This document shows positions 1 through 64,000 of a DNA stretch of 64,000 bases, piece by piece; the first letter of the stretch is position 1, and every line of letters starts with the position of its first letter. Location: contig OZ251539.1 in NCBI GenBank assembly GCA_965243135.1, forward strand, positions 4,896,001 to 4,960,000. The letters run 5' to 3'. The translations under genes were made by a program, and so were the position numbers. Origin of the DNA: Alphaproteobacteria bacterium (GTDB lineage Bacteria; Pseudomonadota; Alphaproteobacteria; MPNO01; UBA830). Under the pieces are notes generated by a model. That model saw only the letters and a list, made by a program, of their open reading frames with translations, was not told the origin of the DNA and searched no databases.

Positions 1-1005
1 CGAGAACGCGAGCGCGCACAGCCCGGAATTCGTGCAGATGTTGCTGGTCGCCTTTTCGCGCCTGATGTGCTGCTCCCGCGTCGACAACGTCAGGACCCAG
101 CCGCGCCGCCCCTGGACGTCCGCGGTCTGGCCCGCGAGGCGCCCCGGCATCCGGCGGACGAAATTCGCGCGCGTGGCGAACAGGCCTACGCACGGTCCCC
201 CGAAATTGAGCGGATTGCCGAGAGAGCGTCCCTCCGCGGCGACGACGTCCGCGCCCATCTGGCCGGGCGCGCGAAGCGCGCCGAGGGCGACGATCTCGGT
301 GACGACCGCCACCAGCAACGCCCCCGCTTCGCGGCACGCTTCGGCAAGCGGCCGCAGGTCGCGTATTCGCCCGAACACGTCCGGATACTGAACGACGACG
401 CAGGCGGTCTCGGGGCCGACGGAGACGCTCTCCGTCCCGTCGATGTCGGGCGGCAGCGTCTCGACCGATCCGTCGAGGTAGCGAAGCAGGGTGTCCGTCG
501 TCTCGGCGTAATGCGGATGCAGCCCGCCGGACAGGAGAACGTCCGGCCGCCCGGTGATCCGCCGAGCCATCGCGGCCGCCTCCGCGCAGGCGGTCGCGCC
601 GTCGTACATGGAGGCGTTGGCGACGTCCGCGCCGGCGATCATCGCCACCTGGGTCTGGAATTCGAAGAGATATTGCAGGGTGCCCTGCGAGATCTCCGGC
701 TGATACGGCGTGTAGGAAGTCAGGAATTCCCCCCGCTGGATCAGGTGATCGACGGCCGCGGGGACGTGATGGCGATACGCGCCGGCGCCCAGGAAAAACG
801 GCCCGCTGCCGGCATGGACGTTTTCGGCGGCCATGGCGGCGAGCGCCCGTTCCACCTCCAGCTCGCCTTGGCACGGGGGCAGCTCGACCGGCGAGTCGAG
901 CCGAACGCTTTCCGGGACGTCGCGAAACAACCGGTCGACGGAAGGCTCGCCGACCGCCGCGAGCATGTCGCGGCGGTCGGCGTCGGTGAGCGGCAGATAG
1001 CGCAT
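1..1005 (-). CDS. gcvPA: Glycine dehydrogenase (decarboxylating) subunit 1, 5' part (runs off window start)
   Basis: Reverse strand begins [15 protein letters not shown] (ATG 1005-1003, overlapping the gcvH TGA) and contains [12 protein letters not shown] and [11 protein letters not shown]. Not in the ORF track because it is truncated by the window edge. Confidence 0.95.
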
Positions 1006-1376
1006 CAACCGGCGACGAAGGCGCCGTAGGCCGCCTCGTCCATCAGTTCGTCCAACTCAGGGGGATTGCTCACGCGAATCTTCATGAACCAACCCTTGTC
1101 CACCGGCGACCGGTTGACCAGGGCCGGGTCGTCTTCGAGCGCGCCGTTCACTTCGACCACCTCGCCCGATACCGGCGCGTAGACCTCGCTCGCGGCCTTC
1201 ACCGACTCCACCACCGCCGCTTCCTCGTCGCGAACCACCGCCGCGCCGACTGCGGGAAGTTCGACGAACACCACGTCGCCAAGTTGGTCCTGGGCGAAGT
1301 CGCTGATGCCGACCGTGGCGATGTCGCCGTCGACCCGCACCCATTCGTGCTCCTTCGAGTATCTCAGCTCGCTCAT
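1005..1376 (-). CDS. gcvH: Glycine cleavage system H protein
   Basis: C-terminal part of ORF 1005..2504: [13 protein letters not shown]...[18 protein letters not shown] with the lipoyl-Lys motif. Confidence 0.97.
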
Positions 1377-2488
1377 TTCGTCCTCCCGGCGCGATGGTAT
1401 CGGTGCGGCACGAAGGGCATCTGCCCCACCTTCGCAGGCCTCGGTTTCCCGCGAATCAGAAGCCGAACCGGCGTGCCCGGCGCCGCCGCTTCGGCATCGA
1501 CGTACCCCATGGCGATCGGGCCGCCGACGGACGGCCCGAAGCCCCCGGACGTGACCCTGCCGATCGGGCGATCCTTCGAGTCGACGATCTCCGTGCCTTC
1601 GCGGGCCGGCGCCCTGCCGTCGGGAACGAGGCCGACCCGCCGCCGCGACGGGCCGTCGCGGAGCTGCCCGAGGATGGCGTCGGCGCCGCGGAACCCGCCC
1701 TCCTCCCGGCGCCTGCGCGAGACGGTCCATGCAAGGCCCGCCTCGACCGGAGTGGTCGATTCGTCGATGTCGCGGCCATGCAGGCAGAGTCCGGCTTCCA
1801 GCCGCAGCGAATCCCGGGCGCCGAGTCCGGCGGGTTCGACTTCCTCCTCGGCAAGCAGCGCCTCCGCGATCCTGACGGCGTCTTCGGACGGAACGGAGAT
1901 TTCGTACCCGTCTTCGCCGGTATAGCCGGACCGCATGATCGCAAGCCGGCTGCCGTCGATCTCGGCCGGCAGCGCGCTCATGAACGGCATCGACGCGGCC
2001 TGAGGCGCGAAGCGCGCCATGACGCCCGGCGACGCGGGCCCCTGAAGCGCGATCAGGGATCTGTCTTCGAGCGGTTCCACCTGAACGCCGCCGACAGCGC
2101 GAAGGAGAGCGATATCCGCTTCCTTGCGCGCGGCGTTGACGACGGCGAAAAGATACTTGCCCACGTTGACGACGATCAGGTCGTCGAGAATTCCGCCTTC
2201 CTCGCCGGTCAACATCGTATAGCGCATGCGGCCCGGCGCCAGATCTCGAATGTCTCCGGGAACGAGAGCCTCCAGCGCTGCCGCGGGGTCGCTTCCGCGA
2301 AGCGCCACTTGGCCCATGTGAGAAACGTCGAACAGGGAAGCGGCGGCGCGGGTATGAAGGTGTTCGGCAAGAATGCCCGCGGGAAACCGGACCGGCAGCG
2401 CGTATCCGGCGAACGGAACCATCGCGCCGCCGCGTTCGACGTGCGCGCCGTGCAGCGCGGTTCGCTTCAGTGACTGGCTTCCGGAAAT
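1373..2488 (-). CDS. gcvT: Glycine cleavage system aminomethyltransferase T
   Basis: LKRTALH..., [16 protein letters not shown] and [14 protein letters not shown] motifs. The ORF-track start (2575) lies inside the riboswitch. The best start after the GGAGG site is ATT at 2488 (uncertain). Confidence 0.95.
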
Positions 2489-2543
2489 GGCACGCCCTCC
2501 CCACGGGTAAGAGGCCTCACGCGATACCGCCTGAGACTGTCGT

Positions 2544-2714
2544 GCCCCCTCTGTCCGGAGACCTGAGAGATTCACCCTTTCGGGCTTACTCCTTCGGTGA
2601 GGCGCTGCCTGCTTTCCAGAGTCGCATCCCCCTGCGGTCCGTTCGCCTGAGAGTTTCCGGGGCGGTTGCTCCTTCGGCGGCGGCTTGCCCGCCTCTCCCG
2701 CAGGGTTCGTCTGC
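2544..2714 (-). ncRNA. Tandem glycine riboswitch (two aptamers)
   Basis: Minus strand reads GCGGGAGAG...CGCCGAAGGAGCAA...GAAACTCTCAGG...GGACCGC, then CTCTGGAAAG...CACCGAAGGAGTAA...AATCTCTCAGG...GGACAGAG, directly upstream of gcvT. Confidence 0.95.
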
Positions 2715-2809
2715 GCGGCCGCATTCCCGCGGCAGCGGGAACCTACCTGTTTGTTCGCATGTTACAGCAGACATCCGTCCGATCAAGTCGGTTGGCCGTC
2801 CCTGCGCCG

Positions 2810-3310
2810 TCATCTCCGGTTGAACGCGACCTCTTCGGGCGTAAGCTGCAACCCCAGCAGGATCAGCGTCGCGGGGCCGTCGTCGGGCTCGGCGAGCGGG
2901 ACGAATACCGCGACGTTGTCGCGGAAGGTCGCGGCGCCGTTTTCGAATCGCCCCTTCACCGGCAATATGCGCTTGCCGCCGGGCCGGGAGAGATGCGCGG
3001 GAACGGCGACGAAATACTCGAACGCCGCCTCGAGGTCCTCGTTTTCGGGGCCTCGCTCCACCGCGATCTCGACCAGCATCTCGACTTCGACGCCGTTATC
3101 GTCGTAGTCGCAGGAGCCGCGGAAATCCGCGATCCTCGCCTCGAAGGCGACGTTCTCGCGGCCGGAGCCCTCGGCAAATCGAACGAGCCTGCCCGCATCT
3201 CCGAGTATGAGCACTTCGGGGCAGGGAAGCTTCCGCTGCTCTCCGACCAGTTCGCACCCTGCGAGCGCCAACCCCGCGATCAGAACGGCCGCGCCTGCTT
3301 TCGGGCGCAT
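2810..3310 (-). CDS. Conserved hypothetical lipoprotein
   Basis: Lipobox LALAGC followed by a PCPEV motif; resembles uncharacterised alphaproteobacterial lipoproteins. Confidence 0.75.
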   Translation of the reverse strand: MRPKAGAAVLIAGLALAGCELVGEQRKLPCPEVLILGDAGRLVRFAEGSGRENVAFEARIADFRGSCDYDDNGVEVEMLVEIAVERGPENEDLEAAFEYFVAVPAHLSRPGGKRILPVKGRFENGAATFRDNVAVFVPLAEPDDGPATLILLGLQLTPEEVAFNRR

Positions 3311-3314
3311 GGCG

Positions 3315-3554
3315 TCAGACGTTCTTGTGGGAGCCGTCGCAAAGCGGCGCGGAACCGGTGCGCTTGCATCCGCAAAACCAGACCGTTTCCGCTTCGGCAG
3401 CGGCGTACTGCGCCGGACTTATGCCCGTTCCCTTGTGGGAACCGTCGCAAAACGGCTGGCTCCCGCTGCGCCCGCACGCGCACCACCAGTAGTCCTTGCC
3501 CGCTTCGACCTCGACGCCGAACGGAGATTTTTGCGCAACAACCGGTTCCGACAT
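3315..3554 (-). CDS. CDGSH iron-sulfur domain protein (two CDGSH motifs, MiNT/CISD3-like)
   Basis: WCACGRSGSQPFCDGSH and WFCGCKRTGSAPLCDGSH. Confidence 0.95.
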   Translation of the reverse strand: MSEPVVAQKSPFGVEVEAGKDYWWCACGRSGSQPFCDGSHKGTGISPAQYAAAEAETVWFCGCKRTGSAPLCDGSHKNV

Positions 3555-3925
3555 GTGGTCCTTCCCTTTCGATGCCGCGCCCTCGGGCGCACGGTTGCGC
3601 GAATGTATTCAAGGCGGCGCGTTCGGGCAAGCGGCGCTATCGTCAAGGGATCCGGCGGCGGGCGGACGAAAGGCCGGTTCTCGCCGGGGCCGCCGCTTCC
3701 CGCCCGACGCCCGCCGTGCGCCCGCCAAGGTTCTCCCGTCGGTCGACGGAAGCCCGGCCTCCGCAGGGAGTTCCGAATCCTGCGCCGCCGGTCTCCTTTC
3801 CCAAAGAATTCGGCCGGCGAAAGAGTCCGGGCGCCGTTCCGCGCGCGCCGAAGAATGCGATCGGTCGTTGTCGCCGTCGGACGATCCTCCTAAAATCGGG
3901 CGGCGATCGTCCGAACGAGGATGCA

Positions 3926-4138
3926 ATGACGGAACGACAGGAGCGGCCGGTTGCCGTCGGCGGAAGCGACGACCCTCATCTGGCCTTCCGGCGGCAACTC
4001 GCGGAAATTCTGGATCGGGCGGATCTCACCGAAGAGCAGCGCCAGAGGTTCCTGATCGCCGCCTCATGTCCGTGTTGCGGCGCCGGCGGGCTGTCGTTCA
4101 GTTTGCCGCTCAAATCCCGCGCCGGGCCGGGATTCTAG
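3926..4138 (+). CDS. Small hypothetical protein with CPCCG motif
   Basis: GAGG site then ATG 3926. 70 aa, MTERQERP...LAEILDRADLTEEQRQRFLIAASCPCCGAGGLSFSLPL; protein-like composition. Confidence 0.65.
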   Translation: MTERQERPVAVGGSDDPHLAFRRQLAEILDRADLTEEQRQRFLIAASCPCCGAGGLSFSLPLKSRAGPGF

Positions 4139-4695
4139 CCTTCGGAAGCGCGAGAGTCGCCGCTCCCTTTCGAGAATGGTTTCGGCAACGGCGGCCCAAG
4201 CGACGAGATCGGCGCCGCAGTCTTCGGTGGCGGTTCAACGGTCGGCGGACGTTTGCGAACCATGCCGGCCGGTACCCGCGACGAACCTGCGCTCGACATC
4301 TCCGGAAGCGCCGGTCGGCGTGAAGCGGAGGCCGTACTCCGCGCGGACGACTTTCCGTTCCCCCTTCCGAAGCGCTATCCAGGCGATCCTCCGTCGTGGA
4401 GGCAGGGGCGGGTTGTCCGGCGAGTCGAGGCGCCGAACGTCGCGGGCCGGACGCTGGCGGCTGGGGCCCGGTCTCCGCACCGCGTTTCTCGCGCGCCCTC
4501 CCGCCGACGCCGGGGTTCCGAATGTCCGCTCCGAACTCCGCCGCCGGGCCAGCCTCCGCACCGCTCAGCCGGGCATCTTTCGAGCCGCTCCGAGGCTGCG
4601 CCTCGTTCCGCGCCTGCCGGGCGACGGTGGCCGCCAGTCGGCGGTCCATGCTATAGTGCGCGTCCTTCGCAGGCCGCCCGTGTCGGGAACGCTCC

Positions 4696-5634
4696 ATGAT
4701 CGCCCCTCCGATGAAAATCCTGCTGGCCGGACCGCGCAGCTTCTGCGCCGGCGTCGACCGAGCCATCAGGATCGTGGAACTCGCGCTCGAAAAGCACGGC
4801 GCTCCCATCTACGTCAGGCACGAGATCGTCCACAACCCGCATGTCGTGAAGGATCTCGAAGGCAAGGGCGCGGTGTTCGTCGATGAACTCGACGAGGCGC
4901 CGCCCGGCGTTCCGGTGGTCTTTTCCGCGCACGGCGTGCCCAAATCCGTCGTTGCGGACGCCGAACGACGCGGAATGCCTTATCTTGACGCGACCTGTCC
5001 CTTGGTCACCAAGGTGCATGTCGAAGCGGCGCGTCGCCGCAAGGAGGGCCGAAACGTCATCCTGATCGGACATGCGGGGCATCCGGAGGTCGTCGGCACG
5101 ATGGGACAGTTCGGCGAGGGCGAAACGATCCTCGTGGAGGACGCCGCGCAGGCCGAGACGGTCCAGGTTCCCGACCCCGGAAAGCTCGCGTACGTCACCC
5201 AAACCACGCTCTCGGTCGACGACACGGCGGAGATCGTCGCGGTTCTCCGGCGCCGTTTCCCGACGATCGCCGCCCCGCGCAAGGACGACATCTGCTACGC
5301 GACCACCAACCGGCAAGCCGCCGTCAAGGCGCTGGTCGGCGATTGCGACGCCATGGTCGTCCTCGGCGCCCGGAACTCGTCCAACTCCAACAGGCTGGTG
5401 GAGGTCGCGCGCTCGGCCGGCTGTCCGAAGGCGATCCTCGTTCGGGACGCCGCCGAAATCGAGGATGCATGGTTCGAGGGCGTCGGAACGCTCGGCGTCA
5501 CCGCGGGAGCGTCCGCGCCGGAAAGTCTCGTCCAGGATCTGATCGCGTCGCTGCGCGACCGCTACGACGTGACCGTCGAGGAACGGCGGGTCGCGGAAGA
5601 GGACATCGAATTCAGCCTGCCGCGGTCGCTCTGA
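4696..5634 (+). CDS. ispH: 4-hydroxy-3-methylbut-2-enyl diphosphate reductase
   Basis: [22 protein letters not shown] and [10 protein letters not shown] (three Fe-S Cys), plus SSNS. Confidence 0.97.
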
Positions 5635-5641
5635 GACAACG

Positions 5642-6580
5642 GTGGCGGTCTATACCGAAATCGACCGCGCGGCGCTCGACGAGTTCCTCGAGGGCTTTTC
5701 GATCGGCGCCGCCGTCCGCAGCTCCGGCATCGACGAAGGGATCGAGAACACCAACTACCTCCTGGAGACCGCTTCCGGCAAGTTCATCCTCACCCTGTTC
5801 GAGGCGCGCACGAAACGCCGCGACCTGCCTTACTTTCTGGCGCTGATGGAGCATTTGGCCGGACGCGGCGTTCCCTGTCCCTTGCCGGTGCCCGACCGGG
5901 CGGGCGAGACGCTCCACGCGCTGTGCGGACGGCCCGCCGCCGTTACGACCTTCCTCGACGGCGCCTGGCCGCGAAATCCCGCCGGCCGCCACTGCCGCGC
6001 CGCGGGCCGGGCGCTCGCGAATCTGCACCTCGCCGCAAGGGATTTCGGGATGCGCCGGGCCAACGACCTGTCCGTGACCGCGTGGCGGAGCATGTTCGGC
6101 CGGCTGGCGGACGCCGCCGACGAGCTGAAGCCCGGGCTGTCGGATTGGCTCTCGGACGAGATCGGCGCGCTGGAGAACGAATGGCCTTCCGGCCTGCCGT
6201 CGGGCGTCATTCACGGCGACCTCTTTCCGGACAACGTCTTCTTCGCCGGCGGCGAACTCTCCGGCCTGATCGATTTTTACTTCGCCTGCGAAGACTTTCT
6301 CGCCTACGATCTGGCGATTTGCCTCGACGCTTGGTGCTTCGACCGGCGCGGCGGATTCGACGCGGAAGCGGCGAACGCCCTGATCGAAGGCTACCGCGCC
6401 GGCCGCGAGCCGGAGCCGGGCGAGCTCGAAGCCCTGCCGACGCTCGCGCGCGGCGCCGCTGTCCGGTTCCTTCTGACGCGCCTCGACGATTGGCGCCGCG
6501 ACGGCGCCTGCCGCAAGGATCCCCTCGACTTCGTGCCGGTCGTCGAATTTCTCCGAAGCGCGCCGCGATTGACGCCGTGA
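5642..6580 (+). CDS. thrB: Homoserine kinase type II
   Basis: [24 protein letters not shown] and LIDFYFAC; conserved ispH-thrB-rnhA order. Confidence 0.95.
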
Positions 6581-7098
6581 GCGGAAAAAGACGCCGGGCG
6601 GGCGGGTCTTCCGGGACCGTCGTCAGGATATTCACCGACGGCGCCTGCCGCGGAAACCCCGGCCCCGGAGGCTGGGGCGCTCTTCTGCAATGGAAGGAGG
6701 CCGAACGCGAACTGACCGGCGGCGAACCGATGACCACCAACAACCGGATGGAACTGATGGCCGCCATCGCCGCGCTCGAAGCCCTCAAGCGGGGCGTCGA
6801 GGCGGAAATCTACACCGACAGCCAGTACGTCAAGAACGGCATCACGCAATGGATCGGCAACTGGAAGAAACGCGGATGGGTGAGCGCCGACAGGAAGCCG
6901 GTGAAGAACCAGGATCTTTGGCGGCGGCTCGACGACGCTCTGAAGCCGCACGCCGTCACCTGGCACTGGGTGAAGGGACACGCCGGCCACCCGGAAAACG
7001 AACGCGCCGACGGGCTCGCCCGCAAGGGACTCGAGAACGCGCAAGCCGCCGGCGAAGAAAAGGTCAGAGCTGGCCGAGGATCGTCCCTGCGTCGCTGA
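6577..7098 (+). CDS. rnhA: Ribonuclease HI
   Basis: [24 protein letters not shown] and [15 protein letters not shown]; GTG overlaps the thrB stop. Confidence 0.96.
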
Positions 7099-7546
7099 CC
7101 TCGAACGCGCCGCCTTCTTCGAGATTGATCCGGGTCACGGCGCCGTCGTCCACGATCATCGAATACCGCGACGACCGCACGCCGAGGCCGCGTTCGGTCA
7201 GATCGAGAACCGTTCCGAGCGCTTTGGTGAGCTCGGCGCTGCCGTCGGCCAGCATCTCGACCTTGCCGGCAGCGTTCTGATCCTTGCCCCAAGCGTCCAT
7301 CACGAACACGTCGTTGACCGAAAGGCACGCGACGGTGTCCGCGCCCTTCCCTTTGATCTCGTCGGCCTTCTCGACGAAGCCGGGAAGGTGCTTGGCGGAA
7401 CAGGTCGGCGTGAACGCGCCCGGCACGGCGAAAAGAACCACCTTCTTGCCGCCGAAAAGCTCCTCCGTCGTAACCTGCTCGGGACCGTCAGCGCCCATTC
7501 TCGTCAACTTGCCCGATGGAATCTTGTCTCCAACGCCGATCGCCAT
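7064..7546 (-). CDS. Peroxiredoxin (Prx5/type II)
   Basis: [17 protein letters not shown] and SVNDVFVM. Confidence 0.95.
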
Positions 7547-7614
7547 GATGTTCTCCAAGTCTTGATGGGCCGCAGCCCGCGAAGCCGATCAAATAAACTA
7601 CTCGCCCCCGTTTG

Positions 7615-9708
7615 TCACCCCGAACCGTCCGGCGCGGACGGCATGCGCGCGGTTCCGCCGGCGCCGGCTCCGCCCGCTTCGTCGACCGCCTTCAGCACGG
7701 CGGATTCCGAAAGGATTTCGGGCAGGACGACGCCGCCGGGAGCCGCCGGACCGTAGACGACGTTGAAGGGAATCCCGAAACGGCCGAAGCTTTCGAGATA
7801 GGCGGCGATCCGGTCGTCGGGACTGGTCCAGTCGGCGCGCATCGCGACCACGCCGCCGCCGCCGAGCAACTCGGCGACCCGTCCTCGTTCGAGCACCAGG
7901 GACTTGTTGATCTGGCAGGTCAGGCACCAGTCGGCGGTGACGTCCACGAGAACGCTCCTTCCGGCGGCGACCTCGGTCCCGATCCGGGCTGCGTCGAACG
8001 GCCGCCACGGCGGCGCGTTCTTCGCGACCGAAGGCCCGTCGACCGGGAAGGCGCCCGCGCCGGCCATGGAAACCGCCGCGAGAAACGCCGCGGTCCCGCC
8101 CGCGGCCAACCGGGCCCTGCCGCCGAGCTCCCTGCATTGCCTGGTCGCGAAGGCCATGGCCCCCAACAGAAGCGCGACCATGACGGCGCCCGGTCCGCCG
8201 ATCTGGAACCACAGGACGCTGAGCAGCCAGGCCGCAGTGCCGATCAACGCGAACGACAAAACGCGTTTCACCGTCGCCATCCACGAACCCGGCTTCGGCA
8301 GATGCCTCACCAAGACCGGGAACGCCGCCACGAGGAGCCACGGCAAGGCGAGGCCGAAGCCGACCGCGAGGAATACGGCGTAGATCTCGAATACGCCGCG
8401 CGCCAGCGCGAACCCCACCGCGGTGCCGAGAAACGGGGCGGTGCAGGGCGTCGCCAGCAGCGTCGCGAAAGCGCCCGTCAGGAAGTGTCCCCGCAGGCTT
8501 CGTCCCGTATCCCCGGACGCCGCGTCGGCCACGGCTCCGGGCAGGCGGATCTCGAAGAAGCCCCACATGTTGCAGGCGAACAGGACGATCACCGCAGCCA
8601 TGAAGGTCACGAACACGGGTTGCTGGAACTGTATCCCCCAACCGGCCGCCAGACCGGCGGCCTTGAGGCCGGCGGCGACGGTCCCCAGAATCGCGAAGCA
8701 CGCGAGGATGCCGGCCGCCGAAGCGACGAACCCGGCGCGAATGCGGCCCCGCGACTCGCCGCCGTGATCGATCACGGTCATGAGCTTGAGGGAAAGAACG
8801 GGGAGCACGCAAGGCATGAGATTGAGAATCAGGCCGCCCAGCACGGCGAGGCCGAGAATCGCGAGCAAAAATCCCGGAGCTTGCGGCGACGCTCTCGGAA
8901 GCGTGACGCGGCGTTCGATCGCCCGGTCGCCGTCGACGAGAGTCAGGATGGCTTCCCGGCCTTCGAGGCGGGCGTTCCCGGGCGGCTGAACGTCCATCCG
9001 CATCGTCGCCGTCGCGCCGGTCGAATCGATCTCGGGCCGCCCGAAGCGAAATCCCGGCGGCCCTTCCACGAAGAGGTCCGGCTTCCCGAAGCCCCCTTCG
9101 GCGGACGCGACGACCGCGAAAGTCCGTCCCGCGATCTCTATCCGGTCTATGGAAAGCGGGCCGCCGTCCCCCGAACGCGGAACGCGGGCGCGCCACCGGT
9201 CGATCAGCGCCGCCTCCCGCGCGTCCGCGCCGGACGGCAGAGCGAGCGCCAGATCGGCTTCGTAAGGAACGCAGATGTCGTCGCAGGTGAGAAAGCGCAC
9301 GCGGGCGCGCAGCGCCATCTCCTTGCCGGGTTCGAACGGCGAGGCGGCTATCGGCAGAACGACCTCGTTCCTGTAGCCGAGCGTCTCGAGCCCCAGCACG
9401 GAGAACCGTTCGGGCGCCGGCCAGGCCATTTCGGCGCCGGCGAGATTGACGGAGCCGGCCCAGTTCGCCTGCGGCGGGAACCCGGCGTCGCCGGGCGACC
9501 TCCAATAGATTTTCCATCCCGGCTTCATGCGAAACTGAAGTCCGAGATCGACCTCGTCGCCTCCCGCCGCGCCGCCGACCAGGCGCACCGCGCCGTGTTC
9601 GTGGACGAACCAGGGGGACGCCGCGGCGAACGCGGAAGGCGCGCAGGTCGCGGCCAGCGCGAGGCACGCCAGACCCGAGAGAAACCGTTCGACGGAGGAC
9701 ATCGACAT
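7615..9708 (-). CDS. Thiol:disulfide interchange protein, DsbD family
   Basis: PGWKIYWRSPGDAG, CDDIC, LNLMPCVLPVL, LATPCTAPFLG and C-terminal thioredoxin ADWCLTC. Confidence 0.93.
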   Translation of the reverse strand: MSMSSVERFLSGLACLALAATCAPSAFAAASPWFVHEHGAVRLVGGAAGGDEVDLGLQFRMKPGWKIYWRSPGDAGFPPQANWAGSVNLAGAEMAWPAPERFSVLGLETLGYRNEVVLPIAASPFEPGKEMALRARVRFLTCDDICVPYEADLALALPSGADAREAALIDRWRARVPRSGDGGPLSIDRIEIAGRTFAVVASAEGGFGKPDLFVEGPPGFRFGRPEIDSTGATATMRMDVQPPGNARLEGREAILTLVDGDRAIERRVTLPRASPQAPGFLLAILGLAVLGGLILNLMPCVLPVLSLKLMTVIDHGGESRGRIRAGFVASAAGILACFAILGTVAAGLKAAGLAAGWGIQFQQPVFVTFMAAVIVLFACNMWGFFEIRLPGAVADAASGDTGRSLRGHFLTGAFATLLATPCTAPFLGTAVGFALARGVFEIYAVFLAVGFGLALPWLLVAAFPVLVRHLPKPGSWMATVKRVLSFALIGTAAWLLSVLWFQIGGPGAVMVALLLGAMAFATRQCRELGGRARLAAGGTAAFLAAVSMAGAGAFPVDGPSVAKNAPPWRPFDAARIGTEVAAGRSVLVDVTADWCLTCQINKSLVLERGRVAELLGGGGVVAMRADWTSPDDRIAAYLESFGRFGIPFNVVYGPAAPGGVVLPEILSESAVLKAVDEAGGAGAGGTARMPSAPDGSG

Positions 9709-9803
9709 TCCGACTGCAATTCGGCATATAATATAGAGCTTGGAATCGGCCGGTACAGGCTGCCGGCCGTCGCGGCGAGCTCCGGACGCGAGGAACGGGA
9801 CAG

Positions 9804-10379
9804 ATGAGCGACGAAAAGAGTGCCGGCGGCTATCTGACGGGACAGCTCCTTGTGGCCATGCCCCAAATGCTGGACCCCCGGTTCGCCAGATCGGTGATCT
9901 ACATGTGCGCCCACACCGAGGACGGCGCGATGGGCCTGGTCGTCAACAAGCTGATGGACAAGATCAGTTTTCCCGACCTTCTGGAGCAGCTCGGCCTTGA
10001 GGCGGCGTCCAGGGACAACGACCTCCGGGTCCATTTCGGCGGACCGGTCGATAGCGGCAGGGGTTTCGTGCTGCATACGGCGGATTACGTCCAGGATGCG
10101 ACGATGGTCATCGACGAACGGGTCGCGCTGACCGCGACCACCGACATCCTGAAGGACATTGCCGACGGCCAGGGACCTCGCAACAGCCTTTTCGCGCTGG
10201 GTTACGCCGGCTGGGGGCCGGGGCAGCTCGACGGCGAAATCCAGGCCAACGGCTGGCTGTCCGTCGTCGCCGACGACGGACTGGTGTTCGCCAGCGACCC
10301 GGAAGCGGCATGGGACGCGGCGCTCGCCAAGATCGGCGTCACTCCCTCCATGCTGTCGGGAGATGCGGGGCACGCCTGA
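9804..10379 (+). CDS. YqgE/AlgH (UPF0301) family protein
   Basis: LLVAMPQMLDPRFARSV, GGPVD and LGYAGWGPGQLDGEI. Confidence 0.95.
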   Translation: MSDEKSAGGYLTGQLLVAMPQMLDPRFARSVIYMCAHTEDGAMGLVVNKLMDKISFPDLLEQLGLEAASRDNDLRVHFGGPVDSGRGFVLHTADYVQDATMVIDERVALTATTDILKDIADGQGPRNSLFALGYAGWGPGQLDGEIQANGWLSVVADDGLVFASDPEAAWDAALAKIGVTPSMLSGDAGHA

Positions 10380-10400
10380 CTGCCGCCGCGCCGCCGCGGG

Positions 10401-11663
10401 TCACGGCTCCAAGCGCCCCCTTACGGCTTCGTAGTCGTCCAGACCCTGCACGGGTCCGAGCGCCGCCAGCGTAGGCGGCGAGGCGAGGAGTCGGCGCGCG
10501 ACCCGGCGTACGTCTTCGGCCGAAACGGCTTCGATGAGTTCCACCGTCTCCGCGACCGGCACGATCCGGCCGCGGATCTGCACCTGCCGCGCAAGACGTT
10601 CCGCGCGCGCGGTCGTGTTTTCCAGCGTCATAAGGATGCCCGCCTGCATCATGGTGCGGGCGCGGACAAGTTCCGGCTCGGACATCGGGTCGCTCGCGAC
10701 CTTCGCGAGCTCGCCGCACACGACGGCGGCGAGCTCGCTTATCTCGGCCTGCCCCGTTCCCGCATAGATCCCGAAGACGCCGCCGTCGGCGTAATGCGAC
10801 GCGAAAGGGTAGATCGAATAGACGAGGCCGCGCTTCTCGCGCGCTTCCTGGAACAGGCGCGACGACGCGCCGCCGCCGAGCGCCGTCGAGAGGACGGAAA
10901 GCGGGTAGTAATCAGGGTCGGAGAACCCGACTCCATCGAAACCCAGCGCCAGATGAGCCTGTTCGAGATCGCGAACCTCCCGCCGGTCGCCGCCGGCATA
11001 GGAGGCCGGCTCCGGATCGCTGTCGCCAGCTTCGGCGACGCTCCCGAACGCGTCCTCGGCGAGGCGTAAAATCCGGTCGTGGTCGAGATTCCCCGCCGCG
11101 GCCAGAATCATGCGATCGCTCCCGTAATGGGAGGCCATGTAGTCGATCAGCGTCCGGCTGGACATTCGACCGACGACGTCGGCGGTCCCCATGACGGGAC
11201 GCCCGAGCGGCTGGTCCGGATAGGCCGCCTCCTGAAACCAGTCGAAGACGACGTCTTCCGGCATATCCGCCGCCTGGCCGATCTCCTGGAGCACGACGCC
11301 GCGTTCCCGGTCGAGTTCGGCCTCGTCGAAGGCGGAGTTCAGCAGGATGTCGGCAATGATGTCGATCGCCAGCGGAACGTGCCGCTTGAGGACCGACGCA
11401 TGATAGACCGTCGCCTCGGCGGACGTGTGGGCGTTGAGGTAACCGCCGACGTCCTCGATTTCGCAAGCGATGTCGAAGGCCGACCTCCTTCGGGTTCCCT
11501 TGAAGGCCATATGCTCCAGGAGGTGGGAAACTCCGTTCGCTTCCGCCGGCTCGTTCCGCGTGCCGACATCGACCCAGATGCCGAGCGAAACGGATTCGAC
11601 CGATTCCATGCGGTCGGTGACGACTCGCAAGCCGTTCGGCAAATTCGCGGTCGTTATGCTCAC
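10401..11663 (-). CDS. M16 family zinc peptidase (pitrilysin/MPP-like)
   Basis: HLLEHMAFKGT (inverted HxxEH) and GGGASSRLFQEAREKRGL. Confidence 0.95.
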   Translation of the reverse strand: MSITTANLPNGLRVVTDRMESVESVSLGIWVDVGTRNEPAEANGVSHLLEHMAFKGTRRRSAFDIACEIEDVGGYLNAHTSAEATVYHASVLKRHVPLAIDIIADILLNSAFDEAELDRERGVVLQEIGQAADMPEDVVFDWFQEAAYPDQPLGRPVMGTADVVGRMSSRTLIDYMASHYGSDRMILAAAGNLDHDRILRLAEDAFGSVAEAGDSDPEPASYAGGDRREVRDLEQAHLALGFDGVGFSDPDYYPLSVLSTALGGGASSRLFQEAREKRGLVYSIYPFASHYADGGVFGIYAGTGQAEISELAAVVCGELAKVASDPMSEPELVRARTMMQAGILMTLENTTARAERLARQVQIRGRIVPVAETVELIEAVSAEDVRRVARRLLASPPTLAALGPVQGLDDYEAVRGRLEP

Positions 11664-13054
11664 CGGTTCCGCCGTCGCTGGACGAGATCCCGAACGGCGT
11701 CCGACCGGTTGGGGACGACCTCGAACCGTTCCTCGCGCTCGAACAGATCCGCCATGGCCTCAGGGAGCGGCGGACGGACGCCTGTCGCCGCCTCGACGGC
11801 GTCGGGAAATTTCGCCGGATGCGCGGTCGCGAGGCAAACCATGGGCCTCGCGGGATCGCCGCGCTCGCGCCGCGCCGCGTCCACTCCGATCGCGCTGTGC
11901 GGGTCGAGCAGTTCGCCCGCGCTCTCGAAAACTTCCCGCATGACGCGCGTCGTTCCTTCGTCGTCGAGCCGCGCGGCGGCGAACGCCGCCCGCGCCTTCG
12001 AAAGGCGGGCGTCGTCGAGCGCCATGCGCCCGCGGCCGCGGAACTCGTCCATCCAGCGCGCGACCGCCGGGCCGTCGCCGTCGAACAGATCGAACAAGAT
12101 GCGTTCGAAATTGCTGGAAACCTGGATGTCCATGCTGGGAGAGAGCGTAGGCCGGACCTCCGAGATCGCCATGTCGCCGGTTTCGAAGAACCGGTACAGA
12201 ATGTCGTTGCGATTGACGCCGACGATCAGCTTCTCGACCGGGATCCCCATCTTCCCGGCCGCCCATCCGGCGAGGGCGTTGCCGAAATTGCCGGTGGGAA
12301 CCGAGAACCGGACGGCCCGTCCGGGCGCGCCGAGCCGCGCGGCGGCGAACGCGTAATAGACGATCTGGGCCATTACCCGCGCCCAGTTGATGGAGTTCGC
12401 GGCGGAAAGGCCGTGCGCCCTGGAAAACTGCGCATCGGCGAACAGGGCCTTAACGATGTCCTGGCAATCGTCGAACGTGCCCTGGACGGCGATCGCATGA
12501 ACGTTGTCCGCGCAAGCGGTCGTCATCTGCCGCCGCTGCACCGGCGACACCCGGCCTTCCGGAAAGAGAACGAACACGTCGACGTTGTCGCGCCCCCGGC
12601 ACGCCTCGATCGCCGCCGACCCCGTGTCCCCCGACGTCGCGCCGACGATCGTTATCCGTCCGCCCCGGCGAGACAGCGCGTGATCGAACATGCGTCCGAC
12701 GAGCTGAAGCGCGTAGTCCTTGAACGCCCATGTGGGCCCGTGAAAAAGCTCCATCAGCCAATCGTTGGACGCGATTTGCCGGAGCGGCGCGACCGCCGGA
12801 TGGCGAAAGTCAGCGTAAGCTTCCCCGATCATGCGTTCCAGATCGGAGTCCGGGATTGCGCCGTCCACGAACGGCCGCAATATCCGAAACGCGACGTCGG
12901 CATAGGACAACGCCGCCATCTCCGCGATCTCGCCTTCCTGCAGCCGCGGCCATTGCGAGGGCATATAGAGTCCGCCATCGGCGGCGAGTCCCGTCAGCAA
13001 TACGTCGTCGAACGCGAGAACGGGCGCGTTGCCGCGCGTGGAAACGTATTTCAC
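11660..13054 (-). CDS. thrC: Threonine synthase
   Basis: MKYVSTRG, ELFHGPTWAFKD, ATSGDTG, NSINWAR and VPTGNFGN. Confidence 0.97.
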   Translation of the reverse strand: MKYVSTRGNAPVLAFDDVLLTGLAADGGLYMPSQWPRLQEGEIAEMAALSYADVAFRILRPFVDGAIPDSDLERMIGEAYADFRHPAVAPLRQIASNDWLMELFHGPTWAFKDYALQLVGRMFDHALSRRGGRITIVGATSGDTGSAAIEACRGRDNVDVFVLFPEGRVSPVQRRQMTTACADNVHAIAVQGTFDDCQDIVKALFADAQFSRAHGLSAANSINWARVMAQIVYYAFAAARLGAPGRAVRFSVPTGNFGNALAGWAAGKMGIPVEKLIVGVNRNDILYRFFETGDMAISEVRPTLSPSMDIQVSSNFERILFDLFDGDGPAVARWMDEFRGRGRMALDDARLSKARAAFAAARLDDEGTTRVMREVFESAGELLDPHSAIGVDAARRERGDPARPMVCLATAHPAKFPDAVEAATGVRPPLPEAMADLFEREERFEVVPNRSDAVRDLVQRRRNR

Positions 13055-13439
13055 AAGCGGAATCTCCTGGATGCGCGGAATGTAGAGGGGGAGCGGCGCG
13101 TGTCAAACGGCCTCGTGCCGCTCGGTAATTATTGCGAGTCAGGGAAAAAGGGAACCGAATTCCCCGGCGGTTGGACGACAGCGACGCATAAGGCGTCGTT
13201 CCGGCAAGGCCCGCGGTTCGTCGCCGAACTTCGCGGAATCGGCGCGACGTCCGCCCCTGCTTGCGCTCGGCAAGGGTCTTGCGGCGGAAGCGCGCGAGCG
13301 GTTGTCGAGATTGCCGCGGAGATGCTTGACCGCTTCGGGCGCCGGTCGTTCCGGCGACCGGCGAAGCGTCCGGCGGCTCCGCGGTTGTTGATTCGCCGCA
13401 TGGAGCGCTCGTTTCCTCAGCCGACGCGTTACCCGCCGC

Positions 13440-14924
13440 TCAGAGATAACGCGCCTCCAGATGCGCCTTGAAGGCCGCCGTGCCAAGGTGCGCGCCGGTG
13501 GTTTCCTCAAGAAGCTCGCCGGTCGAGCGGGAGGAGGCCTTGGCATGCAAATGCACGCGCATCCATTCGAGCAGCGGCGCGAATTCTCCCTTCGCCAGCG
13601 CCTGCGGCAGCCCGGGATTGGCCGCCTTCGCGGCGGCGTAGAGTTGCGCGGCGGCGAGCGCGCCCAGCGTGTAGGTGGGGAAGTACCCCCATGCGCCGTC
13701 GTACCAGTGAATGTCCTGCAGGCAGCCCAGCCGGTCGTTCGGCGGGCGTATGCCGAGAAGCCGCTCCGACGCGTCGTTCCAGGCGCCGGGCAAATCGGAA
13801 ACCGCCAGATCCCCTTCGATCATCGCGCGCTCCAGGCGGTACCGCAGAACGACATGCGCGGGATAGGTGATCTCGTCCGCGTCGACCCGGATGAAACCCG
13901 GTTCGACGCGCGTATACAGGCGGTGGAAGTTGTCGGCGTCCCAGCCCTCGCCGGCGCTGTCGAACGCTTCGCGCATCTCGGGAACCGCGTACTCGAGGAA
14001 ATCCCGGCCGCGACAGACCTGCATCTCGACGAGCAGCGACTGGCTTTCGTGCAGAACCATGCCGCGCGCCCCGCCCACGGGCTGGTACCGCCAGTCCTCC
14101 GGCAGGTTGGTCTCGTAGAGCGCGTGACCGGTTTCGTGCAGGACGCCCATCAGGCTTTCCGTGAAATCCTCCTCGCTGTAGCGCGTGGTCACCCGCACGT
14201 CTCCGGGAACGCCGCCGCAAAACGGGTGCAAGCTGACGTCCAGCCGTCCGCGGTCGAAGTCGAACCCGAAAGCGCGCATCAGGCGTTCCGCCAACGCCCG
14301 TTGCCGATCGATCGGAAAAGGCCCTTCCGGCAGCTTTCCCCGCCCGTTTTCCGCCTGGACGGACAGCGCCCGGTCGAGAACGTCCGGCAAGAACGCTTCG
14401 AGGTCGGAAAACAACGCCTCGATGCGGTCCGCCCGGCCGCCCGGTTCGTACTGATCGAGAAGCGCGTCGTAGGGAGAGCAGCCGAGCAGTGCCGCCTTCG
14501 CCGCGGCGGTCTCGCGCGCGAGCGTCAGCACTTCGCCGAGCAAAGGCGCGACGCTCGCGAAGTCGCCGGCCGGCCGCGCGTCCCGCCAGGCCAGTTCGCA
14601 GGATGCGCAGGCGCGGGTCGTCATCTCGACAAGCCGGGCGTCGACCGCATTCGCGTGAATCCAGCTGCGGCGCATCTCGCGAAGATTGGCCTTTCGCCAA
14701 GGATCGTCGATCTCCGCCCGTTCGGCGTCGTCGAGCAGTTCTGCCAGGCGCGGGTCCGTCTTCATCTCGTGAACGACAAGGCGCAGGGCGGAGAGTTGCT
14801 CGGTGCGCGCCTGCCCGCCGCCCGGCGGCATCAGCACCGACCTGTCCCAATGCAGCACGGCCGCGGCCTGGCCAAGCGCTCCCATTTGCCGGAAGCGCTT
14901 CTCGAGTTCCGAATACGCGGACAA
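13440..14924 (-). CDS. Carboxypeptidase M32 (Taq family)
   Basis: HPF, HETGHALYE, HESQS, IRVDADE, GCLQDIHW and GYFPTYTLG. Confidence 0.96.
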   Translation of the reverse strand: MSAYSELEKRFRQMGALGQAAAVLHWDRSVLMPPGGGQARTEQLSALRLVVHEMKTDPRLAELLDDAERAEIDDPWRKANLREMRRSWIHANAVDARLVEMTTRACASCELAWRDARPAGDFASVAPLLGEVLTLARETAAAKAALLGCSPYDALLDQYEPGGRADRIEALFSDLEAFLPDVLDRALSVQAENGRGKLPEGPFPIDRQRALAERLMRAFGFDFDRGRLDVSLHPFCGGVPGDVRVTTRYSEEDFTESLMGVLHETGHALYETNLPEDWRYQPVGGARGMVLHESQSLLVEMQVCRGRDFLEYAVPEMREAFDSAGEGWDADNFHRLYTRVEPGFIRVDADEITYPAHVVLRYRLERAMIEGDLAVSDLPGAWNDASERLLGIRPPNDRLGCLQDIHWYDGAWGYFPTYTLGALAAAQLYAAAKAANPGLPQALAKGEFAPLLEWMRVHLHAKASSRSTGELLEETTGAHLGTAAFKAHLEARYL

Positions 14925-14934
14925 GGTCCCTCTC

Positions 14935-15606
14935 TTACCGCCGAAGGTGATAAACTACGTAGACGACCGCGAGGACGAGGGCCAGGCCGAACCAGGTCAG
15001 CGCGTATCCCAGATGCCTGTTGGGGATCTCGCCGAGCGCGGGGGCCGCTACGGGGTAGCCTTCGCGGCCGTCCCGCATCAGAACGGCGTAAAGCGGACGT
15101 GCGTCGGCAAGACCGGCATGCGCGGCCATGCGGGCGACATCGACGAAGAACCACTGGCCGGAGCCGGGATCGTTGTCCGGCACCCAGCGATTCGGCCGCC
15201 CGCCGCGGCGCAGCACGCCGACCGTTTCCACGAGTCCCTTCGGACGCGAAACCGGCGTCCGATCAAGCGGCGCCCAACCCCGGTCGACGAGAATGCCGCC
15301 GCCCGCCTCCAGCCGCATCGGCGTCAGCAGCCCGTGTCCCGCCATGCCCCGAAGGGTGCGGTTGAGAACCGGCAATTCCCGATCATGAAGATACCGGCCG
15401 CGCAGGATCACGCGTCTGCCCTCGTCGCCGCTTGCGGCGGTCTCGGCCCGCACAGGGGGCTCGGCAAGGCGCGCTGCGCGTTCGGCGATCAGTTTTTCCT
15501 TCCAGTCCAGGCGCTCGACCTGCCAGACTCCGAGACCCGCCAGCACCGCCATCGCCGGTATGGCGCAGGCGGTCAGCCGGAGGTCGATGCGACGCCCGGC
15601 CGTCAT
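14935..15606 (-). CDS. SURF1 family cytochrome oxidase biogenesis protein
   Basis: LGVWQVERLDWKE, LVDRGW and PNRHLGYALTWF; start MTAGRR at 15606. Confidence 0.92.
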   Translation of the reverse strand: MTAGRRIDLRLTACAIPAMAVLAGLGVWQVERLDWKEKLIAERAARLAEPPVRAETAASGDEGRRVILRGRYLHDRELPVLNRTLRGMAGHGLLTPMRLEAGGGILVDRGWAPLDRTPVSRPKGLVETVGVLRRGGRPNRWVPDNDPGSGQWFFVDVARMAAHAGLADARPLYAVLMRDGREGYPVAAPALGEIPNRHLGYALTWFGLALVLAVVYVVYHLRR

Positions 15607-15890
15607 GCCCTGACGTTCCTGCAATGCGGCGCCGCCGGAACGCCCATGAAGGAGCGGAGCGGGACGATGGAGAGAAACACGGGGACTGCCGGCCGGACCG
15701 GAGGCGCAGAGGCGGTTTTGAAGCCCAAGGCAAGACCGGCGGCGCCGGCCAGGAAGACGGCGAAAACGGCGGAACCTTCGCTGGCATCCGGCGGACTGCA
15801 CGCTTCGCAGTCTTCCCGAATTTCAAGGAGTTCTTTCAGAAGCTTTCTGCGCCCTGCCCGACCGGGTTTCGCTCCAAAACAGGTTATCGT
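15603..15890 (-). pseudogene. Eroded DUF983 family gene
   Basis: Residual ...LLEIREDCEACS...DASEGSAVFAVFLAG...LSIVPLRSFMG; the first CxxC is lost. Position directly upstream of SURF1 matches the usual DUF983-SURF1 order. Confidence 0.6.
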
Positions 15891-16021
15891 CTTCGAGGCC
15901 GGAGGACAGGTGGCGAATTCGCGAGAGCCGTCGCCGGGATGCTCGGTCCGGCGCGGTGCCGGAGTACGGCGCCAAGCGCCTGTCGCGGAGCTGGCCGGAA
16001 CTTCGTCGGCGACCTCGCGCG

Positions 16022-18163
16022 TTACCGGCAAGGGAAGGCCTCGGGCAGGTACTCCAGCAGCGCCGTCGTCCCGATCATCTCGATGAAACGCACGGACATG
16101 TCGGTTCCTCCGACGTCCGTCAGTCGCAACGGCTGTTTCAGCTTGAAATGGACAGGCTGCTGTTTGCCCTCGTCGATCGCCACGTTATTGGCGTATAGAT
16201 GCATGCGGTCGAGATTGTCGAGGACAGGATCCAGTCTCCCCTGCAGGCGGGGCAACCGGCCGCCTTCTTCAGTGAACACGGCCGAGCCTCCCGAAGGCAG
16301 CTCGCGGAGTTCGATCGCAAGCGCTTCCGGCGGCAACCAGCGGCGCTCGACATGCGCGGCATACCCGGGCGTCGCGCAAAAAACGGTTATCGGAAGCTGC
16401 GAGTGAAACTCGAAATGGACGCGGCCGAACGTATCGGTGTCCCGCTGTATCCGGGTCTTGTTCGGATAAAGCGCAACGACCGTCACCCCAGGTAGCGGCC
16501 GGCGGCCGCAGAACACGGTCAACTCGCCCGCGATACCTTCCGTCGGCGGGCGAGCGGAGGGAAGCGTCAAGCGAAGTTCCGCGCCTCCCAACAGTTCGTA
16601 GAACGGGTCGTTTCCCGCAAGGGCCCAAGTTCGTTCATAAATGATCGGCACTCCTTCCCCGCGCTGCTCAAGGAAGTACTGCCGGTTTCCCGCTCCATCG
16701 ACGTCTCCGGCCGGGAGTCGACGAAACACCGAAGCCAGAACCTCGTTCCTCGTAGCCTGACGGTCGCGCATATCTTCGATTCGCAACGCGTTGGGCAGAG
16801 CGCCGGGCGAGTACAACTCCATCCGGTCATCGAAGATGAAGAGCCGCGTTCTCGCATTTTCCATCGAATAGTCACGATGAACCACGGCGTTGACGATCGC
16901 TTCGAACACAGCTCCTGGATCGAATTGCGGCGTTTCCATACGCCCGGGCGCTTTCCGCGCCGCGACATGCGTGTTGAACCTGACGAATCTGACGGCGTCC
17001 CGGATCTGCTGATCCAGCGGACCGACGATGGTTGCGGCATCAAGCTGACCCGCCGCACCGAGGACCGTGCCGTCATAGCGCACTGCCTCGATTACGGCCC
17101 CGCCTATGTATCTGTCCGGACGTTCGGCGCAGAGCAGCACTCCAGCGACAGTCGCGCCCGTTGCGCCATTGTCTGCTTCGCGCAACAAACCCAGCTTCAG
17201 GAGCTGCGCGTCAACGGCCTCCGTCACGCGCGAACTCGTCAACCTGTCGACAAGCGCCGCCTCGAGGGTGTTACGGCCCGTGCCGACGACGACCGCTTCG
17301 TCCGGTCCCAGCCGCCCGGAACGCCCGCGCTTCTGAAACAGACGGTCCAGCGCGACGGACGACAGTTGTCGCTTCTCGCTGCCATGCCTGTGCATGTAGC
17401 CGCCGGGACTCCTGTGAACGCTCGTGCTCTGCTGGACTTCCACGACAAGTACCGACCGGTTGTCCGGCAGGGCCACCCGCTGGTTTATTATCGACAGTTC
17501 CGGCTTGATGCTGTCCCGACAAATTTCCCTTATCCCATCTTCACCATTTTTCACAGGATCTATCCTATAATACATTGAATATAAAAACAGAAAAAATTTT
17601 GGTGACGCTGTATGTCACTACATTTTGTTGCGTTGCCCGTGCCGGTCGGTTCCGACGCCGACAGTACGCACATGCAATCCGCCAGCCCGTTTCGGATTTA
17701 CCCCGACTTTCGTGATACCGTGAGCCGCTAAACATGTTCCGCATATGCGAATGTCACATGTCGGAATTTTAGCGGACTGCGCAGCTTATTTCAAGGTGAA
17801 TTTTGGCAAAATCTGAAATTATGGCACTACAACGAAGAATCCAGAATTGGTTTTCAGCTATATCAACAGGTTATACATGTAGGATTGGCCGAAAACGCCC
17901 GATTCAGCCAGAAAGTGGCGAAGATGGGTTATGAACTTTTCCAGTTCATCCATCTGCTCCCTGCTCATCGGGCGAACCTCGCCGGCTACGCTGAAAATCA
18001 ACGTACCCCCGACAGTGTTTCCCAAAGCGGCCAATTCGTCGGCAACGTCCCGACGCTCTGGAGCGTTGACGCGGTTGGTTCCGAAAAAAACTTCTTTGAA
18101 CTCCACCCGGCTGTCTTCGCCGAGTTCGAACTGCTTCAGCACGCGCGCTTCCGTCCAAGGCAT
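16022..18163 (-). pseudogene. Schlafen/AlbA_2 + HATPase_c_4 (RecG C-terminal-like) protein with extra C-terminal domain, interrupted by a MITE-like insert
   Basis: The N-part MPWTE...GEDSRVEFKE...LAALGNTVGGTL...LEKFI (18163-17930) joins in frame to REICRDSIKP...EAIVNAVVHRDYS...DRMELYSPG (17530-16022) when 399 bp are removed. Confidence 0.85.
17534..17929. mobile_element. Non-autonomous MITE-like insertion (~0.4 kb, AT-rich)
   Basis: Left end CCCATCTTCACCATTTTTC (17534); right end GAAAGTGGCGAAGATGGG (17928, reverse complement CCCATCTTCGCCACTTTC). Flanked by a duplicated TA/TAT/TTA (register ambiguous). No transposase ORF. Confidence 0.8.
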
Positions 18164-18466
18164 CGCAACCAACCCAGCGTTGTGTACGGTCAAAACGGCA
18201 TCGACCAACGGCCCGGTTACGCTGCCGCGCTCGTTCGGTTCCCGGGCTGGCGCGGAGCCGAGGTCCGCGTGCTCGGCAAGCGGACAAGACAATACCGCCT
18301 GTCGCGCTCATTGCGAAACCGCTCTGCCGGTCCGTCCCCGGCGCGCCGGCCGCGGACGAGCCGCAAACGCGGCCGGCTCGGGAAAGCGGAGTCGCTTACG
18401 GCGCCGAAACTCGCGGCTTCGCGCGTCCCAAACGCCGACCCTTCATCGGCTCGGCCGAAGGGCCGC

Positions 18467-19528
18467 CTACGATTCAGTGTTGTCGGGATCGTCGAGATAG
18501 TCTTCCATCTTCGAGGTCAGCTTCTCGGAATCGCCAGCTGTCAGCATGTAACTCCAACCCTTTACTCTCGCGTTGATTTCGTCGACGGCCTTCTTCGCTG
18601 TCTTTCTGGCTTCTGGATCGGTCACGCTGTCGTCCACCGCCGCCGAGAAACGGCCCCAGTGGTCATCCCCGAACTTCGCGACATCGATCCGCACGGTAAA
18701 CCCGTTCCAGACGGTATAATGCGCGGTCCAGATCTCGGAGGGCCATTCTTGGTTTTCGGCCGCTTTCACGTCGTCCAGCATCATGCGCCACATCACGCCG
18801 CCGAGGGGATTCGCCTCGTCGTCGTTCTTCATCTTGCGGCCTTCGGGAATGTCCAGCAGCCTGAAGTTCTTGTCTTCCTCCTTGTCCTTGGCGACGATGA
18901 ACCGGTCGCCGTCGGGTTGCAGGATCGAAACGCGGCGGACATGCTCCTGGCCGTAGTCGACGATCTGCCGTTCCATCCAGTCGATCGGCTCCGCGCCGAT
19001 CCGGATCTCGCCGCGGACCAGCCACGTTTCCTTCTCGTCCGCGCGCCGGATATAGGTGCCGGCGCCGCCGGCGCCGAACAAGTCGGCGTTGAGCTTGCCG
19101 ACCACGACGTCCGCGAGGACGTCGCCGGTTCCGGTTGCGAAGACAAGCTTTCTCGATTTAGCCTCGGGTCCGGTCGGCGGCTCGAGCTCCAGACGGACAT
19201 AACGCTCCGGATCGGCGGTTTTGCGTTCGATCAGCTTGAAGTTGGCCACCCCGACGATCGCGGACTTGACCTTTTCGAACGCCGCGGGATAGCCGTCCTT
19301 CTGGTCGACTCCCCAACCGTCGCCGTCCCGCGTCAGCGTGAACTGGCCCTTGGCGGTCCGCACCTCGATCCTGGCCGCGTCGTTGACCTTCCCGGCCAGA
19401 TCGGGAAACGCGGCCTCCGTTCCCGCCGTGAGCGACGTCGTTTGCAGCTTGCCGGAAACGGCGACGGCTGCGGCCGCGACGGCGGCGGCCGTGAGGCCGG
19501 CGAAAACGTAAAAAGTTGCGGGTTTCAT
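18467..19528 (-). CDS. DUF4340 domain protein
   Basis: N-terminal TM helix, AFPDLAGK...DGYPA...KTADPERY...GTYIRRA; last gene of the Gld-like ABC module. Confidence 0.85.
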   Translation of the reverse strand: MKPATFYVFAGLTAAAVAAAAVAVSGKLQTTSLTAGTEAAFPDLAGKVNDAARIEVRTAKGQFTLTRDGDGWGVDQKDGYPAAFEKVKSAIVGVANFKLIERKTADPERYVRLELEPPTGPEAKSRKLVFATGTGDVLADVVVGKLNADLFGAGGAGTYIRRADEKETWLVRGEIRIGAEPIDWMERQIVDYGQEHVRRVSILQPDGDRFIVAKDKEEDKNFRLLDIPEGRKMKNDDEANPLGGVMWRMMLDDVKAAENQEWPSEIWTAHYTVWNGFTVRIDVAKFGDDHWGRFSAAVDDSVTDPEARKTAKKAVDEINARVKGWSYMLTAGDSEKLTSKMEDYLDDPDNTES

Positions 19529-19541
19529 CTGCCCCTCCGTT

Positions 19542-21458
19542 CTACGCGCGCTCGCGCTTCCGGTTGCGCCGAGCGAGCAGGACGACGACGGCGAATACGG
19601 CGACCGCCGCCGGCATCGCGGCGATATTGACGAGTTTGAGACCGGCTTCGAGACGGTCGATGTCGCGGCGCAGGTCGAGCTGCACCTGGCGCAGTTCCTG
19701 CCTGATCTCGCGCATCCGCTTCCGGAACTTGCCGATTTCCTCCTGCTGTTCCTGCGACAGAACTGCGGCGCCTCCGGCGCGTTCCTTCGTTTCGAGGTCG
19801 TTCACCTTTTTCTGGACGTCATCGAGCTCCCTGGCGAGCTCGCGTTCCTGCGCGCGGTACTTGTCTTCGGCCTCGCTCTGCATGCGCTCGACGACGTCGA
19901 AAGGACGCGCGGACAACCCGCGGCCGCGCAGGCTGATCAACGCCGTCGAACCAGCCAGATTGTCGGCCGCGTTCACCACGAAGTCCCCGTTGTGCGCGGT
20001 CGGCACGACGACCTGCTGGCCGAACAGATCCTGGGTCTGCACCCAGAACGCGTCGGCGATGACGTCGGTGTCGGCGACGACGATCAGGTTCACGGGATCG
20101 GCGGACTCGGCGAGATGCGGACGCTCCTCTTCCTTCTCGGCGCTTTCCTTCTTGTCGGCGTCTTCGTCGTCGGACTTCGGAGGACCGTCGGGAAAGGCGC
20201 TCTTCACCTTGCCGGTCACCCGCGCCGCCAGAATGTACGTCCTGTTCTGGGGCTTGAACTCCTTCAGGATTTCCGCGGGTTGCGGGTTGCGCCGCACCAT
20301 GTTGGCGTCGAACGGGCCGGACGAATCGGTGGACCAGATCAGCGGCTCGATTTCGACGTCCGCTCCTTCCGCCTTCTCGAAGAATCCGGGAGTCGCGAAA
20401 TTCACGACCCGCAACCGGGAGGCGACGACGTCGCCGGTGGCGATGTTCTCGGGACCGTAGGTCGTCCACGCGACGTATCGGGTGATGATCGGCCGGCCGA
20501 AGGAATCGACCGAAGCCTGAACCCGCTGCCCGGCCTTGAGGTCTCCCAGAACCTTGTCCTTGTCGTAGGCGAGTCCCCACGCCTCGAAGAGTTCGGGAAG
20601 GTCGGAGCCCACGCCCGGCGGCAGCCTCAGCTGGGCATTGCTGCGCGCGCCCTCTTCCGCGTGCGGATCGACGAACACGATCGCCTTGCCGCCGCCCACC
20701 ACGTACTGGTCGATCAGGTAGCGCGATTCTTCGCTAAGGCCGAAGGGATGCACGATCATGAGCAGGTCGACATCGTCGTCGAGCTTGGGCGTAAGGCCCT
20801 GCGCCCTCACATCGAAGAACTGCTTGAGTTGCTCGATCAGTTCCCAGGGCCGGTATCTCTTGAGCGGATCCGAATCCACCGGAAGCCCGGACACCAAAGC
20901 GATCACCTTCTTTTTGGGATTCCCGAGATTGTGGATCATTCGGGTCAGATCGTACTCGAGGAACCGCTCGCGCTGCGGCGTGAGGAAGGCGATCACGTCG
21001 GCGTCGTCGGTGGAATTGGTCGCGGCCAGACCGAAATATCCGAGATCGCCGGCTTCGGTGATGGGAACGCCGCTCAGACCGAAGCCGACCGCCCGGTCCT
21101 CTTCGGGAGAAAAAGGCTCGGGATCGACCAGTTCGAGGCTGATCTTGCCGCCGGAAAGCGCGACGTAGCGCTCGAGAAGCTCCTGCACCCGGGCGCCGTA
21201 GCCGACGAGGCCCGGCGTCGTGTCGAGCAGCTTGCGGGTGGAAAAGAAGCGCAGCGCGATGGGCTCCTCGAGCGCGGCGAGCGTCCGCTTCGTGCCTTCG
21301 GAAAGCGTGAAGAGTTGTCTATCGGTCAGGTCGGCCTGAACGCCCCGGATGGCCGATTCGGAAAAGACGTTCACCGCGAGAAAGAGAATCGCCGCGAGAA
21401 CGAGCGCGCCGACGCCCAGCGCGCGGCTGTCGCCGGCCGGGGAGTGTTTCCTTGCCAT
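19542..21458 (-). CDS. GldG-like ABC-associated auxiliary protein
   Basis: DLTDRQLFTLSEGT, DPEPFSPEEDRA, LEYDLTR, IDQYV and NGDFVVNAADNL. Confidence 0.9.
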   Translation of the reverse strand: MARKHSPAGDSRALGVGALVLAAILFLAVNVFSESAIRGVQADLTDRQLFTLSEGTKRTLAALEEPIALRFFSTRKLLDTTPGLVGYGARVQELLERYVALSGGKISLELVDPEPFSPEEDRAVGFGLSGVPITEAGDLGYFGLAATNSTDDADVIAFLTPQRERFLEYDLTRMIHNLGNPKKKVIALVSGLPVDSDPLKRYRPWELIEQLKQFFDVRAQGLTPKLDDDVDLLMIVHPFGLSEESRYLIDQYVVGGGKAIVFVDPHAEEGARSNAQLRLPPGVGSDLPELFEAWGLAYDKDKVLGDLKAGQRVQASVDSFGRPIITRYVAWTTYGPENIATGDVVASRLRVVNFATPGFFEKAEGADVEIEPLIWSTDSSGPFDANMVRRNPQPAEILKEFKPQNRTYILAARVTGKVKSAFPDGPPKSDDEDADKKESAEKEEERPHLAESADPVNLIVVADTDVIADAFWVQTQDLFGQQVVVPTAHNGDFVVNAADNLAGSTALISLRGRGLSARPFDVVERMQSEAEDKYRAQERELARELDDVQKKVNDLETKERAGGAAVLSQEQQEEIGKFRKRMREIRQELRQVQLDLRRDIDRLEAGLKLVNIAAMPAAVAVFAVVVLLARRNRKRERA

Positions 21459-21461
21459 GCC

Positions 21462-22196
21462 TCACGATCCCTTCTTGAGGTCGACGATGACGACGTTCGC
21501 GAACAGAAAGACGCAGATCACGGACGCCAGATAGATGAAGTCCCTGAGATCGAAGATTCCCTGGGTGATCGCGTCGAAATGCGTCAGAAAGCTGAGCGAC
21601 GCCACGAGATCGGTCACGAACGCCGAGGTCCAGCCGCGAAACGCCGACTGGACCGGCTCGAGTCCGCTCATCATGAACAGAAAACAGGCGGCCGCGGAGA
21701 CGACGAACGCGATCACCTGATTGCGGGTCAGCGCGGAGACGAAGCTGCCGACGGCGAGAAACGCGCCCGCCATCAGGAAGCTGCCGACATAGCCCGCGAA
21801 GACCACGCCGTTGTCGGGAGCGCCGAGATAGTTGACCGTTATCCAAACGGGAAACGTGAGCGCAAGCGCGATTCCCGTGAAGATCCAGGCGGCGAGGAAC
21901 TTCCCGAGCACCGCCTGCGCCGTGGACACCGGCAGGGTCATCAGCAGTTCGATCGTGCCCGACTTCCGCTCCTCCGCCCACAGCCGCATCCCCACGGCCG
22001 GGATCAGGAACAGGTAAAGCCAGGGATGAAAAGAGAAAAACGATTGCAGGTCGGCCTGGCCGCGCTGGAAAAAGCCGCCGAAGTAGAACGTCGTCGCCCC
22101 GGCGAGCGCGAGGAAGATGACGATGAAGACGTAAGCCAGCGGGGTCGAGAAATAGGCCGCGAGCTCCCGCTTCAGGATGACGAGAACCGTGTTCAC
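21462..22196 (-). CDS. ABC-2 type permease (GldF-like)
   Basis: KRELAAYFSTPLAYVF and MRLWAEERKSGTIELLMTLP; GTG start at 22196. Confidence 0.92.
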   Translation of the reverse strand: MNTVLVILKRELAAYFSTPLAYVFIVIFLALAGATTFYFGGFFQRGQADLQSFFSFHPWLYLFLIPAVGMRLWAEERKSGTIELLMTLPVSTAQAVLGKFLAAWIFTGIALALTFPVWITVNYLGAPDNGVVFAGYVGSFLMAGAFLAVGSFVSALTRNQVIAFVVSAAACFLFMMSGLEPVQSAFRGWTSAFVTDLVASLSFLTHFDAITQGIFDLRDFIYLASVICVFLFANVVIVDLKKGS

Positions 22197-23140
22197 TGCG
22201 CGGCCTCCCCTATGGTGATCTCCCGGAACACGTCCTCGAGCCGGCCGCGCTCCACGTAGAGCTGGTCGACGGACAGCCCGGTCTTCGCGACGCGCTCGTT
22301 CACGATGTCGAGGATGGCCGCGCCGTCGCGCGGAATCACGACCGCATGGGCGCGGTCGCCGCGGTCGTCGCCGCTTTCGACGTCGGCGATTTCGTCGACG
22401 CCCGCAAGGGCGCTCCGCAGCGCCGGAACGCTGTCCCGGGAAAGCCGCACCGACACGGCGTTGCGGTAGCGGGACCGGCGTTCGAGGTCGGCGGGAGTTC
22501 CGTCCGCCACCATGCGGCCGCGCGCGATGACGATGGCGCGCGTGCACACGGCGTCCACTTCTTCCAGGATGTGGGTCGAAATGATGACCGCCTTGTCCGC
22601 CGACATCCGGCGGATCAGCTGGCGCACCTGGTGCTTCTGATTCGGATCGAGTCCGTCGGTCGGCTCGTCGAGAATGAGCACGTCGGGATCGTGAAGGATG
22701 GCCTGGGCGAGGCCCACCCGCCGCTTGAAGCCCTTCGACAGCGTCCCGACCTGCTGGTGGTACACCTCGTCGAGCTGGAGCCTGTCCACCGCCTCGTCGA
22801 CCGCCCGCCGACGGGCGGCGCCGTTCAGCCCGCGGACCCCGGCGGCGAAGGACAGCAACCCTCCCGCCGTCATGTCCTCGTAGAGGGGCGCGCCCTCCGG
22901 CAGGTAACCGATCCGCCTCTTCACGGCGATGGGATCGCTGTTGACGTCGCTGCCGCACACGACCGCGGTGCCGGACGTCGGGGGAAGGAAACCCGTCACC
23001 ATCTTCATGGTCGTGGACTTGCCGGCGCCGTTGGGCCCGAGAAAACCCAGCACCTCGCCGCCGTCCAGCGAAAAGCTCACGTCGTCGACGGCGGTAAAGC
23101 GGCCGAAACGCTTCGTAAGGCCGCGAATGTCGAGCATCAT
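22193..23140 (-). CDS. ABC transporter ATP-binding protein (GldA-like)
   Basis: GPNGAGKST, LSKGFKRRVG and ILDEPTDGLD. Confidence 0.95.
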   Translation of the reverse strand: MMLDIRGLTKRFGRFTAVDDVSFSLDGGEVLGFLGPNGAGKSTTMKMVTGFLPPTSGTAVVCGSDVNSDPIAVKRRIGYLPEGAPLYEDMTAGGLLSFAAGVRGLNGAARRRAVDEAVDRLQLDEVYHQQVGTLSKGFKRRVGLAQAILHDPDVLILDEPTDGLDPNQKHQVRQLIRRMSADKAVIISTHILEEVDAVCTRAIVIARGRMVADGTPADLERRSRYRNAVSVRLSRDSVPALRSALAGVDEIADVESGDDRGDRAHAVVIPRDGAAILDIVNERVAKTGLSVDQLYVERGRLEDVFREITIGEAAQ

Positions 23141-23264
23141 GCCGTACCAAACCTCCCGAATTCTTGCGCCATTCTCGCCTCCGAGCGGCAAGGGACGGTC
23201 CCTTGCCGGCGACCTCGCGGCATGCGGAAACCGGGCCCGCGGGCCCGGTTTCCCTCCGTCGCCG

Positions 23265-23723
23265 TCAGGCCGCCTCGGCGGACCGGTCGTCGATGACCTT
23301 GCCGGCGCCGCGAATGGCGATCCGGCGCGGTTTCAGGGCTTCGGGGATCTCCCGCTCCAGATCGACGACGAGCAATCCGTCGTTCAGGTCGGCGCCCTTC
23401 ACCTCCACGTGGTCGGCGAGCTGGAAGCGCCGCTCGAAGGCGCGCCGCGCGATCCCGCGATGGAGATAGGCGGCGTCGCCGTCCGCCTTCTCGATCTTGC
23501 CCGCGATGACGAGCTGGCCGTCGCGGACCTGGACATCGAGATCGTTCGGGCCGAAGCCGGCGACGGCCACCGTCACCTGATAGGCGTCCTCTCCCGTCTT
23601 CTCGATGTTGTAGGGCGGGTATCCGTCGTCGCCGGAGGTCTTCTGGGCCGCGTCCAGAACGGACATCAGCCGGTCGAAGCCGACGGCGCTGCGGTAAAGG
23701 GGGGAAAAATCGAACGTGCGCAT
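23265..23723 (-). CDS. ibpA: Small heat shock protein, Hsp20/IbpA family
   Basis: MRTFDFSPLYRSAVGFD, YPPYNIE and YLHRGIARRAFERRFQLA. Confidence 0.93.
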   Translation of the reverse strand: MRTFDFSPLYRSAVGFDRLMSVLDAAQKTSGDDGYPPYNIEKTGEDAYQVTVAVAGFGPNDLDVQVRDGQLVIAGKIEKADGDAAYLHRGIARRAFERRFQLADHVEVKGADLNDGLLVVDLEREIPEALKPRRIAIRGAGKVIDDRSAEAA

Positions 23724-23815
23724 CTCACATATCCTCCTGTCGAGCAACATGTCTGGCGGATCGCCGCGATGGCCGATCCTCGGTCCGCCCGGTCCCGTTC
23801 GGGCACCGGACAGCC
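23721..23815 (-). promoter_or_regulatory. ROSE-type RNA thermometer in the ibpA 5' UTR
   Basis: Minus strand ACATGTTGCTC-GACAG-GAGGATATGT: the UUGCU motif pairs with the SD around a bulged G. GC hairpins lie upstream. Confidence 0.8.
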
Positions 23816-23818
23816 GAT

Positions 23819-23846
23819 ATGTAAGGGCGGAAAACGATATTTCAAG
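23819..23846 (-). promoter_or_regulatory. RpoH (sigma32) promoter of ibpA
   Basis: CTTG-N17-CTTACAT, close to the alphaproteobacterial CTTG-N17/18-CYTATNT consensus. Confidence 0.75.
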
Positions 23847-24039
23847 ACCCGGCGGCGGGCGGCCTTCTCCGGCGCGAATCGGGCGGCCGGCATCGGCTTT
23901 CCGGCGGCGCGCCGAAGAGGGAAGCCGGAAACGAGGCGTTGCGGACCGGAGTCCGGGATCCCGAGGACTGCGCGACTTCCGCGATTGCCCGTCGATCCGC
24001 CCCGTCAGACGAGCATCGGACCGAACGGGCAGTCGGTCC

Positions 24040-24360
24040 GTCGTCGTCGCACCATTTCATGAGGTCGTCGCGGCAGAAGCCGTTGTCGCCGCGAACCCCG
24101 GTTTCCGGCCAACGTCGGCGCTCGACGATCGGCACCATCTCTTCCGTCGAACCCGCCGCAGGATGGAGTTCGGGTGCTGCGAAAGCGAGTTCGCCACCAA
24201 GTCGCAGCGGACGAGCGGCAGGCAGCGGTAGCCGTGGAAGCGACGCTCCTCCTTGCCCCCGTGCAGCGGCTCGTCCGTGTTGTCGAGGTCCGGAACGATC
24301 TCCTTCGGCGGCGACGGCCAAGCATCGAGGAACAGGTTGATCTTGAGATCGGCCATCGCC
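24040..24360 (-). pseudogene. IS1380-family transposase fragment
   Basis: LFLDAWPSPPKEIVPDLDNTDEPLHGGKEERRFHGY-CLPL, then after a frameshift RWPETGVRGDNGFCRDDLMKWCD. Confidence 0.8.
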
Positions 24361-24409
24361 TGAGGGACGGCGACGGGCCGCACCGGGCGTCCCGGCTCGA
24401 ACCGGTCGA

Positions 24410-25207
24410 CGGCCTCAGCGCCTGGCGCATCACGCGCACCCTGTTCGGCGTCGAGCGCACCGTGCTGGTCACACGAGAAACTCTTCGCCGCGCAGTCCCA
24501 AACCCTGCTGCGTGAAATCGCGAAGCGGCGACAGCGGCTGCGGGAACTCCAGAACCAGTTGCGGCGCTGGCGCACCGGGCGCGTTCGCAACGGCAAGCCG
24601 CCGACCGCGGAGGGGACCGCCAAGAAGGTGGCCGGCTGGCTCGAGGCCCGTGAAGGAACCGTTCAAGGTGACGGTCGAAGCCGACGGCGGCCGGCCGGCC
24701 CTTCGTTACCGTTTCGACCGGCGCGCATGGCAGCGGTTGCAACGCACGTTGCTCGGCAAGACCCTCGTCTTCACCGACAACGCCGACTGGAGCGACGTGG
24801 AAATTGTCCGCGGCTACCGGGCTCAGCATCACGTCGAGAGCGCGTTCCGCTCCATGAAGAACACCTGCCACCCTGAGGCCACAGTATCACTGGACGGACC
24901 AGAAGATCGCAGTGCACGTCTTCTGCTGCGTCCTCGCCCTGTTGCTGTGCAATCTTTTGGAGCGCACCGCCGCGGCTCAACGAAGTCGGCGCTGCTCGAC
25001 CAACTCGGTCGAATCCGGGAAATCGGCGTCGTTTATCCCGGCAAGAAGCCCTTTGTGACGTTGTCGCAGATGACCGACGGCCAGCGCGCCCTTTACGAGG
25101 CCCTCGACCTGAAGCGATACCTGTCCGACCTCGCCTGACCGTTAGGCTATACGAAAATCGTGTGATTAAGTGAATCGACTATAAATCTCGCGGTAAACTC
25201 GGGCTAG
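24410..25207 (+). mobile_element. IS1634-family transposase C-terminal remnant (frameshifted) with probable right end near 25207
   Basis: GKTLVFTD...IVRGYRAQHHVESAFRSMK / LRPQYHWTDQKIAVHVFCCVLAL ... QRALYEALDL, spread across frames; AT-rich tail ending ...AAACTCGGGCTAG. Confidence 0.78.
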
Positions 25208-25223
25208 ACGCTGATGTCCTGAG

Positions 25224-25276
25224 CCGCATTTCCCGCACCGGCAGGGATCGAGGATCGCGCCAGGAGGAAGAGCGCG
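25224..25276 (+). repeat. Direct repeat copy 1 (post-stop-codon sequence shared with the NHLP gene 3' flank)
   Basis: CCGCATTTCCCGCACCGGCAGGGATCGAGG...CGCCAGGAGGAAGAGCGCG versus 25871 CCGCATTTTCTCGTGCCGGCAGGGATCGAGG...CGCCAGGAGGGGGAGGAGCGCG. Confidence 0.8.
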
Positions 25277-25340
25277 GAACGGCCCCTGCGGTGCCTCCGT
25301 CGACGCGTCCGCCCCTCGCTCGGGAGGCGTGAAATTAGGG

Positions 25341-25370
25341 TTTACCCCCCCCCCCCGCGCTACGTACGAT
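25341..25370 (+). promoter_or_regulatory. Putative sigma70-type promoter with a C12 homopolymer in the spacer
   Basis: TTTACC (25341-46), 18 nt spacer, TACGAT (25365-70); poly-C at 25345-25356; 80 bp upstream of the NHLP start. Confidence 0.5.
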
Positions 25371-25449
25371 GCCGAAGACTCGATGACGGGTTCCGGCGTC
25401 TCGAACCACGGGATGGAGCATCCGTCCGAACCTTGCAGAGGAGACGATC

Positions 25450-25869
25450 ATGCGCGACGACGTTTACGGGGGTATCCACGATGGCATGCGCCAGCAAGGC
25501 GTCATCCTTCAGGATCTCGCCAATGCCTGCCATTCCGACGAGGATCTGCTGCGCGCGCTTGAGGAGCGTCCGGAGGAAATTCTGCGGGATCGCGGGATCG
25601 ACGTGCCGATGGATGAGGGCATGGACGTGAAGGTCGTCCTCAACACCCGCGACACCTTCCACCTGGCCATGATTCCCGACCCGAACCAGGAGCTCCAGGA
25701 CGAGGCGCTGATGGCGGTCGCCGGCGGCAAGACCAATGGCTGTGCGAGCTCGGGGGGAACCGTCGGGAGCATTCCTTCCACCGCGAGTTCGATCAGCTCC
25801 CTGGGCTGCGCCAGCAGCCAGTCGGGCTGCGCCAGCAGCGTGTCGGACGCGTCGAGGACGAGGCAGTAG
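25450..25869 (+). CDS. NHLP (nitrile hydratase-like leader) RiPP precursor peptide
   Basis: GAGGAG RBS. Leader DEDLLRALEERPEEIL...GIDVP..VKVVLNTRDTFHLAMIPDP.ELQDEALMAVAGG ends in double Gly. 46-aa Cys/Ser/Thr-rich core. Confidence 0.9.
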   Translation: MRDDVYGGIHDGMRQQGVILQDLANACHSDEDLLRALEERPEEILRDRGIDVPMDEGMDVKVVLNTRDTFHLAMIPDPNQELQDEALMAVAGGKTNGCASSGGTVGSIPSTASSISSLGCASSQSGCASSVSDASRTRQ

Positions 25870-25870
25870 T

Positions 25871-25983
25871 CCGCATTTTCTCGTGCCGGCAGGGATCGAG
25901 GGTTGCGGGGCGGCGATCCCAACCCGACCCTCCCCTTGCAGGGGGAGGGTCGAGTGGAGGGCGCCAGGAGGGGGAGGAGCGCG
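25871..25983 (+). repeat. Direct repeat copy 2, containing a palindromic insert
   Basis: Matches 25224-25276 but is interrupted by about 60 bp that include a strong hairpin. Confidence 0.75.
25925..25952. terminator. GC-rich hairpin (REP-like element or terminator) downstream of the NHLP gene
   Basis: CGACCCTCCCC-TTGCAG-GGGGAGGGTCG, a perfect 11-bp stem. Confidence 0.6.
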
Positions 25984-25987
25984 TCAG

Positions 25988-26560
25988 TCACGAATGGATC
26001 CGCCAGCGTCCGGAACCGCGCAATGAGTTTGCGCGCACGACCGAAAGCGGCAAGGAAGTCGCTGCCCACGGGATAGGTGTCAAGGCCTGCGTTCTTCTTC
26101 GCCGCACCGGGAACGCGGCCTGAACGTGCGCACCTGTCCACCAGTACTTCGCGAAAGCGACCGACAGGTGGATCCTGCCGAACTGGCATGCGTCGAGGAC
26201 CTGCTCAATAATGGGTCGCCAAGGCGCTGGGCGATCAAATTTTCTGCGGAAGCGTTCCACCGGGAGACGAGCCGGGCGGAGTGACCGGTTCGGGGCTTCG
26301 AGCGTGACCTGCCCGGACGGCGCCCGGCTGCTCGTCGAGGGCCGGCCTGCAGGTGAAGCTGGCGTCCGGGGTCCGACTCGGCGGGCTGAAATCGACCGGA
26401 CAGCTGCGCCTAGGAGCGCACTCTGCGCGTCGGCATTCGGGAAAGCAAGGGACTGCGCCGCCGGGGGGCGGTCGGACCGTGTCGGTTCGCGTTTCCGGGC
26501 AGCAGCATCCCGACAGGGCGAACGGCCTCAGGATAGAAGATGAGGAATTTTCGTGGCGGT
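25988..26560 (-). pseudogene. Degraded gene fragment of unknown family
   Basis: Protein-like pieces in different frames (KFLIFYPEAVRPVGMLL; IIEQVLDACQFGRIHLSVAFAKYWWTG; LDTYPVGSDFLAAFGRAR) with no continuous ORF. Confidence 0.35.
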
Positions 26561-26673
26561 GGAACGTTCGCCGCGAGGAGGGCGTAGCCCTGACCGCCGC
26601 GCGCACTGCGGCTCAGCCCCGTCGACCGCCGCTCGGAACGGCCAACAACGTCGACGGAAACGGTTCGGTCAAG

Positions 26674-27777
26674 TCAGGACGCTCTCGACGCAACCCAATC
26701 CGCAATGGCGAGAGCGGAAGTCATGCCGGGAGATTCGATTCCGTACATGTTGACGAGGCCGGGAACGCCGTGATCATCGACCGTCTGGATCAGGAAATCG
26801 CGCGCCGCCTCGCCCGGCGCCTGCAGCTTGGGGCGGATGCCGGCGTAACCCGGCTCGATCGTCCCGTCGGCAAGCTCCGGATAGTACTTCCGCACGGCCC
26901 CGTAGAACTTGCCGGCGCGGGCCGGATCGACGTCGTAATCGATCCCGTCGACCCACTCGACGTCCGGTCCGAACCTCACGCGCCCGGCGAGATCGACCGT
27001 GACGTGCACGCCGAGGCCCGCCTTTTCGGGAACCGGATAGACCGGACGCGTGAAGGGAGGCTTGCCGGACAGCGTATAGTAGTTGCCCTTGCAGTAGTGA
27101 AGCGGCGGAACCGTCCCGGAAGGCAAGCCGGAGATCGAGGCGGCGACATCCTGCGCCCACAGCCCGGCGCTGTTGATCACGACATCCGCGGTCACCGACA
27201 TGGGCGAAGCGCCGCCGCAATCGAGGCGAATGCCGTCGTTCGCCACCTGCCCGCCCGTTACCGGCGTCAGAAGGGCGACGACCGCGCCGGCGGACTCGGC
27301 GTCGCCCTGCAACGCAAGCATCATGGCGTGGCTGTCGACGATTCCCGTGGACGGCGACCAGAGCGCGCCCACGCAGCGAACCGAAGGCTCCATGTCCGAG
27401 GCCTGCGACGGCGTCATTCGCTCCAGGTCCGTCACCCCGTTCGCCGCGGCATTGGCCTGAAGCCGATCGAGTTCGGATAGCTGATCCTCGCTCGTCGCAA
27501 CGATGATCTTGCCGCAACGGCGATATTCGACCCCGCGCGAGTCGCAAAAATCATACAGCTTGCGCTTGCCCTCGACGCAGAATTTCGCCTTCAGGCTGCC
27601 TGGAGGATAGTAGATTCCGGCATGTATTACTTCGCTGTGCCGCGAACTGGTCTCCGATCCGATGAGATCCGCCCGTTCGAGCACGATGACTTCCCGGCCG
27701 GAAATCGCCAGCGCCCGCGCGACCGCCAGCCCGACGACTCCGGCGCCGATAACGACGCACTCCACGCGCTCGGTCAC
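26674..27777 (-). CDS. FAD-dependent oxidoreductase, L-2-hydroxyglutarate oxidase (LhgO) family
   Basis: VVIGAGVVGLA, ETSSRHSEVIHAGIYY, YAGIRPK and GIESPGMTS. Confidence 0.92.
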   Translation of the reverse strand: MTERVECVVIGAGVVGLAVARALAISGREVIVLERADLIGSETSSRHSEVIHAGIYYPPGSLKAKFCVEGKRKLYDFCDSRGVEYRRCGKIIVATSEDQLSELDRLQANAAANGVTDLERMTPSQASDMEPSVRCVGALWSPSTGIVDSHAMMLALQGDAESAGAVVALLTPVTGGQVANDGIRLDCGGASPMSVTADVVINSAGLWAQDVAASISGLPSGTVPPLHYCKGNYYTLSGKPPFTRPVYPVPEKAGLGVHVTVDLAGRVRFGPDVEWVDGIDYDVDPARAGKFYGAVRKYYPELADGTIEPGYAGIRPKLQAPGEAARDFLIQTVDDHGVPGLVNMYGIESPGMTSALAIADWVASRAS

Positions 27778-28117
27778 GCTCCGGTTCCCGACCGCCAGTC
27801 GCAAGGCGCCGACCGGACCGCCTCGTCCGGCAGGTTCCCGTTTCCCGGCTCGGGGGCGCGGCGGCGCCTGGAAAGCCGGCGAGAAAACCGGCGCTTCGCC
27901 GGAGCGTTCGGTTCGACGGCGGAACGGTCCGTTTCGCCATGCGCGCGCGCCGTGCGGGCGGGGAACGTGGCTTGACGCTCCGGTTTCCCGCCTTTCGGTC
28001 CTGCGAGCGACCCGCGCCAGCCCCCTCGCTTCGAAGCGCGCCGCACCGCGGCGTCCCGTTCGCCGGATTCCCGGTCTCGCTCCCCGTGCCTCTCCAACTC
28101 CGGCATCCTCCGTCCGC

Positions 28118-28918
28118 TCACCTCCGCAATCCGCCGCGAATATAACCGCCGACGACGATCATCCGGCAGATTGCCGGAAGGAAGAGCGCGATCGCCGACG
28201 ACAGGGTCTCGCGCATCGCGTCGTCCGGACCGGCTCCGTCGCCGGAAGGCAGAACGGCCGCTGCGGCGATTTCTCCCGCTAACGCCTCCACCCGGTCGCC
28301 CGCCGCTGCGAAACCGTCGGAAACGTCCTCCAGAATCTCCAAAAACGCGCGCAGCAAGTCCGGCCAGTCCGTGAAATGCCGGAATATCGAAGGGACGATC
28401 GTTCCGCCCACCGTCAACCTGGCCAGATCGTGGAGGAGTTCGAGCGTCGATGCCGGAAGCCCGTCGAGCGGCGCCATCGGAAGCAGGACGTCCAGCCGGC
28501 GCGCGGCCGCCGACGGAGGCCGGAACCGCGGCGCCCCGCGCGCGTCCCGGACGGCCCGCCCCAGCGCTTGCAGGCAGATGGCGTTGATCGGATTGGCGCG
28601 GTTGTAGGCATCGACGGTGCGCAGCGCGCCTTCGGCTTCGGCCCGCCGCAGCCCGAGCTCGGAAAGGGATCGACCGGCGCCGGCGGCATGCTGCGCAAGC
28701 GGCGCGACGAGACGTTGCGCATCCTGCGCGAAGGTTCCCGTTCGAAGGCCGGACTCCAGGATCGACCATGACCACTCGAGACAGCCCGGCTTCGTCGCGA
28801 GATGCCTGAAAACAAGGTTCACCAGCCTTACGCCGAGAGCGTCCGCGATCGCGTCGTAGACCAGACGGACGTCGCCGGTCGCGTCGGCCAGAGGGATTTC
28901 GGCGGGGGAAGAAGTCAT
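28118..28918 (-). CDS. DehI-like (group I haloacid dehalogenase-like) protein
   Basis: ADATGDVRLVYDAIADALGVRLVNLVFRHLA..PGCLEWSW and an internal second repeat IVPSIFRHFTDWPDLL. Confidence 0.6.
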   Translation of the reverse strand: MTSSPAEIPLADATGDVRLVYDAIADALGVRLVNLVFRHLATKPGCLEWSWSILESGLRTGTFAQDAQRLVAPLAQHAAGAGRSLSELGLRRAEAEGALRTVDAYNRANPINAICLQALGRAVRDARGAPRFRPPSAAARRLDVLLPMAPLDGLPASTLELLHDLARLTVGGTIVPSIFRHFTDWPDLLRAFLEILEDVSDGFAAAGDRVEALAGEIAAAAVLPSGDGAGPDDAMRETLSSAIALFLPAICRMIVVGGYIRGGLRR

Positions 28919-29351
28919 GCAGTGTCCAAGAATGCCTCCCCGGCTTGTAATGCCGTCCCGCGCCGCTGCCAAATGCGCGGAACGCCGGCGACGGCCCCTG
29001 GCGCAGGAAAGGCGGCGCACTGCGTGGCGAAAGAAGGCGACGCGCCGATCATGGCGCCCGCCGCGAAACGCAAGACCGCAGCCAGTGCGACGCTGCGCGC
29101 CGCCGACGTTTCGCAACCAGCGGCGGGTTCGGCGTTCAGTCCGTCGGTTCGCCGGATCCTCCGCGATTGGCGGCGCGGGCGCCGGGACTCGCCGCTTGCG
29201 CAGCGGCGCCCGGGGCTCCAACGCAGGCGCGTTCCGCGCCGGCTGCCGGCTTTCGCCCGGGACGAGGATTTTCTGGCCGCGAGCGAAATCAGTTGCTGCG
29301 CCGCGAGCGGGAACGCCTGCGGGCGGACTTGCCGACCCGGCATCGACCGCC

Positions 29352-30503
29352 TCAGATGCCCGGGACGCCGTCGAGAAGCGCCGCGGTCGCCGCCGCGATC
29401 ACGGCCTCCTCGTCGGTCGCGATCACGTGCGCAGATCGGTTCGACAGGGTGATCGTCGGCGCGTGCGCCGCGTTGGCCGCCGGGTCGAGTTCGAATCCAA
29501 GCCAGGCGAGAGCCTGGATCGTCCGCTCGCGGATCGGGGCCGCGTTCTCGCCGATGCCGCCGGTAAAAACCAGGGCGTCGAAGCCTCCCAGAGCCGCCGC
29601 GGCCGCCGCGACCTCCTGCGCGAGGCGATCTACGAACATGGTCACCGCGAGGCTGGCGGACGCATCGTCGCTCGCCAGCAGGTCGCGCATGTCCGACGAG
29701 ACGCCCGAAACGCCCAGCAGGCCCGATTGCCGATTGAGCAGGGCGTCGACCTTATCGACGTCGCCGCCGTGCCTGCTCACCAGCCAGAGCACGGCGCCGG
29801 GATCCAGCCGGCCCGGCCGGCGGCCCATGACGAGGCCGTCCAGAGGCGTGAACCCCATCGACGTATAGGCCGATTTTCCGTCGGCGACTCCCGCGAGGCT
29901 GCAGCCGTTGCCCAGATGGCAGATCACGATCCTTCCGCTCGCCCGCGCGCCGAGGACCTCCGGCAGGCGCGAAACGACGCGCTCGTAGGACAACCCGTGG
30001 AATCCGAACCGGCGGAGCCCCTCGCGCGCGTACGTCTGCGGCAACGGCATGAGTTGCCGGTGCTCGGGAATCGCGCGGTGAAACGCGGTGTCGAAGCAAG
30101 CGACCTGCGGCAGGCCGGGCAAGGCGGCGTCGACGGCGTCGATGCCAGCCAGATTGTGAGGTTGATGCGACGGGGCCAGCGGCGCCAGGTTTTCGATCTG
30201 CTTGCGAACTTCCCGATCGATCCGCACCGGTCCGGCGAACCGGGTGCCGCCGTGCACGACCCGATGCCCCACCGCGGCGATCCTTCCCGCCCGCGGCGCG
30301 ATGCGGTCGCGGATCAGATGGGCGACGATGGCGTCGTGGCGCTCGATGCCGGCCGGCAGGCCGCTTCCGTCGTCGAAACGCGGTTCGAGCCCGCTGCCGA
30401 TATTCTCCACGTAGCCGCGATGCAGCGGCGCGCGCCGAAGGTCGAATAAGGCGAACTTGACCGAGGACGAACCGCAATTGATCGCCAGCAGGGTTTCGGT
30501 CAT
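29352..30503 (-). CDS. ackA: Acetate/propionate kinase
   Basis: AINCGSSSVKF, GHRVVHGG, FDTAFH, GFHGLSY, HLGNGCS, TSMGFTPLDG and FTGGIGEN. Confidence 0.95.
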   Translation of the reverse strand: MTETLLAINCGSSSVKFALFDLRRAPLHRGYVENIGSGLEPRFDDGSGLPAGIERHDAIVAHLIRDRIAPRAGRIAAVGHRVVHGGTRFAGPVRIDREVRKQIENLAPLAPSHQPHNLAGIDAVDAALPGLPQVACFDTAFHRAIPEHRQLMPLPQTYAREGLRRFGFHGLSYERVVSRLPEVLGARASGRIVICHLGNGCSLAGVADGKSAYTSMGFTPLDGLVMGRRPGRLDPGAVLWLVSRHGGDVDKVDALLNRQSGLLGVSGVSSDMRDLLASDDASASLAVTMFVDRLAQEVAAAAAALGGFDALVFTGGIGENAAPIRERTIQALAWLGFELDPAANAAHAPTITLSNRSAHVIATDEEAVIAAATAALLDGVPGI

Positions 30504-30656
30504 CCGAACTTCTCCCGAACGGGCCGACGCGCCATCCAATCAGCCGAACCGCCGGTCCGCAAGGCCGACGGCGGGCCCGGTCGGCAGCGTCGCCTCGCGG
30601 CGGCCGCGAATTCGCGCTATTTTGGAGATATCGGGTCCGCAGCAGGGAGTGTCGCC

Positions 30657-31778
30657 ATGGCGAGCAGCGAGGGTCTGCGCGAAGTCGGGTTCTTCGACTG
30701 CGCTGGAGGAGGGCAGGTGCGCGTCGACGGCGCCACCGCCTATATCGGACACATGGCCAATCCGTTCGGCACCAGCATCGTCGACGTCTCCGATCCGGCC
30801 AACCCCGCGCTTCTTTCCCATGTCGGCATGCCGGCCGGAACGCATGCGCACAAGGTGCACGGGCGCGGCGACATCATGGTTCGCAACCACGAACTGATCG
30901 GTCCCGGCAAGCCGGACGATTTCGCGACCGGCATCGGAATCTACGACGTATCGGACAAGCGCAATCCAAGGCCGATAACGACCTGGGACACGGTCGGCCG
31001 CGGCGTGCATCGCTTCGATTTCGACGGCCGGTACGTCTACTTCTCGTCGACCGTCGAGGGCTTCAGGGGTCCGATCATGGTGGTGCTGGATCTGCAGGAT
31101 CCGGCGAACCCGGAAGAGGTCTGCAAATGGTGGATTCCGGGCCAGTGGGAAGCGGGCGGCGAGGAATACGCGTGGGCGAACGGTCCCGAGCCGCGCTGCC
31201 ATCACCCGCTGCGGATGGGCGACCGCCTGTACGTCAGCTACTGGCATCACGGCTTCTTCATCCTCGATATCGCCGATCTGGCCAATCCGCGCCTTGTGTC
31301 GGGCTTCAACACCGGCCCGACCTTTCCGCACCCGACGCACACCGCGCTGCCGATTCCTTTCGAGGTCAAGGGCCACAGGATCCTCGTCGTCGCCGACGAG
31401 GACGTCGCCAAGTTGCGTCCGCATGCCCCTGCGTTCGCCTGGATCGTCGACGTCACCGACGAATCCAACCCGATCCCGATCTCCACCTTTCAGGTCGCAG
31501 GGCTCGACCCCGACGGCGCGCCGCAGCAGCCCTATACCGGCTGCCATCAACCCTGCGAAATCGTGACCGGAGAGGTCATTCCCTTCGCCTGGTTCGCGAA
31601 GGGTCTCAGGATGATCGACATCTCGGAGCCGCATGCGCCCCGCGAAACGGGTCATTTCGAGCCGGATCCGCAGCCGGGCTGCGACCGCCTCTGCGCGAAC
31701 GACGTCACCGTCGACGACCGCGGATTGATCTACGTGATCGACAGGCTGCGGGGCATGCACATCGTCGAGCCCGCGTAG
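30657..31778 (+). CDS. LVIVD-repeat beta-propeller protein
   Basis: Repeats TSIVDVSDPANP, IYDVSDKRNP, VLDLQDPANP, ILDIADLANP, IVDVTDESNP and MIDISEPHAP. Confidence 0.88.
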   Translation: MASSEGLREVGFFDCAGGGQVRVDGATAYIGHMANPFGTSIVDVSDPANPALLSHVGMPAGTHAHKVHGRGDIMVRNHELIGPGKPDDFATGIGIYDVSDKRNPRPITTWDTVGRGVHRFDFDGRYVYFSSTVEGFRGPIMVVLDLQDPANPEEVCKWWIPGQWEAGGEEYAWANGPEPRCHHPLRMGDRLYVSYWHHGFFILDIADLANPRLVSGFNTGPTFPHPTHTALPIPFEVKGHRILVVADEDVAKLRPHAPAFAWIVDVTDESNPIPISTFQVAGLDPDGAPQQPYTGCHQPCEIVTGEVIPFAWFAKGLRMIDISEPHAPRETGHFEPDPQPGCDRLCANDVTVDDRGLIYVIDRLRGMHIVEPA

Positions 31779-32012
31779 AGGAGGCCGGCGTCCCGTCGGC
31801 GGGCGACGCCCGCCCGTCCATCCATCTTCCCCATTGCCGGGCGTCGTGAGGAAAAATCTCCGCGTATTGGCGCAGTCACGAAAAATTATTTCTAAAATCG
31901 ATGAAGCACTCAGAAAATTAGAATTTATTTTCAATAGTACCGTTTTTTGCGGTTGAATTTTGCGATTGCCGTTCTTAACTTCGCGGCACGGGCGAAAATC
32001 GAGCGGCGGCGA

Positions 32013-33344
32013 ATGCGGCATCTTCCTGTCTTCTTCGACATTGCGGAACGAACCTGCCTCGTCGTCGGCGACGGGGAAGCCGCCGCAAGGAAAATCGTCC
32101 TTCTGCGGCGAGCCGGCGGTCGCGTCCGCGTCTCTTCTCCCCAGCGCGCGCTCGCTTCGGCCCGCGGCGCGGCCGCCGATCGCCTTCCCGACGTTTTCGA
32201 CGGCTGCGCGCTCGTCGTCTCGGCGACCGGCGACCGAGCGGTCGACGCCGTCGTTTCGCGCGAGGCGAAACGACGGGGCATTCCGGTCAACGTGGTGGAC
32301 GCCCCCGCGCTCTGCACCTTTCAGATACCGGCGATCGTCGACCGCGATCCAGTTCTGGTGGCGATCTCGACCGGCGGCGCGGCGCCGGTTCTCGCGCGCT
32401 GGATCCGCCGCCGGATCGAGCGGGCGTTGCCCGCCGCGCTCGATCGCCTGGGCCGGTTCGCCGCGCGATGGCGAAGCGCGCTGCAGCGAGCCGGCGCATC
32501 GAGGCAAGTCTGGGAAGACGCCTTCGACGGCCCCGCCGCGGAACTCGCGCTGCAAGGCCGCGACGACGAAGCCGACCGCGCGATGCGGGCGCTGCTCGCC
32601 GCCGACAGGCCGGCGACCGGCGTCGTCCATCTCGTGGGGGCCGGGCCGGGCGATCCGGAACTGCTGACGCTCAAGGCCCACCGCCTGCTGCAGAGCGCGG
32701 ACGCCATCGTCTACGACCGGCTGATCCCGGAGGCCGTGCTGAACCTCGCCCGCCGCGACGCGGATCTCGTCTACGCCGGAAAAGCGCCCGGCGCGCACGC
32801 CATGCCGCAGAACGAGATCAACGACCTGCTGGTGGCTCTCGGCAGCGAGGGGAAGCGGGTGGTCAGGCTGAAGGGAGGCGACCCCTTCGTCTTCGGGCGC
32901 GGCGGCGAGGAAATGCTGGCCGTGGAAGCGGCCGGAATCCCCTGTCACGTCGTTCCCGGAATTACCGCGGCGACGGGCTGCGCGGCGGCAGCGGGCGTTC
33001 CGCTCACCCATCGCGGCGTCGCCCGCAGCTGCGCTTTCGTCACGGGGCATGGCGGCGCGGAAGACTGGGCGGCGCTCGCCCGCGGCGACCGGACGATCGT
33101 CGTGCATATGGGCAGATCCGCGCTGCCGGACGTCGCCGGCCGATTGCTGCGGCGCGGCCTGCCCGCCGGAACGCCGGTCGCGGTGATCGAGAACGGAACC
33201 GCCGAGGACCAGCGCGTCGTCACGGGCACGCTGGCGACGATCGCCGGGAAGGCCCGGCGCCTGACCGGCCCGGCGCTCGCCATCATCGGAGAGACGGCGG
33301 CGTTCGCGCGCTCGCCCGCCCGTCCCGAACGCCTTGCCGCCTGA
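32013..33344 (+). CDS. cysG: Siroheme synthase
   Basis: MRHLPVFF, VNVVDAPALCTF, LVGAGPGDPELLTLKA and RLKGGDPFVFGRGGEE. Confidence 0.95.
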   Translation: MRHLPVFFDIAERTCLVVGDGEAAARKIVLLRRAGGRVRVSSPQRALASARGAAADRLPDVFDGCALVVSATGDRAVDAVVSREAKRRGIPVNVVDAPALCTFQIPAIVDRDPVLVAISTGGAAPVLARWIRRRIERALPAALDRLGRFAARWRSALQRAGASRQVWEDAFDGPAAELALQGRDDEADRAMRALLAADRPATGVVHLVGAGPGDPELLTLKAHRLLQSADAIVYDRLIPEAVLNLARRDADLVYAGKAPGAHAMPQNEINDLLVALGSEGKRVVRLKGGDPFVFGRGGEEMLAVEAAGIPCHVVPGITAATGCAAAAGVPLTHRGVARSCAFVTGHGGAEDWAALARGDRTIVVHMGRSALPDVAGRLLRRGLPAGTPVAVIENGTAEDQRVVTGTLATIAGKARRLTGPALAIIGETAAFARSPARPERLAA

Positions 33345-33355
33345 GGAGATCGACA

Positions 33356-33640
33356 GTGAGAATTCTGACCGCGAACAGGCTCGCCGACGGGCGCGTCGTC
33401 TATCTGGGGGCCGGCGGATGGAGCCGGGATCCCTCCGCGGCCCGCCGCGCGCGCGACGACCGGGAAGCCGCGCTGCTCGACGCCGAAGGCCGAAGGGCGG
33501 CGGCGGAGAACCGCGTAACCGATCCGTATCTGATCGAACTCGCGGACGGCGTCCCGGCGCGCCGCCGGGAGAGAATCCGGGCGCTCGGACCGACCGTGCG
33601 CGCCGACCTCGCCCGCCGGACCGGAAAAGGAGAAGGATAG
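33356..33640 (+). CDS. DUF2849 protein (sulfite reductase-associated)
   Basis: ILTANRLADGRVVYL...DPYLI...RERIRALGPTVR; GGAG RBS and GTG start. Confidence 0.88.
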   Translation: MRILTANRLADGRVVYLGAGGWSRDPSAARRARDDREAALLDAEGRRAAAENRVTDPYLIELADGVPARRRERIRALGPTVRADLARRTGKGEG

Positions 33641-33642
33641 AC

Positions 33643-35283
33643 ATGTACCGCTACGACGAATTCGACCGGACTCTCGTCGCCGAGCGCGTCGCGCAGTTCC
33701 GCGACCAGACGGCGCGCCGGCTGTCGGGAGAGCTGACGGAAGAGCAGTTCAAGCCGCTCCGGCTGATGAACGGCCTGTATCTGCAGTTGCACGGCTACAT
33801 GCTGCGCGTCGCCGTCCCCTACGGGACCCTGTCGTCCGTGCAGATGAGACGCCTCGCGCGCGTCGCGCGGGTCTACGATCGCGGCTACGGCCACTTCACG
33901 ACGCGGCAAAACGTCCAGTTCAACTGGCCGCGCCTCGTCGACGCGCCGGACATTCTGGAAGAACTCGCCGAAGTCGGGATGCACGCGATGCAGACTTCGG
34001 GCAACTGCATCCGAAACGTGACGTCGGATCCCTACGCGGGCGCCGCCCGGGACGAGATCGAGGATCCGCGCGTCTACGCGGAAATCGTCCGCCAGTGGTC
34101 CACCCTGCACCCCGAGTTCTCCTTCCTCCCTCGCAAGTTCAAGATCGCGGTCACCGGCGCTCCCGCCGACCGGACGGCGGCGAAACTGCACGACATTGGC
34201 CTCGCGATGGTGCGAAACGGCGACGGGGAGGCCGGTTTTCGCGTCGACGTGGGCGGCGGGCAGGGGCGGACCCCGGCGATCGCGGAGACCATCCGGGGAT
34301 TCTTGCCGAAGCGCGACCTGCTGCCCTATCTGGAGGCGATCCTGCGCGTCTACAACCTGCTGGGGCGGCGGGACAACCTCTACAAGGCGCGCGTCAAGAT
34401 CCTGGTCCGGTCCGAAGGCGTCGACCGGTTCGCGGCGCGCGTCGAGGAGGAATTCGGCCGTCTGCGGGGCGGCGCCCTGACGCTGCCGCCGGAAGAAATC
34501 GCGCGCATTGAAGCCCGCTTCGCGGCGCCGTCCTACGAGGCGGCGGAAGAGCGGTCCGTTCCTGCGGGCGGCGGCGCGGAGTTCGCCGACTGGCTGCGCG
34601 CGAATGTCGCGCCGCACAAGCGCCCCGGCTACGCGATCGTCAACATTTCGCTCAAGCCGCCGGGCGGCATTCCGGGCGACGCGTCGGCAGGTCAGATGGA
34701 AGCGGTCGCCGACCTCGCGGAACGTCACTCCATGTCCGACATCCGCGTCACCCACGAACAGAATCTCGTCCTCCCGCACGTGCGGCAGGACCGGCTCCTC
34801 GATCTCTGGCTGGCGCTCGGGATCCATGGCCTCGCGACGGCCAATATCGGCCGCGCCGGCGACATCATAGCCTGTCCCGGCCTCGACTACTGCAACCTGG
34901 CGAGCGCGCGGTCGATTCCGGTCGCGCAACGGATCGGAGAACGCCTCGAGGGCCGGCAACGCGGCATCGGCCCGCTCACGATCAACATTTCGGGCTGCGT
35001 CAACGCGTGCGGCCACCACCACGTGGGCAATATCGGCCTTCTCGGCGTCGAGAAGAACGGCGAGGAGTTCTATCAGGTCACGCTCGGCGGGCGCGCCGAC
35101 GAAGACGCCGCGATCGGCAGGATCGTCGGTCCCGCGTTTTCCCGCGACGAGGCGCCGGCCGCCGTCGAAACCATCGTGGATACCTATCTGGAGCAACGCG
35201 AGGACGAGAGCGAAAGCTTCGTCGACGCCTATATCCGGCTCGGAGAAGCCCCGTTCAGGGAGGCGTTGAATGCCGCTCGTTAA
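33643..35283 (+). CDS. cysI: Nitrite/sulfite reductase hemoprotein (ferredoxin-type)
   Basis: MYRYDEFD, HFTTRQNVQ, LPRKFKIA, ACPGLDYC and ISGCVNACGHHH (siroheme/4Fe-4S Cys). Confidence 0.92.
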   Translation: MYRYDEFDRTLVAERVAQFRDQTARRLSGELTEEQFKPLRLMNGLYLQLHGYMLRVAVPYGTLSSVQMRRLARVARVYDRGYGHFTTRQNVQFNWPRLVDAPDILEELAEVGMHAMQTSGNCIRNVTSDPYAGAARDEIEDPRVYAEIVRQWSTLHPEFSFLPRKFKIAVTGAPADRTAAKLHDIGLAMVRNGDGEAGFRVDVGGGQGRTPAIAETIRGFLPKRDLLPYLEAILRVYNLLGRRDNLYKARVKILVRSEGVDRFAARVEEEFGRLRGGALTLPPEEIARIEARFAAPSYEAAEERSVPAGGGAEFADWLRANVAPHKRPGYAIVNISLKPPGGIPGDASAGQMEAVADLAERHSMSDIRVTHEQNLVLPHVRQDRLLDLWLALGIHGLATANIGRAGDIIACPGLDYCNLASARSIPVAQRIGERLEGRQRGIGPLTINISGCVNACGHHHVGNIGLLGVEKNGEEFYQVTLGGRADEDAAIGRIVGPAFSRDEAPAAVETIVDTYLEQREDESESFVDAYIRLGEAPFREALNAAR

Positions 35284-35776
35284 GAATCGGAAAATCGTCG
35301 AGGACGGCTGGATCCATGTCGCCGACGGCGACGAGGTTCCGGCGTCCGGCGCCGTCATCGTCGGCGCCGGACGCTGGATCGCCGAACGCGAATCGCTGAC
35401 GCGGCGCAACGCTCCCGTCGGCGTCCTGCTTCGCAACGACCAGGATCCGGCGGAAGTGGCGGCGGATCTTGATCGTTTCGGCGTCGTCGCGCTCGAGTTT
35501 CCATCGTTCAGGGACGGCCGCGCCTATACCCAGGCGCGCCTGCTGCGGGAGCGGTACGGGTTTCGCGGCGAACTGCGCGCCACCGGAGAGGTGCTGCGCG
35601 ACCAGGCGCCCTTCATGCGGAGATGCGGCATCGACGCGTTCGAAACAGGCAGCGGCGCCGACGCCGGAGCGTTCGCAAGGGCGATCTCCGAAATAAGCGT
35701 TTTCTATCAGCCCGACGCCGACGGAAGCGGCCCGGCGGCGGCGCGCCGCGGGGCGACGGCCAGCTGGGCTTACTGA
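35270..35776 (+). CDS. DUF934 protein (sulfite reduction-associated)
   Basis: FPSFRDGRAYTQARLLRERYGFRGELRATGEVLRDQ and RCGIDAF. Confidence 0.92.
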   Translation: MPLVKNRKIVEDGWIHVADGDEVPASGAVIVGAGRWIAERESLTRRNAPVGVLLRNDQDPAEVAADLDRFGVVALEFPSFRDGRAYTQARLLRERYGFRGELRATGEVLRDQAPFMRRCGIDAFETGSGADAGAFARAISEISVFYQPDADGSGPAAARRGATASWAY

Positions 35777-35844
35777 CTCCCGACTCCGCTCCGTCTTCAA
35801 GATGCTATGCTGGCGGCCGTACGCAACCTGCGAGCGAGGGAGGC

Positions 35845-36975
35845 ATGACGGCAAGCAACCGCGACGCTCGGCTCGCGGCGCTCTACGACCGGCTCGAACG
35901 GCTCGACATGGCGCCCTACTGGGCGGTTCGCAACGACGCGAACGACCACGACGAGGACGGGCAGGTTCTGAAGGGACGCCATGCGACGCCGTTCGCATGG
36001 AAATACGCCGATATCGAACCGCTGCTCCGCGACGCGGCGGAACTGATCACGATGGACGATTCCGAACGCCGCTCCATCGTCCTGGTCAATCCGGGCCTGG
36101 CGCCGGTTTGCGCCACGGTGTCCACCCTCTATACGGCCTATCGCCTGAACGATCCCCGCGAAGTCATGCCCCCGCATCGCCATTCGATCAACGCCGTGAG
36201 AGTCGGCCTGACGGGCAGCCGGAATTTCACGGGCGTCGAGGGCGAACCGATCACCTTCGGTCCGGGCGACGTGGTGCTCACCCCGGCGGACGCCTGGCAC
36301 AACCACGGCAATCACGGGGACGAATTCGCCGTCAACGTGAGCGTCCTCGATCTGCCGCTTTCGGAAGTGCTCAACGCAGCCAGCTTCGAGCACGGATATT
36401 CCGAAGGGGAAGGCGGCGAGAAGATCTCGCGGCGCGAACAGTCCGTCCGTTTTCGCGACGACCACTCGCACCGAACCTACGGCCACGGCGGGTTGAGGCC
36501 GCGCTTCGTCGACCACGCGCGCGGCACCGGGCGGCATTCGCCGATGTACGTGTACAGGTGGCAACGAACGCGGGAACTGCTCGACGCCTTTCGCGACCAC
36601 GACGGCAATCCCTGGGACGCGATCATGGTCGAGTATACGGATCCCGTTTCCGGCCGGACCGTTTATCCGACGATGACGTTCTTCGGCCAGCTTCTGAGGC
36701 CCGGAGAGCGCACCCGCCCGCAGCGGCAGAACGCGAGTCTGGTTTGCATCCCGTTCCACGGCAGGGGATACAGCGAGATCGGCGGACGGAGGTTCGATTG
36801 GGAACCGTTCGACGCGGTCGCCGTGCCGGGCGGCCATTGGTACGAACACGCCAACGGCTCCGATTCGGAAGACGCAATCCTGTTCGTTGCAAGCGACGAG
36901 CCGACGCTGAAAGCTCTCGGCTTTTACAGGCGCCACGGACGGACGGACGACGGCGCGGTCGTCGAGCTGGATTAA
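35845..36975 (+). CDS. Gentisate 1,2-dioxygenase-like bicupin
   Basis: ERRSIVLVNPG, PPHRHS, GDVVLTPADAWHNHGN, VEYTDPVSG and LFVASDEP. Confidence 0.85.
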   Translation: MTASNRDARLAALYDRLERLDMAPYWAVRNDANDHDEDGQVLKGRHATPFAWKYADIEPLLRDAAELITMDDSERRSIVLVNPGLAPVCATVSTLYTAYRLNDPREVMPPHRHSINAVRVGLTGSRNFTGVEGEPITFGPGDVVLTPADAWHNHGNHGDEFAVNVSVLDLPLSEVLNAASFEHGYSEGEGGEKISRREQSVRFRDDHSHRTYGHGGLRPRFVDHARGTGRHSPMYVYRWQRTRELLDAFRDHDGNPWDAIMVEYTDPVSGRTVYPTMTFFGQLLRPGERTRPQRQNASLVCIPFHGRGYSEIGGRRFDWEPFDAVAVPGGHWYEHANGSDSEDAILFVASDEPTLKALGFYRRHGRTDDGAVVELD

Positions 36976-37123
36976 CGGCGCTTGCCGGAAGTTCATGTCG
37001 GCCGTTTTCGCGGGCCGCCGGCTCGCCGGCCGAGCGAACGCGACGGCCCTCCCGGAACCTTCTTCCCGCCGCCGGCCGTGACGAGACCCCCGCGGCGGAA
37101 ACGGCTCTCGCCGCGACGCCCGC

Positions 37124-38137
37124 CTACGGCCTGCGCGACTTCGCCAGAACGACCGTCGCGTATATCGTCTGAAACAACAGGAACGGCAGAAACGCCAGCC
37201 AGCCGTCTTCAGGCGGCAGCCGGATCAGAACGAGCGCGCCGAGGCCCTGCGCGACGGCGACGCCGAAATGAAACAGGCTGACTTGCGCATGGGTAAGGCC
37301 CGTGCCGGTCATCAATTGATAGAGGTGCTCGCGGTGCGCCTGGGTGATGTTTTCCCCTCGCAACGCCCGCCGGCAGAACGTGAAGACCGTGTCGAAAATG
37401 AAATTGAAGAACAGAAGAGGGACGACCAGGAGCGATGCGGACGCCGGATCGGCGGCGGCGACCGCGAGGGCGGCGAGGGCGAACCCGACGAACAGGCTCC
37501 CGACATCGCCCATGAACAGCCGCGCCCGGGGAAAGTTGAAGACCAGAAATCCGGCCACGCTCGCCGCCAGGGCGACGCAGAGAACGGGAACGAACGGCGG
37601 ATCGCCCGAAAGCGTCGCCGCGGCGAGAAAAGCGGCGGCGATCACGGCCGTGCCTCCGGCAAGGCCGTCGATGCCGTCCATGAAATTGAAGATGTTGGTC
37701 ATTGCGACGAGCCATGCGAGCGTCACGGCGAAACCGGCCCAACCGAGGCCGACCGCGCCGACGCCGGGCACCGGAAAATGCGTGAACGCAATGCCCGACG
37801 CCGGCACCGCAGCCGCCGCGGCGATCTGGACGGCGAGCTTGACCCTGAACGTCGCGAAGCGCCCGAGATCGTCGAGAAGGCCGATCAGCGCCATGCCCGC
37901 CGCCGCCGCGGCGATCGCCGCCGCTCCGCAGGCGAGTCCGTCTTCCGTCGCCCAGACGAAAGCGAGACCGACCGCGAACGCGGCGAAGATCCCTATTCCC
38001 CCGGTGGAAGGCGTCGGCCGCTCGTGACTCGATCGGGCGTTGGGCACGTCGAGGACGCCGAGGCGCATGACCAGCATGCAGACGCAGACGGAAACGAAGA
38101 AGAGGACTATTGCAAGCAGAAAATACGACGCAGGCAT
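37124..38137 (-). CDS. MraY/WecA family polyprenyl-phosphate sugar-1-phosphate transferase
   Basis: PNARSSH..PTP..GG, GLLDD, NFMDGIDG, FMGDVGS and HREHLYQ. Confidence 0.93.
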   Translation of the reverse strand: MPASYFLLAIVLFFVSVCVCMLVMRLGVLDVPNARSSHERPTPSTGGIGIFAAFAVGLAFVWATEDGLACGAAAIAAAAAGMALIGLLDDLGRFATFRVKLAVQIAAAAAVPASGIAFTHFPVPGVGAVGLGWAGFAVTLAWLVAMTNIFNFMDGIDGLAGGTAVIAAAFLAAATLSGDPPFVPVLCVALAASVAGFLVFNFPRARLFMGDVGSLFVGFALAALAVAAADPASASLLVVPLLFFNFIFDTVFTFCRRALRGENITQAHREHLYQLMTGTGLTHAQVSLFHFGVAVAQGLGALVLIRLPPEDGWLAFLPFLLFQTIYATVVLAKSRRP

Positions 38138-38289
38138 GCTCCTCTCCCGGCGCGAACCGGGCCGTCCTCCGTGCCTCGCGAACGGTCGCCCCCCGGCGAA
38201 CGTGCCGCCGTCCGTCCGGTTGCGCGGACCATCTCGAAAGATATCATGGGAAAGGCGCAACCTCAACGGATCGCGACGGGAGGCGAATC

Positions 38290-39147
38290 ATGATCGAGCT
38301 TGTCGACCTGCGCTACGTGCATCTGGGCGCGGCGAACCCCGACTCCGCCGCAAGATGGGCGCGCGAGATCTACGGCCTCGAGGAAGTGGGGCGGGAGAAC
38401 GGCCGGATCTATCTTCGGGGCGACGATCGCGACCACAACATCTGTTATTTCGACGGCGATCCGACGGACCATACGGTCGGCGTGGAGGTGGCGGATCACG
38501 AGGCGCTGGACGCGGCGGCGCGCCGTCTCGAAGCGAACGGCGTAGAAATCTCGTGGGGCGACGACGAGGGCGCGCTCGCGCGCCGCTGCAGGAAATACCT
38601 GACCTTCCGGGATCCGACGGGCAACCGGTTCGATCTCGTGGTTCGGCCGTTCCATTCCGGCCGCCGTTTCTTTCCGAGCCGGGACGCCGGCATCTACTGG
38701 TTCAACCATATCGGCCTCAAGACGACCGACGCGCCTCGGGACGAGAAATTCTGGTGCAGCCTGTTCAATTTCCGGGCCAACGACTGGATCGGGGACGCGG
38801 CGTTGATGTCGTTCGACAACGTGCATCACCGGTTCGCGCTGTTTCCCACCGACCGCGCCGGCGTTCAGCACATCAATTTCCAGGTGCGGGAGACCGACGA
38901 CATCATGCGGTCGTCCTACTTCCTGCAGGAACGCCAAGAGCGCATCGTCTTCGGCCCCGGCCGCCACGCGACCTCGGGCGCGCGCTTTCTCTATTTCGAG
39001 GGGCCGGACGGCATGGTCTACGAATACTCCTGCGGCGTCCGCATGATCGAACCGGAAGACGGCTGGCGGCCGCGCCAGTTTCCGTTCGTCCCCGAGTCGT
39101 TCTGCGTCTGGGGATCCAAGCCGGACGTTCCGGAATTCCGGGAATGA
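38290..39147 (+). CDS. Extradiol ring-cleavage dioxygenase (VOC), CmtC/DhbA-like
   Basis: MIELVDLRYVHLG...RDHNICY, HIGL, HHRFAL, QHINFQV, GPGRH, EYS and RPRQFP...FCVWGSKP. Confidence 0.85.
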   Translation: MIELVDLRYVHLGAANPDSAARWAREIYGLEEVGRENGRIYLRGDDRDHNICYFDGDPTDHTVGVEVADHEALDAAARRLEANGVEISWGDDEGALARRCRKYLTFRDPTGNRFDLVVRPFHSGRRFFPSRDAGIYWFNHIGLKTTDAPRDEKFWCSLFNFRANDWIGDAALMSFDNVHHRFALFPTDRAGVQHINFQVRETDDIMRSSYFLQERQERIVFGPGRHATSGARFLYFEGPDGMVYEYSCGVRMIEPEDGWRPRQFPFVPESFCVWGSKPDVPEFRE

Positions 39148-39827
39148 CGGACGGGGCGTTCGAACCGACGCAGCGCCGGGTCCGCGCGGCGGCCCGCGCG
39201 CTCGGTCGCAACGGCCTCGGACACGCCTACGGCCACGTCAGCGCCCGGCTCGACCCCGACCGCTTCCTTGTCTGCGCGCCGAAACCGATGGGACTGATCG
39301 CCCCCGGGGAGCCGGGCGCGGTCGTTCCGATCGACGGCCCGTTGCCCGAAGGCGTGCTCGGCGAGGTGCGGTGCCATCAGCAGATCTACAGGCGACGGCC
39401 GGACGTGAACGGCATCGCGCGCACCTTTCTGCGCGACGTCATGACTCTGTCCACTTTTCGCCGAACCCCCAAAGCGCGGATCGGGTTCGGGAGCTACTTC
39501 GCCCCGATGCCGCCTTTGTGGGACGACCCGGCGCTGTTGCGCGACGACGCGGCCGCCGCAGCGCTGGCGGAAACGCTTGGCGGCGCGCGAGCCGTCGTGA
39601 TGCGCGGCAACGGTTGCATCCTTACCGGCGCGACGGTCGAGGAAGCGATCGTCATGGCGTTCTATCTGGAAGAGGCGGCGAAGACGGAACTCGCCGTCAT
39701 GGCGACGGGCAAAGAGGACGAGTCTCAGGTGCTCTCGGATCGGGAGGCCCGAAGCCGTGCCGTAGCGTCGGGCCGCATATTCGAGCGCATGTGGGAATAT
39801 CTGTCGGCCGGAGATCCGGAACTCTGA
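39144..39827 (+). CDS. Class II aldolase/adducin family protein (CmtD/DhbB-like decarboxylase)
   Basis: AYGHVSAR, EVRCHQQIYRRRPDV and VVMRGNG; ATGA overlap with the dioxygenase. Confidence 0.82.
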   Translation: MTDGAFEPTQRRVRAAARALGRNGLGHAYGHVSARLDPDRFLVCAPKPMGLIAPGEPGAVVPIDGPLPEGVLGEVRCHQQIYRRRPDVNGIARTFLRDVMTLSTFRRTPKARIGFGSYFAPMPPLWDDPALLRDDAAAAALAETLGGARAVVMRGNGCILTGATVEEAIVMAFYLEEAAKTELAVMATGKEDESQVLSDREARSRAVASGRIFERMWEYLSAGDPEL

Positions 39828-40031
39828 CGGTTCCCGCGAGAAGCCGCGCTTCGTCGGAGTGACGACGGCCGACCGCGGCGGAAGAGCTGGCGCTTCGGGC
39901 CGAGGGAGTGGCGGTCATGAAATTCCCGACCGCCCGTTCGATGACCGCGGCCAACGGACGCCAATCCGGTATCCGGCCCGACGCGGCTGCGATATAGTGG
40001 TTGCCGCAAGTCGCAAAAATGGGGACCAAGC

Positions 40032-41630
40032 ATGCCGGATCGTCCGAACTTCCTCTTCATCATTACCGACCAGCAGCGCGCCGATCATCTCGGCAGTTCG
40101 GGCCACCCGGTTCTGAAGACGCCTCACATCGATTCCATCGCCGCGCGCGGAACGCGCTTCGACCGCTTTTACGTCGCCACCCCCGTCTGCCAGCCCAACC
40201 GCTCGACGCTGATGACCGGCCGGATGCCGTCGCTGCACGGCGTGCGCTCCAACGGAACCTCGCTCGACATGCGCGCCAGCACCTTCGTCGAAGCGATGCG
40301 GCTTACCGGATACGCGACCGCTCTGGTGGGCAAGAGCCATATTCAGAACATGACCGCATTCCCGCCCATGCGCGAGCGGCCGGCGCCGAAGGACGGATAC
40401 GCGTCGCTGCGCGACGTGATGCCGGAAGCCTTCGCGGCGGATTCCGAAGGAGACTATCTGCAGGAGCATCCGGAGAGGTGGCGGCCGGGCAAACCCTACG
40501 ACCTGACGCTGCCTTTCTACGGCTTCGAGCGCGTGGACCTGTGCACGGAGCATTCGGACCATGTCGGCGGGCATTACTACGTTTGGTTCAAGGAGCGGCG
40601 GAGCGACGCGGACAGCCTGCGCGACCGCGACAATCAGTTGCCGCACGACTACGTTTGTCCGCAAGCCTACCGCACTGCGATCCCGGAAGAGCATTATCCG
40701 ACGAGCTACGTCAAGCTTAAGACGATGGAGTTCATCGACCGGCACGCCGCGAGCGGCGCCGACAAGCCGTTCTTCCTGATGGCGTCCTTCCCGGATCCGC
40801 ATCATCCATTCACCCCTCCCGGCCGTTATTGGGACATGTACAGCCCGGAGGACATGGAAGTTCCGGCGAGCTACGACTACGGCAATCGACAGCCGCCGCC
40901 GCACGTTAAATGGGCTCGCGAATCCAGGGCGGCGGGAAAAGCGGTGGTGACTTCCCAGAACGCTTTCGCCGTCGACGAGCGCGAGGTGCGCGAGGCGCGC
41001 GCGCTGACTTGCGGCATGATCGCGATGATCGACGATGCGGTGGGAGAAATTCTCGGCAGACTCGAAGCGGCGGGACTCGCCGACGATACGATCGTCGTCT
41101 TCACCTCCGACCACGGCGACTTTCTCGGCGACCACGGATTGATGCTGAAAGGGCCGGCGCATTTCGAGGGGTTGACGCGAGTGCCGTTCATATGGGCGGA
41201 ACCGGGCGCGGCGGCGCGAACCACCGACAGCCTCGCCGGCACGATCGATATCGCGCAGACCGTCCTCGATCGCGCCCGGATCGAACCGTACAACGGCATC
41301 CAGGGCCGAAGTCTGCTCGCCGCGGCCGCAGGCGCCGACGATCCGGACGAAGTGGACTCCGTTGTCGTCGAAGACGACCAGCAACGGGTGTATTTCGGCT
41401 ACGACAGCCCGCCGCGCATTCGCACGATCGTTACGCGCACCCATCGCATGACCGTGTCCCGAGAGGCCGAGTGGGGAGAGCTATACGATCTCGCGAACGA
41501 TCCCGACGAAATGGAAAATCTTTTCCACGATCCGGCGCACGCCGCGCTGCGCGGCGAGTTGTTCGAGCGTCTGGCCTACCGTCAGATGGAACTCGTCGAC
41601 ACCAGCCCGATGCCGACCATGCGGGCGTGA
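40032..41630 (+). CDS. Formylglycine-dependent sulfatase
   Basis: PNFLFIITDQQR, CQPNRSTLMTGR (CxPxR), DPHHPF and FTSDHGD. Confidence 0.94.
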   Translation: MPDRPNFLFIITDQQRADHLGSSGHPVLKTPHIDSIAARGTRFDRFYVATPVCQPNRSTLMTGRMPSLHGVRSNGTSLDMRASTFVEAMRLTGYATALVGKSHIQNMTAFPPMRERPAPKDGYASLRDVMPEAFAADSEGDYLQEHPERWRPGKPYDLTLPFYGFERVDLCTEHSDHVGGHYYVWFKERRSDADSLRDRDNQLPHDYVCPQAYRTAIPEEHYPTSYVKLKTMEFIDRHAASGADKPFFLMASFPDPHHPFTPPGRYWDMYSPEDMEVPASYDYGNRQPPPHVKWARESRAAGKAVVTSQNAFAVDEREVREARALTCGMIAMIDDAVGEILGRLEAAGLADDTIVVFTSDHGDFLGDHGLMLKGPAHFEGLTRVPFIWAEPGAAARTTDSLAGTIDIAQTVLDRARIEPYNGIQGRSLLAAAAGADDPDEVDSVVVEDDQQRVYFGYDSPPRIRTIVTRTHRMTVSREAEWGELYDLANDPDEMENLFHDPAHAALRGELFERLAYRQMELVDTSPMPTMRA

Positions 41631-41826
41631 ACGAAGCGACCCTGCCGCTCCCTGGCCCGGCGCCGGTCGTTTCTTTTCGGCGGAGGCTCTCTTTCGCGAA
41701 CCGGCGCTCGCGCGCCGCCTGCGTTCTCCGACAACCGAACGCTCGTCTTCAGGCGTCGCGCCATGTCGGCGCCGTTTTGCCCGGCGAGCGAACGCAGAGA
41801 AAACAACAGGCGAGCGCTCCGTTCCA

Positions 41827-41916
41827 CTAGGAGCAGTGCCGCTCTCCGTCGGAGAGTTCCAGCCCTTTGTACGCAGGATGATCTTCGTAACGTCCGACAA
41901 GTTCGTGGAGGATCAT
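41827..41916 (-). pseudogene. Truncated N-terminus of a probable Fic-family protein
   Basis: ATG overlaps the upstream stop (ATGA). MILHELVGRYEDHPAYKGLELSDGERHCS* resembles, from recollection, the start of Fic proteins that follow such small genes. Premature TAG. Confidence 0.45.
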
Positions 41917-42104
41917 GCTGCGGGCCGCTTCCCAGCCATCCTGTCAAGATAATCCGCGACCTCCTTGCGAGTGATCTTGCTTTTGCTGCTCAGCGTTCCC
42001 ATGATGAAGGAGATCTTTTGGGCCCGCACTTGCTCCTCCGTCATGTTTTGCCCAGCCTTTTTTAACTCCTCCAGCACCTCGTCTATGTTCGGCCGACTGT
42101 TCAC
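41913..42104 (-). CDS. Small helical protein, putative antitoxin
   Basis: 63 aa, low GC, MTEEQVRAQKISFIMG motif; translationally coupled to the truncated ORF. Confidence 0.6.
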   Translation of the reverse strand: MNSRPNIDEVLEELKKAGQNMTEEQVRAQKISFIMGTLSSKSKITRKEVADYLDRMAGKRPAA

Positions 42105-42412
42105 TTCTGGAATCCCCTTTCAACTTCCCAGAGTCTGAATCTATCGCGAAACGGGAAAGAAGTCGATACCCACTTCGCTTCAAGAGTCGCACAAAATCAT
42201 AGCCAGCCGGGAAAAGGAGCGCTCCATGCGGTTAACGACCGCCGAGGAAGGAAGCGCCCTGCAGACTGCGACGATCAAAAACCGGCAGGTCGCGAAGGCG
42301 ACCGAATCGCTGCGAGCGCCACCGCCGGCGGGCTTCGGCGGGGATTCGAAGGGGCGTAGGACGCGCCTCTTCGGATGCGCAATCCCGCCCGATCTTCGGA
42401 AAGCGAGCGGAG

Positions 42413-43375
42413 CTACCCGAGCAGCAAGGCGACGTTTCCGGACAGCATGCGTTCGCCCTCGGGTCCGATCGCGCGGATGTCGTCAACGAACTTTTTCACG
42501 ACCCCCGGATCCCTGATTTCCTGGGGATAGTCGCTGCCGAACACGATCCGGTCGGCGGGCAGTTCAATAATGGCGGATCGCACCGATCGCGCATCGCCGC
42601 AGAATCCCGCGGTGTCGAACGCAAGCCGTTCGCGAACGTAGTGATCGAAGCTCTTTTCCGGCAGGCGGCCGTGACGCGGGTCTCCGTCCGTGCCCCAGAA
42701 CCGCTTATCCTGATAGCCGCGAATGCGACCGAGTAAGGACGCGATGCCGCCGCCGAGATGCGCGATATGGACGACCAGATCGGGAAAGCGGTCGAGCGCG
42801 CCGCCGTTGACCAGCCGAATGACCGCCTGGACCAGGGAAAACTCCCGCCCCACGGACCGCGCCAGATCGTATGCGTCGAACTGTTCGGGGTAGGTCAGCC
42901 GCAACGCCGGGTGAATGAAGACGAACATTCCGAGCTTCTGGCATTCCGCCCAGAACGGGTCGAGCACCGGGTCGTCGATCGTGACGCCGTCGAACTCCGT
43001 TGTGATCACCGCGCCGCGAAATCCAAGCTCGTGGCGGCACCTCGCCAGTTCGGCGAACGCCTCGGCACCGCCCAACGGGTGCGCATGGGCGAATCCGGCG
43101 AACCGCCCGGGATAATTCTTCTCGGCCTCGCGCGCGCGGTCGTTTATGAGCCGGCTGCGCTCGAGTTCGGCGCACATGCCGCCGGCGCAGGAAAGCATGG
43201 CGAGATCGATTCCGGCCTCATCCATCATTTCGACATGCGCGTCCAGATCGAACAGCAGCGAATGGAAACTGTAGGACGGAACGCCGTTGGGATCGAAGAA
43301 CGTCCTGGATTCTCCGCCGAAGCCTTCCGGAAACAGTTCCAGCGGCGTGAAATGGTGCTGAAAATCGACGATCAT
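42413..43375 (-). CDS. Amidohydrolase-2 family protein (decarboxylase/hydratase type)
   Basis: IVDFQHHFTP, VFIHP, IAHLGGG, FDTA and RIVFGSDYP. Confidence 0.9.
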   Translation of the reverse strand: MIVDFQHHFTPLELFPEGFGGESRTFFDPNGVPSYSFHSLLFDLDAHVEMMDEAGIDLAMLSCAGGMCAELERSRLINDRAREAEKNYPGRFAGFAHAHPLGGAEAFAELARCRHELGFRGAVITTEFDGVTIDDPVLDPFWAECQKLGMFVFIHPALRLTYPEQFDAYDLARSVGREFSLVQAVIRLVNGGALDRFPDLVVHIAHLGGGIASLLGRIRGYQDKRFWGTDGDPRHGRLPEKSFDHYVRERLAFDTAGFCGDARSVRSAIIELPADRIVFGSDYPQEIRDPGVVKKFVDDIRAIGPEGERMLSGNVALLLG

Positions 43376-43412
43376 TCCCCTTCCCTCCGTCTGCGGCGCA
43401 ACCGCGGCCCGC

Positions 43413-44522
43413 TCATACGTGCCGCTCGATCCAGTCGAAGACGAGCGGACCGTGGTGGACCCAGCAATCGTGCGAGCAATGCACCATGCCGCCCTCCGCG
43501 GGATCTTCGAATACGACCAGCCGCTTGTCCGCGGAGCCGATCTCGGAGAACAGTCGCCTGGCACCTTCGACGTTCATCAGCCGGTCGCCGACGCCGTGGG
43601 TCATCAGGGTCGGCGCGGCGATCTTCGACGCGAGCCCTTCCATCGAGAACGCCCTGAGCCGCTCGCGCGCCTCCGCGTCGGAAACGCCGCCGAGCAGGCG
43701 CCGGACGGTGGGCTGCAGGTGTTCGTAGAAGAGGTAGAGATCGTCGAGGATCGAGTAGCAGCCGCACCAGGAAACGAGCGCGCAGATGCGATCCTCGAAG
43801 GCGGCGACCCGCGGCGCGTAGTATCCGCCCATGGAGATTCCCATCAAGCCCACGCGGGCGGGATCGATTTCCGGACGGGCGAAGAGCCAATCCAGACAGG
43901 CCTTGCCAGGCACTTCGTAGTCGGGTCGGGTCGGTATGCCCTTCAGGTACATGGACGATCCGCGACCGGGCGTATCGACGAGCAGCAGCGCGTAGCCGCG
44001 CTCGACCAGCTCGCGGCCCGAGAAATAGATCTCTTCGGCGAAGGCGTCCGCGCCGCCGATAAAGAAAATGGCCGGCCATTTGCCGGGCTTCGGATTGCGC
44101 GGATGGCAGAAATAACCATCGTACTCCTCGTCGCCGCACCGTACCGTAATCGTCTCGATCGGGGGATCGTGCAGCTTCGCCGCCTCCCGGAAACAGGTTT
44201 GGGAATGCGCGAAGCAGGACGCCTTGTCGTCGTTGCGCTCAATGGTGAGAAAGACGTCGGCCATGCGCCAGTACTGATTGGCGGCGAAGAAATACCGCAT
44301 TGCGGTGCGTTCGCTTCCGGCGGCGAGCGCGTTTCGGGCGCGGGCCTCCGTGTCCCCGGCCTTGGCGGTCCATGCGCTTTCCCAGCCCGCCTTGTCGCCC
44401 GGCTCGATGCCGCGGCACACGCGCGCGATCTCGAAGACGTCGCCGCCGCCCTCCCCGGCCTCCGCCACAAGCCTCAACGTCTGGGAGCCGAAAGGCTCCG
44501 TCGGAAAAAAGAAATCGAACAT
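43413..44522 (-). CDS. Alpha/beta hydrolase, 2,6-dihydroxypseudooxynicotine hydrolase/FrsA-like
   Basis: GGADAFAEE, DTPGRG, GISMGGYYAPR (nucleophile elbow) and GGMVHC. Confidence 0.85.
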   Translation of the reverse strand: MFDFFFPTEPFGSQTLRLVAEAGEGGGDVFEIARVCRGIEPGDKAGWESAWTAKAGDTEARARNALAAGSERTAMRYFFAANQYWRMADVFLTIERNDDKASCFAHSQTCFREAAKLHDPPIETITVRCGDEEYDGYFCHPRNPKPGKWPAIFFIGGADAFAEEIYFSGRELVERGYALLLVDTPGRGSSMYLKGIPTRPDYEVPGKACLDWLFARPEIDPARVGLMGISMGGYYAPRVAAFEDRICALVSWCGCYSILDDLYLFYEHLQPTVRRLLGGVSDAEARERLRAFSMEGLASKIAAPTLMTHGVGDRLMNVEGARRLFSEIGSADKRLVVFEDPAEGGMVHCSHDCWVHHGPLVFDWIERHV

Positions 44523-44821
44523 CCCCGCGCTCTCCCCGTTCGCCAAGCAACAGTTATACCCGAACCGGCCGGCCGCCGGGACGCAGCGCGGCCGACGCGG
44601 CGTCGGAGTCCACCGATTTTCCGCGGTGCCGGAAGTCCGTGTCTCATGGCCTCCCCGGAGGAAATCGGAGCAGGCGGCGATACCCCACCCGAACGGTGGA
44701 GCGCAGCTCTCCCGGCCGCAAGCCCGGTGCCCTCCCTTGCGGCCGCGCCGCCGATGGCCAACGATTCCGCAGCTGGCGACGGTTAATTTGGCGAAAACAA
44801 CCGCCGTTTCGAACGATTGCC

Positions 44822-45274
44822 CTAAAGGTCCTGATAATGCGTGAAGTTGAATGCGCTGCCATCTTCCTTTTTCGATGCAGAGATAAAGAGATCAAGGTCG
44901 ACCGTGAGCAACGGCCTTTTTTTCGAAACGACGTCGAGAAGAACGGCATCGGTGAGACCGAGCCTGCTGAATGACCGGCTTTGCATTGCGGTGGCGCTGG
45001 CAACGACAATTTCTTCGCTGCTCTGAACTACTTTTTTGAGCATATTGAGATATCGCTGATCGCTCCTGGATTCGAGAAGATTGGAAGCTTCAGTCAATAT
45101 ATTTGGCGTAACGAAAACCGACTTCAAGGGTTCGATTATTCTCAGCAAGCGATCATAATCCGCCGAGGTGAACATCTTTGTCCGACGATGCTTTCCGACC
45201 TGATTTCGGTCAACGGATCCGACAACGAGAAGCACGAGTAGATTTGTGTCGATAAACGCTTCGGCGGTGCGCAT
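44822..45274 (-). CDS. PIN-domain ribonuclease-like protein
   Basis: FIDTNLLVL, TPNILTEASN, LGLTDAVL and LLTVDLDL (acidic PIN residues); low GC. Confidence 0.88.
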   Translation of the reverse strand: MRTAEAFIDTNLLVLLVVGSVDRNQVGKHRRTKMFTSADYDRLLRIIEPLKSVFVTPNILTEASNLLESRSDQRYLNMLKKVVQSSEEIVVASATAMQSRSFSRLGLTDAVLLDVVSKKRPLLTVDLDLFISASKKEDGSAFNFTHYQDL

Positions 45275-45284
45275 CGGTCGGACT

Positions 45285-45581
45285 TCAAATCGTCGGCGGG
45301 CGATTTGTCATGGATATAACCTTGCCGGTTCGGTCGTCGATCTGAACGATCTTGTACGATCGCCTTCTCCACTCGGGAATTTGCCCCTCCGACGCCGCGG
45401 ACAATGCGTCCGCCAAATTTTTTATCTGATCCCACGGCCGGTTAAAGCCGACCGTCATCTTCCAGACAACAGCTTCGCCATCATATACAACCTCTTCAAG
45501 GCCTAAGTTTTCTATGCTTTCTCCCTCGAAAATTTCTACGACGTATTTTTTTGCTGTCTCTACGGCTTCCTTGACGTCCAT
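45285..45581 (-). CDS. Hypothetical protein, partner of the PIN gene
   Basis: MDVKEAVETAKKYV...LGLEEV...WKMTVGF...RSYKIVQID..GKVISM; 10 bp from the PIN start; low GC. Confidence 0.8.
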   Translation of the reverse strand: MDVKEAVETAKKYVVEIFEGESIENLGLEEVVYDGEAVVWKMTVGFNRPWDQIKNLADALSAASEGQIPEWRRRSYKIVQIDDRTGKVISMTNRPPTI

Positions 45582-45997
45582 TCCGTTCCCCCCAATCAAC
45601 CCTGAATCGCAACGTCGGCAATCTCTGTCGCGAGGGCAATATCGACCCGGGCTGGTCGGCGAGTCAAGGAGCTAGAGCGGTGAGCGCGTTCGCTGCAAGG
45701 AGGCACAGCCCCACCGCAGCGAAAAGGTCCTTTCCCGTCTGGACCGATGCCTGATCTCTGCGGGGAGGGGAGTCAGCGCATCCAAGATGAATAGGCGGCG
45801 GAACGCCATTGAACGAGCCGCCAGCTACGTGGTCCCGAACGAGGTCACCGGCGCGGATTCGCGGCATGAGCGCGTCGCGCGCGCGTTTTCGCGGCGAACC
45901 TCGCCAACCGGCTCGATCCCTCGCCTCGCCGCCGGCCCGTACTGTCCTCGCGACGGAGATTCCCGCTCGCCTGCATCACGCTTAGGGGAGCGCCGAA

Positions 45998-46690
45998 TCA
46001 AACCTCGATATGCGACAGGAGTCGATCGCGACCGATATCCGGCGCGCTGCCCCGAAGAACCGGTCTGCCCTGATCCATGACTAGAAACTCGTCGGCGATC
46101 GCCTCGGCGAGACGCAAGTGCTGCTCCACGACCACGACGCTGCCGCCATTCGCCTTTCGCTCTAGAATGAAGCGTTTCATGCGCTCGATGTTTTCGGACT
46201 GCACCCCTTCGGACGGTTCGTCCAGCAGCGTCGCCGCGCCCTCCTCGGTCATCGCGCGCGCGAAGGACAGGATCTTGCGTTCGCCGCCGCTCAGCGTTCC
46301 GGCGATCTGCGGCAATCGCCTTTCCAGAACGGGAAACGCCTCGAAGTAAGGTTCGCAGCGCTCCAGCGACGACGGCGCCCGCATCAGCGTCAGGTTGTCG
46401 CGCACGGAAAGGCTGTCGAACACCGGACGTTCCTGCATCGCATAGCTCAGGCCCAGCCGCCGCCTGCGGTCCGGCGAAAGGTCGTTGAGAACGACTCCGT
46501 CGAGGAATATCTCGCCCGAACGGCACCTCAGATGTCCGGACAGGATCTTCATAAGCGTGCTCTTGCCGACGCCGTTGCGTCCCAATACGCAGAGGCAACG
46601 GCCGTTCGGAACCTCTCCCGAAATCTCGCGCACGATCGTCATTCCGCCGTATCCGCCGGACACGTTCGCGAACCGCATCCCGGCGCTCAC
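45998..46690 (-). CDS. ABC ATP-binding protein (UrtE/LivF-like)
   Basis: GRNGVGKST, LSGGE and LLDEPSEGVQ. Confidence 0.92.
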   Translation of the reverse strand: MSAGMRFANVSGGYGGMTIVREISGEVPNGRCLCVLGRNGVGKSTLMKILSGHLRCRSGEIFLDGVVLNDLSPDRRRRLGLSYAMQERPVFDSLSVRDNLTLMRAPSSLERCEPYFEAFPVLERRLPQIAGTLSGGERKILSFARAMTEEGAATLLDEPSEGVQSENIERMKRFILERKANGGSVVVVEQHLRLAEAIADEFLVMDQGRPVLRGSAPDIGRDRLLSHIEV

Positions 46691-48411
46691 GCGGCCTCGC
46701 CGGAGTAAACGGACCGGACGGCGGCGTCGCGCCGTATCTCGGCGACGGTCCCCTCGGCCAGCAGCCGCCCGTTGTGCAGCACGAACACGCGGTCGGCGAG
46801 CGTCTGCACGAGGGTCATGTCGTGCTCGATGATGAGGGCGGTCGCGCCGAGCGCGCCGGTCGCCCAGCGTATGGCGTCGATGACCTGCCGGGTTTCGGAA
46901 AGCGACAGCCCGGCGCAGGGTTCGTCGAGAAGGATCAACCGCGGTTCGGTGCAGAGCACCATGGCGAGATCCAGCACCTGGCGCTGTCCGTGCGAGAGGT
47001 CGCGAACCGAACGGTCCCGTTCGGCAAGGAACGGGAAGTTCCGCTCGAGCTCCTGCAGAACCGGGCTGGTCCAGTTCAGCGGCGTCAGCCTGACGAGATC
47101 GCTCCAGCCGGTCCTGCCGGTCCAGAGCGCGAGCGCGACGTTCTCGCCGATCGTCAGTTCGTCGAAGACGTTCGGAATCTGGAACTTGCGCCCGAGGCCG
47201 GCCCGCGTCAGGTCGCGCGCGTTCCGGACCGGCATGCCCAGCGTTCGCACGCTCCCGGACTGCGGTTTGGCCTCGCCGGTGACGGCGTCGAACGCGGTGG
47301 TCTTTCCGGCGCCGTTCGGACCGATCAGGCAATAGATGCCGGGCGCGTCGATTCCCAGGCTGAGATCGTCGAGGATCTCGACCGAACCGATTCGCAGGCG
47401 GAGCCCCTCGACCTTCAGCAGTCCCGTCGGCGGCGGCGTCCTGCGCTCCGGCGCGGGCGCGAGCTTCCGGCTGCGGCGTTCGAACCGGCGCCGCAATCCC
47501 GGTTCGAACGCGCCGAGCGCACCCTTCCTGAAATAAAGCACGGACGCGATGAACAGCGCGGCGAGAACCGCCTCCCAGTAGGTTACGGCCTCGCGCAGGC
47601 TCGCGGTCAGCAAGCCCAGCGAGACCGCGCCCAGAACGGGTCCGTAGAGGGTGGCGCGCCCTCCGACCGCGACCCAAACGACGAAGTTCGTCGACAGCAG
47701 GAAACCGAACAGGTCCGGGGTGACCAGATTGTTTTCGGGCGCGTAGAGCATGCCGGCGAGCCCGCCGAGCAAACCGCTGAATCCGAACGCGACGGACTTC
47801 AGGCGATTGTGATCGAACCCGAGAAACGCCACGCGGCGCTCGTCCTGAGCGAGCGCCCTCCAGAGAACGCCGAGCGGCGACGCGATCATCCAGCCCGCGA
47901 AAAGCATCGAGGCCGCGAGGGCGACCGCGGACAGCGCATAGGCGTCTTCGAAACCGTCCATCCCCGGAATGCCGGGGATGCCTCTCAGGCCGTTGTATCC
48001 GCCGGTCACGGAATTCCAGGACGTGGCGACCTGCGAGCCGAGCAGGACCAGCGCCAGGGTGATCAGCGCGAAGTAAGCGCCGTTCCGGGTGCGGCCGTGG
48101 AAGATCATCCTGCCGATTCCGTAGGCGAGCGCGCCCGGAACGACGGCGCTGGCGAACAGCAGCGGATAGATCAGAATGCTGTCGGAAAAGCCGATGAGGG
48201 AGAGTCCGGACAGATAGGCGCCGACGCCGACGAAGAAACCCTGCCCCAGCGAAAGAAGGCCCGCCTGCCCCCAGGAGATCCCGATTCCCAGGCAGGCGAT
48301 CGCGTACAGGAAATAAAGGGCCGTCGCGTAGGCCCAGAAATCCCCGATGACGAACGGCAGGCCGACGAGGACCGCGCCGACGAAAACGCCGTTAGCGCCT
48401 AACCAGGCCAC
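46687..48411 (-). CDS. Fused ABC permease + ATP-binding protein (UrtC-UrtD-like)
   Basis: WGQAGLLSLGQ, TGGYNGL and VAVGGRATLYGP (permease), then GPNGAGKTT, LSHGQ and LLDEP (ATPase), in one ORF. Confidence 0.9.
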   Translation of the reverse strand: MAWLGANGVFVGAVLVGLPFVIGDFWAYATALYFLYAIACLGIGISWGQAGLLSLGQGFFVGVGAYLSGLSLIGFSDSILIYPLLFASAVVPGALAYGIGRMIFHGRTRNGAYFALITLALVLLGSQVATSWNSVTGGYNGLRGIPGIPGMDGFEDAYALSAVALAASMLFAGWMIASPLGVLWRALAQDERRVAFLGFDHNRLKSVAFGFSGLLGGLAGMLYAPENNLVTPDLFGFLLSTNFVVWVAVGGRATLYGPVLGAVSLGLLTASLREAVTYWEAVLAALFIASVLYFRKGALGAFEPGLRRRFERRSRKLAPAPERRTPPPTGLLKVEGLRLRIGSVEILDDLSLGIDAPGIYCLIGPNGAGKTTAFDAVTGEAKPQSGSVRTLGMPVRNARDLTRAGLGRKFQIPNVFDELTIGENVALALWTGRTGWSDLVRLTPLNWTSPVLQELERNFPFLAERDRSVRDLSHGQRQVLDLAMVLCTEPRLILLDEPCAGLSLSETRQVIDAIRWATGALGATALIIEHDMTLVQTLADRVFVLHNGRLLAEGTVAEIRRDAAVRSVYSGEAA

Positions 48412-49240
48412 TGGGCTTCAGGCACAGGAACAGGAGCGCGGTAAGCAGGACGAACGTGTAGCCGGCGGTTCGGTCGATGGTCGCGGACACGATCGCTTCC
48501 GCGCCGCCGACGACGCCCGATCCCAGGACCAGTCCGAGCATGTTGCCCAGGCCGCCGACGACGAGAACGAAAAACGCCTTGAGCACGTAGTCGATCCCCA
48601 TTCCCGGGTGAACGGCGACGATCGGAGCCAGCAAGACGCCCGCGATGCCGCCGAGGCACAGCCCGGCGACGAACGTGTTCCGGGCGAGCCTGTCCGCCCG
48701 GATGCCGACCGACCTCGCCAGATCGGGGTTATCGACCAGCGCCCGGATTCTGCGTCCGGCGGCGCTCTTCATGAACCACAGCGCCAGTGCGCCGACGAGC
48801 GACGCGGCGGCCAGCATGACGATTAGTTGATACAGCGGGTAATCGGCTCCGAAAACGTCGACCGTGCCGGAGAGGGGTTGCCGCACGCTGCGGAACCCCC
48901 GGCCGTAAAAGGCCTCCACGATCTCCCGCAGCAGGAGGCTCACTCCCCATGTCGCGAGGATCGTGTCGAAGGGGCGCGCGTAGAGCGGCCTGATCGCCCG
49001 TTCCACCGGCCCGCCGACGGCCGCGCAGGCCAGGACGGCGACCGGGAACGCGGCCAGGTACGGCCATCCCTGCTCCTGAACGAAAAAGGCGGAGAAAGCG
49101 CCGATCATGACGAACTCGCCGTGGGCCAGGTTCAGGACGCCGAGGAGGCCCAAGGTTATCGCCAACCCCAAGGTCACCAGCGCCAGGGTGACGACCTCGA
49201 ACGAAACGTTCAACCCGTTGGCGACGAGAACCGCGTCCAT
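48392..49240 (-). CDS. ABC permease (UrtB/LivH-like)
   Basis: GVLNLAHGEFVMIGA, TILATWGVSL and VLVVGGLG. Confidence 0.92.
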   Translation of the reverse strand: MDAVLVANGLNVSFEVVTLALVTLGLAITLGLLGVLNLAHGEFVMIGAFSAFFVQEQGWPYLAAFPVAVLACAAVGGPVERAIRPLYARPFDTILATWGVSLLLREIVEAFYGRGFRSVRQPLSGTVDVFGADYPLYQLIVMLAAASLVGALALWFMKSAAGRRIRALVDNPDLARSVGIRADRLARNTFVAGLCLGGIAGVLLAPIVAVHPGMGIDYVLKAFFVLVVGGLGNMLGLVLGSGVVGGAEAIVSATIDRTAGYTFVLLTALLFLCLKPSGLVRR

Positions 49241-49249
49241 TCCGCCAGT

Positions 49250-50455
49250 TCACGCGGAGCAGGTTTCTCCGTGCCCGACGTCGTCGAACGTCCGGACGAT
49301 GCGGAACTGCGCGCCCTCGCACTCCGCGAGATACATGCTCTTCGCGACGTGCCGGTTGATCATGGTGCCGACGCCGGTGGCCGTCTTGTACTGCAGGCCC
49401 TCCGAGGCCTTCATCACGGCCGCGGCGGCGTTGCTTCCCGCCTTGTTGAGCAGCGCGGCGGCGCAGTGAGTGCCCGAGTAGGCGTCGACGCCGATCATCG
49501 AAAGCGGCGGCGCCTCGCTTCCCATCTTCTGCGCGTAGCGCTTCTTGAACGCCGCGTTCTCCGGCGAATCGACGACGGCGAAATACGACATGCAACTGTA
49601 GATCCCGGCGCTGTGCTCGGCACCGATGCCCTGCAGGGTCAGTTCCTCGCAGAGCAGCGAAAGCCGCCTCGTCGACTTGTCCAGCCCGAAACCCGCGAAG
49701 GTCCGGTTGAAATTGACGTTGTCGCCGCCCACGAGCGTGATCAGCACGAGGTCGGGCGCGGCGGCCTTGATCCTGGTGACGGCGTCGTCGAACTTGTTGC
49801 CGGCGCCGAGCGGAGCGTATTCCTCGCCCACCACCTCGCCCCCGAGAGCCGAGATGTACTCCTTGGCGCGCGCGTTGCTCCGCCGGGGCCATACGTAGTC
49901 GTTGCCGATGAGATAGAACTTCCGCAGGCCGAACGTTCCGGCGAGGGCGTTGAGCGACGGCTTGATCTGCTGCTGCGGCGTGTCGGCGGTGACGTAGGTG
50001 TTGTACGCGCATTCGCCGCCTTCGTAGAGAGGCGTGTAGACGTAGGGAACCTTCCCTTTCAGCGCTCCCACGATGGCCTGCCGCACCGCGCTGTCGTGAG
50101 AGCCGACGATCAGGTCGACCTTGTCTTTCAGGAGCATCCGCACCGCCGACTTGGCCGCTTCGGCGGGCGGCGCGCCGCCGTCGCCGGATACGATTTCGAC
50201 CTTTCGGCCGAATATGCCGCCCGCGGCGTTGACTTCGTCGACGGCGAGGGCGTTGCAGGCCGTCTGCGTCGGGCCGAACAGAGAGGCCGGGCCCGACAGG
50301 GAGAAAAACGTTCCCATTCGGACCGGTTCCGCAGCTCCGGCGGTTCCGCCGGGGAGGGCCAACATCGATGCGCTGCCTGCGAGGCCCGCAAGGATCTCTC
50401 TGCGCGTGGCGTTTCCGGTTCTCCTGCGCGTGGCGTTTCCGGTTCTCCTGCTCAT
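49250..50455 (-). CDS. Urea/amide/BCAA-type ABC substrate-binding protein (AmiC/UrtA-like), Tat signal
   Basis: TRREIL twin-Arg signal; YTPLYEGGEC, PQQQ and IGNDYVWPR. Confidence 0.9.
   Translation of the reverse strand: MSRRTGNATRRRTGNATRREILAGLAGSASMLALPGGTAGAAEPVRMGTFFSLSGPASLFGPTQTACNALAVDEVNAAGGIFGRKVEIVSGDGGAPPAEAAKSAVRMLLKDKVDLIVGSHDSAVRQAIVGALKGKVPYVYTPLYEGGECAYNTYVTADTPQQQIKPSLNALAGTFGLRKFYLIGNDYVWPRRSNARAKEYISALGGEVVGEEYAPLGAGNKFDDAVTRIKAAAPDLVLITLVGGDNVNFNRTFAGFGLDKSTRRLSLLCEELTLQGIGAEHSAGIYSCMSYFAVVDSPENAAFKKRYAQKMGSEAPPLSMIGVDAYSGTHCAAALLNKAGSNAAAAVMKASEGLQYKTATGVGTMINRHVAKSMYLAECEGAQFRIVRTFDDVGHGETCSA
50401..50448. repeat. Perfect 24-bp tandem duplication in the signal peptide
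   Basis: TGCGCGTGGCGTTTCCGGTTCTCC x2, giving RRTGNATR twice. Confidence 0.95.
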
Positions 50456-50711
50456 GGCGTCCTCCTCGGCGCGCGTTCGACGCTTCCCGCGTCCATAGTC
50501 GAATTCTTCGGCGCCGAGCGATCGCCTGTCAAGACCGGGCGGCGCAGGAGACGTCCGCCCGGTCAATGGCTCCGCCGCCGACCGCGGCCGGCTTGATTCT
50601 CAAGTCGCCCCGGCCTACGATCCGCAGCCATCGGTTTTCCGCCGCGCATTTTTGCGTTCGCGCGGGCGTCGTCGGCACGATCCGTTGCAGCGCGGTTTCC
50701 AGAAAGGAAAA

Positions 50712-52358
50712 ATGGGCAAACGCAAAAAGGGCGGCATCGCCGTGCGCGCGTCTCGTTCCGGCAAGAAAACGCCCCTCCGGCGCCCCCTGTCGCTTCGATC
50801 CATCGGAGAAGCTCCATGGTTCGCTCCGGCGCTGACCGTGGCCTATGCCCTGGTGCTGGCCTTCACCATGCATCATCACGAGATGTGGAGGGACGAGGTC
50901 CAGGCATGGATGCTCGCGCGCGACAGCGCCGATCCGCTGGATCTGATCCGCAACATGGAATACGAGGCGAGTCCCATGCTGTGGCATCTGTTGCTGATGC
51001 CGATCACGCGGCTCACCTCTTCGCCGGTCGGGATGCAGGTCTTCCATCTGGCGATCGCTTCGGCCACCATCTTCGTGGTCGCGAGGCACGCGCCGTTCGG
51101 CCCGCTGCAAAAGGTTCTGTTCGCCTTCGGCTATTTCCCTCTGTACGAATACGGCGTGATGTCGCGCAACTACGCCCTCGGCCTGCTGTTGATCGTCGCG
51201 ATGTGCGCGCTTCTGCGGCACCGTTACCGAAGGCCGCTGTGGTTGGCGCTGGTGCTGGCGCTGATGAGCCACACCAGCGCGCATGCCTGCATCGTCGCGA
51301 TCGGAACGCTGTTCGTTCTGACGGTCGATTACGCGCTCAACCGCCGAACCCTGGCGAACGGCGACGCGGCGGACGCCAGAAGACTCTGCGCGGGCTTCGC
51401 GATCGCAACCGCCGGGATCCTGCTCGCGGCGCTGCAGATGGTCCCGCCTTCCGACGTGACCAAGTCCGCGGGATCCGTGACATGGATTTTTTCGCCGTAC
51501 CTGGAGTTGAACCTGTCGTCGATCGGGAGAGTTCTGGAACTGATTCCGTTCGCTGTCTTCTTCCCCGCCGATCCGAGATTCGTGCCGGTGGTGGGACTGG
51601 TCCCGGAGCGGCCGGAAGCGGTCTATGGGGCGTTGACGGCGGCGGCGCTCGCGGCGGCCGTCGTCGCGTTCCACTGGCGGCGGCCCGTCGCGCTGACGCT
51701 GTTCCTGTGCCTGACGACGGGACTGCTGGTTTTCTTCTACGCGCTGCATTACGGCTCCTTCCGTCACCATGGCTTTCTCCTGATCGCGTTGCTGGTGCTG
51801 GTCTGGAGCGGAAGGTTCCTGACCGGCGGCCCCGTCGGCGGCAGCCGCGCGGTCAACGCGGCGGGAAGCGTTCTCTTGACGGGCCTTTTGGCGCTGCACG
51901 CGGTGGGCGGAGCGAGGGCCGTCGCCATCGAAGTCGAACAACCTTTTTCCCAAGCGAAGCGCACGGCCGAATACATTCGCGCCAACGGTCTGGAGGACTT
52001 GCCGATGATCGGCTTCCCGGACTGGAGCGCCAGCGCAGTGCTCGGCCATCTGTCGCCGCAGAAGCGGATTCATTACCTTCAGGGGAACCGGGAAGGTTCC
52101 TTCGTCGTCTACGACAGGGCGCGGATAGGCCCCGGGCCGCGAGGCGCCTACCCTGCGTGGGTCTTGATTTCGCAAGCGCAGGCCCTGGCCGCCCGGAACG
52201 ACGGAAAGGTGTTGTTCGTCCTTGCGGGCGAGTTGCAGCTTCCGTACGGCGAACGCCGCATCCGGCGACTCGCATCGTTCACGGGAGCGATGGTTCTGGA
52301 CGAGGTTTTCCATCTGTATCTCTACGAAACGCCCGCGGGCCGGAAGCGTGCGCGCTGA
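50712..52358 (+). CDS. Polytopic membrane protein, probable GT-C fold glycosyltransferase
   Basis: First loop HHEMWRDEVQAW (DE motif), YEASPMLW and YEYGVMSRNY; more than 10 TM segments. Confidence 0.7.
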   Translation: MGKRKKGGIAVRASRSGKKTPLRRPLSLRSIGEAPWFAPALTVAYALVLAFTMHHHEMWRDEVQAWMLARDSADPLDLIRNMEYEASPMLWHLLLMPITRLTSSPVGMQVFHLAIASATIFVVARHAPFGPLQKVLFAFGYFPLYEYGVMSRNYALGLLLIVAMCALLRHRYRRPLWLALVLALMSHTSAHACIVAIGTLFVLTVDYALNRRTLANGDAADARRLCAGFAIATAGILLAALQMVPPSDVTKSAGSVTWIFSPYLELNLSSIGRVLELIPFAVFFPADPRFVPVVGLVPERPEAVYGALTAAALAAAVVAFHWRRPVALTLFLCLTTGLLVFFYALHYGSFRHHGFLLIALLVLVWSGRFLTGGPVGGSRAVNAAGSVLLTGLLALHAVGGARAVAIEVEQPFSQAKRTAEYIRANGLEDLPMIGFPDWSASAVLGHLSPQKRIHYLQGNREGSFVVYDRARIGPGPRGAYPAWVLISQAQALAARNDGKVLFVLAGELQLPYGERRIRRLASFTGAMVLDEVFHLYLYETPAGRKRAR

Positions 52359-53292
52359 GACCCGAACGAACGTCGCGGTTCTCGTTCCCTGCTACAACGA
52401 GGCCGATACCGTCGCCCGGGTCGTCGGGGACTTTCGCGAGGCCCTGCCGGAAGCGCGGATCGTCGTTTGCGACAACAACTCCGAGGACGATACCGCCGCC
52501 GCCGCCCGCGCCGCCGGCGCGGAAGTGCGCCGCGAGACGCTGCAGGGGAAGGGACACGCGGTGCGGCGCATGTTCGCCGACCTCGACGCCGACGTATACG
52601 TGCTGGTGGACGGCGACGCGACCTACCATGCGCCCAGCGCCCCGGCGATGGTCGAGATGCTGCTCGATCGGGATCTGGACATGGTCGTGGCCCGCCGCCG
52701 CGCGGCCGTCGGGGAGGCGTACCGTCCCGGACACCGCTTCGGCAACCGACTGCTGTCCGGCGCCGTTCGCCGCCTGTTCGGCGTCGCCGTTCGCGACGTG
52801 CTGTCCGGCTACCGGGTGTTTTCGCGGCGTTTCGTCAAATCGTTCCCGGGACAGGCCGAAGAGTTCGAGATCGAGGCCGAGCTGACGATTCACGCGCTGG
52901 GGCTTCGCCTCCCCGTCGGCGAGATGGACACGCCGTACCATCCGCGCCCGGGCGGGTCGCAAAGCAAGCTCAACACCTGGCGCGACGGCTTCCTGATATC
53001 GTTCGCCGTCGTCCGGCTGTTCGCCGTGGAGCGGCCGTTCCGTCTTTTCATGAGTCTCGCGCTGGCGTTCTTCGCGGCGGCCACCGTCCTGTTCGTTCCG
53101 GTGCTCGGCGAGTACCTGCGGACCGGGCTGGTGCCGAAACTGCCCTCTCTGGTGGTGTCGGTCGGGGGCTACGCGCTGGCCTTCGCCTGCGCCATCGTCG
53201 GCGTGGTTCTGCAGGCGGTCTCGATCGGCCGGCGCGAGGCGAAGCGGCTGGCCTGGCTGGCCCAGACGTCCAGCCGGGCGGTCGAAAGATAA
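52348..53292 (+). CDS. Glycosyltransferase family 2 (DPM1/GtrB-like)
   Basis: VPCYNE, DNNSED, QGKG, VDGDATY, SGYRVFS and FEIE; two C-terminal TM helices. Confidence 0.93.
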   Translation: MRAETRTNVAVLVPCYNEADTVARVVGDFREALPEARIVVCDNNSEDDTAAAARAAGAEVRRETLQGKGHAVRRMFADLDADVYVLVDGDATYHAPSAPAMVEMLLDRDLDMVVARRRAAVGEAYRPGHRFGNRLLSGAVRRLFGVAVRDVLSGYRVFSRRFVKSFPGQAEEFEIEAELTIHALGLRLPVGEMDTPYHPRPGGSQSKLNTWRDGFLISFAVVRLFAVERPFRLFMSLALAFFAAATVLFVPVLGEYLRTGLVPKLPSLVVSVGGYALAFACAIVGVVLQAVSIGRREAKRLAWLAQTSSRAVER

Positions 53293-53700
53293 CTCCGCCG
53301 ACTCGTCTCTTGCGCCGCGCCGCTTTCGTCAGTTGCCCGCGCGGGCCTCAGGCGGCGGCCGCGCTCGAACCGTTGCCGCGAACGCGCGGCCGTCGCTTCG
53401 GAACGGCGCTTCGCGCGACGTGACGAAGCCGGCTTGCGGCCTCCCGCTCCATCCCGCGCGCGTCCGGACGCGTGCAAGTTTCAGGACGGACGCCTCTCGA
53501 GACCCGCCTGCGCTTCGAAGCGCGACCCGGACGCCCGGCGGATTCCGCCGGGAGAGTCGCCGGCGAGACGGCGGTCGCGACGATGCGGACGCCTGCGCGT
53601 CGATCGACCGCAGGCGATTTCGAGAAGCTGATCGGGTATAAGCGGCCGGCCTCGAAAACGGCCGCGGAACGCTGCGGCGGCCGGCAGGAAAGGAAAACCG

Positions 53701-54813
53701 ATGGCCCGACCGCCGCCCTTTCGCGCCGAACATGTCGGCAGCTTCCTCAGACCGGAATCGCTCATGGCCGTCGTTCGCGCGTACCGCGCCGGCGAAACCG
53801 GCGCGAACGACCTCCGCGACGCCCAGGACGCGGCGATACGCGAGGTCGTCGCGCTGCAGGAGTCGATGGGACTGAAATCCGCCACCGACGGCGAATTCCG
53901 CCGCCGCGGCTGGTCGGCCGGATTCATCGACGCGGTCGACGGCTTCGGCCTGCGGGAAGGCGCCATCGGCTTCCGCGACGGGCGCGAGTCGAAGGCGGCC
54001 GAACTTTCTCCCTACGCCCGCGAAAAGCTCCGGCGAACGCGTCCCGTCGTCCGCGACGAGTTCGCGTTCCTGAAGAGCGCCGTGCGCGCCGCGCTTCCCA
54101 AGGCGACCATGCCGTCGCCGCCGGTCATGCACTATTTCCTCGGCCCGCGCGCCGCGGACGAAACCGTTTACCCCGACCTCGAGGAGTATTTCGAGGATCT
54201 GATCGCGATCTACCGGCAGGAGATCGCGGCGCTCGCCGACGCCGGATGCGCCTATCTCCAGCTCGACGACACGGCGCTGCCGTGCAACTGCGACGTCCGG
54301 TTCCGGGAGGACGTGAGAAACCGCGGAGAGGATCCGGACGCCCTGACCCGGCGGTACGCGGCGATGATCAACGACGCCGTGGCCGGCCGGCCGGCCGGCA
54401 TGCGCGTCGCCGTCCACATGTGCCGCGGCAATCTGAAGGGAACGTGGATGGCCGAAGGGGGCTACGACGCGATCGCGGAAACGCTGTTCGGCGAAGCGCG
54501 GGTCGACGCCTGGTTCATGGAGTACGACACGGACCGGGCGGGGGACTTCGCGCCGCTGCGCTTCATGCCGCCGGACCGCGTTGTCGTGCTCGGGCTGGTG
54601 TCGACCAAGACGCCGGTCCTGGAGGCGAAGGACGATCTCAAGCGGCGCATCGAGGACGCCTCGCGCTACGTGCCTCTCGAGCGCCTTTGCCTCAGCCCGC
54701 AATGCGGATTCTCCTCCGCGCCCGGCGGCGGGCAGGTCATCGACGAAGACGACCAGAAGCGCAAGCTGGCGCTGATCGTCGAGACCGCGCGCGAGGTCTG
54801 GGGAGAGGCGTAG
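53701..54813 (+). CDS. Single-barrel cobalamin-independent methionine synthase-like protein (MetE C-domain/YxjH-type)
   Basis: EHVGSFLRP, TDGEFRR, LQLDD, HMCRGN, EYD and LSPQCGF (Zn ligands). Confidence 0.9.
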   Translation: MARPPPFRAEHVGSFLRPESLMAVVRAYRAGETGANDLRDAQDAAIREVVALQESMGLKSATDGEFRRRGWSAGFIDAVDGFGLREGAIGFRDGRESKAAELSPYAREKLRRTRPVVRDEFAFLKSAVRAALPKATMPSPPVMHYFLGPRAADETVYPDLEEYFEDLIAIYRQEIAALADAGCAYLQLDDTALPCNCDVRFREDVRNRGEDPDALTRRYAAMINDAVAGRPAGMRVAVHMCRGNLKGTWMAEGGYDAIAETLFGEARVDAWFMEYDTDRAGDFAPLRFMPPDRVVVLGLVSTKTPVLEAKDDLKRRIEDASRYVPLERLCLSPQCGFSSAPGGGQVIDEDDQKRKLALIVETAREVWGEA

Positions 54814-54982
54814 GGCGGGCCGGGAAATCGCGGCGACGCGAACGCCTCGCCTTTGTTTCCGGCGGCGTCCCGCGCGGGAACCGGAGGCTCCGCGCTTCGG
54901 CGCGAAGCGCCGCTCGAATTTTTCTCGCAAGGCGGCGCGACAACGGTTAGATTCCGCTCGTCAAGCAAAGGGAGATAGTTCG

Positions 54983-55987
54983 ATGAAGGCACTCAAACCG
55001 CTCGCGGCGGTCGCCGCCGCGCTTGGCTTCGCCGCCGCCGCCGACGCCCAGACGGTGTTGCGGATCAGTTCGTGGGCGCCGCCGACCCATTTCGTCAACT
55101 CCAAGATCTGGCCGGAATGGGGGGCGATGGTCTCCAAGGCGACCGAAGGGCGCGTCAAGACCAAGGTCGAATACAAGCTCGCCTCGCCGCCGAAGCAGTT
55201 CGGCGTCGTGCGCGACGGCATCGCGGACGCCGCCTGGATCTTCCACGGGTACAACACCCGTTACGTGGCGACCCAGATCGTCGAAATGCCCGGCCTCGGC
55301 ACGAGCGCCGAGGCGGCGGCGGTCGCCTACTGGCAGGTCCACCAGAAATATCTCGCGAAGGCCGACGAACACCGGGGCGTCGAGTTGATCGGCCTGCATT
55401 CCCACGGCCCGGCCGTCATCCACACCAAGCGCCCCCTCGAGAGTCTCGAGGGTCTCAAGGGCATGAAGGTGCGCGTGCCCGGCGGCGTCGGCAGCCTGGT
55501 CGGGCGCACCCTGGGCGTCACCGCCGTGAAGCTTCCTGCGCCGAAGGTCTACGAAGCGCTGTCCTCCGGCGTCGCGGACGGCATCTTCATGCCGATAGAA
55601 ACCCAGAAGAGCTTCCGGCTCAAGGAAGTGGTGCCGTTCGTGACGATCATGCCGGGCGGCCTCTATTACGGCAGCTTCGCCTTCCTGGTCAGTCCGGCGT
55701 TCCTCAAGAAGCTCTCGGACAAGGACAGAGCCGCGATCATGAGCGTTTCCGGCCTCGAGTTCTCGAAACTGGGCAGGCACTGGGACGAGGCGGACGTCGC
55801 GGGCCGCGACGACGCCCTGAAAGCGGGAACCAAGATCGCCGCCGCTTCCGACGCCATGCGCGACGCCTACTACGCGCGCATGAAGCCGGTGGAGGACGCC
55901 TGGGCCGCGAAAGTCGCCAAATGGTTCGACGGCGGAACGGCCCTGGCCGAACTGCGCGAACTGGCTCGGGCGTACGACAAGAAGTAA
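54983..55987 (+). CDS. TRAP transporter substrate-binding protein DctP
   Basis: Signal peptide; VRDGIAD, LKGMKVRVPG and VYEALSSGVADG. Confidence 0.92.
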   Translation: MKALKPLAAVAAALGFAAAADAQTVLRISSWAPPTHFVNSKIWPEWGAMVSKATEGRVKTKVEYKLASPPKQFGVVRDGIADAAWIFHGYNTRYVATQIVEMPGLGTSAEAAAVAYWQVHQKYLAKADEHRGVELIGLHSHGPAVIHTKRPLESLEGLKGMKVRVPGGVGSLVGRTLGVTAVKLPAPKVYEALSSGVADGIFMPIETQKSFRLKEVVPFVTIMPGGLYYGSFAFLVSPAFLKKLSDKDRAAIMSVSGLEFSKLGRHWDEADVAGRDDALKAGTKIAAASDAMRDAYYARMKPVEDAWAAKVAKWFDGGTALAELRELARAYDKK

Positions 55988-55989
55988 CC

Positions 55990-56502
55990 GTGGAAGACGT
56001 TCCGTCCCGTCGGTCGCGCCTCCCGGGCAGATTGTTCGGAGCGGCGACCGACGGGACCTCGTCGGCGACTTTGTTCGCCCTGATGGCGATGACGTGCGTC
56101 GACGTTGCCGGGCGGGAGATTTTCGGGGCGCCGCTCGACGGAGCGACGGAACTGACGCAGATCATGATGGGAATCATCGTGTTCGCGGTCCTTCCGCTCG
56201 TCAGTCTCCACGAACGGCACATCACCGTCGACCTGCTCGACCGCTGGTTTCCGCAGCGGCTCACCGGCCTTCGCCGCAGGATCCTCAATCTCGCCGCGGG
56301 CGTCATCATGGCCGCCGTCTGCTGGCGGGTCTGGGTTATCGGGGCGTACCAGTCCGAATACGGCGACGCGACGGAGTTTCTGGCGATTCCGCTGGGGCCG
56401 GTCAGCTATTTCATCTCCGCGATGAGCGGCGTCGCGGCGGTCGCCCTCCTGGCGAACGCGCTTCGCCGCGGAAAACCGGCCGGCCCGTCCGCGCCGGCGT
56501 AA
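55990..56502 (+). CDS. TRAP small permease DctQ
   Basis: DVAGR, GATELT and HITVDLL; 4 TM helices. Confidence 0.88.
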   Translation: MEDVPSRRSRLPGRLFGAATDGTSSATLFALMAMTCVDVAGREIFGAPLDGATELTQIMMGIIVFAVLPLVSLHERHITVDLLDRWFPQRLTGLRRRILNLAAGVIMAAVCWRVWVIGAYQSEYGDATEFLAIPLGPVSYFISAMSGVAAVALLANALRRGKPAGPSAPA

Positions 56503-56513
56503 GCGCGCGCTCG

Positions 56514-57830
56514 ATGACGGAAGCGCTGATCGGCTTCGCCGTTCTCCTGATCCTCGTGTTCCTGCGAATGCCGATCGCGTTCGCGATGGGCCTCGTGGGC
56601 TTCGTCGGGTTCGGCGCGTTGTCGGGATGGCAGCCGTCCCTCGCCATGGTCGGCACCCTGGTTTCCGACACGGCGCTGAGCTACGGGCTTTCGGTCGTCC
56701 CCATGTTCATCCTGATGGGGAATTTCGTCGCGCGCGCGGGCCTGTCTTCGGAACTGTACGACGCGTCGCACGCCTTTCTCGGCCACCGCCGCGGCGGGTT
56801 GTCGATGGCGACGGTCGTCGCCTGCGGCGGCTTCAGCGCCATTTGCGGCTCCTCGCTCGCGACCGCGGCGACCATGTCGAAGGTCGCGCTGCCGCCGATG
56901 CGCCGCTACGGCTACGCGGACACCCTCGCCACGGCGTCGATCGCCGCCGGCGGCACGCTCGGGATCCTCATCCCGCCGAGCGTCATCCTCGTGATCTACG
57001 GCCTGATGACCGAAACCTCGATCCGCGAACTGTTCGCGGCCGGCTTCCTGCCCGGCGTGCTCGGGATCTTCCTGTACATGGCGGCGGTCAGATACGTGGT
57101 GTGGCGGGATCCCGGGGCCGGCCCGGCGGCGCCGCGGCGCGGATGGCGGGAACGCATGCAGGCGTTGCGCGGCGTCTGGGGCACGCTGCTGCTCTTCGCG
57201 GTGGTCATGGGCGGCATCTACGGCGGCGCGTTCACGCCGACCGAAGCTGCGGGGGTGGGCGCCGGCGGGGCGTTCCTGATCGCCCTGTCGCGCCGCGCGC
57301 TGACTTGGCGAATCCTTTACGAAGTGCTGGCCGAGAGCGCGCGGACGACGGCGGTTCTCTTCACGGTGCTGATCGGCGCGCTGATATTTTCGAATTTCGT
57401 GAACCGGGCGGGCCTGCCCGACGGGCTGCTCGCGCTGGTGACGGGCCACGACTTCTCGCCGCTCGCGGTGATCGCCATCATCCTCGCGATCTACGTCGTG
57501 CTCGGCTGCGTTTTCGAAAGCCTGTCGATGCTGCTGTTGACGATACCGATCTTTTTCCCGGTCGTCAGGGAACTCGGATACGCCGGCCTCGGCGGCGAAC
57601 AGATTCTCGTCTGGTTCGGGATCGTCGCCGTGGTCGTCACCGAGATCAGCCTCATCACGCCGCCGGTCGGCCTCAACGTGTTCGTGCTGTCGGGCGTGGT
57701 CAGGGACGTGGGAACGGCCACCGTTTTCAAGGGAGTTACGCCCTTCTGGTGCGCCGATATCGTCAGGCTGTCGATCCTGGTCGCGGCGCCCGCGATTTCG
57801 CTGTTCCTGCCGCGCCTGTTCTACGGCTGA
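56514..57830 (+). CDS. TRAP large permease DctM
   Basis: VPMFILMG, GSSLAT, GTLGILIPPS, FTPTEA and ITPPVGLN. Confidence 0.95.
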   Translation: MTEALIGFAVLLILVFLRMPIAFAMGLVGFVGFGALSGWQPSLAMVGTLVSDTALSYGLSVVPMFILMGNFVARAGLSSELYDASHAFLGHRRGGLSMATVVACGGFSAICGSSLATAATMSKVALPPMRRYGYADTLATASIAAGGTLGILIPPSVILVIYGLMTETSIRELFAAGFLPGVLGIFLYMAAVRYVVWRDPGAGPAAPRRGWRERMQALRGVWGTLLLFAVVMGGIYGGAFTPTEAAGVGAGGAFLIALSRRALTWRILYEVLAESARTTAVLFTVLIGALIFSNFVNRAGLPDGLLALVTGHDFSPLAVIAIILAIYVVLGCVFESLSMLLLTIPIFFPVVRELGYAGLGGEQILVWFGIVAVVVTEISLITPPVGLNVFVLSGVVRDVGTATVFKGVTPFWCADIVRLSILVAAPAISLFLPRLFYG

Positions 57831-58225
57831 ATCCGCGCCCGCTTCCTTTCGAGTCGCTCCCGCTGGCGATCGCGATCGATGACGAAGCGGACGTGACGGG
57901 CCTTTCCGACCAGATCGACGCCGTCGTGGACCTCGGCCTCGAGCGTCACGCGGCGTCCGTCGACTTCCGCGACCCTGACGGACACCGCGACCGTCATGCC
58001 GAGCAGCGTCGCGCCGAGATGGTCGACGGAAACGTGCGCGCCGACGGACTCCTCGCCGTCGTCGAGATGCGCGCCGACCAGCAGGCGCGAGGTCTCTTCA
58101 ACGTCCCGCACCATCCAGGGCGTGGCGTAGACGCGCAGGTCGTCGCCCATGAAGCCGATGGTGCGTTCCGCGTCCACCTTCCAGTCACGGGCGTCTTCGA
58201 GTCCCGGTTGGAGCGTATCCTTCAT
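57821..58225 (-). CDS. Hotdog thioesterase, fluoroacetyl-CoA thioesterase (FlK) family
   Basis: VYATPWMVRDVE (Thr/Glu), ESVG..VSVDHLGAT (His) and HVRFVID. Confidence 0.85.
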   Translation of the reverse strand: MKDTLQPGLEDARDWKVDAERTIGFMGDDLRVYATPWMVRDVEETSRLLVGAHLDDGEESVGAHVSVDHLGATLLGMTVAVSVRVAEVDGRRVTLEAEVHDGVDLVGKARHVRFVIDRDRQRERLERKRARIQP

Positions 58226-59769
58226 CGTTTCTCCGATCCGTAGATTTTCCTGAGTTCCGTCTTGAGGATCTTGCCCATCGCGCTCTTGGGCAATTCCTCG
58301 ACGAACGCCATGCGGCGGGGAATCTTGTAGCCGCCGATCCTTCCGCGGCAATGCTCGACGATTTCGTCCTCGCTCGGCGACGCGCCGGGAGCGGGCACGA
58401 CGACCGCGAACAGCGCCTCGCCGTATTTTTCGTCGGGCACGCCGACGACCGCGCATTCGTGAACGTCCGGGTGCCGGTAGAGGACGGCTTCGACCTCCGA
58501 GGAATACACGTTCTCTCCGCCGGTGATGATCACGTCCTTCTTGCGGTCGAGCAGGAACAGGTACCCGTTCCCGTCCATCCTTCCGATGTCGCCGGTAAGG
58601 AACCAGCCGCCGGAGAAAGCGCGTTCGTTCTCTTCCGGCCGGTTGAGATAGCCCCGGGTCACGTTGGCTCCGCGCACGGCCACCTCTCCGACTTCGCCGG
58701 GCGGAAGCGGAGCGCCGCCGTCGTCGACGATGCGCATGTCGACGCCTGCGACCGGCCGGCCGACGGATCGGAGAATCTCGTATTCGCCGGTCTCCATCGC
58801 CTTCGCGTGGACGTCCTCGTCGAGGGTCGTGAGTATGGGCGAGGTTTCGGTCAGGCCGTAACCCTGCTGCACGGCGGCGCCCGGGAACGCTTCCATCGTC
58901 CGCCGGGTCCATTCCACCGCCATCGGCGACGACCCGTAGAACACCCGGCCCAACGAAGCCAGATCGTAATCGTCAAAGCCCGGATCCTGCAGGGTCAGGA
59001 TGACCATCGTCGGCGCCATCATCGCCGACGTGACGCCGTAGTCCTGCACCGCGCGCAGCAGGTTGGCCGGCGCGAAGACGGGAAGGTAGGCGTGAGCGGC
59101 GCCGACCAACGTGTATCCCGTTCCGAGGAGGTCGGCGGAGTGGAACATCGGCGCGACGTGGAGGTAGACGTCGTCCGCGCTCATTTTCAGCGCGACGGCG
59201 CACTGCATGCCGTTGGCGAAGACGTTGCGATGCGAGAGCCTGACGCCCTTGGAGCGCCCGGTGGTGCCGCCGGTGTACAGCAGGATCGCGTCATCGTCCT
59301 CTTCGGCTTCCTCGCCTTCGCACGGTTGGGCGGCGGCGATCATGTCCTCCGCGCGCGGCGCGACGCCTCCCCCGTCTCCGCCGGGAACGCCCACCGCCCG
59401 CGTCTTCCACGGCGCCAGGGCGACGTCGTCCAGAAACCTCGCGAACGCGTCTTCGACGAACAGCGTTTCGACGCCGGCGTCGCCGAGAATGAACGCGATC
59501 TCGGGCGGGGCGAGCCTGTAGTTCACCGGCACCGGGACGGAGCCGTTCCAGTAGGCGGCGTGAAGCAGTTCGCAATGGCGCCAGGTGTTGCGGCAAAGGA
59601 TGCCGAAGCGGTCGCCCCGGCCGATCCCGAACTGCCGCAGAACGGCGGCCAGGCGCATCGCGCGGTCCATGTGCTCCGACCAGGTGAAACGCCCCTCCGC
59701 ATCGACGATCGCCGTGTTGGCGCCGTACAGCCGAAGCGCCCGCTCGAGCGCCGAACGCATGGTCATCAT
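58222..59769 (-). CDS. Acyl-CoA synthetase (AMP-forming)
   Basis: YTGGTTGRSKG, GYGLTE, TGDIG, DRKKDVIITGGENVY and GKILK. Confidence 0.95.
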   Translation of the reverse strand: MMTMRSALERALRLYGANTAIVDAEGRFTWSEHMDRAMRLAAVLRQFGIGRGDRFGILCRNTWRHCELLHAAYWNGSVPVPVNYRLAPPEIAFILGDAGVETLFVEDAFARFLDDVALAPWKTRAVGVPGGDGGGVAPRAEDMIAAAQPCEGEEAEEDDDAILLYTGGTTGRSKGVRLSHRNVFANGMQCAVALKMSADDVYLHVAPMFHSADLLGTGYTLVGAAHAYLPVFAPANLLRAVQDYGVTSAMMAPTMVILTLQDPGFDDYDLASLGRVFYGSSPMAVEWTRRTMEAFPGAAVQQGYGLTETSPILTTLDEDVHAKAMETGEYEILRSVGRPVAGVDMRIVDDGGAPLPPGEVGEVAVRGANVTRGYLNRPEENERAFSGGWFLTGDIGRMDGNGYLFLLDRKKDVIITGGENVYSSEVEAVLYRHPDVHECAVVGVPDEKYGEALFAVVVPAPGASPSEDEIVEHCRGRIGGYKIPRRMAFVEELPKSAMGKILKTELRKIYGSEKR

Positions 59770-59807
59770 GGCCGCGAGGCCTCTTCTTCCTCTCCGCTCC
59801 GCATACT

Positions 59808-60221
59808 CTATCGCGTTCGGTCGGAAACGGAAACGCGCCCGTCAAGAACGCCGACCGCTTCTATCTCGACCAGCATGGCGGGATGCGCGAGTTTCGATAC
59901 CTCCACCAGCGTGGAGACCGGGAAATCGCCCGCGAAATATTCCCGGCGCGCACGCCAGACCCCCTCGCGATCGCCGATGTCGGTCACGAAGACGTTCACC
60001 TTGACGATATCCGCCATCGCGCCGCCGGCGGCCTCGACGAGCGCCTTGATCTTGTCGAAGATGACCTTCGACTGTTCGTAGGCGTCGGCGCCGAGGATCG
60101 CGTCGAACGTCCCGTCGCGCGACGTCATGCCCGCGACGTAAACGTGATTTCCGGCGACGAGGCAGTTCGACCATGTGCCTTCGGGAGGTTCGGCGACTCC
60201 CTCGGCGCGTATCCGTTTCAT
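59808..60221 (-). CDS. RidA/YjgF family protein
   Basis: VYVAGM, DIVKVNVFVTDI, PVSTLVEV and VEIEA. Confidence 0.92.
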   Translation of the reverse strand: MKRIRAEGVAEPPEGTWSNCLVAGNHVYVAGMTSRDGTFDAILGADAYEQSKVIFDKIKALVEAAGGAMADIVKVNVFVTDIGDREGVWRARREYFAGDFPVSTLVEVSKLAHPAMLVEIEAVGVLDGRVSVSDRTR

Positions 60222-60225
60222 GTCG

Positions 60226-61146
60226 TCACCTCCTTTTCAAAACGGTCGTCAGATAGATGCCGGCGGCGATCAGGCCGATGCCGATCGCGTGAAACCGGAA
60301 CAGTTCCTCTCCGAGGAAGCCCATCGCCAAGAGCACGGTATAAACGGGGATGAGGTGCACGAAGAGGCCCGCCCTTCCGGGTCCCAGGTTCTCGACAGCG
60401 TGATTCCACCAGAACATCGCGAGGATCGACGAAAAAACGGCGTTGAACGCCGTCGCCCAAGCCGCCTCCCAGACCAGCGGCATCGGCGCGAAGAAGACGG
60501 TTTCGAGGATCCAGAAGGGAAACACCGCGACGGCTCCCGCGGCGAGGATGCCGAACACGAGAACGAGGCGATCGAGTTCCCTCGGCACGCGGCGCAGGAG
60601 CACGGCATAGAACGCCCACGAAACGACCGAGACGAGAATGAAGACGTCGCCGACGTTCAATCGCAGCGACAGCAGAGCCGCCGGCTCGCCGCGAGCGACG
60701 AGGTAAACGACCCCGATCAGCGACAGCAGAACGCCGAGCCACTGCACGGCCGTCAGGCGGTCGCGGAACATCGCCCATGCGCAGGCCACGATCACCACCG
60801 GCTCGGCGGAGTTGATCAGAGCGCCGTTTATCGCGGTGGTGAACTGCAGGCCGACGAACAGCATGCCGTTTCCGCCGATGAAGAGCAGAGCCCCGAGGGA
60901 GGCGACGATCTTCCAGTTCGCGCGCATCAGCGGCATCTGGGCGCGCAACGCGAACCTGCACATCGGATACAGGAGGGCGAGCGCGAGCACGCAACGCCAG
61001 AAGGACAGGCCGGCCGGCGGCACGACGCCCGCGACGTCCCTCACCACGACGATGCTCCCCGCCCAGCAGAGCATTGCAAGAGGGCCGGCCAGCAGCGGCG
61101 GCGGCGCGTGCCGGGCGATGACGTTATCGGCCGGCAAGGGATTCAC
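60226..61146 (-). CDS. EamA/DMT family transporter
   Basis: About 10 TM helices; WAG, FTTAING and WAFY. Confidence 0.9.
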   Translation of the reverse strand: MNPLPADNVIARHAPPPLLAGPLAMLCWAGSIVVVRDVAGVVPPAGLSFWRCVLALALLYPMCRFALRAQMPLMRANWKIVASLGALLFIGGNGMLFVGLQFTTAINGALINSAEPVVIVACAWAMFRDRLTAVQWLGVLLSLIGVVYLVARGEPAALLSLRLNVGDVFILVSVVSWAFYAVLLRRVPRELDRLVLVFGILAAGAVAVFPFWILETVFFAPMPLVWEAAWATAFNAVFSSILAMFWWNHAVENLGPGRAGLFVHLIPVYTVLLAMGFLGEELFRFHAIGIGLIAAGIYLTTVLKRR

Positions 61147-61290
61147 CCAGTTCCTCGTTCACGCACGGCAGCGCCTCGCGCGCCTCCATCGACCGCCCGG
61201 CAAGCGCGGCACAGTCGCGCTCCGTGCAACGCGCGGAAATCCTCCACCTCTTCGCGAGTCGTTGGCGAGCCGGTATGGCGGCGCGCCTGC

Positions 61291-61648
61291 CTAAATGCCG
61301 AGGATCATGGCCTGCATCGTCTTGGCGTTGCGGCCGATATCCAGGTTGCCCAGCCTCTCGGCGTTCGAAAGAAGTCCGCCGGGACCGATGCCGAAGATGA
61401 AGCGACCTTCGGTCAGACGATCGATCATCGCCACATGGGCCGCGACCATGGCGGGACGGCAGCGTCACGGCCGCGCTGCCGAAAGCGATTCGCTTCGCGT
61501 CGCTCGAGAGAGACGCAACGAGCATCAGGCAGGAAGCGACGGGTTCGGCGTGGTCGGCGAACAGGATCGCCTCGCGATCCTCCCGCAGAACCCGGCGGTG
61601 GTCCCTCGCCGACGGATGCACGGGCTGAATGAAGAAGCCGAGGCGCAT
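61291..61648 (-). pseudogene. Luciferase-like (LLM) flavin monooxygenase remnant
   Basis: MRLGFFIQPVHP...EDREAILFAD (internal deletion)...IAFGSAAVTLP, then frameshift to VAMIDRLTEGRFIFGIGPGGL and an early stop. Confidence 0.8.
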
Positions 61649-61893
61649 GCCGCCGACTATAGCAAAACGCCCGGCGGCGCGACAGAAAAACGGGCGGAAA
61701 CGCAGGCCTATCCCCCGCTGTTTTTTTATATGCCAGCACGTCAGGTCAGGGTGCTGGCTAGATCCCAACCGGTGAACCGGGCGGCCCGGAACATGCAGCA
61801 TGCCGGGTTCGGAACGGCGACACTTCGGGGGAAGGGGGGTATAGAGGTACGGAGGAGGAGAGTTTGCTTCCGGCACTGCGCGCCGACGAGGCG

Positions 61894-63618
61894 TCAAGGC
61901 AGGAGAACGGCCTCCATTCCCTTGCGACGGTCGAACGAACGCGTAGCCTGCGCCACGCTGTCCATATTCTTACGAAGAATTATCGCGCAGGCGATGCTTC
62001 CGATAGTCGCATTGCTTGCGGAGCCGAAGCCGGTGCTGAACCGCGAGTGGTCTTCCCGGAAGTTGACGTCGCGGAGGTCCTTGTTCTCGACGCTCCAGTG
62101 TCCGCGGCTGAAGGCCAGCAATTCCCCGGCTCCAGCCTCGGCCAGGGAGGTGATGCCGTAAGCGTGCTCGATGGTTTTCGCGCCGGTCTTCACAACCTCC
62201 CGTTCGCGGGTAACGCGGAAGATCTGCGCGACGTGAGGGTAGTTGATCGCGCCCGGGAGGAGTCTGACGACATGCCGTTGGTCGATGCGTCCGTGGGCGA
62301 GGTCGGCTTCTTCGGAGAAACCGGCGTCCGCCTCCCACTCTATCGTCTCCAGAAGTTCGCACGTCTCGGGCGAGTTGCCCTTGATCGAGAGGAGGTAGTC
62401 GGCGCGATGCGTTTCGACGATGAGCCGGGCCGTGTCCCTGGTCGTGTGAAGGGCATCGAGAGTGATGACACGGCCCGACACGTCGACAGTTTCAAGCAGT
62501 GCGCGGACGGCGGCGATCTCTCCGCCTTCAAAGCCGATGCCGACAAGCGGGATACCCGTGTTGTGCTCGACCAAGGTTGCGATTTCGGCATGAACGGCGC
62601 CGGTGCGGTTGGCCCGGCGGACGCGCTTGCCGTCGGCCGCGATCGCGCGCCCAATCTCAAGGCGTGGCACGGCGTGGCGGACAAGCGCCTTCTTGATCTC
62701 GATCAGGTCAATGTTCGAGACGACGCGGTGGATGGTGGATTTCGAGACGGCCTCGTGAAGTTCCGTCTTCTTGTTCTTCCATGCGCCGAGCGCTTCGAGT
62801 TCCTCCTGGGTCAGCGACTTTGCATACTCGGCCGCCGCCACTGGTCCACGGAACCCGGCCAGCCAGGCAAGCGCGTAGATGCTGAAGACCGACGCCGCGG
62901 AATGTTTCCGCCCTTGCGCCCGGCGAAAGTCGACGATTTCCGCGAATTCGTCGCGGAGCGCGCGGAGTTCGCCGGGCTTTTTCCCCGAAGCGGCCCCTGT
63001 CCGCTCCCACTTCTCGGGTAGTTTCCTTGCGCGCAGAAGGCGCTGCGCATCGCGCCGAAGCGGATGGACGTAAAGCCGTTTGGGCGCGCCGTGCGGTTCC
63101 GTGTACCGGCCATTCGACCTGGAATACCCCTTCGAATCTCCGACATGAATCCAGCCGCCCGCCTTGTAGATGGTGCCCTCGAAACGGGACGGGTCGACAA
63201 AGGTTTCGGCCAACAGCAGCCGATGCCCCCAATGCGCCTGCCAGTCGTCGCTGAGACGGCTCAGCATCCGCGCCATCGCAAAAGACGCCAAGTTGCGGCA
63301 CATGCTCTGCTTCGCCAGCGACACGAAGCGGGTGTTGTTGGCTATCAGGTGCAGACGGCGAAACTGGCTGGCGGGATCCCAGCCGATCCACCGATCCCGC
63401 GGCCGGCACTTGAACGCGCCGGTTTGCCAGCCCGCAAGCGCCAGCCAGCGGTCCCGCCATGCAACCACGTACCGCAAGCCGCGCCCAGCGAAACGCTTGA
63501 ACTCCAGGTAATGGTTCTCGCGAACGAGAGCGTCCCACCTGACCCGTTCGTCCGGTCGAGCGAGGCGAACCTCCACCTCCTCGAGCGAAAAATCTTCCAA
63601 GTCGAGAATCTCAGCCAT
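61894..63618 (-). mobile_element. ISAs1-family DDE transposase with N-terminal DUF4338 (DruA-like) domain
   Basis: N-term HYL...LRY...RDRWIGW...NNTRF...NLAS...ETFVDPSRFEGTIYKAGGW; C-term DFRRAQGRKH, IAADGK, VITLDALH, IKGN, HGRID and RGHWSVEN...DVNFRED. Confidence 0.88.
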
Positions 63619-63875
63619 GACCTGTGAGTAACCGAATCGGTTGACGAAAGCCAGAGAAACATGCAGCGCAGCGAAAATAAGCGCGGAATCACGCCGCAAC
63701 CGTAGCGTGGGATCGCCCTAGCGGAAAAGCCGGCCCCGTCAAGCGTAAAGCTCGGCTTCGCCAAGCGGCGCCGATCCGCTCTCGAAACGGCGGAAAAGCC
63801 GCCGGAATCATCCGCTGAATCGTTGCCGCGCGCCCGGTTCACCGATCCCGCAGCAAACCATCCGCCGTCCCCGCC

Positions 63876-64000
63876 TCATTCGGCGCGTTCGACCGCCGCC
63901 TGCAGCCGATCCGGAGATTCTTTCGCAGCCGCGGCGACAAGCCTCCGCATTTCCTCCACGTCCTCGGCGTATTCCTTAAGACGCCGCTCGAAGCTCGCCC
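63876..64000 (-). CDS. 3' end of a gene entering from beyond the window (function not assignable)
   Basis: Open frame ...ASFERRLKEYAEDVEEMRRLVAAAAKESPDRLQAAVERAE*. Confidence 0.55.
   Translation of the reverse strand, partial: ASFERRLKEYAEDVEEMRRLVAAAAKESPDRLQAAVERAE

Follow-up and report, generated by a model that had tools for sequence, protein, structure and literature searches.

A dispersed NHLP-type precursor gene with a triple GCASS core, probably matured in trans by a distant azole/dehydroalanine proteusin enzyme island

A 64-kb window of DNA was analyzed (the whole stretch, 64,000 nucleotides, positions 4896001-4960000 of the one-contig, 6.10-Mb genome G000 of a sponge-associated alphaproteobacterium), and it contains a real precursor gene, probably a functional and dispersed member of a nostatin/dehydrazole-type library, matured in trans. 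We put at about 0.65 the probability that this gene encodes a working substrate of a nostatin/carnazolamide-type proteusin pathway, the enzymes of which would be encoded in an island 1.1 Mb away, and, jointly with this, that a small mobile cassette, extending from an upstream box to the stop codon, brought the gene to where it now lies, together with IS elements. A preliminary description had singled out the locus as the best candidate for an undescribed system. Judged by analogy, the system is instead of the known nostatin/carnazolamide ("dehydrazole") kind, because the enzyme set corresponds to the four core enzymes of published azole/dehydroalanine (Dha) proteusins, carnazolamide (PMC10676384) and nostatin A (PMC11583998).

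The features of the locus are collected in Table 1. The intact gene, ribosome-binding site and NHLP-type leader of the preliminary description were confirmed. The leader model TIGR03793 (leader_NHLP) aligns residues 20-93 of the protein with profile positions 6-77 of 77 (E 2.6e-11) at 43.2 bits, which falls under the curated cutoff of 50.9 bits; on this alignment, the homology to the NHLP leader family is clear. The leader ends in ELQDEALMAVAGG, with MAVAGG as the final residues, and G92 and G93 are invariant across all 22 aligned sequences. A long GG-ended leader followed by a low-complexity core rich in Cys, Ser and Thr, the arrangement by which the NHLP family is recognized, is thus present. 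According to PMC10858898, the LxxxxL motif engages the RRE domains of YcaO proteins and a LahT-type protease.

The codon-position GC content of the gene (0.65/0.47/0.84, in a host genome of 65% GC) looks coding, and that of an overlapping antisense ORF (25509-26189; 0.60/0.61/0.77) does not. A Pfam scan of the protein gave no match; a thiocillin-family match (NF033482, 21 bits versus a cutoff of 25) and weak matches to class II bacteriocin models were dismissed as compositional. A consensus scan of 25150-26050 found no intrinsic terminator pattern, and Rfam gave no match at E <= 1 over 25200-26050. Conservation of structure in the 5'-UTR among six sequences was weak (-10.3 kcal/mol, compensatory changes at 3 of 17 pairs), too weak for a structured RNA leader to be claimed.

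Table 1. Features of the precursor locus (positions within the window)
Feature	Position	Strand	Remarks
hsp20 flank	23268-23750	-	Pfam
Insertion, ~2.9 kb, IS debris and precursor cassette	23823..26698	.	flanking hsp20 and DAO-family genes about 60-110 bp apart in 4/4 same-genus genomes, where the insertion is absent
Multi-copy repeat, probably IS-related	23970..24359	.	7 other places in the genome, about 70-75% identity (blastn versus own genome)
Truncated IS1634-family element	24406..25207	+	90% nucleotide identity to G000:3026583-3027381
Shared upstream box GAAATTAGGGTT	25331..25342	+	homology with paralog loci begins here
Poly-C tract, 12 C	25345..25356	+	between box and GCTAnnnT element
Ribosome-binding site GAGGAG	25438..25443	+	6 nt 5' of ATG; read from the sequence; paralogs keep GGAGAC(G/A)
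Precursor ORF	25450..25869	+	139 aa, ATG start, no internal stop or frameshift
NHLP-type leader	25450..25728	+	93 aa; LxxxxL = L82-QDEA-L87; GG cleavage motif G92 G93
Core peptide	25729..25866	+	46 aa, KTNGCASSGGTVGSIPSTASSISSLGCASSQSGCASSVSDASRTRQ; single Pro at core position 16
GCASS, three copies	25738-25752, 25804-25818, 25825-25839	+	read from the core sequence
In-frame tandem duplication of 21 nt, source of the third GCASS	25803..25846	+	Tandem Repeats Finder: period 21, 2.1 copies, 91% matches, score 74
GC-rich hairpin, 12 bp	25926..25951	+	3' of the stop codon, without U-tract; folding z-score -2.3 for 25866-25990
DAO-family oxidoreductase flank	26677-27804	-	Pfam

The composition first reported for the core proved exact: 3 Cys, 15 Ser and 4 Thr, that is, 22 such residues among 46, with three copies of GCASS. 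The core also holds six Ser-(Ser/Thr) pairs, three Gly-Cys and one Pro. GCASS copies 2 and 3 derive from the tandem duplication, and nearly all relatives have GTASS in place of copy 1; on these comparisons, the triple occurrence is not due to chance. The common core form among relatives is KT.GTASS.GT.GSIPSTASSVSSLGCASSQA(T), from which the core under study differs by a Thr to Cys change at the first module, the 21-nt duplication and then a different tail. As counted by eye, GCASS is present in 13 of the 30 homologous proteins found, and three times only in the protein's own cluster (P0001). The core had not been recognized in the preliminary description; by sequence comparison, it varies a core that other genomes and metagenomes conserve with one GCASS, and it has the same X-Ser-(Ser/Thr/Cys) triplets as nostatin A.

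The gene is an orphan only locally and is one member of a dispersed family, as had been supposed. Genome-wide, TIGR03793 has 22 matches at E <= 1, four of which exceed the cutoff. About 19 precursor-like ORFs in 15 transcription units remain when two matches on one 301-aa frame, which, judging from a motif, probably encodes a genuine nitrile hydratase alpha subunit, and one match with an internal TAG are left out. The closest paralogs are 72, 64, 64, 63 and 62% identical to the target; the nearest of these (at 3805815) scores 51.8 bits on TIGR03793, and three others score 53.7-63.5 bits. Six intact paralogs lie in or at the enzyme island (the t3781 trio, p3792, p3806 and c3814). Decayed precursor fragments are also present, one beside p3806 and one as a copy with an internal TAG at 3813974.

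No YcaO, LanM, radical-SAM or C39 peptidase was found among the 44 ORFs of the window scanned versus Pfam, in agreement with the preliminary description. The genome-wide search for NHLP paralogs and maturases that had been suggested there returned, in addition to the precursors, two YcaO matches, one DUF4135 match and two C39 matches, all of them outside the window. Both YcaO matches, the DUF4135 match and one C39 match are located within an island of about 34 kb (G000, 3.781-3.815 Mb); the second C39 match is at 0.12 Mb. At the start of the island, three precursors in tandem are followed by genes for a cyclodehydratase in which leader-binding and YcaO parts are fused, a SagB dehydrogenase and a DUF4135 protein (about 850 aa). 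Next, encoded on the opposite strand, come the precursor p3792 and, directly after it, the PoyD-type radical-SAM epimerase, and then the first of two genes of the Asp/Asn beta-hydroxylase family. The next genes encode the NHLP exporter set (HlyD, C39-ABC and ABC), a single PhyH-family protein and a single TolC-like protein. The last part contains p3806 between two NlpC/P60 genes, the second hydroxylase-family gene, a gene for an APH-type kinase, the second YcaO gene, and a broken and an intact precursor.

The two YcaO proteins reach 276.9 and 273.5 bits on TIGR03604 (cutoff 219.25), each with a TIGR03882 leader-binding domain, and the SagB dehydrogenase, the gene of which adjoins a YcaO gene, reaches 155.4 bits on TIGR03605 versus a cutoff of 78.4. 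The exporter trio scores 267.9 (TIGR03794), 1020.7 (TIGR03796) and 843.4 bits (TIGR03797), each over its cutoff, and the radical-SAM protein is just under its cutoff with 315.7 bits on TIGR04517 (rSAM_PoyD; cutoff 325). Precursor and exporter set are thus encoded in the same genome, 1.1 Mb apart and not adjacent, and the same holds for the YcaO and azoline dehydrogenase pair and the LanMbC-type protein, which are encoded in the genome but distant from the target; unlike the precursors of the dehydrazole/nostatin type, the target lies outside the biosynthetic cluster. The island enzymes and exporter are, on sequence grounds, the only plausible ones for the target. The distant promiscuous enzyme set that had been postulated has therefore been located as far as its candidates are concerned; that they process the peptide promiscuously in trans is what we infer.

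The DUF4135 protein matches PF13575 with 220 bits, but TIGR03897 over positions 78-704 of 932 only (253.6 bits, cutoff 304), and its C-terminal 329 aa match PF05147 (LanC) only at E 0.13. The model of the C-terminal domain (pLDDT 90.2, alignment of 38 relatives) resembles LicM2 (4.2e-7), CylM (9.5e-5) and LanCL1 (probability 1.00 with TM 0.3-0.43) in Foldseek searches, and no CHG / WCxG zinc-ligand motif was seen in it on inspection. All of 86 relatives carry DUF4135, with a LanC-like flag in one of the 86. The protein is, as modeled, a dehydratase with a degenerate LanC-like cyclase domain, the zinc ligands of which are absent by inspection.

These results bear on the view that the peptide matures to a prochlorosin-like class II lanthipeptide, with thioether rings between its three Cys and dehydrated Ser/Thr. 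ProcM forms lanthionine rings in prochlorosins, and the presence of a DUF4135 (LanM dehydratase) gene and of a core rich in Cys, Ser and Thr would be compatible with such a product. However, PF05147 has no match at E <= 0.01 in the whole genome, the sole LanC-like domain is the degenerate one lacking the motif, the dehydratase gene has YcaO and SagB genes as neighbors, and the Cys residues of the core follow Gly, a context favored for azoles. A lanthipeptide is therefore regarded as highly improbable, although the dispersed layout of the library is like that of the prochlorosins (Haft et al. 2010, PMC2887384, in part). The prochlorosin libraries and the NHLP/Nif11 families of that report likewise comprise many paralogous long-leader precursors distant from modification and export genes, with a dedicated TIGR03794/03796/03797 exporter and a GG cleavage site, and NHLP precursors encoded far from maturases were already described there in 2010. 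In contrast to prochlorosins, the predicted chemistry of the target comprises azoles, Dha and epimerization and no lanthionine rings, and the leader is of the NHLP and not of the Nif11 type.

The nostatin/carnazolamide-type reading rests on a comparison with two characterized systems. Nostatin A of Nostoc sp. is made (PMC11583998) from the precursor NstC by the cyclodehydratase NstD, the oxidase NstE, the PoyD-like epimerase NstF and the LanM-like enzyme NstG. Its core AASCQTTASSACTTPSCLSSASTASSNSCS is converted to Ala-Dha-Oxa, Dha-mOxa and Dha-Tza triplets, a modified Pro is the only D-residue, and the compound is cytostatic at nanomolar concentrations (same report). Common to both systems are the NHLP leader, the four enzyme types, all of which are encoded in the target genome, a single mid-core Pro, and X-Ser-(Ser/Thr/Cys) triplets, as in ...LSSASTASSNSCS of nostatin versus ...IPSTASSISSLGCASS of the target. 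The differences are that 1.1 Mb separate the target from the enzymes, that its core has 46 aa versus 30, that the island has the additional hydroxylase-family and APH-type kinase genes, and that the host is a sponge-associated alphaproteobacterium and not a cyanobacterium. No B12 radical-SAM C-methyltransferase was found among the island ORFs scanned, and thus isobutyl-Pro is not expected from the island.

Carnazolamide is encoded by the cca cluster of Chryseobacterium carnipullorum (CcaA, the YcaO protein CcaB, the dehydrogenase CcaC, the radical-SAM epimerase CcaD and CcaM, a "LanMbC"), and in it each Dha is followed by an azole and Pro15 has the D configuration (PMC10676384). The target system is similar in its NHLP precursor with a Ser/Thr/Cys-rich core, its YcaO protein, dehydrogenase and radical-SAM epimerase, and its DUF4135 fused to a cyclase-like domain without recognizable zinc ligands. 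The same report mentions more than 50 related dehydrazole clusters, mostly in Proteobacteria and Actinobacteria, some of which have two YcaO genes together with several precursors of divergent sequence, as does the island. Unlike in carnazolamide, the precursors of the target genome number about 19 and are mostly encoded outside the cluster, and the leader would presumably be removed at GG by the C39 exporter; neither an S8 peptidase nor a methyltransferase was noticed among the island genes. The srp proteusins (SrpE/SrpC/SrpI; PMC10858898 and PMC9426513) are also sponge-associated and share the NHLP leader with LxxxxL and YcaO chemistry, but the flavin-dependent SrpI brominates the srp core, the last residues of which are LCCCW, whereas the target core has neither Trp nor CCC.

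In the proposed pathway, the gene would be transcribed from its own promoter region, which carries the box common to nearly all precursor units. The leader would dock via its LxxxxL region on the fused E1-like/YcaO cyclodehydratase, Cys and selected Ser/Thr would be converted to azolines, and the SagB-type dehydrogenase would oxidize these to azoles. By analogy, the DUF4135 dehydratase would then convert each Ser preceding an azole to dehydroalanine, so that each GCASS would become Gly-thiazole-Ala-Dha-oxazole, PSTASS would become Pro-Dha-methyloxazole-Ala-Dha-oxazole, and the core would carry up to 9 azoles and 6 Dha in total. The peptide would also be a substrate of the PoyD-type radical-SAM epimerase, with the one conserved Pro as a plausible site. 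Finally, the NHLP-specific C39-peptidase ABC exporter, together with the HlyD and TolC-like partners, would cut after GG and export the product.

This leader subfamily is linked with the epimerase in each of the three genomes in which an array or island was seen. In the target genome, p3792 lies directly 5' of the island radical-SAM gene, the epimerase not being adjacent to the target itself. In another alphaproteobacterial genome (L038), an ortholog of the target (99% identical) is the first of three tandem precursors followed by a radical-SAM gene (312.4 bits), and in L039 such a gene comes after four precursors in tandem; both radical-SAM proteins are 83% identical to the island enzyme. A complex prediction for the target precursor and the island epimerase (score 0.01, mark 0.32, without controls) speaks neither for nor against binding. 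Because the L038 and L039 arrays adjoin the epimerase only, azole formation on this leader subfamily is less directly supported than epimerization. It could therefore be argued that the subfamily is recognized by the PoyD-type enzyme alone and yields a linear D-amino-acid peptide without azoles or dehydroalanines, all the more since the YcaO/SagB/DUF4135 genes of L038 are located elsewhere (L042), with their own precursor trio. We consider this improbable: the IPSTAS motif of the target core also occurs in precursor t3782c, which adjoins a YcaO gene, and, within one island of the target genome, the radical-SAM gene is encoded on the strand opposite to that of the DUF4135 gene, about 1 kb beyond where the latter ends. 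In addition, the core shares its Ser-Ser/Thr/Cys triplets with nostatin A (PMC11583998), and the carnazolamide epimerase acts, according to PMC10676384, only once azoles and Dha have been installed.

The target resides within an insertion between an hsp20 gene and an oxidoreductase gene (Table 1). No protein family was found for the ORF at 23939-24337 within this insertion. The ORF at 24512-25138 represents the C-terminal third of an IS1634 transposase (NF033559 positions 328-482 of 483, E 2.4e-13; 50 bits, cutoff 100). At the DNA level, the paralog loci are homologous to the target from the upstream box to a point within the core. Any match to the target was found in only 3 of 40 relatives searched, at best with 42-53% identity. 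L038 contains the cassette with 96.6% nucleotide identity over 667 nt, with 417 of 420 identical positions in the CDS and an identical core, and there an IS481-family transposase adjoins. Between these two genomes, the YcaO-SagB-DUF4135 block is 86% identical, cluster genes in general are 83-86% identical, and housekeeping genes are in the range of 67-73% (dnaK-dnaJ 72.5%, hrcA 67%). These three levels of identity indicate that the cassette moved horizontally, and more recently than the enzyme cluster. DNA of the target locus occurs in sponge metagenomes from several studies, and a contig of metagenome X4 has no differences over 25642-25869 and an identical core.

An IS-mediated event could also have placed the cassette between its two neighbors as a stranded copy that is silent or unprocessed and is drifting to a pseudogene. 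The 2.9-kb insertion is indeed built of IS fragments with no enzyme nearby, precursor decay has taken place elsewhere in the genome, as described above, and the NHLP score lies under the cutoff. Whole-leader dN/dS values versus four paralogs are 0.59-1.03, near 1 and without clear purifying selection, and among 51 conserved leader columns the target has 5 deviations from the subfamily consensus, more than any of its 18 close relatives (0-4), although four of the five are conservative substitutions and one is a gap. Nevertheless, there is no frameshift or stop, and the ORF, ribosome-binding site, box, LxxxxL and GG are all intact. The near-identical CDS of L038 is part of an operon-like epimerase array, while the flanks of the two copies diverge by roughly 11-12% (counted from the alignment); the three differences within the CDS (one synonymous, two non-synonymous) are too few to judge selection. 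Furthermore, the same allele is present in the independent X4 contig, and the changes in the core are in frame and add modification modules rather than destroy them. A stranded copy is therefore unlikely, albeit the most serious competitor of a working substrate of the trans-acting pathway.

The upstream box GAAATTAGGGTT has 12 exact copies in the genome versus 0.12 expected. Eleven of these lie 70-122 nt before the start of 11 of the 15 precursor transcription units, and 13 of the 15 have the box within two mismatches. The remaining exact copy (182930) precedes a gene whose product has an apparent signal peptide, and one-mismatch versions, GACAGATTAGGGTT (230426) and GAAATTAGGGTC (270978), precede the genes of two paralogous secreted repeat proteins. 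The box is presumed to be a promoter or regulator site. It is not a textbook promoter, because a consensus scan of 25150-26050 found none of the sigma-70 type. A reading of the box and the GCTAnnnT element as a fixed -35/-10 promoter was rejected, since their spacing, about 10-20 nt among the units as counted by eye, varies too widely.

The poly-C tract between these two elements is variable: it has 12 C in the target versus 16 C in L038, the sole indel inside the cassette, and the next 25 nt are identical. The paralogs have tracts of 5-16 C (11-16 C at 5 of the 15 units), and a 13-C tract precedes the exporter gene. Fifty-five C/G runs of >= 10 nt occur in the genome, their lengths being spread evenly up to 21, compared with only 21 runs of 8-9 nt; A/T runs do not exceed 10. 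Among the assembled metagenome contigs, which were the only such material covered, one X5 contig spans the tract without a gap, and the listed pieces of X1 and X4 end at 25343. In the fim genes of Bordetella, phase variation operates through the promoter spacer, and the layout found here resembles this, which is a lead and not a finding. A literature query for homopolymeric promoter phase variation together with lanthipeptides gave no match, but the query was narrow and does not show absence from print. A far-reaching and rather doubtful possibility is that the cassettes are independent mobile units that travel between co-resident sponge symbionts faster than the cluster, and that poly-C slippage switches each of them on or off, so that a clonal population would make a shifting combinatorial set of azole-Dha peptides with one enzyme set.

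The results enlarge the small group of azole/dehydroalanine proteusins by a large precursor family (about 19 genes), which belongs to an uncultured alphaproteobacterium associated with sponges. The three GCASS modules of the target, compared with one in its relatives, constitute a natural test of the effect of module number on processing. The shared box and the variable poly-C tracts offer a testable idea for the regulation of such precursor libraries. A precursor gene can, judging from the cassette, move horizontally without its enzymes, and this bears on genome mining, because cluster-centered tools would miss most of the library.

The dispersal of precursor genes involves entire arrays as well, for the trio of tandem precursors at the start of the enzyme island is duplicated elsewhere in the genome. 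The tract following the box, the presumed regulatory site upstream of most precursor units, holds 14 C at the duplicate versus 13 C at the island copy, and a nucleotide comparison with the cluster matched none of its enzyme block beside the duplicate. A second NHLP locus contains a pair of precursors, at 114537 and 141188, along with another C39-peptidase ABC exporter (G000:C1:120854-121237), the second in the genome. The sequence directly downstream of the precursor gene under study (window 25877-25983) matches, at 84-90%, G000:C1:122540-122691, which adjoins this second exporter.

Features located in the genome (G000; L020 is a stretch of its enzyme island)
Feature	Position (G000:C1)	Strand	Remark
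Duplicate of island precursor trio	2208813-2210040
Second NHLP locus	114513-141400
Locus with one-mismatch box and 14-C tract	230400-231100		Upstream of secreted repeat protein gene
Locus with one-mismatch box and 11-C tract	270978-271900		Upstream of paralogous secreted repeat protein gene
PoyD-type epimerase gene	3790162-3791658 (L020:12162-13658)	-
Decayed precursor fragments	3805220-3805596		Stop codons present; adjoin island precursor p3806
Broken NHLP gene	3813974-3814165		Adjoins second YcaO
Subfamily precursor, two copies	3085117-3085476; 4192332-4192691		Identical protein

Within the island, decayed precursors lie at two places, and p3806 is flanked by two NlpC/P60 genes. The PoyD-type epimerase may itself carry a leader-like segment, as a match to the 'Os1348 family NHLP clan' model (E 3.6e-7) falls on its N-terminal residues 37-76, which also give a weak match to Frankia_peptide.

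Elsewhere in the window, a 601-aa protein (61897-63699, minus strand) has both a Druantia DruA domain and a DDE_Tnp_1-associated domain.

Throughout the genome, 55 C/G homopolymers of 10-21 nt, including that at window 25345-25356, show a flat length distribution; just below this range, C/G runs number only 14 at 8 nt and 7 at 9 nt, and A/T runs longer than 10 are absent. Many of the C/G homopolymers have a promoter-like, intergenic setting, and in one repeat family, with at least seven copies among the listed runs, the main difference is a C-tract length ranging from 10 to 18.

The two subfamily precursor copies lack the shared box upstream; both are preceded instead by CTTGAC...CCCCATAC, which we take to resemble a sigma-32 heat-shock promoter, and their equivalent in another genome (L040:10001-10333) is placed between grpE and dnaK. 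The regulon marked by the presumed regulatory box extends beyond the RiPP precursors, because one-mismatch boxes precede the genes of two secreted repeat proteins, paralogs of each other, that bear signal peptides.
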